DNA of 64,000 nt from Dictyostelium discoideum (lineage: Eukaryota): NCBI GenBank assembly GCA_000004695.1, contig CM000150.2, positions 864,001 to 928,000 on the forward strand, written 5' to 3'. The notes beneath the pieces were generated by a model. That model was not told the DNA's origin. It did not search any database and worked only from the letters and a program-made list of their open reading frames with translations. The position numbers and the translations under genes are program-made. Of this stretch, positions 1-64,000 are shown in pieces (within the stretch, counting starts at the first letter, position 1; every line of letters starts with the position of its first letter).

Positions 1-2
1 CA

Positions 3-1925
3 AGATCACCACAAAAGTCAAAAGAAGAAAAAGAAGAAACTAGTAGTAATAATAATAATAAAAAAGAACAAAGTGAAAAATCAATAAAAATTGAAGAGAA
101 AGTTTTGGATGCAATTAGTAAGGATAGGGCAGGTGGGGTTTATATACCACCATTTAAGTTGGCAATGATGCAAAAACAAATTCAAGATAAATCATCACCA
201 GAGTATCAAAGAATGGAATGGGATGCATTGAGAAAATCAATCAATGGTTTAATCAATAAGGTTAGTTATTCCAATGTGAAGAATATAGCGGTGGAGTTAT
301 TTGGTGAGAATATAATCCGTGGTAGGGGATTGTTGTGTCAGTCGATTATGGTGGCACAGCAAGTATCACTACCATTCACCAATGTCTATGGTGCATTGAT
401 TGCAATCATCAATACCAAGATACCCGACATTGGTGAACTGCTACTCAAGAGATTGATAGACCAATTCAAGAAATCATTCAGAAGAAACGATAAACCAATT
501 TGCATCGCAAGCACGAGGTTCGTCGCCCACTTGGTGAATCAACAGGTGTCTGGCATACTGGTGCCATTGGAGATACTAACATTACTATTGGATAAGCCAA
601 CCGACGATTCAGTGGAGGTTGCAGTTAATTTCTTTTTAGAGTGTGGTCAGACTTTACAAGAATTGTCCTCTCAAACATTTAATAGTATTTTCGCACGTTT
701 TAAAGCTATCCTCCATGAAGGTGAAATCGAAAAGAGAACTCAATATCAAATTGAAGAATTATTCAAACAAGTTAGATTAAATTTCCCACAACATCCTGCA
801 CTAATCCCATCAATGGATGTAGTTGAAATTGAAGATCAAATCACTCATGACACCTTATCAATTGAAGAGAATTATAATACTGAAACTTTTTTAAACTTTT
901 TTAAAGTTGATGATAAATTTTTAGAAAATCAAGAACAATATAAACAAGTTAAAAGATCAATTTTAGGTGATTCTTCATCTGAAGAAGAAGATGAAGATGA
1001 AGATGGTAATAAAAATAATGTAGATAGCTCAAGTGATGATGATTCAGATGATGATGATGATGATGATGATGATGATAATTATAAACCACCAATTACAGCT
1101 GGTAAAGTTATAAATACAACAGTAATTGAAGATAAAACTGATACAAATTTAATTAATCTTAGAAAGACAATTTATTTAGCAATTATGTCAAGTAAGGATT
1201 TTGAAGAGTGTGCACATAAATTATTGAAATTAAAGATTCAAGGTCATGAAGATGAAATTTGTAATATGCTAATTCAATGTTGTAGTCAAGAGAGAACCTA
1301 TTTACCATTCTATGGTAATTTATCACAACGTTTCTGTATGATCAATAAGATCTATCGTGACTTGTTTGATCGTTGTTTTGCTGAACAATACGCTGTCATT
1401 CATAGATTGGAGACTAACAGATTTAGAAATATTGCAAAGATGTATGCTCATCTATTCTTTACCGATGCTTTACCTTGGACAACGTTACAGTATGTTCATA
1501 TCAATGAAAATGAAACTAATAGTGCAAGTCGTATCTTTATAAAAATACTCTTTCAAGAGATGGCAGAGTTTTTAGGTATTCAAAAATTAAATGAACGTTT
1601 ACAAGATCCTTCACTTCAAGAATCTTTCACTGGTATATTTCCAAAAGATAATCAAAAGAATACAAGATATGCTATCAACTTCTTTACTTCAATTAGTTTA
1701 GGTGCTTTAACTCATGATTTAAGAGAATTCTTAAAAAATGCTCCAAAAGTTTCTGTAATTGAAAAGAAAAAACAAGATTCAAGTAGTGATGATAGTAGTA
1801 GTGATGATAGTAGTGATGATAGTAGTGATGACAGTAGTGATGACAGTAGTGATAGTAGTGATAGTAGTAGTAGTGATGATAGTAGTAGTGAAGATGAAAG
1901 AAGAAGAAAAAAGAGAAGAAAGTAA
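3..1925 (+). CDS. cwc22: Pre-mRNA-splicing factor CWC22 homologue (MIF4G + MA3 domains), 5'-partial. The reading frame is open back to the window edge, with the first full codon at position 3. It has a C-terminal Ser/Asp-rich and basic tail.
   Basis: ORF 105..1925 continues upstream with no stop to position 3. It matches the CWC22 signature blocks YIPPxKLxMMQxQIxDKxSxxYQRMxWxALxKSINGLINKV, RGRGLL, RRNDK and the MA3 block RTYxxFxGxLxxRFCM ... FTDxLPWxxL. It is followed by an SD-rich tail and a KKRRK basic end. Confidence 0.85.
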   Translation, partial: RSPQKSKEEKEETSSNNNNKKEQSEKSIKIEEKVLDAISKDRAGGVYIPPFKLAMMQKQIQDKSSPEYQRMEWDALRKSINGLINKVSYSNVKNIAVELFGENIIRGRGLLCQSIMVAQQVSLPFTNVYGALIAIINTKIPDIGELLLKRLIDQFKKSFRRNDKPICIASTRFVAHLVNQQVSGILVPLEILTLLLDKPTDDSVEVAVNFFLECGQTLQELSSQTFNSIFARFKAILHEGEIEKRTQYQIEELFKQVRLNFPQHPALIPSMDVVEIEDQITHDTLSIEENYNTETFLNFFKVDDKFLENQEQYKQVKRSILGDSSSEEEDEDEDGNKNNVDSSSDDDSDDDDDDDDDDNYKPPITAGKVINTTVIEDKTDTNLINLRKTIYLAIMSSKDFEECAHKLLKLKIQGHEDEICNMLIQCCSQERTYLPFYGNLSQRFCMINKIYRDLFDRCFAEQYAVIHRLETNRFRNIAKMYAHLFFTDALPWTTLQYVHINENETNSASRIFIKILFQEMAEFLGIQKLNERLQDPSLQESFTGIFPKDNQKNTRYAINFFTSISLGALTHDLREFLKNAPKVSVIEKKKQDSSSDDSSSDDSSDDSSDDSSDDSSDSSDSSSSDDSSSEDERRRKKRRK

Positions 1926-2635
1926 TAATAAAAAATTAAATTAAATTCCAAATCAAAAAAAAAAAAAAAACTATTTTTATAAAATAAAACAATGGGGGGT
2001 ATTAGTCCATTGTTTTTTTTTTTTTTTTTTTTTTTTAAATTATTTTATTTTTTTATTTTTGTTTTTAAACAATTATTTATTTATTTATTTTTTATTTTTT
2101 TTTATTTTTTTTATTTTTTGTTTTAAAACACACGTGGAAATTTCATTTTTTTTAATTTATTTTTTATTTTATTTTTTTTAATTTATTTTTTATTTTATTT
2201 TTTTTTTTATTTTTTCTTGTTTAAATTGTCTTGAATTTTTACTACCTAACCACAACTGGTGGTTTTATTAATTATTATTTTTGAATTTTTTTTGAATTTT
2301 TTCACCAGGATAAATAAACATTGTTTTAAAAATTAATTCAATTTGCATGATTAAAAAATTAATTTTGGAAAAAAAAAAATAATAAAAAAAAAAAAAAAAA
2401 ATTATTTTAAATTATATTCAATTAGTGATAATAACAATATAAAGTATATCAATATTAATTTTAATTTTATAAATAAAGAAACAATTTCTATAAGAAAAAA
2501 ATAAAAAAATAATAAAATAATAAAAAAATAAAAAATAATAAAAAAATATAAAAATTATAAAATAAATAATTAAAATAAATAAATAAATAAAATAAATAAA
2601 TAAAATAAATAAATAAAATAAAATAAATAATTTTT

Positions 2636-3904
2636 ATGGATTGGATAAAAAGTTATTTTAATTATTATTTTAAAAGAGAAGTTGTAGTTAAAAATAGTAA
2701 CGGAGATAGTAGTAAAATTGAAGATTATGTTGTAGATCAATTTACGATATTAAATAATAATGTTGAAGATGGTAATAATAATAATATTTTAAATTCAAAT
2801 GATGATGGTGGTGGTATAAAAATAATCGTTTCATTTGATGGTGGTGGTATGAGGGGTATTGTTTCAATATTATTATTAAAAGAAATTCAAAATATATTGG
2901 GATTTGATATTGGAGTAAATTGTGATATTGTTTGTGGTACAAGTACTGGTGGTATAGTTACTTATGCAAAATTATTTAGTGTTGATAATGATGAACTTTT
3001 AAGACTTTATTGCGAATTTGGTAAGAAAATATTCCCATCTTCATCAATGGGTATAATGTATAACGTTTATGAAGAGAGTACATTATGTAGTACCAAAGAG
3101 TTAATATCTACTTTAGAAACCAATTTCCAAGGTAAAATAATGTCTGATAGAAAAGGATTCGTTGTAACTGTTGCTCAAGATAAAATCAGTGCTGAAAAAA
3201 GTGTAAAGATTTTCGCAAATTATCAAAACCCTTCAACAAATTTACATGACGACGATAGCACATCAGTGGTGGATATCATTCGTTCCACAGCTGGAATTCC
3301 AGGTTTATTCCATCTCTATGAAAATGATAAATACATCTATTACGATGGCGGATTCCAATACAATTGTAATTTACCAATTGCATTAATTGAAGCATCTTCA
3401 CTATATCCAAATGCTTCAAAATTATTATTCATTTCAATTGGAACTGGTTATGGTAAAAATGATTCACCCAATTATTATTGTTCAAATGATTCAACTGATG
3501 ATAGGGTTGAAGAGTATTTAAAACAATTTCAAGATCAATCATCAATTGGTGGAATTAAATTAAAATCATCTCAACAAGCTTCTCCAACAAAACTTGGTGG
3601 AATCTATGATTTAATTAAAAATTTATATAATCTTTATAGAAATTATGTCAATATGACAGATACTTATGTAGTTTTACAACAATTTTTAAAAGATCATCAA
3701 TTGGATGACCATATATTCACCTATCGTTTTGATGTACAATTAGAATATGATATTAGTCTACGTGATAGTTCATTACAAGCTGAACAAGAAATGCAAAGAT
3801 CAGTTTATGATTATGTAAATTCAAATACTAGTTTTAAGAGATCTGTTTCAAATATTAAAAAATTAATTGAATTAAATAATAATAATAATAATAAACAATT
3901 GTAA
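2636..3904 (+). CDS. Patatin-like phospholipase domain protein (single exon)
   Basis: ORF of 422 aa with the patatin motifs: DGGGMRG (oxyanion), G-T-S-T-G nucleophile elbow (CGTSTGG) and a downstream DGG (YYDGGF). Confidence 0.75.
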   Translation: MDWIKSYFNYYFKREVVVKNSNGDSSKIEDYVVDQFTILNNNVEDGNNNNILNSNDDGGGIKIIVSFDGGGMRGIVSILLLKEIQNILGFDIGVNCDIVCGTSTGGIVTYAKLFSVDNDELLRLYCEFGKKIFPSSSMGIMYNVYEESTLCSTKELISTLETNFQGKIMSDRKGFVVTVAQDKISAEKSVKIFANYQNPSTNLHDDDSTSVVDIIRSTAGIPGLFHLYENDKYIYYDGGFQYNCNLPIALIEASSLYPNASKLLFISIGTGYGKNDSPNYYCSNDSTDDRVEEYLKQFQDQSSIGGIKLKSSQQASPTKLGGIYDLIKNLYNLYRNYVNMTDTYVVLQQFLKDHQLDDHIFTYRFDVQLEYDISLRDSSLQAEQEMQRSVYDYVNSNTSFKRSVSNIKKLIELNNNNNNKQL

Positions 3905-4195
3905 AAATAAAAATATAAAAATAAAAATAAAAAAAAAACATTGTATACTTTTTAGAATAATTAAAAAAAAAAAAAAACAGTAAAAATGATAGATTTGGAA
4001 TATTGTTTTTACTGGAAACAATCAATTTTTTTTTTAGATATTTATTATTTTATTTATTTTTAAATTTTTTTTTTTTTTTTTTTTTTAAGAGACATTCAGA
4101 AATATTTCTGAAAAAAAAAAAAAAAATTGTTTTTTTTTTTTTTTTTTTTTTTCGGTTTTGATCACAATAGTGACTTTTAAAACAAATAAAATAGA

Positions 4196-4486
4196 ATGTT
4201 GTTGGTTGAAGAACTATTTTGGAAAATTTTTAAAAATAAATTTTTATTTAATAAAATTTTTGAACATATAGAATCAACTGAAATTGATTACGATGATCAT
4301 AAACAAATAACTGTTTTTAATAAAATTAAATTTAAATATTTAACAACATTTGGTTTCTTAATTCTAGAGGAGCAATATGAATTAATAAAATGTAAATTAA
4401 AAAGTAATGATCACATTAGTTTTAATGATACAAATTCAATAAGAATATTTTTTAATATGCTTCAAGTGAATATTAATAAAAATAAA

Positions 4487-4572
<86 letters not shown>

Positions 4573-7500
4573 AAGTGAATTATATTTGGAAGAATCAGTT
4601 AAAGAAAATTTTAAAGAAATTCTAACATTGGTTCTAAGAAAAAGAAGAGAAGAATTTGAGATTAAAGATTTAATAAGAGAAGCTGTTAATCACGAAAATT
4701 ATGAAGCATTATTAATATTATTAAATGATGAATTCAAATTCCAAGTTTTACCAGATATAATAATATTAGCATTACAAACTTGTAAAAATCCATTAATTAT
4801 AAAAATATTATTAGAATCTCCTTATTCAACAATAACTCCAGATATAATAAATCATTCACTTTATTTAATTTTTAATAATTATAATTTAATTAATAATAAT
4901 AGTGTAAAACATGAATTAGCAATTCAAATAGTATATGATAATTTATTTTCAAAGAAAGAATATGATGTAACCAAATTACAAAAAATTAATTTACATAATT
5001 TACTTTTATTAAAATCAACAGAATTACAAAATAAATTAATAGATTTAAATATAATTGAAACACCAGATTCTATACATTTAGAATTATTTAAATTTTCAAT
5101 GAATTTAAAATCATTTTTAATATTTATTAAAATTTATTATAAATATTTTAATAATAATAATAATAATAATATTAATAAATCAAAAATGAATGAAATTCCT
5201 AAAATAATTCAAGATAAAATTAATAATATTAATAATGAAGAAGAAGAAGAAGAAGATAAATTAAAAGAATTACAAAAATTATTAGTAATCGAAACTAAAT
5301 CATTACCATTATATTTAAAATATTTAATGAAATGGGATGAACCAATTAAAGAATTAAAAGAGTTTGAATTAGTTTATCAATTTTGTTTTAAAACATTTAG
5401 TTTAAATTGCTTAAAATTTTTAATAGATAATAATTTTAAAAATAGTTTATTTTTAATAAATAATAAATTTAAAAATGGTTCATCCCATAATAATAGAATT
5501 AAATTATCATCAATAATGTTTGCCAATAGAAGTTTAATTGAAATTATTGAATTTTTACAATTTGCATATTGTAATGAAAATAATTATTTGAAATTGAAAT
5601 CATTAAATTATGAAAAATTTCATTTTTTAAATGTTTTTAATTACATTATGAAAAGTAGTAAATGCAATTTTAAGATTTATAATCAATTTATTATAATTGT
5701 AAATAAAATTTCAAAAAGTAATATTACCAAATCGAAACTACCACTCACTTGGAATTCAATATTACCAGATATATTAAATAATAAAAATAAATTATTAATA
5801 TTAATTAAAAATAAATCAACGATTAATTGGATTTTTCAAAATATTGGAATGAAAGAAATTTCCAATACATTAAATAAAAATAAATTTAAATTTAAATCAT
5901 TAGAATTACTTCAATTTTATTTAAAAAAAATTAAAGCTTTTGGTTTAAAAAATGGAAACTTTCTTGAAATTGATGCAACTGAATTATGTAAAGAAGCAAT
6001 TGAATCATGTAATCTTAAAGAATTAAAAATTTTAAATGAAATGGATTTATCACCAATAAAACCATTGGATATTAATTTTTCACTTTTTAAAAAACAAAGA
6101 AAAGAAGAAAAAAAAGTAATCAAAGAAGAAGAAGAAGAAGAAGAAGAACATGAGGAAGAAGAAGAAGAAGAAGAACAAGAGGAAGAAGGAGAAGAAAAAG
6201 AAGAATTATTAACAATTGAAAATTTTAAAGAAATGATAAATTATTTAAATCAAATTAATTTTAAAATAATTTCAAATGATATGTTTGATAGATTCTTTAT
6301 TGCAGTTTTAAAAAGTTTTCCACAATTAATTGAAATCATTAATACCACAAAATTAAGAGTATTGAATATTTTGAATATTTTATTTGATTCTCAATATTAT
6401 TTTGATGAAAATAAAAATATTAATTATTTATTACCACTACTTTTAAAGTTTGAATCTAAAATTTTAAAAGATTTAGAATCTCATCAATATAATTTATTAA
6501 GTAATCAAGAAAATGGTGATGTTCTATATAATAAAGAATCATTTGAAAATATTTTTAAAATTATTCAATTTTGGGTAAATCAAATTCAACAATTTTTGAA
6601 TGATAAAACTAGTATTGATACAAGTGGTGATGGTATAAATATTATATTTACAAGATTTTTAAATCATTTTTATAGAGAATTATTATCAATTAAATTAATT
6701 AAAAAAGATCAAGTTATAGAAGTTAATAAATTTATTAATGGAAGAATTCCATCATATTTAAATGATAATAATTTATATTGTACAATGCGTTACTTTTTCA
6801 TTTGTTCACCAAAGTTTACAAAGTATTTAATGTCAAGATCAACAATAGAAAAAAGAAGAAGTATTGATTATGTAAAAATATGTTGTGATCAAATAAATCC
6901 AAATTTTCAATTTTTTGAAACAAATATTTTAGATCCAGATATCTTTACAATTGATTTCATTTTTAATTCAGATTTTGGCACAGTAATAAATAGATTAATG
7001 GATCAATTAACAGATTATAATTCAAAATCATTAAATTTCAATTTAAATACCAATTTATCCTACTTTTTACATATAAGAAGGGTAGATTTATTTTTTGAAG
7101 AATTTAATAGATTTAAATTATTTGATAGTAGTACAAATACAAATACACCTAGAACAATTGTTTTAAATAATTTAGATTCACAGCAAATATTAATAACACC
7201 ATATAATAAAATAAAAGAAACTAGTATTTATTATGAAAAACTTCAAGAATTAAATGAAAAAGAAGATCGTTTAAAACATTATTCAATTGAAGAGAATTTA
7301 TATTTATTAATGGTTAGAGCTTTAAATGTTAATGAAATTCAAAGATTCATTGAAATTCATTATGACCATCCATTAATTCATAATAAAATTTTAAAGTTTG
7401 CTTGTGGTGCTAATAGATTTGAAATTGTGGATTTCTTAACTTCAAATTTTATTGTTGATTTTAGTGAATTTTGGAATAGTTTGTTCGATAGTCCAAACAC

Positions 7501-8344
7501 TGATCAATTATTTCAACATTTATTCAACAATTATCCTGAATTCAAAAATATAATAGATCAATCATTATCAAATTTAATTGAAAAAGAATTTAAAAACCTT
7601 CAAATACTTCTTTTACAATTATTACCATACATTTTCCATAAAAATGAATACCAACATTTATATTCAAAATTCTTAAACAACGCTTCAAATATTAAACAAG
7701 TATTAACTGAAATTATGAATTTAGATAGTTTTGATTTATTAGTTGAAGACATGAGAAATGAAGATTATACAGATGATGATTTTGAGGAAGAAGAAGAAAT
7801 GGAAGAAGAAGAAGAAGAAGAAGAAGAAGAAGAAGAAGAAGAAGAAGAAGAAGAAGAAGAAGAAGAAGAAGAAGAAGAAGAAGAAGAAGAAGAAGAAGAA
7901 GGAAATGAAGAAGTAGTAGACGATCAAGAAATGGGAGAATATGATCAACATGAAGAATTAGGAGTAGAAGAAGGAAATGAACAAGTAGGAGATGATGAAC
8001 ATTTATATAATACAGTAAAAAATATATTAAATTTAGATGATTCTATAAAAGTTTTAAAAGAATTAGCATGTAGTAATATTGAAAATAGACAATTTCAAAC
8101 TAATATATTCACAATTTCATTTTTAAATGGATATTCAACTCTTTGTGAAATGATTTTAAATTATTTTCCAAATAAATTTCAAATAACAAAATCATTAATT
8201 GATAAATCATTAAGAACTTCAAATATTGAAATCATCAAATACTTTTATAAAAATAAAACAATTGAAAAACATAGAATATTAAATTATGTAAATCAACAAT
8301 TAAAAAATCATACAAATTTTAAATATTTAGATTGGATAAAATAA
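4196..8344 (+). CDS. Large hypothetical protein (1382 aa) with poly-N, poly-E and acidic tracts. No confident domain assignment.
   Basis: Single uninterrupted 4.1 kb ORF. Codon-like GC elevation contrasts with the AT-rich flanks. It contains an (AAT)n tract encoding ~35 Asn and a (GAA)n tract encoding ~34 Glu. Confidence 0.6.
7785..7900 (+). repeat. (GAA)n microsatellite inside a CDS, encoding poly-Glu
   Basis: Visible uninterrupted gaa repeats. Confidence 0.9.
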
Positions 8345-8489
8345 AAAATTAAATAAAAAAAATAAAAAAAAATAAAAAAATAAAAAAAATAATTATTTAA
8401 AAAATAAATGAATACATTTAATTTTATTATTATCTGATTTAAAAACAGAAAAACATTTCAAAAAGGGGTGAATTTGTAATGTTTCTTTT

Positions 8490-9185
8490 TTATTGTTTTG
8501 GTGCTGATGATTTAAGGAAACTGAATTTCTTCTTTCTGTTGAATTCTTTGATTTCATCACAGGTGATTACACCATCACGGTCAAGATCCATTTGTCTGAA
8601 GATACTATCAGTAATAAGTTCTGGATCCTCAGCACCTTGTTCAGTGAATCTTTGAAGAACTTCATCTCTGGTAATCTATAATATTTTTTTTTGTTTTTTT
8701 ATAAAAGAAATTAGTTATAAATAAAAAAAATTAATTTGAAAATAATTAAAATAATTACTTTTCTATCACCATCTTTATCATTATCATTAATAAATTTTTC
8801 AACATCCCAATTTAAAACTTTTTCAATTTTCTCATCGTTCATTCTAACAATTCTAAGTTTGGCCTCTTCAATTGTTAATTCACCATTTTTATCAGTATCA
8901 TCACGGAAAAGCAAATCAGCTATTTTGGAAATTGGGTGAGGGAAAAAAAAAAAAGAAAAATAAAAAATTTAAAAATTATTTCAATTTTTTTATTTTTATA
9001 TTTGGAAATAAAAAAAGATAATTACCAATTCTCTCTGGATTTTTTTTACCAGCTTTTCTCAATGTTTCTACTATTTCAATATAGGTAATTTTACCATTAC
9101 GGTCTGAATCATATTTTTTAAACAAACTTTCAAGGTCTTTCTCCATTCCCTTTCTAATATCTTTATAGTGGACTGTGGCAGACAT
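8490..9185 (-). CDS. EF-hand calcium-binding protein (Dictyostelium CBP-family-like), 168 aa, four EF-hands. Three exons: 9185..9026, 8919..8759, 8675..8490.
   Basis: Two ORF-track fragments (8976..9185 and 8711..8914, minus strand) plus a third open frame at 8490..8675. They are joined by GTAATT donors at 9025 and 8758 and by (T)n-AG acceptors at 8921/8920 and 8677/8676. The spliced product is MSATVHYKD...DSDRNGKITYIE...DTDKNGELTIEE...DNDKDGDRK|ITRDE...DLDRDGVITCDE...KQ*. Phases are consistent: 160+161+186 nt. Confidence 0.75.
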
Positions 9186-10006
9186 TTTTGCTATTCGAAT
9201 TTGAAAAAAATATTAAAATAATGAGATAAAAAGTTTAATGAATAATTATGATATGGAAAAAAATAATAAAAAAAATAAAGGAATATTCCTTTAAATACTA
9301 AAAAAAAAGCACATTAAAAAAAAAAAAAAAATAAATAAAAAAATAAAATTTTATTATTATTAATTTTTTTTTTTTTATATGAAATTATTCATTTTTGTAG
9401 TTTGGAGTAATTTTGAGTGAAGTTAAATTATACAAACTGTTTATTATATTTTTTTTTTATTTTTTTATTTTTTTATTTTTTTTTTTTTTTGTTATAGATT
9501 GTTGGAGATTAAAAATTTCCATTTTCATGATAGTGGGAAAAATGTGTTTTTTTTTTTTTTTCCTAAAAATAAACTCAATATTTATCTTCAATAATGATTA
9601 AAAAATTTGAGATTTGAATGGGGGAACTATGATTATTTACAAAAAAACAATAAAAAAAAAAAATTAATAAAAAATAAAAAAATAAAAAAAAAAAAAAAAA
9701 AAAGGAAAAAAATAAAAATAAAAATAAAAATAAAAATAAGAGAAAAACTAAATCAATTTTTTTCATTTTTTAAAATTTTTTTATATTTCCAATTATTTTT
9801 AAATTAATTTATATTGAATTAATTTCCAAACTTATATCTTTTAAATTATTTTTTATTTTTATTTTTATTTTATTTTTTTTTTCTTCATTAGGATTTTGTT
9901 TTTTTATTTAATTTTTCAATCCAAAATATTTGATTTTTTTTTTTTTCTTTTTTTGGGCCTTTTATTATTTTGATTTATTTTTTTTTTTTTTTTTATTTTT
10001 TTTTTT

Positions 10007-10054
<48 letters not shown>

Positions 10055-10155
10055 AATAATTATCGCAGTACCCAAATTTTGGCTTAGAGCCTATAATGTA
10101 TTCATAATAAATAATAAATAATAAATAATAAATAAATATATAAATAATAATAATT

Positions 10156-12174
10156 ATGGGTAAAAAAGTCAAAAGTATTAAAATATTAAATGTTATTGAT
10201 ATTGATGGTAGAGCTACAGAATTATTTTGGGTGAATGGGCAATTGATTGAGAATACAACCAAAGGCTATTTAGCTATGGTTTCAAATACAGTTCGTGGTA
10301 GTAGAAAAAGAATAGGAAAAAATCAATCACTTCAGTTCATTTCACAAGAATCAAGAGATATCCTAACGAGCCACGTAAAGAATATGACAAACAATGGTAA
10401 ATTAAAATTAAAGAATTTTTCAATGGGTAATTGTCAATGTGATCTATGTCTAAACGAATTACCTATAATAATTAAAGTTAAAAAAGATTTATATCCAACT
10501 ACTCCAAGTTCTTGGGTTGATTATATCGGTTTGTAAGTATTTAATAATAATAATTAAAAATAAAAGGAAATAAAATTCATCAAACTAACATTTATAATTT
10601 TATTAATTTATTAAAAAAAAAAAAAAAGAGCAATGTTTTGTATAAATAAACAACAAAAATATAGAGTTGATGGAAAAGAGAAAGAAGTCAAAGAGAATAG
10701 TGATGATGATGTATGTGATGAGAGTGATGAGAGTGACGGTGGTAGTGGTAATGAATTGGAAGGTAAATTTTCAGCAGAGAATAGATATGTACTTGAAGGT
10801 TCAAAATATTTTATAAACACAAGAGATCTATATGACTATATGAAAGCTCATAAAGGATTAATGGAAATTAGTAAATCATTTGAATTGTTTGACCCAAAAG
10901 TGTTAAGACAATTAATTAATCATTGTATTCATATTCATCCATTCAAATTTCAAAGTGGTAAATCTTATTTTGGCACTGGTTATTGGACTTTAAAAGACGT
11001 AGATGAAGATCCATGGTATGATATTGATATATCTGATGATATACCATCAAAACGCATAGTAAATAATAAAGTATCACCAATTCGAATTGATCAAGCTTCA
11101 ACTCCAAATGGTTTATATAAAAAAGTTAGTCCTATTCATCAAAAATGGAATAGATCCATGGCAACAAGTGATGATATTGATAATAATAAAGATGATGACG
11201 ATGATGATGATGATGATGAAGATGAAAAAGATATAAGTAAAAATAAAAAAAGAAAAAATACTCCTTCAATTAAAATAACTCCTAAATTAAATGTAAATAA
11301 TGATAAAATATTTCATCACCATGTTGATGATGATGGTGATGGTGGTGGTGGTGATGATAGTGATGATAGTGGCGGTGGTGGTGATATTGAAGAAGATGAA
11401 GAAGATGAGGAAGTTAATGAAGAGAAATATCCAGAGACTGATGAAGATGATGATAATTATGGAGATGACGACGATGGTGAAGATGATGATGGGGAAGAAG
11501 AATATGATTTTGGTGATGATTTAACTGATGATGATGAAGAAAGTAATATTGATCAACATTATAAAATTCAAGATATTAAAGAGTATGAACAATATAAAGA
11601 AGAATCAAGAAAAAAACACCAAGAACAACAAAAAGAACAAAAACAAGTCCATTTCAATGAGAGTTTATTAGGTGGTCAATGTAAGAATTTAGAACCACTC
11701 ATATTGGAAAAGACAATAATGGAACAATTTTCATTCACTCCAATAATAGAAAGAATGAAATTAAAATCAAAATTAAATAATAGTCAATTAAATTTATTAC
11801 CAAGAGAATACACTAGATTTATGATTTTAAAATTCATAGATAATGATATGAAAGTTGATGATTCAAAATCAATTAGTTTACAGGCATCAATTTTAATTAA
11901 TGATTTTTGGTTATGCCATATTTCCCATACTCAAAAATATAATGAATTTTGTAGATTATTAAAAACCAGAATCTATTGTTATCCTCAAATTTACTATGAA
12001 CCTCAACCAATTCAAAGAAAACGTTATGAAAGAACTTTAAAACTTTATCAAAAATATTTTACCAATAAATATTTGAAAAAAAAAAAATATATAGATGATG
12101 ATAATAATAATAATATTAATAATAATATTAATAATTTACCATCTCATATATGGCCTTTAGATTTATTTTCATCA

Positions 12175-12256
<82 letters not shown>

Positions 12257-12348
12257 TTAATAATATAAATAATAATAATAGTAGTATAAATTACTATAGT
12301 ATTAATCATATAAATGATGATATTGACTATCCTGGTTGTTTTTATTAG
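10156..12348 (+). CDS. Paralogue-family member A: N-terminal beta-like domain + CQCDLC module + FKSGK/GYW module + acidic tract + C-terminal EY.RF..LK/RY.RTLKLY.KYF module. Two exons: 10156..10532 and 10629..12348.
   Basis: ORF 10156..10536 ends in ...YIGL followed by GTAAGT (10533-10538). The (A)n-AG acceptor at 10627/10628 restores the frame with ORF 10633..12348 (junction ...PTTPSSWVDYIGL|AMFCINK). The junction lies in the same PTTPS...Y block as in the 13257 paralogue. Confidence 0.7.
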
Positions 12349-12377
12349 ATATTTATACCACCAGTGACGGCAAATAT

Positions 12378-12562
<185 letters not shown>

Positions 12563-12949
12563 GCATAGTGGTATTGATATTGAAAGTGAAAGAAATTATT
12601 TTAAAATAAAAGATTAGTGACAAATTAAAGATTTTATTATATTCACATATATTAAAATATGAAAAATCTAATTTTTTCCAAAAAAATTAAAAAAGATATT
12701 TTTTTTTTTAATAATTTATTTATTTTTTATTTTTTTTTTTTTTTTTGTTTTTTTTTTTTTTTTTTTTTTTTTTAATTAATTTTTTTTTTTTTTTTTTTAA
12801 TAATTTTCTTATTATAACACCCCACACCATCAAATTAAAAAATAATGTAAAAATATATTAGGAACGAACAAATAAACAACATAACAAATTATTTTTATAA
12901 AAATACACTCCCCTCAACTTTATAATTTTTAGTAATAATTTATTTTGGT

Positions 12950-13025
<76 letters not shown>

Positions 13026-13073
13026 AAAACAAATAAAAAAAATAAATAAAAATTAATTAATAAAATAAAATAA

Positions 13074-13104
<31 letters not shown>

Positions 13105-13141
13105 TAAAAAACAAATAAAAAAAAAAAAAAATTATTAAAAA

Positions 13142-13213
<72 letters not shown>

Positions 13214-13256
13214 TAATAATAATAAAAAAATAGATGAAATATTTAGTAATTTTAAT

Positions 13257-13319
13257 ATGATGGCAAATATTAATAATAATAATAATTTTAATTTTAATAA
13301 TAATTTAATTTCTTCCAAT

Positions 13320-13391
<72 letters not shown>

Positions 13392-13499
13392 TATATAAAT
13401 AATAATTATATAAATAATAATAGTAATAACATAAATAATAATATAAATAGTATTAACCCTAATAATAATATTAATATTAATAATAATAATCTTATTAAC

Positions 13500-13582
<83 letters not shown>

Positions 13583-13583
13583 T

Positions 13584-13653
<70 letters not shown>

Positions 13654-13733
13654 ATATTAATAATAATAATATTAACAACAACAACAGCAACAACAACTAC
13701 AGCAACAACAACAACAGCAACAGCAACAATAAC

Positions 13734-13764
<31 letters not shown>

Positions 13765-13775
13765 TTAATAATAAT

Positions 13776-13818
<43 letters not shown>

Positions 13819-15318
13819 ATAATAATAATAATATTGATCATATTAAAATATATACGATTGGAGATAATGTTGAATCATATTGGTTTAATGGAAAACCAGT
13901 TGAATCATTGGAATATACAGAGATAAAAGAGATAATACATAAAAAAGGAGAATCAGTTATATCGAATTCAACCAAAGATTCAATACTAAAACAAATTAAA
14001 AGAATATTAAAAGATGAGATATTGATAAAAGTTAGTTCAAGTAATAGTAAAGGTTCAAAAGTAAATAACAATGGAGGTACTAATAATAATAACAATAACA
14101 ACAATAATAGGCAACCACCATTATCATTATCAAATTATATAATGCCATGTGATTGTGATCTTTGTTTAAAAAAAGGATTACCAAATCATTTAAAAAATTC
14201 GCAAATACCAACTACTCCATCTGCTTTATTAGAATATTTAATTATAATATTATTTGTAATGGTTAAACAACAATTGAAGCATCCTTCTCATAATTTTTAT
14301 AATTCTTCAAATAATAATAATAATAATAACAATTCAAATAATTCAAATAATAATAATTCAAATAATAATAATGGTGCAACAACAGCAATCATTGATTTAG
14401 TATCACAAAAACAAAAATTAAAACAAAAACAACAATTAAACTATGTACATACAAGGGTGATATTTAGTTTTATGACCGATCATAAATCATTATTACCAAA
14501 TCTATTTCCTGATAATGGTCAATGTAATTTAAAACAGTATATTTCAATTTGTTTCACTAATCATCCTAGAATTTTTAAAAGTGGTAAAACTTCAAAATTA
14601 TTCACTGCTACTGGTTATTGGTCTTTAATTGATTCAAATATTGATCCTTGGTCTTTAAATATTGTAAATAATACTATAGCTAGTAGTGGTAGTAGTACTA
14701 GTATTACTACTACTACTACTACTACTACAACAACAGCAACAACAACAACACCACCTACACCACCACCAACAACAATAACAGTAGCACAAACAACACCAAC
14801 AACAACACCAACAACACCAACAACAACAACAACAACAACACCAACACCAACAACAAATACAACAACAGTACCTTCCAGTAGTGTTAACCATCATCATCAT
14901 AATAATAATAATAATAAGAGTATAAAGTCGGGAAATGAGCTAAATAATGATATTAAAAATGAAGAAAGTGATGAAGATAATATTATAACTACCAATAATA
15001 ATAATAATAATAGCGAACATATACAGAGTATACAATCACAACAGCAACAACAAATTTCTTATCCATTTATTATGGATAATTTCTTTGGGATCTCAACAGC
15101 AACAGGGAATAATAATAATAATAATATTATAGTTAATGGAAATAGTACAAATAATACTCAACAATATATAAAAAATAAAAAGAGATTAGCAGTTGGTCCA
15201 GTATGTGGTGCAATTACAAAGATTGTTGGTGGTGGAGTAGGTTCTTGTCAAATTATTGGAAAATGTAGGTGGCATAGTAATAATAATAATAATAATAACA
15301 ATAATAATAGTAATAATC

Positions 15319-15403
<85 letters not shown>

Positions 15404-15579
15404 TCATAATAATAATAGTAATAATAATAATATAAATGGGAATTCAACAATTAATACAGATGATCAAATTGATCTTTCACCATCATTGTCACCAACATTC
15501 TCAAATAATAGTGTAAATACAGCAACAACCACCACCACCCCTTCTTCATATAATATTCCATCAATTTTTCTTACAACTC

Positions 15580-15648
<69 letters not shown>

Positions 15649-16011
15649 CTCCACAACAATCTCCACAGCAATTTCAATCTCCACCACAAAATCAACAACC
15701 TCAACTTTCAATACCGTATAAAAAGAGACATATCATTGATAGAAATATAACATACATCGAAGAGACTCATATAAATAGTAATGATAGTGAACATGAATAT
15801 AATGTAGAATATGATGATGATTATTATGATGATGATGACGATGATGATCAACCAGCTTTTAAAAAATTAAATAGCCTAAATAATAATAATAGTAATAACA
15901 ACAATAATAATAATAACAATAACATTAATAACAATAATAGCAATGGATTTTATAATTACAATGGAAATAACTATAGTAATGTATATATAAATGGTAGTAG
16001 TAGTAGTGGTA

Positions 16012-16043
<32 letters not shown>

Positions 16044-16427
16044 TCTTTTTATGGAAATAACAACTTTGTAAACAGTAACCAAAATAACAATGGCCATCAT
16101 CATAATAATCACCATCATAGTAGTGGTAGTAGTCACAATTTGAATGGAAATACAAATGGTTTCCCTTTTACTAATATTCAAAACTATAACCTCAATAGTA
16201 ATAATAGTGGTAATAATAGTGGTAATAATAGTGGTAATAATAGTAATAATAATGGATATTATAATTTCAATAATAGCGGAAATCATCATAACAATTTTAG
16301 TAGTGGAGGAAATCATAATCACAATAGTAATAGTAATAACAATAATAATAATGGCAATAATAGTAATGGTAATGGTTTAGATTTTTACTCATTGTTGGAT
16401 AACAAAAGAATTACTAAAAATTATTAA
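13257..16427 (+). CDS. Paralogue-family member B (1056 aa, single exon): poly-N leader, N-terminal domain (IKIYTIGDNVESYWFNGKPVESLEY), CDCDLC module, FKSGK...GYWSLID...PW, CGAITK...C...CRWH knuckle, long poly-T/N/Q low-complexity stretch
   Basis: Single long ORF. It carries all three N-terminal family motifs, but I could not find a recognisable C-terminal EY.RF module. Confidence 0.7.
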
Positions 16428-17102
16428 ATAAAAAATATATTTCAATGTGTAAATACAAAAATTTTAAATTGTTTATCACATTTTCTCTTTTATTTTTTAT
16501 TTTTTATTTTTTTATTTTTTATTTTTTTATTTTTTTTTTTAATTATTTTTTAAAATAAAAATAATAAATATACAAAAAAGGGTAAAAAAATATTTATTTA
16601 AATTAATATGGATATTGATTGTTAATTTCCAAATTTTGTTTTAATTTTCTTTTTTTTCCTGTGGAACATTATCTTTGTTTAATTCACATAATAATTTAAT
16701 TCTTTTCTGATTGAGTAATAAAAACTTACTTGTTGAGAAATAAAAACTTACTGATTTTGTGTACACTTTCTTTCCAATTAGCAATCGATTTTCTTAGAAT
16801 TTAATTTTTGAAATTCTTTTTCAAAATTCTCTTAAGAGATCATATTTTAGTTTCAAAATGGCAATTATCACAATAATCTCCACTTTCCAAAAATGATTCA
16901 GTTTCAGAATCTTTCAAATTAGTCAAATCAATTTCCAAAGATAATTATCTTTTTCCATTTTTTTTTTATTAAATGAATTTGATTATTTTAATATTAGGAA
17001 GAGTTTTTTTTTTTTTTTCATTTTTTCAATAATTTTGAATTTGTTTAGATAAAATAATAGTTTTTTTTTTTTTTTCATTTTCCCAATAATTCCAAAATTG
17101 TT

Positions 17103-17140
<38 letters not shown>

Positions 17141-17385
17141 AAATTTCAAATTTGAATAAAAAAAAAAAAAAAAAAAAAAAAGAATGTAAATATTAAGTAA
17201 ATTAATACTCAAATTCAAATAAAAATAAACAAATAAATTCGCAAATAAAATTTTTTTTTCTTTATACAAAATTTAATTTAATTTGAAAACTTTTTTTTTT
17301 TTTTTTTTTTTTTTAATTTTTTTGGTATATATTTTAAATAATAAAAAGCTCCCCCCAACCCATTATTTCATTAATTTATAACATT

Positions 17386-17415
17386 TGTGTGGGACGTGTG
17401 GTGTGAGTGTGTTGG
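17386..17415 (+). promoter_or_regulatory. GT-rich (G-box / CA-element-like) block ~250 bp upstream of family gene C. It is preceded by a C-rich block (ctccccccaaccc, ~17351..17363).
   Basis: tttgtgtgggacgtgtggtgtgagtgtgttgg sits inside sequence that is otherwise >85% AT. GT/CA-rich elements of this kind are established developmental promoter elements in Dictyostelium. Confidence 0.35.
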
Positions 17416-17663
17416 TAACTTTTTAAAAAATATAAAAAAAAAAAAAAAAAATAATAATAAAAAATAAAAAATTTTCTTTTTTTTTTTTTTTTTTTCTTTT
17501 TATTTAGCCATGTTAATATTAATTCATAAAGATATTTGAACATTTATTTATTTATTTATTTATTTTATTAGGACAGAAACTTTTTTGTAAAAAAAAAATA
17601 TTATTCAAAATAAAAAAAAAAAAAAAATAAAAAAATAAAAAAAAAAAAAAAAAAAAATTTGGG

Positions 17664-20690
<3,027 letters not shown>

Positions 20691-21148
20691 ATAAAGTTTT
20701 TTTTTTTAAGATAAATACCCAGATATTTTTAGAATTCTGAATTTCCAATTTTTATTTTTTTATATCCCAATACATTTTACATTCATAAATTGAATAATAT
20801 TTTTATTTTAACCTTTGTTTGTAAAAGAAAAAGAAATTGAAAGTAAGTTCAAAGGAAAAAAAAAAAAAAAAAAAATATTTGAATAATAATAAAAATAATA
20901 ATAATAATGAAAGTAATTTAAATAAAAGGTTTTTTTTTTCTTTGACCAGTTTTTTTTTATTTTTTGATCAAAAAACATATTTGCAATATTTTTTTTTTTT
21001 TTTGATAAATATCCAGATATTTTAAGAAATATTTTTTTTTTTACAAAAAATTTGCTTTTTCCCATCATCTTTCACTTTTAAATTTTTAATTTTTATTTTT
21101 GTTTTTTTTTTTTATTCTGATCACAACAACATTTTTTATTCGTAACAA

Positions 21149-21303
21149 ATGAAAAATTTTATTATTTTAACATTTATTTGTTTATTTGTATCATTTGTAA
21201 AATGTGGTTTACCAGAAATTGAAAGTAAGTTTATAAAAAATAAAAAATAAAAAAATAATAAAATAAAATAATAAAATAAAATTTTAAATTCTTATTAATA
21301 AAA

Positions 21304-21351
<48 letters not shown>

Positions 21352-21957
21352 AAAAAAAAAAAGTAAATTCAATTCAAACTTTAATTGAATTATATAATGT
21401 CCCACAATTTGGTGGTTGTGATTCCGGGGTATGTGACTATTGTAGCCAACCTCTTTATTTTCTTTGTGATGAAACAAATACAAATATAAATAAAATGTAA
21501 TGTAAACACTCTAAATTAAAATTTCAAAAAAAAAAAAAAAAAAATATACACATATATATATGTTATTAATATAATAAAATAATAATAAAAAATATAATAA
21601 AAAATGAAGCCATTTAATTGGTAGCGGTCCAATTTTAATTGAATTTCCTGACGTTTTAAAAAATTTTTTATATTTAAAATTATTACATCTTGAAAATTCA
21701 AAATCACCAAATCTTATTATAGGAAACTCAATCTTTATTTCAGAATTAATTTTAAATAATTGCAGTCTTGATTTTTTGCCTCCAGCATTTTCTTTTTCAT
21801 CTATAACTATGAATGATGTATCGTTTAATGGTGATTTAGATATATCAAGTCTTATGGGTCTTCAAGTTTTGTAAGTTGGAAAAAAAAAAAAAAATAATAA
21901 AATAAAATAAAAATATATTTAACTATTTTTAAAAAAGGTATTAACATTAGTTTTTTA

Positions 21958-21989
<32 letters not shown>

Positions 21990-24900
21990 TTCATAGCAAG
22001 TTAACATATTCAAACTCATTAATGATGGGAAATTATAGTTTAACTAATAATAGAAATGTAGTTTTAAGAACAGGAATACTTGAAATAACTTTAAATAATT
22101 TATTAGATTTTACAGTAGTGTCATCAGATTTGTTTGTATTACATTTTACATTTTATTTATAAATTTATATATAAATTATTTTATTAATATTATTAATATA
22201 ATTATTTATTTTATATTAAGTACAATTATATTAGGAAAATATTTTAATGAATCAACTATGATGTCATTTCCTTTAGTTCAAAGTAGAAAATTAAAAGTGA
22301 TTGATGAATATTATAATTTACCAATTAGATTTCCAGAAACGATAAAAATAGAGGCAAAAACAGTTGAATTTGAAAAAATTAACTTTGATACATCATACAA
22401 TTTAAATTTTTCACATTTACTATTTTTAAAAGTACTTTCATTTAGTAGTTGTTCTGGTATTATAGATACATTTTCACAATACCCAAGGGTCATTTTTGGT
22501 GAGCAAACTTATGATACAATGTAAGTTTATTATTATTATTTTTATTTTTATTATTATTATTAGTTTTTAATTATATTATTATTTTTATAGAAAATATTTA
22601 AATTGTGGATTAAATATACTCCCACCAGATTCATATTTTCAAGGTAAATTCTTAGGAATTGATTTAAGTAATAATAATATTACAAGTGAATTACCAAATA
22701 TTTTCCAACCAAATGATACACGACCCCCATTGAATATGGTATTTGGTAATAATAAGTTTTATGGTGTTATACCTCCAAACTTTTGTTATCATGCTTTTAA
22801 TATTTCATATAATAATTTCCAAACAGAATTACCAATGTGTTTTATATGTCATTATTACTCAATTAAAGATAGTTTAATGGGGAATAATTATACAAACATG
22901 GTTAATGGTAAACTTCCAAATTGTACAGGAATAAAGTTCACTTCAAATGCTGTATTTGCATTGAACGAATATTCATTTGTTGAAGGAGAGAATTTAGGTT
23001 GGAGTTATGCTAATCAAGAAAATATACTTACGACTCCCTATGTCTCTCTAACTACGTTTATACCAAATAAAAAAATGAAAATTTACTTTTCAACAATGGC
23101 TTCATATCCGATATTAAAGAAAAATAATTTTACAGTAAATTTATTTTATAAAGAAATTCCATTCAATACAACTATTAATGTTGAAATAAGTCCACCAATT
23201 ATTAAAGGTATTTTCCCAGATCCTCCAAATATGTATAGTTCAAGTTTTATGATTGTTGGTACAGCACTTCAATCGGATGGAGCACCATATGAAATTCCAA
23301 CTATTTATTTCGATAATATGCAATGTATTGTTAAATATGTTACAAGTTTAAGTCCTTATTGTACAATTAATAGTTTTATAGCAGATAAAATCTATAATGT
23401 TAGCTTTTATTTACCATCAACAAACTTGACATCTGAAATATATCAATATAATTTCACAAGAATTTCTCCATACATTTTTGAAATAATTTCACCAAAAAGA
23501 GATCAAGGTGGGTTAGTCCAATTTTTAGGTTATTTTTCAGGTTTCACCACCCCAAGTGTTGAAATTGGTGGTAACGTTTTAAATGTTCTCTTTTATAATA
23601 TAACATTAATAACAACATCGATTGGAGCTGGTAGTGGACCTTTGTTATATAATATCACCTTTGACAATCTTGTTAGTCATAGTGGTAAATTTAGATACTC
23701 TGATGATCCAATCTACTGTGATTTTTGTAATGAATTTAATGGTGGTGGTGTTTGTAATACTACAATTGGAAAATGTGAATGCTCAAATAAATATCAAGGT
23801 AGTACATGTACGATCACATCTCAATATGTATCATCAATCATTCCAAGTTCAACTGAAGGTGGTTTAGCAATATTCAATGGTTGGTTTGGTAATGATCCTC
23901 ATAATAATTTAAAAGTATTCATTGGTGATAAACAATGTTTACCAATTTTCACAACTAATGAAACTACAATCACTTGTGAAGCACCACCAGGTGATGGAAT
24001 ATTCACTATTCAAGTTAATCAAAATTCTGTTGATTATACTTTAAAAAATTCATATGAATATTTTAAACAAATTAAAGAATGTCCAAATGATTGTACTTCA
24101 AAAATTAATGGTCAATGTAATAAAACCACTGGTTTTTGTAATTGCTTTACAAATTGGTATGGCTTCGATTGTAGTATTTTTAGTAATCAATCACCAAATT
24201 CAAATACATCAATTGATTATAATAATGGTAATACAAATATTACAAATCAAGAGACAATCTTTCAAATTTCATTTTATTCACTATTAGAAATTGATATAAA
24301 TGGTAAAACAGTAAATGAATATCAATTAAATAATAATTGGATAATTAATAATAATAATAGTAATAGTAATCAATTTATTTATTCATTTATTCAAAGTATT
24401 CAAAATAATGGATCTTGTAATATTACATATAGAATTGAAGAGATTCAAGTTGAAAAGAATATATCTTTTGCAGGTATTGATTATTCATTGGAAGGTGGTT
24501 CAATAAAAACAACTATATTAATTGAAAATTATAAATATTCAAGTAATTTAAATACACTACAATTACAATTTAAATCTTTAGCTACTAGTAATAAAAATAT
24601 TGATAATGATGATGAATGTGACATCAATGAAAAAGATACAATAATTGATAGTAATCAACAAGGTTATGTTACTATTATAAAGAATTCAAAGATATTAATT
24701 GGTAGATTTTTAAATAGAATCATTTCTGATGGTAAATCAACATTTATTTCAACATCTTTAATTTCAAAAAGTAATGATTCTGTCATTGTTGGAATGAATT
24801 TACCACATTGCATAAATTGTTTTATTGATCCAGATTATTCAGTTTTGGTAACACCTAATTTCAAATCAGATTGTGGAAATTCTGAAAATAATAAAAAACA

Positions 24901-25039
24901 GTGGCTTATTCCGGTAGTTGTTGTCGTTCCAATTATTGCAATTTCTTTAATAGTTGCCATATCTTATATTATTTATCGTAAAAAAATTAATAGAAAATTT
25001 AAAAACAAATTAAAAATGATTGAATTATCAAATAAATAA
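21149..25039 (+). CDS. Multi-exon secreted/type-I membrane protein: signal peptide, LRR-like repeats, IPT/TIG-like and two EGF-like modules, C-terminal TM helix. Exons: 21149..21224 (signal peptide, GTAAGT donor), ~21364..21495, ~21615..21868 and ~21990..22130 (LRR-like, boundaries approximate), ~22215..22520, and terminal exon 22591..25039.
   Basis: Exon 1 encodes MKNFIILTFICLFVSFVKCGLPEIE followed by GTAAGT. The middle exons translate to LRR-like peptides (LENSKSPNLIIGNSIFISELILNNCSLDFLPP...). The exon ending at 22520 (GTAAGT at 22521) is in phase with the acceptor tttttatAG at 22589/22590. The terminal exon contains CDFCNEFNGGGVCNTTIGKCECSNKYQGSTCT, CPNDCTSKINGQCNKTTGFCNCFTNWYGFDCS and the TM segment WLIPVVVVVPIIAISLIVAISYIIYRKK. 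Confidence 0.6.
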
Positions 25040-25504
25040 TTTTAGATTTATTATTATAATTAAAAAAAAAAAAAAAAAAAAAATTCAAAAAACAAAATTA
25101 CATTCATTTTTTTTATATTTTATATCATTTTCTGTATTTTTTTAGTATTTTATTTATTAATACTAAATCTATATTAAAAATAAATAAAATTAAATCATAA
25201 ACCAAAAATAAAAAAAAAAAAAAAAAAAAATGAAAAATGAAAAAAAATGAAAAATGAAAAAAAATGAAAAAAAAATTTTTTTTTCCAAGGTAAGTTTTAA
25301 TCAACAAAAAGAATTCTTTTTTTATAAAAAAAAATATAAAAAAGATTTTTTTTTTTTATTTTTTATTTTTTTTTTTTATTTTCAAAAAAAGAAGATTTTT
25401 AGTCCCTAAAAAAAAAAAAAAAAAAAAAAAATTTAAAAAAAAAAAAAATATTTACAACCATCGATAGTACCTTATTATAATAAGGGTTGATAATAATTAT
25501 AAAA

Positions 25505-25536
<32 letters not shown>

Positions 25537-25583
25537 CTTTTTTAATATTTATCCGTAAACAGTTAGAGATATATGAAATTAAA

Positions 25584-25623
<40 letters not shown>

Positions 25624-25671
25624 AGTAATAAAAAAAAAACACATAAAAAAAAAAAAAAAAAAAATCACACC

Positions 25672-26550
25672 ATGATAGAAGATAGTATTAGAATATTTAC
25701 AGTTGGAGAAAAAGAGAGTCTATGGTTAAATAATCAACCAATTGACTCATTAGAATCAGGGGAAATCAAATCATTCCTACAAAAGCATAACCAAACAACA
25801 ACACAATTATCAACACAATTTTATTTAAACACAAATCAAGCATTAATAATAGTAAAAGAATTTTTAAAAAAACAATTAAAAGATAGAATTTTAAAATCAA
25901 CAACTACAACAACAACAACAACATCTACAACATCAACCACCACGACTAATAATAATAATAATAATAATAATATTAAAATAACAGAACCATGTATATGCTT
26001 ACTTTGTAAAAAAGGTAAACCAAGTTATTTTAAATCAATTGATGGATTACCAGAATCATATCATACATTATCAGAGTATATAGCAGTTGCAATATTATCA
26101 TTAACTGGTATGGTAAAAGATTTAATATCAAAAGAAACCTATAATTCAATGAATTCTCAAGAAAAGGAGAGATTAAATTATGTTAAAAATAAATCAATTT
26201 ATCATTTCTTATCGACACATAGTGGTTTATTAAAAATTGATGATGGTTTATTCAATAATTCAAAGAATACTGCAAGATCAGATATTAGACAATACATTAC
26301 AAATTGTTTATTCAATTTATCTACTCACTTTAAAACTGGTAAAGATTTATTCAATGGTAATGGTTTTTGGGCTTTAATAGATTCAAATTTTAATCCTTGG
26401 TTAGCACCATTCGATTCAACTTCTCCATTAAATAAAATTAAAAAGAATAATAATAATAACAATAACAATAATAATAATAGCAATTTACCAGATGATGTAA
26501 GTAAAAGTAAAATCAATTCTTCAAATGATAATAATAGTGATAATGATAAT

Positions 26551-26627
<77 letters not shown>

Positions 26628-27537
26628 TGATGAAAGTGAAGAAGATGAAGGAAATGTAAATATTAAAAAACAACCACAACAACCTATAACAAGACAAAGA
26701 AGAGAGATAATATCACCAAGATCTCATTCAACGATATCTTCTGCTTCATCTTCTCCTTCATCTGTATCACCATCACCATATCAACCATCAACTCCAAAAA
26801 AAGATGAATCTTCTAAATTCTGTGGTGCAATTTGTTTAAATGGTCGTCGTTGTGAACATGTTGGTCGTTGTCATCACCATTTTCAAGTTGGTGATAGAAA
26901 TAAAAAACAATATATTCCTGTTTCTGTGCAACAAGTTAATACTACTTCTTCCAATAATAATGCCAATAATTCCACAACTTCAATACCCACTACACCACAA
27001 TCAACATTAAAAACAAGAGTAACTTTAAAAAGAAGTTTAGATATCTCAAATGAAAATAATAACAATAATAATAATAATAATAATATTAACAATAATAATA
27101 ATAATCAAAAACAAAAACACAGTAGAAATGAAATTGATGATATTGAAAAAGATGAAAAATTAAGTGTTAACGATTGGGAAAGGAAAATTTTATTTAAATT
27201 CAATTTTTATCCAATAATTAATAGAATGAATGAACTTAATAGAAATTATGGTATCTCCAAAGAGTATGCTCGTTTCATCGCATTGAAAATAGTTTATGAT
27301 GGTGATAATTCTTTAAACTTGGTGCCATGTGAAACTGTTGAATCATTTTGGAAAATGTTTGTTCTTGATACTGCAAACTATAGAAATTTCTTTGAGACTA
27401 TGGGAATTGATTTCATCGATTATGATCCAAACGAAGATGATTATAATTTCAATTCAAATAAAAAAAAGCGTTATCAAAATACTCTTTCATTATATAAAAA
27501 ACATTTTAGTTTTGATAGTGATATGTGGGATAATTAA
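25672..27537 (+). CDS. Paralogue-family member D (single exon). The ORF track starts at 25573, but the first 33 codons are poly-Lys read from a poly(A) tract, so I place the likely start at ATG 25672 (MIEDSIRIFTVGEKESLWLNNQPIDSLE).
   Basis: It carries the full set of family motifs: N-terminal domain, CICLLCKKGKP, THFKTGKDLFNGNGFWALID..NPW, CGAICLNGRRCEHVGRCHHHF and the C-terminal WERKILFKFNFYPIINRM...SKEYARFIALK...FW...KKKRYQNTLSLYKKHF. Confidence 0.75.
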
Positions 27538-27627
27538 AATATATAAATAAACAAATATACAAAATTTAATAATTAAAAAACAATTGTATTCTAAATAACA
27601 ATAATAAAAAAACAAATAATTAAATAA

Positions 27628-27663
<36 letters not shown>

Positions 27664-27809
27664 ATTTTTTATATATTTTAACAGCAAATTAATAAAAAAA
27701 GTTATATCTTTTTTTTTTTTTTTATTATATTCGATTATTTTAATTTTACATTTCTATGCTGTAATTATATATTTGTTTTATTATTATTATTAAATTAATT
27801 AAATTATTT

Positions 27810-30228
<2,419 letters not shown>

Positions 30229-30568
30229 CTTTTTATATCTTCTTGTAGCTAAAAACCTTCTTATTAATGATTGTACTTTTATAATACACCAAATTTTATG
30301 ACTATTTTTTGAAACAATTCTGAGAAGAAAAAAAAAAAAAAAAAAAAAATTTTAAAAATAGAAATAATAAAAAAAAAAAAAAAAGTTAATATAAAATTTT
30401 TACTTGATTATTATTTTTATTATAAAAAATTAAAATATATATAGTGATTATAATGATTATTATTATTATTATTATGATTATTATATTAATGATTTGTATG
30501 TATGTATGTATGTATTATTATTATTATTTTATTATTATTTTATTTTAATTTTTTTTAATTTATTTATC

Positions 30569-30603
<35 letters not shown>

Positions 30604-30739
30604 GTAGGTTTTTTTTTTTTTTTATTTTTTTACAATAAACAACAATAATATAAATATATTTAAAAAAATGATAATAAAATTATTTTTTTTTTTTTTTTTT
30701 TTTTTTTTGTGTACATTTTAAAATTATTAATTTTAGAAT

Positions 30740-30805
30740 GGGTGTGTGGTGTGTGTGAGCGAGAGAGTGTGTGTTTTTGTTTTGTTAAGTGGGAGTGTAA
30801 ATTTG
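30740..30805 (+). promoter_or_regulatory. GT-rich block (G-box/CA-element-like) containing the 15-mer gtgtgtgtgagcgag, which recurs at 31969..31983
   Basis: gggtgtgtggtgtgtgtgagcgagagagtgtgtg lies inside a ~4.8 kb ORF-free AT-rich region. Confidence 0.3.
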
Positions 30806-31029
30806 AATTATTGATATTACGGATTATTGTTTGTTTTTTTTGCCAATGTTTTATTAGCTACTTTGGACATTTTTTTTCTTTTTTTTTTATTTTTCAATTA
30901 TTTTCAAGTATATACAAAAGACCATAAAATCTGGGAAGGTAAAAAAAATAATTAAAAAAAAAAAAAACAAAAGCAAAAACTTTTTTGTAATTTAGTCAAA
31001 TGGAATCTTGATCAATTTGTGGTAGTGGT

Positions 31030-31064
<35 letters not shown>

Positions 31065-31539
31065 GTGCTATTGTTATTTTTGATCTTGATATTATTATTA
31101 TTGTTATTGATGTTGTTATTAATTTTGTTGTTGTTGTTGTTGTTGTTGTTGTTTGTTCTATTATTGTTATTTTTGAGGTTGATAGATTGATATTATATAA
31201 TATATTACAAAATAAATAAATAAATAATTTTTTTTTTCTACTGTTTTCTTTTTTTTTTTTTTTGAAAATATATATTATGATGATGAAGATGATGAAATTG
31301 GCTATATTATATTGTTATTTCTCTAAGTTGTAGTGGTAGTAATAAAATTAACCAAAGCATAAGAAATTATATATGTATGTATGTTGAATATTATATTATG
31401 GAACAAGTGTATATAAGTAAGAAAACTCTATTCTGTAATAATAATAAATATAAAATATTATAAATATAAAATATTATAAATATATATGGTTATAATTAAT
31501 TAATATTTATATAGATATATATATATATTTATATAAAAC

Positions 31540-31570
<31 letters not shown>

Positions 31571-31841
31571 TAATAATTCTAATAATAGTATAATAACAAT
31601 AATATAATAATATAATAATAATATGGATGTTTATATAGAAATGATGAATAAACAAATAACAACACACCTCGTTATTTTTTTAAATTTTTGTTTCAAATTA
31701 TTTGTTTTTTATTTTTAAAAAATTTTTTAATTAATTTAACCAATAATAAAAATATATTAAATCTATGGTTATAAATATTTTAATTAAAAGAACAATAACA
31801 TAATAATATTAAATATTTTGTTTTTAATAATATTTTTTTAT

Positions 31842-31879
<38 letters not shown>

Positions 31880-31940
31880 TTTTTGTGTAGTATCATTAAG
31901 TGGTTGTGGTTGGAAAAAAAAAAAAAAAAAAATATTGTAT

Positions 31941-31996
31941 TGGTTTGTCTGTGGTTTTGTGTGTGTGTGTGTGTGTGAGCGAGTGTAAGAGACAGG
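31941..31996 (+). promoter_or_regulatory. Second GT-rich block containing (gt)n-gagcgagtgtaagagacagg. It shares the 15-mer gtgtgtgtgagcgag with 30749..30763.
   Basis: Direct sequence identity of a GC-containing 15-mer 1.2 kb apart in an AT-rich desert. Confidence 0.3.
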
Positions 31997-33002
31997 TATT
32001 ATAAAAAAAAAATATAAAAAAAAGAGAAAAAGAAAAAAAGAAAATAAATGGCTATATATTCATTAACATATCAATTGAAAAAAATATTTATTTATTATAT
32101 TATTTTTTATTACTATTCTTAAATTCTTGTAAAAAGGTGTAATTGTGGGGAAAAATAAAAAACCAATAGATTGATACTAAGGTGAATAAATATTAAATTT
32201 ACTTTACTATTAACTAATTATGAAATATTTGATTTTGAAATGGTTTTATTACTTCCCCTTTTCCTTGTACTACTATTATATTTTTATTTTTATTTTTATT
32301 TAATATTATTTTTAAGATATGATATTATTTATTTTTATTTTTTTTTTTTTTTTTATTTTTTTTTCTTTTTTTACTATTAAAATTAAAAAAACACTTGCGA
32401 ACCAACCCAAACAATTATTGATAATGGAAAAAAATAAAAAAATAAAAAAAAAAAAAAATAAAAAAACTATTTTAAAATAAAAAAAAATATTAAAAAAAAA
32501 GATAGGATCTGACAATATCTTTACAAAAAAATGTTAAAGGAGGTTTTTTTCATTTTCATTATTATAATTTTGAAAACAAATGAAATGAGAAAAAAAAAAA
32601 AATTAAGTGTGTGTGTCATTGTGGGGGAAATTTTTGTCTTTTATTTACCTCCTTTCAAGTTGATAACTGATTTAAAAAAAATGATATTTTGATTTTATAT
32701 GTATGGGTATAAGTGGTGGGTTTGGTATACTGTGATTTTGAATTTTTGAAGGTTTTATTTTTTATTTTTTTTAAATTTTTCTATTTTTATATGTTGATTT
32801 TTTAATAAATGATTTTTATAATTTGATTTTATAATTATTTTTAATTTATATTTTTAATTTATTAAATTATTTAATATATATTGTCCTATTTTTGATTAAA
32901 TACCCACTGAAACAATGATATTAATTTTTAATTTTTATTTTTTTTTTTTTTTTTGGATGGCAAACAAAAAAAAAAAAAATAAAAAAATAAAAAAATAAAA
33001 AA

Positions 33003-33034
<32 letters not shown>

Positions 33035-33702
33035 AATAATTTTTCAAATAATTTCGTTTTTGGGCTTTTACTGAGTCGCGTTACTTAAATATAAGTTAAT
33101 TTTATAAATGTCCCAAAAAAAAAATTTTAAAGGACCTCACATCGTTTTTTTTTTTTTTTTTTCTAATAATTATTTAAATTTGATATTATTTTTTTATTTT
33201 TAATAATTTTTTTTAACAATGGGTTACAACACACTATTTTAATCAATATTTAAATAATTTTTTCTTTTTTTTTTTTTTTTTTTTTTTTTTTTAGTTAGTT
33301 ATCACAGTCAATTTTTGATTTGACTAAAATGTTAAAATTATAATAAAATTAATAAAATAATTAATTAATAACATTTAACATTAAAAATGAAATTTTAATA
33401 TCATTAAAAATGAAAATTTAAGTGAATTAAATTAAAAATTTCATTATTTTAAATTTATTTAATTTTAATTTTGCTTAACCTTAAGGTTGGTCAGATATAA
33501 TTTATGCATCGCTGGTCGTTTGACCACAGCTTGTTTTCCAAAATGTGACTCCCTAAAATTTGTAAAGAATACTGTGTGTCTGTATAGAAAAAAAAAAAAA
33601 AAAAATAAAAATAAAAATAAAAATAAAATAATAAAACACAGCAAAGAAAATATCACATTTTAACCAACTATCTCCTCTTCCTATAGACAATATGATAGAT
33701 GA

Positions 33703-33791
<89 letters not shown>

Positions 33792-33997
33792 GTTGAAAAG
33801 GATTAATACTAATTCGAAATGAATTGTAATAATTCTGATGAAATTTTACCAATTTTTGACTCATCCCAAATTAATATATATTTAAATCCACCTTTAAAGA
33901 AAATTAAACTCCCTTTTGGACAGAGAGCGAATTTTTTTCTTTGGTTGCCACTTTAAAAAAAAAAAAAAAATAATAAAATAAAAAAAAAAAAGAACTG

Positions 33998-34033
<36 letters not shown>

Positions 34034-34438
34034 TTTATTATAAGAATATTTTGGATTTGAGTATTGTTAATTTTTTTTTTTTTATTTTTTTCAAAAACAA
34101 TTAATTCTTTAATTTTTAAAAATTTTAGAACATTAAAATCTTTTAGCATAAGATTTTATTATTTCCTTTTTTAATTCAAAAAGCGGTAATCACCAACTAA
34201 TTTCTTAAAATTACAAGATTAAATAATTAAAAAAGAAAATTTTTAGTATTAACTTTTTTATTTATTTATTTATTATTCATTTATTTATTTATTTATTTTA
34301 TTTAATTTTTATTAATATTTTAAATTTTTTATGAGGAAAAAAAAAAAAAAAAAAAAGTATAAATTTTTAAAAATGTTTAGATAAATTAATTTTTATTTAC
34401 AATTGATTTTTTTTTTATTTTTTAAAAATTATTCATTC

Positions 34439-34476
<38 letters not shown>

Positions 34477-35152
34477 CAATTCCCAAATCTTTAATATTAA
34501 AGATATTCCCATTTTAAACTATTTAATTTATATACCAAATCAAAACCATTTTTTTTATTTTTTTATTTTTTTTTGAAAGAATGATCATTATTTGAATAAG
34601 CACCATTTTTCCATCAAAAATTGCCATTTTTTTTTTTTTTTTTTAATTTTAATTTTTTATTTAGTTGTGATTTATTTATGAATCTGGCCACATTTCAAAA
34701 AAATCAACCAAGGAACAAATTTTCTATGGATGAAAGAAACTTAATTTTTGATTTTTATATTTTTTTCTTTTTTTTTCTTTTTTTTTATTTTTTTTTTTCT
34801 ATTTTTTTTTTTTCTCTCGTTTCTCTAAATTATACTCCTATTAATAGGTGAGTTGACCTTTCGTTTTTGAAAAGATTTCTGAAAAAAATAAAAAATAAAA
34901 AATAAAATAAAAAAAAAAAGAAAAAAAAAAAAAAAAGAAAAAAAAAAAGAAAAAAAATAAAAATTGAAAAAAAAAAAAAAAATGTTAAGTGAAAAAATCT
35001 TTTTAAAAAAAAAAAATTAAAAAAAAATTAAAATTTGAAAAAAAAAATTGAAAAAAAAAAAAGGCTTATATGTGTTATATAAGTTCTGATACAGTCAACA
35101 AAATTTTTTTTTTTCTTCAAAAAATTTTTTAATAAAAAAAAAAATTAAAAAA

Positions 35153-38231
<3,079 letters not shown>

Positions 38232-39287
38232 TAACTAGTACAACAACTTAAAAAAAAAAAAAAAAAAAAAAAAAATGAATAAATAAATAACAATAAACTT
38301 TCCAAAAAAAAAAAAAAAATTATTAAAAACAATTCTTATAAAAGGTAGTAGTAGTATTAGTATTAGTAGTAAAAAAAAATTATTAAAAATAAATAAATGG
38401 AAATAAATCGGAAAAAAAAAAAATAAAAAAATAAAAAAATAAAAAAAAATTCTATTTATTTTTATAATTTTAAATTTATGTTTTTAGTTTGACATGGACA
38501 ACATCCAGTTGGTTGCTCTCCGAAATTACATTCTCTATAAATTAAAAGACATGGTATTTTGTCTGGGCAAGGTTGACAAGCTTTTTTCATTTTTTTATTT
38601 TTTATTTTTTTTTTTTGCGTTAGTATTTATATCATTTTTTTTTATTATTATTATAATTTACTTACTTCCACAACAATTTTTTGGTAAAATAACAAGTGTT
38701 TCATATGGTCCACAAATTGGGTTAATACATGTTACTTTTGAGCAATCAATTTGTTTGCAATTAAAATACTTTAAATTTAATAGTAATAGAAAAATAAAAA
38801 TTTTGAATTTCATTTTTTAGGTTTTGAGATTGATAAACAAAAATTGTTGATAGTGATAATCAAAAAATAAAAAAATAAAAAAAAAAAAAAAAAATTAAAA
38901 AAGGAAATAAAATAATAAAATAAAATAATTTAAAAATGGAAATTAAAATGCCAGATTAAGTGATTCTGGAGGGGTTTTTTTTTTATTTTTTTTATTTTTT
39001 TTTATTTTTTTTTTTTTTTTTTTTTGGACACCCTTTAATATTTTTTTTGGCATTATTATATAAATTAGTTTAAATTTGTCTAAAACATATTTGAAGTTTT
39101 TGAAAAAAAAAAAACATTTTATTTAGAATTGATTAATTTAACTATTTATAAATTTTATTTAGAATTTATTAATTTAACTATTTTTTTTTTTTTTTTTTTT
39201 TTTTATATGATTTTTATTATCACTTTTATTTTTTATTATTGTTTTTTTTTATATTTAAAAAAAAAGAGATAATACCACCTTAACAAA

Positions 39288-39331
<44 letters not shown>

Positions 39332-39470
39332 TTTATTAAATAAAACATTACACCCAAAAAAGAATAAAAATAAAAAATAAAAAAAAAAAAAAATAAAAAA
39401 AAAAATAAAAAAATAAAAAAAAATAAAAAAAAAAAAGAACTTTTTCAATGCATTATTTAAAATTCCAACA

Positions 39471-40590
39471 ATGAACAACTTAAATGATAGTAATAATCAT
39501 TTACTAAAAAGTGGGGGTACTTCTATACAAGTAACAGAAATTAAAGATATACCCCCAGATTCACCTTTTTCGTCTGAAGACGATATAGAATTTCTTGAAG
39601 TTAATTCTTTGGAGAGTAAGTCAAAGAAAAGAAAACTTAAAGATTTGGCACCCCCCTCAAATAATGATAAAAATGAAGATAATAATAATAATAATAATAT
39701 ATTTGTAAACAATCCAATAATACCATCACCATTATCATCATCGTCACCATCATTAAAAGTTGGAACTACTACAACAACAACAACAACCACCACCACCACC
39801 ACTTCAGCAGCAGAAGAAGCAGAAGAAGCAGAAGCAACAACTGTAAATAGAATAATCTCTTCATCATCATCATTACCTACATTTTCAAAAGATAAAGAAA
39901 TAAAAGAAGTAGATAAAGAAAGTTATTCTATACATTACTCACCACCCATACCATCATCATTGTCACCATCTTTGTCAAACCTATCATCATTACCAACAGA
40001 TCCAATTGAATTAGTAGTTTATCTTAAAGATAATTTACCATTGAAAGAGATTTCCAAAAAGATGAATATCGGTAGTATGGGTGATATATTGGCTGAGGAA
40101 TTTTCAAGATATCTTACAATACTCATAAAATCTGATGATAGAAATTGTAATCAATTTCAACCATCACCTTTAGTACAATTGTTTTGGAATTTTGGTTTAA
40201 ATGATTATTATTCTAGTCAAATAATTAAATCTTTTTTTTTTATTCATGGTCTTTCATTCAATACTCCAAGAATGTTTGATTCTATTGCATTACAAAGAAT
40301 TCGTTATGAAAATACAATGAAAAATCATAAAGAATACTTTTTAACCGATTTAAATACAATTAATGCTTTAAATGTTCCAATTTGGCCATCAGATTATTTA
40401 CTTATTGATACAAATAATAATAATAATAATAATAATAATAGTAATAAAAAAAGACAACAAAAACAAGAAAATAAAAAAGATAAAGAAATTATATTACATA
40501 TACAAGAAAATTATATAACAAAAAGAGAAGAACAAGAGGAAATTATTAACCATAAAAATGAAATTAAACAACAAGAACAACAACAACAAG

Positions 40591-40635
<45 letters not shown>

Positions 40636-41468
40636 CACAACAAGAACAACAACAGCAACAACAAGAACAACAACAAAAAAAACAACAAGGACAACAAATA
40701 ATAGAAGATATAATTAAATTAGATGATTTAAATAATGATGAAGAAATGAAATTTAATGCACCAAAAAAACATAATCGTCGTCAAGAAAAAGAAAAAGAAA
40801 AAGAAAAAGAAAAAGAAAAAGAAAAACAAAAAGAAAAAGATAAAGATAAAGATAAAGATCAAGATCAAGATGAAGACCAAGAAGAATATATAGAATATTT
40901 ACATCAAGATCAAAATCAAGATCAAGATAAAGATAAAGATAAAGATAAAGACCAAGTAGAATATCAAGAATATGTACACCAAAATCAAGATCAAGAAGAG
41001 AAAGAAGTACAGATTAAAACTAAAAGAGATAAATTTAAAATTACTAAACCTCCAGTTAAATCATCAACCAAAAGAAAAACTATTGCTCGAGCTCCACCTC
41101 CTTTATACCCTGTTGGCTCTTTGGTTGAAGCTAAATGTTATGCATTTGGTGAAAGTCATGACCAATCATTCTTTGAAGCAGAAATAAAGTCCTATGATGA
41201 TATTAATGGAAAGTATTTGGTTGAATTTGAATGTGATCGTACTCAACAAATTTTGGAAGAATGGGATATTAAGAATCAATCCATTGAGGAAGTAACAAAA
41301 AACAATTTGGAGTTTGGAAGAAAAGTTTTATTTAAAAAAGATAATTCATTTTGGTATGGACCAGCTATCATCGTTGCAAAAGGAAAAAAGAAGTTTACTG
41401 TAACTTTTTTAAAAAAAAATTATGATCTAAAATTTGATTTTCATACTCCAATTTGTTATTATTTTTAA
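39471..41468 (+). CDS. Family-related protein F (665 aa): contains only the C-terminal family module, located mid-protein, followed by QE/KE/KD repeats and two tandem Tudor/Agenet-like barrels at the C-terminus
   Basis: Family block: KEISKKMNIGSMGDILAEEFSRYLTILIKSDD...LVQLFWNFGLNDYYSSQIIKSFFFIHGL...RIRYENTMKNHKEYF. C-terminal blocks: YPVGSLVEAKCYAFGESHDQSFFEAEIKSY..NGKYLVEFECDRTQQILEEWDI and VLFKKDNSFWYGPAIIVAKGKKKFTVTFLKKNYDLKFDF. Confidence 0.65.
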
Positions 41469-41498
41469 ACAATTGGTAGAATTTAGTCTTTCAATCAC

Positions 41499-41530
<32 letters not shown>

Positions 41531-41812
41531 CCAAAACATGTGCATATATAATCTTTTTTTTTTTTTATTTTGCGCATAACCAAATTTATTTAAATAGAAA
41601 AAATTAAATATAAATATAATATAAATATATATATATAAATATTAATATTAATATTAAAAAAAAATAATAATAAAAAATAAAAATTAAAAAAATAAAAAAT
41701 AAAAAATAAAAAATAAAAAATAAAAAATAAAAAATAAAAAAATAAAAAATAAAAAAACCTTTACATTTTTTCTTTTCTTTTATTTTGTTTGTATTTTTTT
41801 TTTTTTTTTTTA

Positions 41813-44316
<2,504 letters not shown>

Positions 44317-45279
44317 TTTCTTTTGAATTTAAATCTACATATGTAAGGTTGAGGAATATGTTTTCCTCTCTCTCTCTTTCAAAAAAAATAAAAATAAAAA
44401 TAAAAATAAAAAAAAAAATAAAAAAAATAAAAAAAAAAAATAAAAAAATAAAAAAAAAAAAAAAAATAAAAAGAAAAAATTACTTAAGTAATCAAAATAA
44501 TAATAATAATAAAAAATATCTCAAAAAAAAAAAAATTTATTTTTAGGTTTGATTTTTTTTTTTATTGTATGCTGGTTTATCAATATACCAATTAAATCTT
44601 TAATTTTTATTTAAATTATCATCAACACATATATGAGTTGAAATGAAAAGGAAATTATCCACTTTGGATCTAGAGTGGTATTTCCATTACCATGATTTTA
44701 CATCGAAATCCACAACCATTGCAATCAAGAAAACTCAGTACCAATCGAACATTATTGATTGAAACAATAGGGCTTGAGAAGGTGAATGCATCAAATATCG
44801 AAATCTGAGAGGGAACCGTAACCACCTTTATCATTTTCTTTACGAATTTCAACCTCTGGTTTTAAACTAGTTCCCAACTTTTAATTGCCTATTTGAAAGT
44901 TTTTGTCAATATTTTTTATTAATTTTTTTTTAATTGTGACAAAAAATAAATATAAAAATAGAAAAAAAAATAAAAATAAAAATAAAAATAAAAATAAAAA
45001 TAAAAATAAAAATAAAAAAAAACAAATATTTTCACCCCACAGTGTCAGTCCTAGATAGAAAAAAAAAAAAAAATAAAAAATAAAAAAAAATAAATACTGA
45101 CACCCCATAGTGTCAGTCCTAAATAATTATTCATCAATATAAAAACAATGTAAATCCAAATAAATTTTTATTTTGTAAAGTATCACATTAACAATATATC
45201 AAGAAATAAATAATAGTATTAGTTTGGATAAAAAAAAAAAAAAAATAAATAAAAATAAAAAAAAGTAAAAAAATAAAAA

Positions 45280-46089
<810 letters not shown>

Positions 46090-46163
46090 AAAAAAAAAAA
46101 ACTTTTCAAAAATTGAAAAACGTCCTAACACATGTCCTTTTAAAAAAATAAAATAAAAACAAT

Positions 46164-46201
<38 letters not shown>

Positions 46202-46204
46202 AAG

Positions 46205-46235
<31 letters not shown>

Positions 46236-46679
46236 TGGACTAGGGAAAAAAAAAATATGTTTTATTATTTATAAATAAATAAGTAAATAAATAATTTAAT
46301 AAAATTTTTTAAATAAAATAGTAAAAATAATTGTGTAAAAACAAAAAAACAAAAAAAAAAAAAAAAAAAAAAAAATTCAAGATTTTTAGATTTTTGTTTT
46401 TTGTAGTTTTTTTTAAATAAATAAATAAATAAATAAATTTTGGCACCGTCCAACGGCTTTTTTTTTTTTTTTTTTTTTCACAACATTGTTTTTTTAGATA
46501 TTTTTTTTTTTTTTTTTTCTTTTTTCAACTATTTTTTTTTTATAATTTTTTTTCTTTTTTTAAACACTATTTTTTAATTTTTTAAATTTTTTTTTTTTTT
46601 TTTTTTTTTTCAATCAACCAATTAAAAATAAAAAAATTAAAAATAATTATATCGATTAAAAATAATTTTAATAATTAAA

Positions 46680-48284
46680 ATGTCAATAACATTTACAGTT
46701 AAACAAAATATAAAGGAAAATGAAATTTTAAATGTTAAAGAATTTAATATTAAAGATTTCATTAGAAATCAATATGAATTACAATCACCATCTACAAAAC
46801 CAGAAGCAATCTATAAAAAATTGATTGAATCTGGATGTGATGAAGAGAAAGCAATAGATATGGTAGAAAAAATTGAAATTGATACAGAAGTAAAACGACA
46901 AAAAAAAATAAATAAAAGACTGGAATCAAGTAAAATTATTAAATCGAGCATTATAACAGATTATAATGATAATGAATTAAAAATCTTAAATAATAATACC
47001 AGTAGTGGTAGTACCAATAATAATAATCATCATCAAAATAGTAATAATGGTTATAATAATAGTTTTGTATATTCTGCCTGGAGGGCCTATAATCATCATC
47101 ACCATTTAGTGATTCGCCCAGAAAATATTTGGTTGTCAATTATCACCCAATTTTCATTTTATATAAATAAAAATTCAAATTCTTTAAAAGATAAATTCCC
47201 GGATTTTGATATCACTATCGACAATCATCATCATCATCATCACCATCATCATCATCACCACCATAATAATAATCATCACCATCATGGTCATCATGATAAC
47301 CATAACCATAATCATAATCATAATCATAAAAAAGAAATAAATATTAAAACAAATTATTCATTTTCAGAAGCATCATTTGAAAAAATAACAGATGATATTT
47401 GGCAACAAATTAGTAATACAATTAAAGATGAATCAATAAAGGAATGGATTATTCCAAATTTTTCAACCACTACACCCTCTGATAAGGTGGTATTTTCGGT
47501 GGCATTAAATTCAACTTTAAAAGAATACTTTTATTATAAGGTTACTTCAACCAATGGTCTACCTCAAGTTACAATTTTAGGTACATTGGAAGATTGGAAA
47601 AATTTAAGAGATCGTGTTACAAGATTATTAGATTTCGATTTCGAAGGTAACGGAAATCAAATGAGTACTTGGGTAAGTTATTTATTACCTGTGATGGATA
47701 AATTCATAGAGTCAGTCAATGAAAATCCTGATATCAATTGGTGGAGTAAAATGGTTGATTATAGACAACAATCAAATAGTTGTATCATTTCTGGTTGGTT
47801 ATCAGTATTTTGTGTTTTTAAAGAGGATGGTACATTTAGAGGTATAAATGATAATTCAACCAATACCAATACTACAAATCTAAATAATAGTACAAATAGT
47901 GCTAATAATAATAACAATAGTACTGGGAATTTATCAAATATAAGTGGCAATAATTTAGCCAATATTAGTGCAAGTAGTTTTGCAAGTATTGCTGCTGCTT
48001 CTAATTTTGTAAATGTTAGTTCTGGAAGTTTAAATAGTAGCGGAGATTCATTTAAGGCTAGTGGATCTCCTTGGTTAAAAGTTCAAGATTGTATGCTTGC
48101 CAATGATTTACTCTCAACTCAAGTTTTAATCACCGATTTCGATGGTACAAAATATCATAGTGATTTATATGCTGGTCATCTTGCTGTTAAAGCTGAAGAT
48201 AAATCAAAATTAATTCCCTCTTTAGATTGGTTCCTTGTTATTGAAAGTGGATCTGATTCAAAAAATAAATGTTCAATTAATTAA
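46680..48284 (+). CDS. Hypothetical protein (534 aa) with His-rich tracts. No confident domain assignment.
   Basis: Long ORF with a non-repetitive, conserved-looking C-terminal half (GTLEDWKNLRDRV...INWWSKMVDYRQQSNSCIISGWLSVFCVF). Confidence 0.5.
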   Translation: MSITFTVKQNIKENEILNVKEFNIKDFIRNQYELQSPSTKPEAIYKKLIESGCDEEKAIDMVEKIEIDTEVKRQKKINKRLESSKIIKSSIITDYNDNELKILNNNTSSGSTNNNNHHQNSNNGYNNSFVYSAWRAYNHHHHLVIRPENIWLSIITQFSFYINKNSNSLKDKFPDFDITIDNHHHHHHHHHHHHHNNNHHHHGHHDNHNHNHNHNHKKEINIKTNYSFSEASFEKITDDIWQQISNTIKDESIKEWIIPNFSTTTPSDKVVFSVALNSTLKEYFYYKVTSTNGLPQVTILGTLEDWKNLRDRVTRLLDFDFEGNGNQMSTWVSYLLPVMDKFIESVNENPDINWWSKMVDYRQQSNSCIISGWLSVFCVFKEDGTFRGINDNSTNTNTTNLNNSTNSANNNNNSTGNLSNISGNNLANISASSFASIAAASNFVNVSSGSLNSSGDSFKASGSPWLKVQDCMLANDLLSTQVLITDFDGTKYHSDLYAGHLAVKAEDKSKLIPSLDWFLVIESGSDSKNKCSIN

Positions 48285-48675
48285 TTAAATAAATTAATAA
48301 ATTAATTTAAAAAAGTTCAATTTATTTTATAAGAGTATAAATTAAAATTAAAAATATATAGAATAAAATTAAAATTTATAAAATATATAGAATAAAATAA
48401 AGATTTATAATATAAAAAAATAAAAAAAAAATAAAAATAAAAAGTGTTTAGAAAAATTAAAAAATAACAATTCAAAATAAAATAAAAAAAAAAACTACCA
48501 CCGTTCGACATTTCTCATTATTTTAATACTTAATTAAAAATATCAAGAAGTCAAAAAAGACTTTTTTTTGTGCATTGATCAGATTCCAACGTTTTCGTGA
48601 TTAAAAAATAAAAAAAAAAAAAATGAAGCTACGTTTTTTTTATTTTTTGAATTCTCCTTTATTTTTTTTTCAATC

Positions 48676-48706
<31 letters not shown>

Positions 48707-49535
48707 AAAAAAAAAAAATCTTTTTTAAAATTTTAAATTAAAAAAACCCCACACACTAACAGATCTAAAATTAAACTTTTTATTGTTATTATTATTTTTA
48801 TTTTATTATTTTTTTTTAAATTATTTTCATTTTTTTTATTTTTATTTTTATATTTATTTTTATTTTTATTTTTTAAAATAAAATATTTTTTCTTTTTATT
48901 TTAAATATTTTAAATTCACCTTTATTTTATATTTTATATTTTATTTTTTTTTTTTATTTTTTTTTTAATTTTTTTTTTTTTTTTTTTTTTTTAATGTTTC
49001 TCGAAAATATAAAACCCAAAAGTTTAAAAGAATTTGATTCTTTTAAAACAAATTTAAATAAAAAAAAAAACATCAAAATAACTTTTTTTTTTTTTTTTTT
49101 GTTATTTATTTTTTGGGAAATTAAAAATAACCTCATATCAACCACTATATTAAACCCACACACCCACACTCACACTCATATATACACCAGATAACACTGT
49201 TGTAAAAAAAAAAAAAAAAAAAAAAAACAAAAACAAAAACAAAAACAAAAAAAAAAAAAATAAAAACAAAACTCAAACACGTTATACAAATTAATAACCT
49301 TTTTTTTATTTTCATAAACCCAAAAAAAAAAAAAAAAATTCCAATAATAATTATTTTTAAATACATTGACCCATTTTTCAATATTGTCTCACAAATATAT
49401 TTTAGAATTTAAATTTTCAATATTCATAAAACTTACAAACAATAAAAAAAAAAAAATTTATTTTTTTCTCAAATATTTTTAAAATAATAATTAATTGAGA
49501 AAAAAAAAATATAAATATATACATATAAAAGAAAA

Positions 49536-50612
<1,077 letters not shown>

Positions 50613-50770
50613 AAGATTTAAAATAAAAAGAAGGAAAATAGGGGTTTAAGCCCCTCCCCCTCTTCCCCTATTTTCCTTATACAAAAAAATGTATATGTAT
50701 ATGTATAAAAAAAACAATCTATTTATTTTTTTCACTATATATTATACTAAAATTAAATTGATTATTTAAA

Positions 50771-50917
50771 CTAGTTTTCCAACTCTGAGAGTACACTTAA
50801 AAGTAATTTCTTTAATGGTGGTTGTAAATCCTTTTCAATTTTATGTTCTTGACTATTTATAATTTCATCATAGTTGTGTTGATAATTATTATTATTAATA
50901 TTACTATTATTAATATA

Positions 50918-50998
<81 letters not shown>

Positions 50999-51576
50999 AT
51001 TATTATTATTATTATTAAAATTATTGTAATTATTATTGTAATTATTAATATTATTAATATTATTAAAATTAAAATTATTGGAATTATTATTGGAATTATT
51101 ATTGGAATTATTATTAATATTGATATTGTCTTGGTTGAAATGTCTTTTATTTGTGTTGTTACTGAGATTTTCTAAATATTTTATATGTTCACTTGTTATA
51201 TTAATTCCTGTATTATTGTTATTACTATTTTCAAAATTATTACTTTTGAAAGCTGCTGGAGAAGGTGGATTTGAGTTATCACTATTGTAACCACTATTAT
51301 AACTATTTTCTATAAAGTGATGGTTATTTCCATTGGTATTAATACCATGGCTATTATTATTATTAATATTGTTGTTGTTATTGTTATTGTTGTTGTTGCT
51401 ATTATATGGTAAATAGTTGAATAAAGATGGTAATTGTTTATTAATATTATGTTGATTATGTTGCTGTTGATGTTGTAAAAATGATGGAGGAACTAAAGAA
51501 GATTGTTGATATCTATCTGAAACACCAATATTTGAATTTCCATTGCTATACATTTCCTTGTTATTATTATTATATA

Positions 51577-51646
<70 letters not shown>

Positions 51647-53064
51647 GCTATTGTTGTTATTGATGTTATTATGTTGGAAGTGACTGGCATTATAATTATT
51701 ACTGTTGTTATTATAAATATTGAAATTATTTGAATTATTGTTATTATTATTATTATAATCATTATTGTTGCTAATATTATGATTATATGAATGAGTGTTA
51801 CTATTACCGCTACTACTATTATAATTATTATTATTATTATTATTTGATGAGTTATAACTATTATAAACACTACTAGTTGGTGTTGAAAGATAAGAAATTG
51901 GTGAAGGTAATATTTGTGATGACTGTTCAAATAATTGTTGTTGTTGTTGTTGCTGTTGTAAAATTTGTTGATGTTGAATTCTTTGTTGATTTTGGTAATG
52001 TTGAATTTGTTCCATTTGTTTTTGTTGCTTTTTTGATATTTTGGGTTGTTTTGGTAATTTTGGAGGTTTTGGTTCTTTTGGTGGTTTGGCTTGTTTTTGT
52101 GGTTTTTGTGGTTTTGATTCTTTTGATTCTTTTGATTCTTTTGATTCTTTTGATTCTTTTTGTGGTTTTGGTGGCTTTGGTTCTTTTTTAAGTTGATTTG
52201 TTAATTGTGATAAAAGGGATGGAGTTTTATCTTCAATAATTTCTTTTTGTTGTTGAAGTATTTGTGGAGTAATTTGAGATTTTAATGTTTGTTGAATTTC
52301 TACAATTGGATTATTATTAAAATTATTATTATTGTTTGTTGTTGTTGTTGTTGTAGTTGGTGGTGGTGTTGCTGTAGTTGGTGGTGTTATGGCAGTGGTA
52401 ACATTTTGATTAATTTGATTAGTTTGAATATTTTCATCTTCATTTTGATCTTCTTGATAATTATATGGTGAAGAAATTGGTGAAGAATTATTTGTTAAAG
52501 GTGGTAAAGATCTATCTCTAATTATTTGTCTAAAAACACTAGTTGTTGAATCTGGATAGTTTAATTCTGCTGATAAATAACCCAACTCTTTTAAATAACC
52601 AATTGCTGAAAATAAAATAATGATGTGAGAAATATTTGGAATTGGATTCTTTAACCATTCATAAAGAGTAGTAGAGAATGAAACTCTGCTATAGTTTATA
52701 AAATTCTCAAAATAACAACATGTTTTCCAAATATTATTTTTAGATAGTATAGGTAATTTATCCAACATAGGTGCCCAACTTTGGAGTAGGGAAAGTTGTA
52801 AAAATACAGATGATAAATCTGTACTCCACACTGTTGGACCAAGGTTTTGTGAATTTGAATCATCAAAGTCTTCATCAAATTCACCATTCTCCTCAGTCAA
52901 TTGAGTTGGGGTTGTATATTTTGAAAGAGTTGGTGTTGGTGTCCTACTAGGTGTTGGTGTTGGAATTCTAATTGGTGTTGGCATTCTAATTGGTATTGGC
53001 ATTTCCAATGATTCTGTTGATTGTTGTGATTGTTGTTGTTGTTGTGATTGTTGTGATTGTTGTG

Positions 53065-53159
<95 letters not shown>

Positions 53160-54251
53160 AGTTGTTGTTTTGGTGATAATAATAATAAAGGTGGTGGTGG
53201 AGTAGGTGAGGATTGTCTAATTGGGATTTGGAGTAAAGGTATTTGTAGTTGAAGTGAAGGCAATTGAATTAGATTTCTTGGTGAATGTAAGGGTGATGTT
53301 GATGAAGTAGGTAGATTTGTATGGTGCTTTTCTTTCTTATTTTCATTTTCATTTTCAATTTCATTTTCATTTTTATTTTCATTTTCATTTTTATTTTTAT
53401 TTTTATTTTCATTTTCATTTTCTTTTTCTTTTTCATTTTCTATTTCTTTTCCATTTTCTTGATCTTGACCTTGACCTTTTTCACCATTAATAATAACTTC
53501 TGGTAATTTAATAGTTGGTGTACAATCCATTTCTTTAAAAGAAAATAAATTCTCTGGAACATTTTGGCACTCAATAAATTGATCCCAATCTTTTATTGAA
53601 AGTTCACAATATTTTAAAATATAAGAATCTTTTAAAATTTCCAAATCAAGTTTTATATCTTTTTTAATTTCCAACTCTTTTTCATTTTTGTTTTCTTCCA
53701 TTTCAATTTCTTGATTGTCTTCTTTTATTTTTTCTTTATTTTCTTCATTTACTAGATTCTCATTTTCTTTATCTTTATCTTGGTCATTGGTGGATTCATT
53801 TCTATCCTCAGCATCACTGTTGTTGTTGTTTCTACTATTTGAATAGTTTATTAAATCAATATCAGATGAATTTAGTTTCCAATAACCTCTTTGTTGAAAT
53901 ACTGGGAGACCAGTTTGAAAATATTTTGGATGACCAGATAGAGTATCATTTATAATTTTTTTAATTTCAGTTTCTGTGGTGGTTGGATCAATATTTAATA
54001 ACTCCATATGAGAATAGGTAAATATGTTGATAAAAGATGTGTGAATAAATGATTGTTGGAATTGAGCCTTGAAATATTTTAACTTTTCAACTATTGATAA
54101 TACTATTTTCAATCTATCTAACCAGCTCGGTATTTTTTTATTTATAATTTCTGATAATGGGCCAACTGTGCAAAGTTCACAATTACATTTAATTATATAA
54201 TTTGAATTATCTTCACTTTCATTATTATTATTATTATCATTATTATTATTA

Positions 54252-54286
<35 letters not shown>

Positions 54287-54553
54287 TTGAATATTATTTA
54301 ATAATTTTATTCTATCTGAAACTTCTTTTCTAATTATCATTTTTAAAATTTTTGAAGTTGATTCTGGATTATTTACTAAAGATTTAAATGATGGAGATAT
54401 ATCGTTGTACCTTTTCTTTAATAGTTGAGTAACCTTGAGGGCAATATAATCTGAATCTAATGATTCAAATATTTGATTATTTAACCAAAAATATTCATTT
54501 TGATATTGAGGTCCAGTGATGTAAATTAATTTTGATGTATCATTTACTGTCAT
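50771..54553 (-). CDS. Paralogue-family member H (1260 aa, single exon), divergent: N-terminal domain, CNCELCTVGPL module and a degenerate HPKYFQTGLPVFQQRGYWKLN module, then very long poly-N/Q/PK-repeat regions. No clear C3H knuckle or C-terminal module.
   Basis: MTVNDTSKLIYITGPQYQNEYFWLNNQIFESLD... followed by CNCELCTVGPLSEII...LKIVLSIV and HPKYFQTGLPVFQQRGYWKLNSSDIDL. Confidence 0.65.
53034..53160 (-). repeat. (CAA/CAG)n tract encoding poly-Gln in gene H (gtt repeats on the plus strand)
   Basis: Uninterrupted gtt(g) repeats. Confidence 0.85.
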
Positions 54554-55318
54554 TTTCGTTTTTCGTTTTTTTTTTTTTCACCAATTTTTTGTTTTTTTTT
54601 TTCTTTTTTTTTTTTTTTCTAAAAATACCGATTTGTTTTTAAAAATTTTTAAAATACAAATTTAGATAAAAAAAAAAGTATTCTACTCTTTTCTTTTTTT
54701 TTTCTTTTTTTTTTTTTATTAATGAATTGCGATTTTAAATTTGTAGGTGTGAACGGTAAGTTGTTTGAAAATAAAAAAAACTTTTTTTTTTAAAAAAAAA
54801 AATCAAAAAATATCTTAAATTATTTTTTTGTATTTTTTTTTTTGAAAAAAAAAAGATATTTTTTTTTGGGTAGCGGGAGTCGAAAGAAAAAAAGATAAAA
54901 AAAAAGCAAAAGCAACGAAATTCCGTGGCTTTATATGGGACCCAAAACAGATTTGTTTTGTTTTTTTTTTTTTTTTTAATAATTAATATTATTATTTTTT
55001 TTTTTTTTTTTTTTTTTAAAACTTCAAGAATCTTTAATGGGATAATTATCCTAAAAATAAAAATTGTAAACTGTTTTTTTTTTTTTTTTTTTCTTTGAAT
55101 TAAATTTTTTTTTTTATGTTCATAATTATCTGTGTCTTTAAAAAAATAAAATAAAAAAAATAAAAAATCTGTTAAAAAATTTATCCATACCCTTTATTAA
55201 ATATTTTTATCAACAAACTTCTCTTTTAAAATAGATAATAGGTAAAAAAAATTAATTAAATTATTGATAATTTTAAATTATTTTTTAAAAAATGAATGAT
55301 GAGATTATCTCATCAATA

Positions 55319-55360
<42 letters not shown>

Positions 55361-55583
55361 ATTAAATTATTTATTTTATTAATTTGTTTTAATGAGTTTA
55401 AACTAAAAAAAATTGAATTGAATTAATTAAAATATATATTTTTTTTTTTAATTGCACACCATTTTATTTTGACATTTAATTAAATAAAACTTAAATCGAT
55501 AAAAAAAAAAAAAAAAAGATATGAATAGATAATTATCCAAAGAATAATATTTATTTTTTATTATTTTTATTATTTATTTATTT

Positions 55584-56681
55584 TTAATTAATTAAATCAT
55601 AAGCTAAATCTAGAGTAAATTGACCAGTTTTTAAATTTTTTCTTCTAGCTACTCTAATATTAGGTAATAATTGTTTTGCATTAAAATTCAAATAAAATGA
55701 TAAAATACCTTCATCGAGTAAATGGCATAAAACTATTGGATATTGAATTTCTTCAGAAAAAGATCTAATAGATGGAGAGAAGCCGGATTTACTTACTATT
55801 ATACCCAATGTTGATTTTTTATCTTGTTTTAGTAATTTTGAATTTTCTTTATCCAATTCCGATTGATATCTTAAAAATGTTGATTCAAATTCTCTTATCA
55901 CTGAAGGACCCACCTTTTTACCACTATAATTTTTACATTGACCAATTATTTTTAAAATTTTATTTGAAGGAAGGTTCCAATTACCTTTAAAATCAATACC
56001 TTTATCATCTCTGCCACCTGATCTAATAATTTCCATACCAAATTCATTTAAAATTTCAATAGTTTTTAATTCATATATTTTCCCTTTTGAATATGTTGAT
56101 GAAACTATTTCATTTTCAATTTCCGTTATATCATTACTAAAATCTTCATTATCACCCTCATCACCCCTATCATCATCTTGATTGGTAAAGTCATTATTAA
56201 CATCATCTTTTTTTACATTTTTATCATTTTTTTGTTTTTCTATGTTTATTTCTATTTTCTTAACTCTTAATAATTTAATTTTTGGTTTTTCTTCTCCCTC
56301 CTCTTCTTCTTCCTCTTCTTCCTCTTGTTGTTCTTCTTCTTTTTTATTTTCTATATTTACAATTTTTTCTTCTACTTCTTCATTATTTAAATCTTGTTGA
56401 ATTTCTTTTAATAATTCTAAATCTTTTTTATTATTTTTTAAAATTTCTTTTTTATCAATTTCTTCATCAAATTTTAAATCAAACCAATTTTTTGTTCTCC
56501 AACATTGATCATCTTTAATTTTTTGTAATGTTACTTTTAAGTGATTTCCTTCATTTTTTGATTTATCAATTTTTAATTGATCATTTTCATTAAAATTATC
56601 TGTTGTTATGGAAATTATATTTTTTCTTTTAAATGACCTAAATTTATTATAATATTTATTAAATTTTGTTATTCTAAACAT
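55584..56681 (-). CDS. Mrr-like (PD-(D/E)xK) restriction-endonuclease-fold domain protein, resembling yeast mitochondrial RRG7-type proteins. Acidic N-terminal half.
   Basis: The C-terminal block is EIIRSGGRDDKGIDFKGNW...KIIGQCKNYSGKKVGPSVIREF...LGIIVSKSGFS. The D...(D/E)xK core with GIDF and QCK matches the Mrr catalytic-domain pattern. Confidence 0.5.
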   Translation of the reverse strand: MFRITKFNKYYNKFRSFKRKNIISITTDNFNENDQLKIDKSKNEGNHLKVTLQKIKDDQCWRTKNWFDLKFDEEIDKKEILKNNKKDLELLKEIQQDLNNEEVEEKIVNIENKKEEEQQEEEEEEEEEGEEKPKIKLLRVKKIEINIEKQKNDKNVKKDDVNNDFTNQDDDRGDEGDNEDFSNDITEIENEIVSSTYSKGKIYELKTIEILNEFGMEIIRSGGRDDKGIDFKGNWNLPSNKILKIIGQCKNYSGKKVGPSVIREFESTFLRYQSELDKENSKLLKQDKKSTLGIIVSKSGFSPSIRSFSEEIQYPIVLCHLLDEGILSFYLNFNAKQLLPNIRVARRKNLKTGQFTLDLAYDLIN

Positions 56682-56775
56682 TCTTTTTTTTTTATTTATT
56701 TATTTTTTTTTTTTTTTTTTTTAAATTAAAAATCACAAAAAAAAAAAAAAATTAAAAAACGACCCAAAATTTAAT

Positions 56776-56816
<41 letters not shown>

Positions 56817-56877
56817 CGTTTTTTAGATTTACCATTTTATAACCACCCCCCAATAACAATAATAAATAAAATTAAAA

Positions 56878-58078
56878 ATGTCAAATAAAGTTGGAAATAG
56901 TAAAAATAATAAAAATAAATCAATTAAATTTGCACCAAAACATAAAGATAAATCATATGATAATGAGGACTTTAATGCTGTAAGTAAAAAGTCATCAATA
57001 TCAGTTAGTGATTTACCAACTAAAGGTGAAGAGAAACACAGAATCATGGCATTATCATTTCCAATTAAATTATCAATGTGGGATTTTGGTCAATGTGATA
57101 GTAAAAAATGTACTGGTAGAAAATTAGAAAGATTAGGTTATGTTAAATCAATTAATTTAACTCATAAATTTAAAGGAATTGTCTTAACGTAATTATTATT
57201 ATTGCTTATTATTGTATTATTGTATTATTTTTATTATTATTATTATTATTGTATTATTTATTTATTATTTATTATTTTAATATATATTTAGACCATCAGC
57301 AAAACAATCAATTTCACCAGCAGATAGAGATATTGTTCAAAATTTAGGTGTTTCAGTTGTAGATTGTTCATGGGCAAAAGTTGATTCAATTCCATTTGGA
57401 AAGATGAAAGGTGGACATGATAGATTATTACCATTTTTAATTGCAGCTAATCCAGTTAACTATGGTAAACCATTTAAATTAACATGTGTTGAAGCAGTTG
57501 CAGCTTGTTTATTTATCACTGGTTTTACAGCAGAAGGTCATCAAGTTTTAGGTGGTTTTAAATGGGGTTCATCATTTTACAAAGTTAATAAAGATCTCTT
57601 TGAAAAATATATACTTTGTGCAAATAGTCAAGAAGTTGTTCAAATTCAAAATGAATTCATTGCAAAATGTGAACAAGATCAAAAAGATAGAGCTGCAAAT
57701 ATTGAATATGATGAATTTGGTTTACAATTAAATCCAAATAGAATTTTAAGAACTAATAATGATGATGATGAAGAAAATGGTGATGAAGATTATTGTGATG
57801 ATGATGATGAAGATGAGGATGAAGAAGATGAAGAAGAAGATCATGAATGTGATAGTGAATGTGATCATGATGAGGAGGAAGAAGAAGATAATGATGAAGA
57901 AAATGATGAAGAAGAGGAAGATGGAGAGGATGATGATGATGACGAAGAAAGTGAAGAAGAAGAAGAGGTTGATGAAGAAGAAGAAAAAAGACAATATAGA
58001 TTAAAAAAAGAATTACAAAAGAAAAAAGCGGAAGAAAAGAAATTACAAAAACAAATGGGAAAATTAAATTTAAAATAA
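56878..58078 (+). CDS. tsr3: Ribosome biogenesis protein TSR3 (18S rRNA aminocarboxypropyltransferase) with an acidic C-terminal tail. Two exons: 56878..57188 and 57292..58078.
   Basis: Exon 1 is ...[24 protein letters not shown]...GIVLT followed by GTAATT (57189). The acceptor tatatatttAG at 57290/57291 (phase 2→1) continues [31 protein letters not shown]...[23 protein letters not shown]..., the canonical TSR3/DUF367 core. Confidence 0.8.
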
Positions 58079-58135
58079 ATAAATAAAGCCATTTTTATTT
58101 TATTATTCATATTTGTATTTTTTATTTTTTTATTC

Positions 58136-59750
58136 TTAAGACCAAACATCTAAGATATATCTTTTTTCTTTTATCCAATTTGTAAATATATCAGTTGCTT
58201 GTTTTTCATCACAATTTAATTCTTGTTTTACAATATCAATAAAACTATTTCTAACACCAACAGCCATACCTTTTGCATCACCACAAATGTAAATGAAAGC
58301 ATTTTGATTTACAACCATATCGAAAAGTTGTTTTGAATGTTCAATCATTTTCTCTTGAACATATCCACATGTTGGTTCAACAATTGCAGTGTTGTTATTA
58401 TTTTCAGTATCTAATTCTCTACTAAATGCAGTGATTAATTTTGTTAATGTATTATCCTTTAACATTGATTCTAAAGTATCTTTGTAAAGGAAATCTCTCT
58501 TTTCACTTCTACATCCAAAGAATAACCAAGTATTTGGATTTGGAGTAGTAGTAGTGGAGGTAGTCTTTGAAAGATGTTGTAAAAATCCAATAAATGGTGC
58601 AACACCAGTACCTGGACCAATCATAATGATTGGTCTATTTAATTGATCAACTGGTGGTAAATGGAAATGTGGTGATGGTTTTAAAATGAATGGAATTCGA
58701 ATTTCATTTGAATCATTAATATTTAAATCATTTAATGAATTTTCAAGATTTGATGATGGTGATGATGATAATTTATTATTTTGAATACCAGTTTTCTCTA
58801 ACCAAGATGTACAATGACCTAAAATTCTTTGAGATGGTGTACTTGATAATTTAAAATCTACAACACTGAAAACAAATGATAAGGTTCCTTTCTCCATTGA
58901 AAGTGGTGATGAACTAATACTATAGTCTCTTGGTGCTAATGGATTTATCAATTCTAATAAATGATTAAATGGTGGATTTGATGATTTATATTTATCTAAT
59001 AAACATAATAATGTAACTCTATTATTAATCATTTGTGCATATTCTTCTTTACCCTCAATTGATGATAATTTATTTAATTCCAACTTATCATTTGAATCAC
59101 TTGAATTTTCTGATAAAAGTTTTAATAATTTTTTAGATGGTATACCTGTAATATCAACTAAATCTCTTAATACATTATAAATTGTACTTGATTTATTATT
59201 AAAATTTTCATTTACTTTTTTTAAATGATTTGGTAATTCTAAAAAAAAAAAAAAAAAAAAGTTAAACATTTTTATTTTTTCTTTTAAATAATAAATTTAA
59301 ATAATAATAATAATAATTACCAAAAGTTTTATCAATTGATTCAATTTTAATTAATTTATTTTCATCTAATGATAATCTTTTAATTAATGATATTACATGA
59401 TTATGAGTATTTGGTGCAAAAACTGAAATGTAATCACCTGGTTGATAAGATAATTCTGTATTTCCAAGATTTAAAGTCATTTCAATAACTCTTTTAATAT
59501 CAATGGTTGATTCTTGATCTACAATTGTCATATATTTTGCAGATTCAATTGTTGCCATTTGATTTACACATAATGAAGATCCACATTTGATTGAGGTACT
59601 GCAACTACTATCATTATCAACAAATTCTACTTTGATTTTACATGGTGGTAATTCATTGGATGAACTACTACCAGCTGCTCTCTTTAAAACAATCTTTTTT
59701 TTTGGTGCAGCAACAGGTTCTGTCATTATTTGAAAGTTGAAATTTAACAA
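58136..59750 (-). CDS. FAD/NAD(P)H-binding oxidoreductase of the cytochrome-P450-reductase / diflavin-reductase C-terminal type, with no FMN (flavodoxin) domain in the window. Two exons: 59750..59321 and 59238..58136.
   Basis: The donor TTTTG|GTAATT at 59320 and the (T)20-AG acceptor at 59240/59239 are in phase 1 and join ORFs 59262..59750 and 58136..59269. Motifs are YQPGDYISVFAPN, RDYSISSSP, GPGTGVAPFIGFLQH, WLFFGCRSEKRDFLYKD, ICGDAKGMAVGV and the terminal RYILDVWS. Confidence 0.7.
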
Positions 59751-60215
59751 ATATCGTTTTTTTTTTTTTTTTTTTTTTCAACTAAAATTTTTTTATTTTT
59801 TTATTTTTTTTTTTTCTTATAAAAATCAAAAACTAATTTTGTTGTCAACATTTGCAGAACCACAGAACTTTTTTTTTTGGATTAGTCAATTATCTATTTT
59901 TTTTTTTAAAAAAAAACATAAAAATAAAAAAATCATCAAAAAAATATTAAAAATAAATACATAAGTGTTGATCACACCAGGATTAATTTTGTTTTTAATT
60001 TAAAAATTTTTTTTTTTTTTTTTTTTAATTTATTTATCTAGTTTATTAAAAATACTTCTAGGAAATGATTAAAATACATATATATTTAAAATTATTAATA
60101 ATTATCTCATATTTTCCATGGAAAAAAATAAATAAATAAAAAAAATTTATTTACAGAAATGTGGAAATAAAATAACAACTATCTATTTTTAAAAAAAGAG
60201 ATTTTTATTAAATTT

Positions 60216-60521
60216 TCAATTTGTGGTATTGGAAAAAGATGATATATTTAATGTTCTATGTGCAAGATTATTAAGACTATCAAAAGTATCATTTTTTCTA
60301 TCATAGTTATAACTGGTGTTGTTAGTGGTGGTGGTGTTGTTATTGTTTAATTTATTATAATTATTACAATAAAATTGATGATTGGTGTTGTAATTAAATG
60401 ATTCATGAGTTGGTGTTAACAAATTCTTTCTTCTTTCAATTTCTTCAACATAATCATTTTGTACTTGTTGCTTTATAATTGATATACTTGGTAGAATTGT
60501 ATTATTATTATTATTATTATA

Positions 60522-60575
<54 letters not shown>

Positions 60576-60618
60576 GGTAATTATTCCATTATCTTGATTA
60601 TAATAATTATTGTTATTA

Positions 60619-60653
<35 letters not shown>

Positions 60654-61784
60654 ATTACTATTGTTATTATCATGACTATAATTATTATTGTTGTTATTAT
60701 TGTTATTATTATTATTATCATAAATAATACTATTATTATTGGGATTTGTATTTAAGTTGTCTAATTGTGTCAACTTATTTTGTTTTCTTTTATTTAAAAT
60801 AGTTTGGACAGGAGGTTCTTCAATTTGATCATTTTTTTTATGATAACTACATGGAATTGAGAAACCACATCTACTACCTCTTAAGGTTAATTTTCCACAT
60901 TTTTGAACATTTGATCTTTTTCTTTTACCTTTTTCAGCTTCATCAATTATTTCACAATCAGAATTTTCATCATCTTTTTTATTTATATACAAATCTTCAT
61001 TTGAATCATAAAAAATTTCTTTACAATCTGTTGAATTATTATAAATATCATAATTTTGGTTTAATGATTGAAGGAAAACTTTTAAATTTAAAGAATAATA
61101 ACCACGTCTAAAATTATGGAAACCAGTTTTAAATAGTTTATTTCTATTTTTTATTAAATAGGTAACATGTGATACACTATTTGTAAAAGATTCACCAACT
61201 TTTAAAATATCATTATGATCTAATAGATAATGATAGATTTCATTGGAATGGAAATAATTTAAAGATTCTTTTGGTTTAAATATTACATTTGAATTTGGAA
61301 TTTGTAAAAAAAGTTGAAGCTCAATAGAATGTTCTTGAATTTTTATTAAATTTAAAAAAATTAATTTTAATGTTTCAATGAATGTAACTGATTCTTGTGA
61401 TGATTTAATAGTAAATGGTTGTTGTGGTTGTGGTTGTGGTGGTTGTTGATGATGGTGATGATATTTTTCAAGTATTTCATTATGATAGTTTAATTGATTT
61501 TGTTGAAGTATTAATAAATTTGAATTTATAATTGAATTATTTGTGAATTTCAATTCTGGTGAACATAAGTAACATTTACAAAAATCAATGGTTTTTACAT
61601 TGGCTCTAAAGATTTCTTTTAATCTAATCATTGCTTCTTCCCTTGATAAATAATGATGATTGGTATTGGCATATCCTAATTCTTTAATTATGTCTTTAAT
61701 TTCATCACGACTAAAAGTATCAATTACTACACTTGAAAATGTAAAAACTTCTTTTCCAGTTGATTTAATTTTGTAAATTTCCAT

Positions 61785-61787
<3 letters not shown>
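60216..61787 (-). CDS. Paralogue-family member I (523 aa): N-terminal domain (MMEIYKIKSTGKEVFTFSSVVIDTFSRDEI), CKCYLCSPELK, degenerate NRNKLFKTGFHNFRRGYYSL and CGKLTLRGSRCGFSIPCSYHKK knuckle. No C-terminal module.
   Basis: Single ORF. I found no downstream exon encoding the C-terminal module within 250 bp. Confidence 0.6.
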
Positions 61788-61821
<34 letters not shown>

Positions 61822-62222
61822 TGACAATGGATTATTTATTTAAAGAATAATTTTATTTATTTGGTTGAGGATTAAAAAAAAATTAAAAAAAAAATTAAAA
61901 AAAGGAAAAAAAAAAAAAAAAAAAATTTTTATTGTTTGTTTGTTTTTTTTTTTTGTTTTTAATTTAAAAAATAAAAAAAAAAATAATTGTTTGTAATGAA
62001 TAATGATGGGGTTAAATTCATTTTTTTGTGTGTATGAAAATGATGGGGGTGAATTAACCCATTTAAAAAAAAAAAAAATAAAAAATAAAAATAAAATAAA
62101 AAAAATAAAAGTATAAAAATAAAATAAAAAAAAAAAAACAACAAAACTTGAAATGAAAACAACAAAAAAATTAATAAAACACAAAAAATTAAAATTTTAC
62201 AAATAATTAAATAATTAAATAA

Positions 62223-62264
<42 letters not shown>

Positions 62265-62679
62265 AAATAAATAAATAAATAAAAAAATTAATAAATAAAT
62301 AAATAAATAAATATATAAATAAAATAAAAAATTAAAAAAATTTATTATAAAAAAAAAACAAAATAAAAAAAAAATATATATTTATTATAATAAAATATAG
62401 ATAATTAAAAAAAGCGCATGTTAGAATCTTTTATCGCGCCCAAAAAAAAAAAAAAAAATTAAAATTATTTTTTTTTTTTTTTTTTTTTTTTTGTTTTGGA
62501 AAATTATTTTTTTTTTATATTTTCAAAACTTCAAAACAATATATTATAAAACAAATAAAATAAAAAATATATTTATTTATAATTTAATAATAATGAAATT
62601 TTAAAAAAAAAAAAACAATAAAGATAAACAAAAAAAAAATAAAAAAGCAAATAATAAAAAAATAATAAACACAAAAAAA

Positions 62680-62733
<54 letters not shown>

Positions 62734-62751
62734 TAAATTATTATAAATAAA

Positions 62752-64000
62752 ATGATAAACTTAAGTATTTTACAGATTTACAATATTTCAGGACAAACAG
62801 TTTATAAAGTTAATGGAAAATGGATAGAAATAATGTCATTAGAACAATTGAAAGATGTAGTGAATCAATTGAATATTAGAAAGGAAAATGATGATAATGA
62901 TGATGATAATGATGATAATGATATAATCAATAGCTTTACAAGTCAAAACCAATTATTAGATTATATAATCAAAGAATTGGCAAAGAAAAAAGTAGTTCTT
63001 TTGAAACCTTATGAAGCATGCGACTGTTTATTATGTCAGAGTAGACCCAACTCCTTACCCTATATTGATACCTCTCAAAATTGGATAGAAAGAGTTAGAA
63101 TCATTCTATACTCAATGACAGATCACAGATTGAAATTACATCGTCAACATTTACAACAACAAAAACAAGAAGAAAAAGAATCGTCGTCATCATCGTCATC
63201 GTCACAAGCAAAAATAGAATCAGAAGAAAGTATTTTAAATAATGGTATTGCTACCAAAGATATTTATAAGTATATGGAACTTCATAATAGTATATTGGGT
63301 TTAGATATACAATATCAAAGTTATTGGAGAAAGTATGTACCAGAGAGAATAAAAAATAGAAAATACTTTGAAAAAGGTATCCTCACTGGTCATTATAAAC
63401 TAATAAATCCAAACGATAACCCATGGGATTCTAATTATGTATCAGCTGTCCCAATTCCTTCAAATTTTTATATATCACCACCTTTTCAACCTATTGATAG
63501 CGATCTTTATGATAATGGGATTTCAAAAAATACAACCTCATCATCATCTACATCTACATCATCAACAAACTCAATACCACCACCATCTTCTTCTTCTTCA
63601 TCATCGTCCTCTACAAGTAAAAAAATTAAAACAACAAATGAAAATAGTTTTTTATCAGAATCAGTACCATATTTTAATTATAGTGGTCCAAGTAATATTC
63701 ATCCATCTAAAAACAGTGATAAAATTAATGAATCTAATAATGGTAAAAAACTGTGTGGTGCACTTAGATCAAAAGGTGGTACATGTACAATACCATTTGA
63801 TAAATGTAGATATCACAATCAAGAAGTAATCAAAAGATTAGAGGAACGTAAAAAACAAAAAGAGGAAAATTCAAATAAATTTGGTTCTGGAAAAAAAAGA
63901 AAAAAGTCAAAATACAATAGTGAGAGTGAATCAGAAAGTGATAGTGAGAGAGATAGTGATATTGATTTCGATGACCATCACAATGAGCATAAAAAAAGTA
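62752..64000 (+). CDS. Paralogue-family member J, 3'-partial (runs off the window): N-terminal domain (LQIYNISGQTVYKVNGKWIEIMSLEQL), CDCLLCQSRPNSLP...RVRIILYSM, KYFEKGILTGHYKLINPNDNPW, CGALRSKGGTCTIPFDKCRYHN
   Basis: This gene is not in the supplied ORF track because it has no stop inside the window. I translated it manually from ATG 62752 and found it open to position 64000. The 63437..63829 track ORF is an out-of-frame artefact over this gene. Confidence 0.7.
   Translation, partial: MINLSILQIYNISGQTVYKVNGKWIEIMSLEQLKDVVNQLNIRKENDDNDDDNDDNDIINSFTSQNQLLDYIIKELAKKKVVLLKPYEACDCLLCQSRPNSLPYIDTSQNWIERVRIILYSMTDHRLKLHRQHLQQQKQEEKESSSSSSSSQAKIESEESILNNGIATKDIYKYMELHNSILGLDIQYQSYWRKYVPERIKNRKYFEKGILTGHYKLINPNDNPWDSNYVSAVPIPSNFYISPPFQPIDSDLYDNGISKNTTSSSSTSTSSTNSIPPPSSSSSSSSSTSKKIKTTNENSFLSESVPYFNYSGPSNIHPSKNSDKINESNNGKKLCGALRSKGGTCTIPFDKCRYHNQEVIKRLEERKKQKEENSNKFGSGKKRKKSKYNSESESESDSERDSDIDFDDHHNEHKKS

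Follow-up and report, generated by a model that had tools for sequence, protein, structure and literature searches.

A partial member of a Dictyostelium tandem gene family joined to a probable, highly divergent Tudor-like tail

The gene cluster and the layout of gene F

The window, that is, the whole 64,000-nucleotide stretch of DNA analysed here, has a GC content of about 20% and is rich in poly-N, poly-Q and poly-T tracts. Within it, ten paralogous genes, named A to J, form a tandem cluster in which gene F is found between genes E and G. An ORF at 2636-3904 of the window is identical to the patatin family protein XP_647314.1/Q55G69. The members of the cluster are located as follows:

10144-12348, + strand: gene A, which has an intron
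13257, + strand: gene B
17664, + strand: gene C
25573, + strand: gene D
35153, + strand: gene E, with a second exon near 38024-38227
39471..41468, + strand: gene F, a single ORF of 665 codons followed by TAA
44316-41813, - strand: gene G, with three exons
54553, - strand: gene H
61787, - strand: gene I
62737, + strand: gene J, the tenth copy, which continues beyond the end of the window

Gene F lies on chromosome 1 of Dictyostelium discoideum AX4, and because its ORF extends over 2 kb in DNA of about 20-21% GC, it is beyond a chance origin. The TAA codon is followed by poly-T and AT-rich intergenic DNA in which an obvious splice donor is absent, and a 3' intron that would lengthen the gene was rejected on these grounds. 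All the peptide strings quoted in an earlier note on this DNA were found in the ORF, and the coordinates given there for the ORF proved exact. The following features are distinguished within the gene:

39618..39641, + strand: NLS-like basic patch KSKKRKLK of the classical type, residues 50-57, from a motif scan
39996..40403, + strand: family C-terminal module, residues 176-311 (TDPIEL...EEFSRYLTILIKSDD...PSPLVQLFWNFGL...RIRYENTMKNHKEYF...IWPSDYLL), from the family HMM and a collinear alignment
40404..41084, + strand: low-complexity linker of poly-N, poly-Q and KE/KD/DQ repeats, unalignable with the orthologue
41106..41273, + strand: putative barrel 1, residues 546-601, acidic (pI 4.3), Tudor/Agenet-like by sequence
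41313..41441, + strand: putative barrel 2, residues 615-657, basic (pI 9.9), with the SH3-like barrel signature GRKVLFKK..FWYGPAIIV..FTVTF

The KSKKRKLK patch sits within an acidic, S/T-rich N-terminal region and would suggest nuclear targeting of the protein.

The N-terminal part of the paralogues comprises four modules, with the motifs IRIY...W, CxCxLC, YVHT...FKSGK...GYW.L.D..DPW and CGA..G..C..C..H, respectively. Three HMMs were built from the paralogues, for module 1, for modules 2 and 3 together (CxCxLC to GYW.L.D..DPW) and for module 4 (CGA..G..C..C..H), and all stop-to-stop segments of the window were searched with them in six frames. Every other member of the cluster was matched, namely genes A, B, C (twice), D, E, G, H, I and J, with E-values from 1e-9 to 1e-79, and neither gene F nor the preceding 1.2 kb (38230-39470) gave a match, just as the earlier note had claimed in describing a gene that lacks modules 1-4. 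Gene F is a partial member of the paralogue family.

The same note had proposed that gene F keeps the C-terminal module of the family, and this was confirmed with an HMM trained on genes A, C, D, E and G, from which gene F was excluded. The consensus of the module is DPIEL...EY.RF.ILK...PSPL(I/V).(L/F)FW...RYE.TL.LY.KYF...IW, and the model matches gene F with E = 8.5e-8 and 29.2 bits, in an alignment of HMM positions 17-135 (of 136) with residues ~192-308 of the protein, so that the block aligns significantly with the other members; of the 1,620 segments from the six frames, this is also the sole significant one that lies beyond the training set. Pairwise identity between gene F and the paralogues in this module is just ~24%, and the alignment is collinear, running from DPIEL through EEFSRYLTILIK, PSPLVQLFW and RIRYENTMKNHKEYF to IWPSDYLL. 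The C-terminal module, which is predicted to be helical, is thus common to gene F and its paralogues, and gene F is placed inside the tandem cluster beside genes E and G, but the gene F protein runs past the usual stop of the paralogues into the linker and the putative barrels, and the FW-x-H-like motif of the family is degenerate in it (FWNFGL).

The idea that the modules are shuffled independently is borne out only in part. Gene F itself speaks in its favour, as do gene C, in which modules 2-4 are duplicated internally, and the called ORFs of genes B, H and I, from which the C-terminal module is absent. Gene A, on the other hand, does not belong among the examples, since an upstream exon supplies its modules 1 and 2 and a truncated gene A was thereby ruled out in favour of a full-length one.

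Neither the C-terminal module nor the N-terminal modules of the paralogues matched a Pfam family or a solved structure, and none of the five modules of the family has Pfam or PDB relatives. Some specific likenesses were also tried. The motif P..D..WH.H.L....Y..C, which we take to be that of GRDP/DUF1399, appeared to resemble the C-terminal module, but no Pfam GRDP/DUF1399 match was obtained with seven isolated family modules even at E-values up to 10, and the family has not conserved the motif's His residues. Profile searches of Pfam and PDB gave no support to module 3 as a forkhead/H1-like winged helix, or to module 4 as an INO80D/KANSL2-like zinc motif. The earlier suggestion that the C-terminal module works in a chromatin or RNP context therefore found no independent support beyond the fusion itself. 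Literature searches on DUF4537, C11orf16 and Dictyostelium Tudor/Agenet proteins yielded nothing on this gene or family.

Sequence and predicted structure of the tail

The full-length gene F protein gave no match in Pfam, and hence no Tudor-type match, likely as a result of its heavy low-complexity content. When the 127-residue tail was isolated, it matched DUF4537 (PF15057) with 26.5 bits and E = 7.1e-6, where the curated cut-off is 27, and the match is collinear across both putative barrels (query 24-110, profile 9-94 of 120). The tail of the orthologue described below matched Agenet with 23.1 bits and E = 1e-4 (cut-off 27) and DUF4537 with E = 2e-4. Neither tail reaches a Pfam match at the curated threshold, and the gene F tail is not assigned to DUF4537 or to Agenet because it falls below both thresholds. 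No Pfam family was matched by barrel 1 alone or by barrel 2 alone.

The tandem Tudor of 53BP1 was used as a positive control; a score of 259 bits on its own family verified the sequence used. This control cross-matches DUF4537 (23.3 bits) as well as Tudor_2, Tudor_3 and Tudor_5, and DUF4537 can be regarded as a Tudor-type model because a genuine tandem Tudor cross-matches it; the gene F tail obtains a higher DUF4537 score (26.5 bits) than 53BP1 does. Ten scrambled versions of the two tails (two reversed and eight shuffled) gave zero Tudor-type matches, and their top score was 13.9 bits, from unrelated families.

Each putative barrel was also compared with 177,635 distinct PDB sequences. Three of the top five matches of barrel 1 are Tudor domains (chicken LBR, 7de9 and human LBR, where 7de9 is presumably a plant Tudor histone reader), and the best is the Tudor of chicken LBR with E = 0.035. 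For barrel 2, the sole match was PsaE, an SH3-like barrel, with E ~0.8. Singly, these PDB matches are non-significant, and all of them point in one direction. In an hhalign comparison, barrel 1 and LBR are 37% identical over 38 columns that span beta2-beta4, and no hhalign alignment was found between the gene F tail and the 53BP1 tandem Tudor. BLASTP detected no similarity between barrel 1 and barrel 2, so that an internal duplication is not demonstrable.

The structure predictions were of low confidence. AlphaFold2 gave the tail, as a single sequence, a pLDDT of 52.7 and placed in it two strand triplets with short helices between them, each segment being predicted beta-rich with three strands; the addition of the orthologue lowered the pLDDT to 35.3. 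The structural neighbours of the first model are generic barrels (PilZ and split-barrel), none of them Tudor, and at such confidence the models neither support nor refute a Tudor fold, in which each unit is an SH3-like barrel with four to five antiparallel strands.

An alternative has to be weighed here, according to which the tail is another beta-rich domain, either a PilZ/split-barrel six-stranded barrel or a generic SH3-like pair without reader function, and the Tudor-type profile matches reflect only the strand pattern that small barrels have in common. Every Tudor-type Pfam score lies below its threshold, PsaE is the only PDB match of barrel 2 and the aromatic cage looks incomplete in a hand alignment, all of which this alternative would accommodate. 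Nevertheless, the topology of a model with a pLDDT of 53 is untrustworthy, PilZ and split-barrel families are absent from all sequence searches, and the DUF4537 match, with an E-value of 7e-6 in a search of the whole of Pfam, is significant and depends on the order of the residues, as the scrambled controls indicate; the collinear match to a two-barrel Tudor-type profile and the Tudor domains among the leading PDB matches of barrel 1 likewise argue against it, and we consider it rather unlikely. Among Pfam and PDB sequences, the tail is supported as being most similar to Tudor/Agenet-type domains, and it is probably a highly divergent tandem Tudor-like domain. Of the two ~60-residue Tudor-like segments that the earlier note had described, the segments themselves are present and their Tudor-type matches, sub-threshold yet significant, have no counterpart in the controls; the fold is a putative one.

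The note had also called for a check of aromatic-cage residues. A Tudor cage comprises three to four aromatic residues, and its positions were taken from a hand alignment to SMN, with cage residues W102, Y109, Y127 and Y130, and also to LBR. In that alignment, two of the four positions are aromatic in barrel 1 (C556/F568/F586/D589) and two of the four in barrel 2 (K623/Y629/F646/K649). They are the same two in both, on beta2 (F568, Y629) and on beta3 (F586, F646); where beta1 ends (C556, K623) and in the loop between beta3 and beta4 (D589, K649), the residues are non-aromatic. The neighbouring aromatics Y557, F559, W628 and Y651 might serve as substitutes, and a methyl-lysine or methyl-arginine cage in the gene F barrels is possible.

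Distribution, sister-species copy and selection

When 1.84 billion representative proteins were searched exhaustively by HMMER with the gene F tail, one true homologue, P0001, was returned, along with two further matches that are repeat-protein noise. Word-seeded homologue searches returned nothing, whether the query was the tail itself, a two-sequence profile made from it or a seven-sequence profile of the C-terminal module. P0001 is located on a 4.2-Mb contig of assembly GCA_054859325.1. The locus there is syntenic with the D. discoideum one: E, G, three unrelated genes and H all have orthologues in unchanged order, and the order of the gene F blocks is kept. DNA identity between the two genomes is 74-81%, and GCA_054859325.1 therefore represents a close Dictyostelium relative. 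Within the reach of these searches, the cluster family is confined to D. discoideum and this one very close relative.

The copy of gene F in the sister species contains at least four frame changes, and these spread its N-terminal part, the family block (first two-thirds and last third separately), the linker and the barrels over different frames. At least two of the frameshifts are 1-nt deletions outside homopolymers, and a deletion has removed the N-terminal segment with the NLS-like patch. A stop codon terminates the last third of the family block (IQRIRYENAMEYHKRYFSTDLNTIAILNIPIWPNYLL) at the same point at which the proteins of the paralogues end; this stop follows directly after IWPNYLL and falls within a 12-nt segment that is missing from D. 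discoideum gene F. In the P0001 model, all three "introns" are coding-like, with 22-32% GC, and contain stretches homologous to gene F coding sequence, and one of them has a GC donor. All six neighbouring orthologues that were compared in the sister genome are single-frame over 0.6-3 kb, which indicates that the assembly is sound, and an assembly error behind the frame breaks was rejected for this reason and because the indels lie outside homopolymers. Most likely, the sister copy became a pseudogene recently, and gene F appears dispensable in the sister species, given that its sole known homologue is frame-broken there.

Selection was estimated by the Nei-Gojobori method between D. discoideum and the sister species, at a dS of ~0.5, with the following dN/dS values:

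both barrels of gene F: 0.18
barrel 1: 0.26
barrel 2: 0.10
family block of gene F, residues 177-272: 0.23
last third of the family block of gene F (just 40 codons): 0.67
gene G exon 3, control: 0.115
gene G exon 1, control: 0.31

The low values imply that purifying selection acted on both domains of gene F for most of the divergence, and the inactivation of the gene F copy in the sister lineage appears to be recent.

These data bear on a further reading, in which gene F is a young chimera that arose from the churn of the cluster, has little or no specific function and is decaying in the sister species. Such a gene would be expected to be as narrowly distributed as gene F is, with a single homologue among 1.84 billion representatives, and the frame changes, the stop after IWPNYLL and the N-terminal deletion in the sister copy amid six single-frame neighbours, together with the coding-like "introns" of the P0001 model and their GC donor, fit it as well. 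Against it stand dN/dS values of 0.10-0.26 in the barrels and in the main part of the family block, which are like those of the intact gene G at a dS of ~0.5, as well as a D. discoideum ORF that is unbroken through 2 kb of AT-rich DNA; the value of 0.67 in the last third of the block, which would also favour this reading, comes from 40 codons only. We regard a gene of so little function as distinctly unlikely. Gene F is real and chimeric, it is confined to this lineage, and its tail is probably Tudor-like as judged from its sequence.

Proposed role and comparison with known systems

Taken together, gene F may be an intact chimeric nuclear adaptor made of the family module, a linker and a pair of Tudor/Agenet-type barrels, a proposal to which we give roughly an even chance. 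It would have originated as an incomplete copy of a family gene, one that retained the C-terminal module alone and that, in D. discoideum, reads through the point at which the paralogues stop (after IW..DYLL) into the linker and the barrels. The barrels would form a divergent tandem SH3-like pair of the "royal family" Tudor/Agenet type, with DUF4537 as the nearest Pfam family. As a nuclear adaptor, the protein would bind through its family module a partner common to the whole family, possibly the paralogues themselves, and through its acidic and basic barrels a second ligand, such as a modified histone or another protein tail; alternatively, the second ligand may be a nucleic acid contacted by the basic barrel 2. 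Because the four N-terminal modules are missing, gene F could either provide a new binding surface for complexes of the family or act as a competitor of its full-length members.

Barrels that are Tudor-like may also operate in an RNP setting rather than on chromatin, where methyl-arginine proteins or RNA would be their ligands, in the manner of SMN, TDRD3 and the FMRP Agenet, a version that we judge very unlikely. The Agenet match in the orthologue and the very basic barrel 2 (pI 9.9) are in keeping with it, but the best PDB sequence matches, LBR and presumably 7de9, are Tudor domains from chromatin or the nuclear envelope, the protein contains an NLS-like motif, and the Pfam search of the full-length protein found no RNA-binding domain elsewhere in it. 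In FMRP, SMN and TDRD3, the Agenet and Tudor domains are reported to have RNA or methyl-arginine proteins as ligands (PMC5430443, PMC3351191, PMC3281842).

A bolder form of the nuclear adaptor proposal would take the cluster as a set of Dictyostelium-specific nuclear regulators, the C-terminal block as a new interaction domain, and gene F as a dedicated reader-adaptor or competitor that couples this domain to a modification on histones or other proteins by way of a highly divergent tandem Tudor and was born by the recent loss of an ancestral stop codon. The stop-loss origin is suggested by the position of the sister stop, exactly after IWPNYLL and in the 12-nt segment that gene F lacks; as a whole, we find this form quite improbable. 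If it were true, it would offer the datable birth of a chromatin reader together with its death in a sister species.

Should the tail be a working Tudor-type reader, gene F would be a practical entry to an opaque Dictyostelium-specific family, and the ligands of the tail and of the shared C-terminal block would suggest where the whole family acts. Gene F is also a compact case of domain recombination within a tandem cluster, with a sister copy that was apparently inactivated recently, after a period of constraint. It belongs to a fully sequenced model genome and has no bearing on any long-standing open question.

Among known systems, the best Pfam match of the tail is DUF4537, a two-barrel eukaryotic domain of the Tudor type whose archetype we take to be human C11orf16. 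The match lies 0.5 bits under the curated threshold, leaves the start and the end of the profile unmatched and requires in gene F a 9-residue insertion in barrel 1, between beta1 and beta2. DUF4537 is itself uncharacterised, and the match names a fold class for gene F and not an activity. A TDRD1 fragment is labelled DUF4537 in a published domain table (PMC11855755).

The Tudor of LBR (PDB 2l8d, 2dig; Pfam LBR_tudor) is the closest match to barrel 1 among sequences of solved structure, at an E-value of just 0.035, and FFEAEIKSYDD..YLVEF..TQQILEEWDIK of gene F aligns with YYEVEILSHDS..YTVKY..TELELKENDIK of LBR. In contrast to LBR, which carries one Tudor on a sterol-reductase membrane protein, gene F would carry two barrels on a soluble protein rich in low-complexity sequence.

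In Dictyostelium, Sgf29 is an H3K4me3 Tudor reader (PMC8053100). The tandem Tudor/Agenet readers 53BP1, SGF29 and FMRP resemble the putative barrel pair of gene F in having two successive beta-barrel units of ~55 residues joined by a short linker, but they differ from it in that the gene F tail has no hhalign alignment to 53BP1 and that its cage positions, in the hand alignment, are half aromatic. What would be new in gene F is a divergent example of a known domain type, set in a new architecture.

A clustered orphan family

One orphan family has ten paralogues, here called genes A to J in window order, clustered within 54 kb of D. discoideum chromosome 1 (window 10144-63999); the tenth (62737, +) continues beyond the window end. 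The family has five modules, none of which matched Pfam families or PDB sequences.

Positions of the family genes (minus-strand genes marked)
10144, gene A
13257, gene B
17664, gene C
25573, gene D
35153, gene E
39471, gene F
44316 (-), gene G
54553 (-), gene H
61787 (-), gene I
62737, gene J

Gene A is full-length, though its main open reading frame (ORF) alone suggests truncation, because an upstream exon (window 10144-10533, +) codes for module 1 (IKILNVIDIDGRATELFWVNGQLIEN) and module 2 (CQCDLCLNELP). Modules 2-4 are present twice in gene C (window 17664-20690, +), and this repeat is an internal duplication inside one family member.

Repeated segments of gene C
residues ~44-222 and ~342-460, CxCxLC/winged-helix-like block
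residues ~235-259 and ~477-501, CGA..C..C..H motif

The first exon of gene G (window 42334-44316, -) contains a ~190-residue run of E-K/E-R dipeptide repeats and a ~60-residue poly-N run, and these runs give rise to lengthy spurious ORFs, both antisense to the gene and in alternative reading frames.

Examples of spurious ORFs from gene G exon 1
42812-43402, +
42492-42848, -

Between genes E and F lies a 108-aa ORF (window 38494-38820, +), hydrophobic and F-rich in its middle, which matches none of the family modules.

Gene F and its sister-species copy

The sole homologue of gene F, which joins the C-terminal module to two probable Tudor-like barrels, is found in a sister Dictyostelium (GCA_054859325.1, locus L001, 10001-11475), where at least four frame changes disrupt it while the neighbouring genes are all intact. 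The gene model at this locus, P0001, spans the frame breaks via three coding-like 'introns', one of them with a GC donor. Despite a dN/dS of 0.1-0.26 across the domain blocks of F and this copy, the latter is probably a recent pseudogene.

In the sister species, ...IWPNYLL is directly followed by 12 additional nucleotides (TAAAAATCTATT) that are absent from D. discoideum F and create a stop codon at the exact end point of the paralogue proteins.

Site of the 12-nt segment
L001 ~10716-10727, versus window ~40392-40403

Given the position of this stop and the absence of the segment from F, the single ORF of D. discoideum F may have arisen through loss of an ancestral stop, though with two species compared the change may also have run the other way.

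The Cys/His motif of module 4

A short Cys/His motif, CGA(I/V)...G..C......C..H, is conserved in module 4 of genes B, C (twice), D, E, I and J.

Example of the module 4 motif
window 26815-26890, gene D

The motif, which has no Pfam match, resembles a zinc knuckle and has a possible likeness to the 'potential DNA-binding' zinc motif of INO80D/KANSL2, offered as a lead only.
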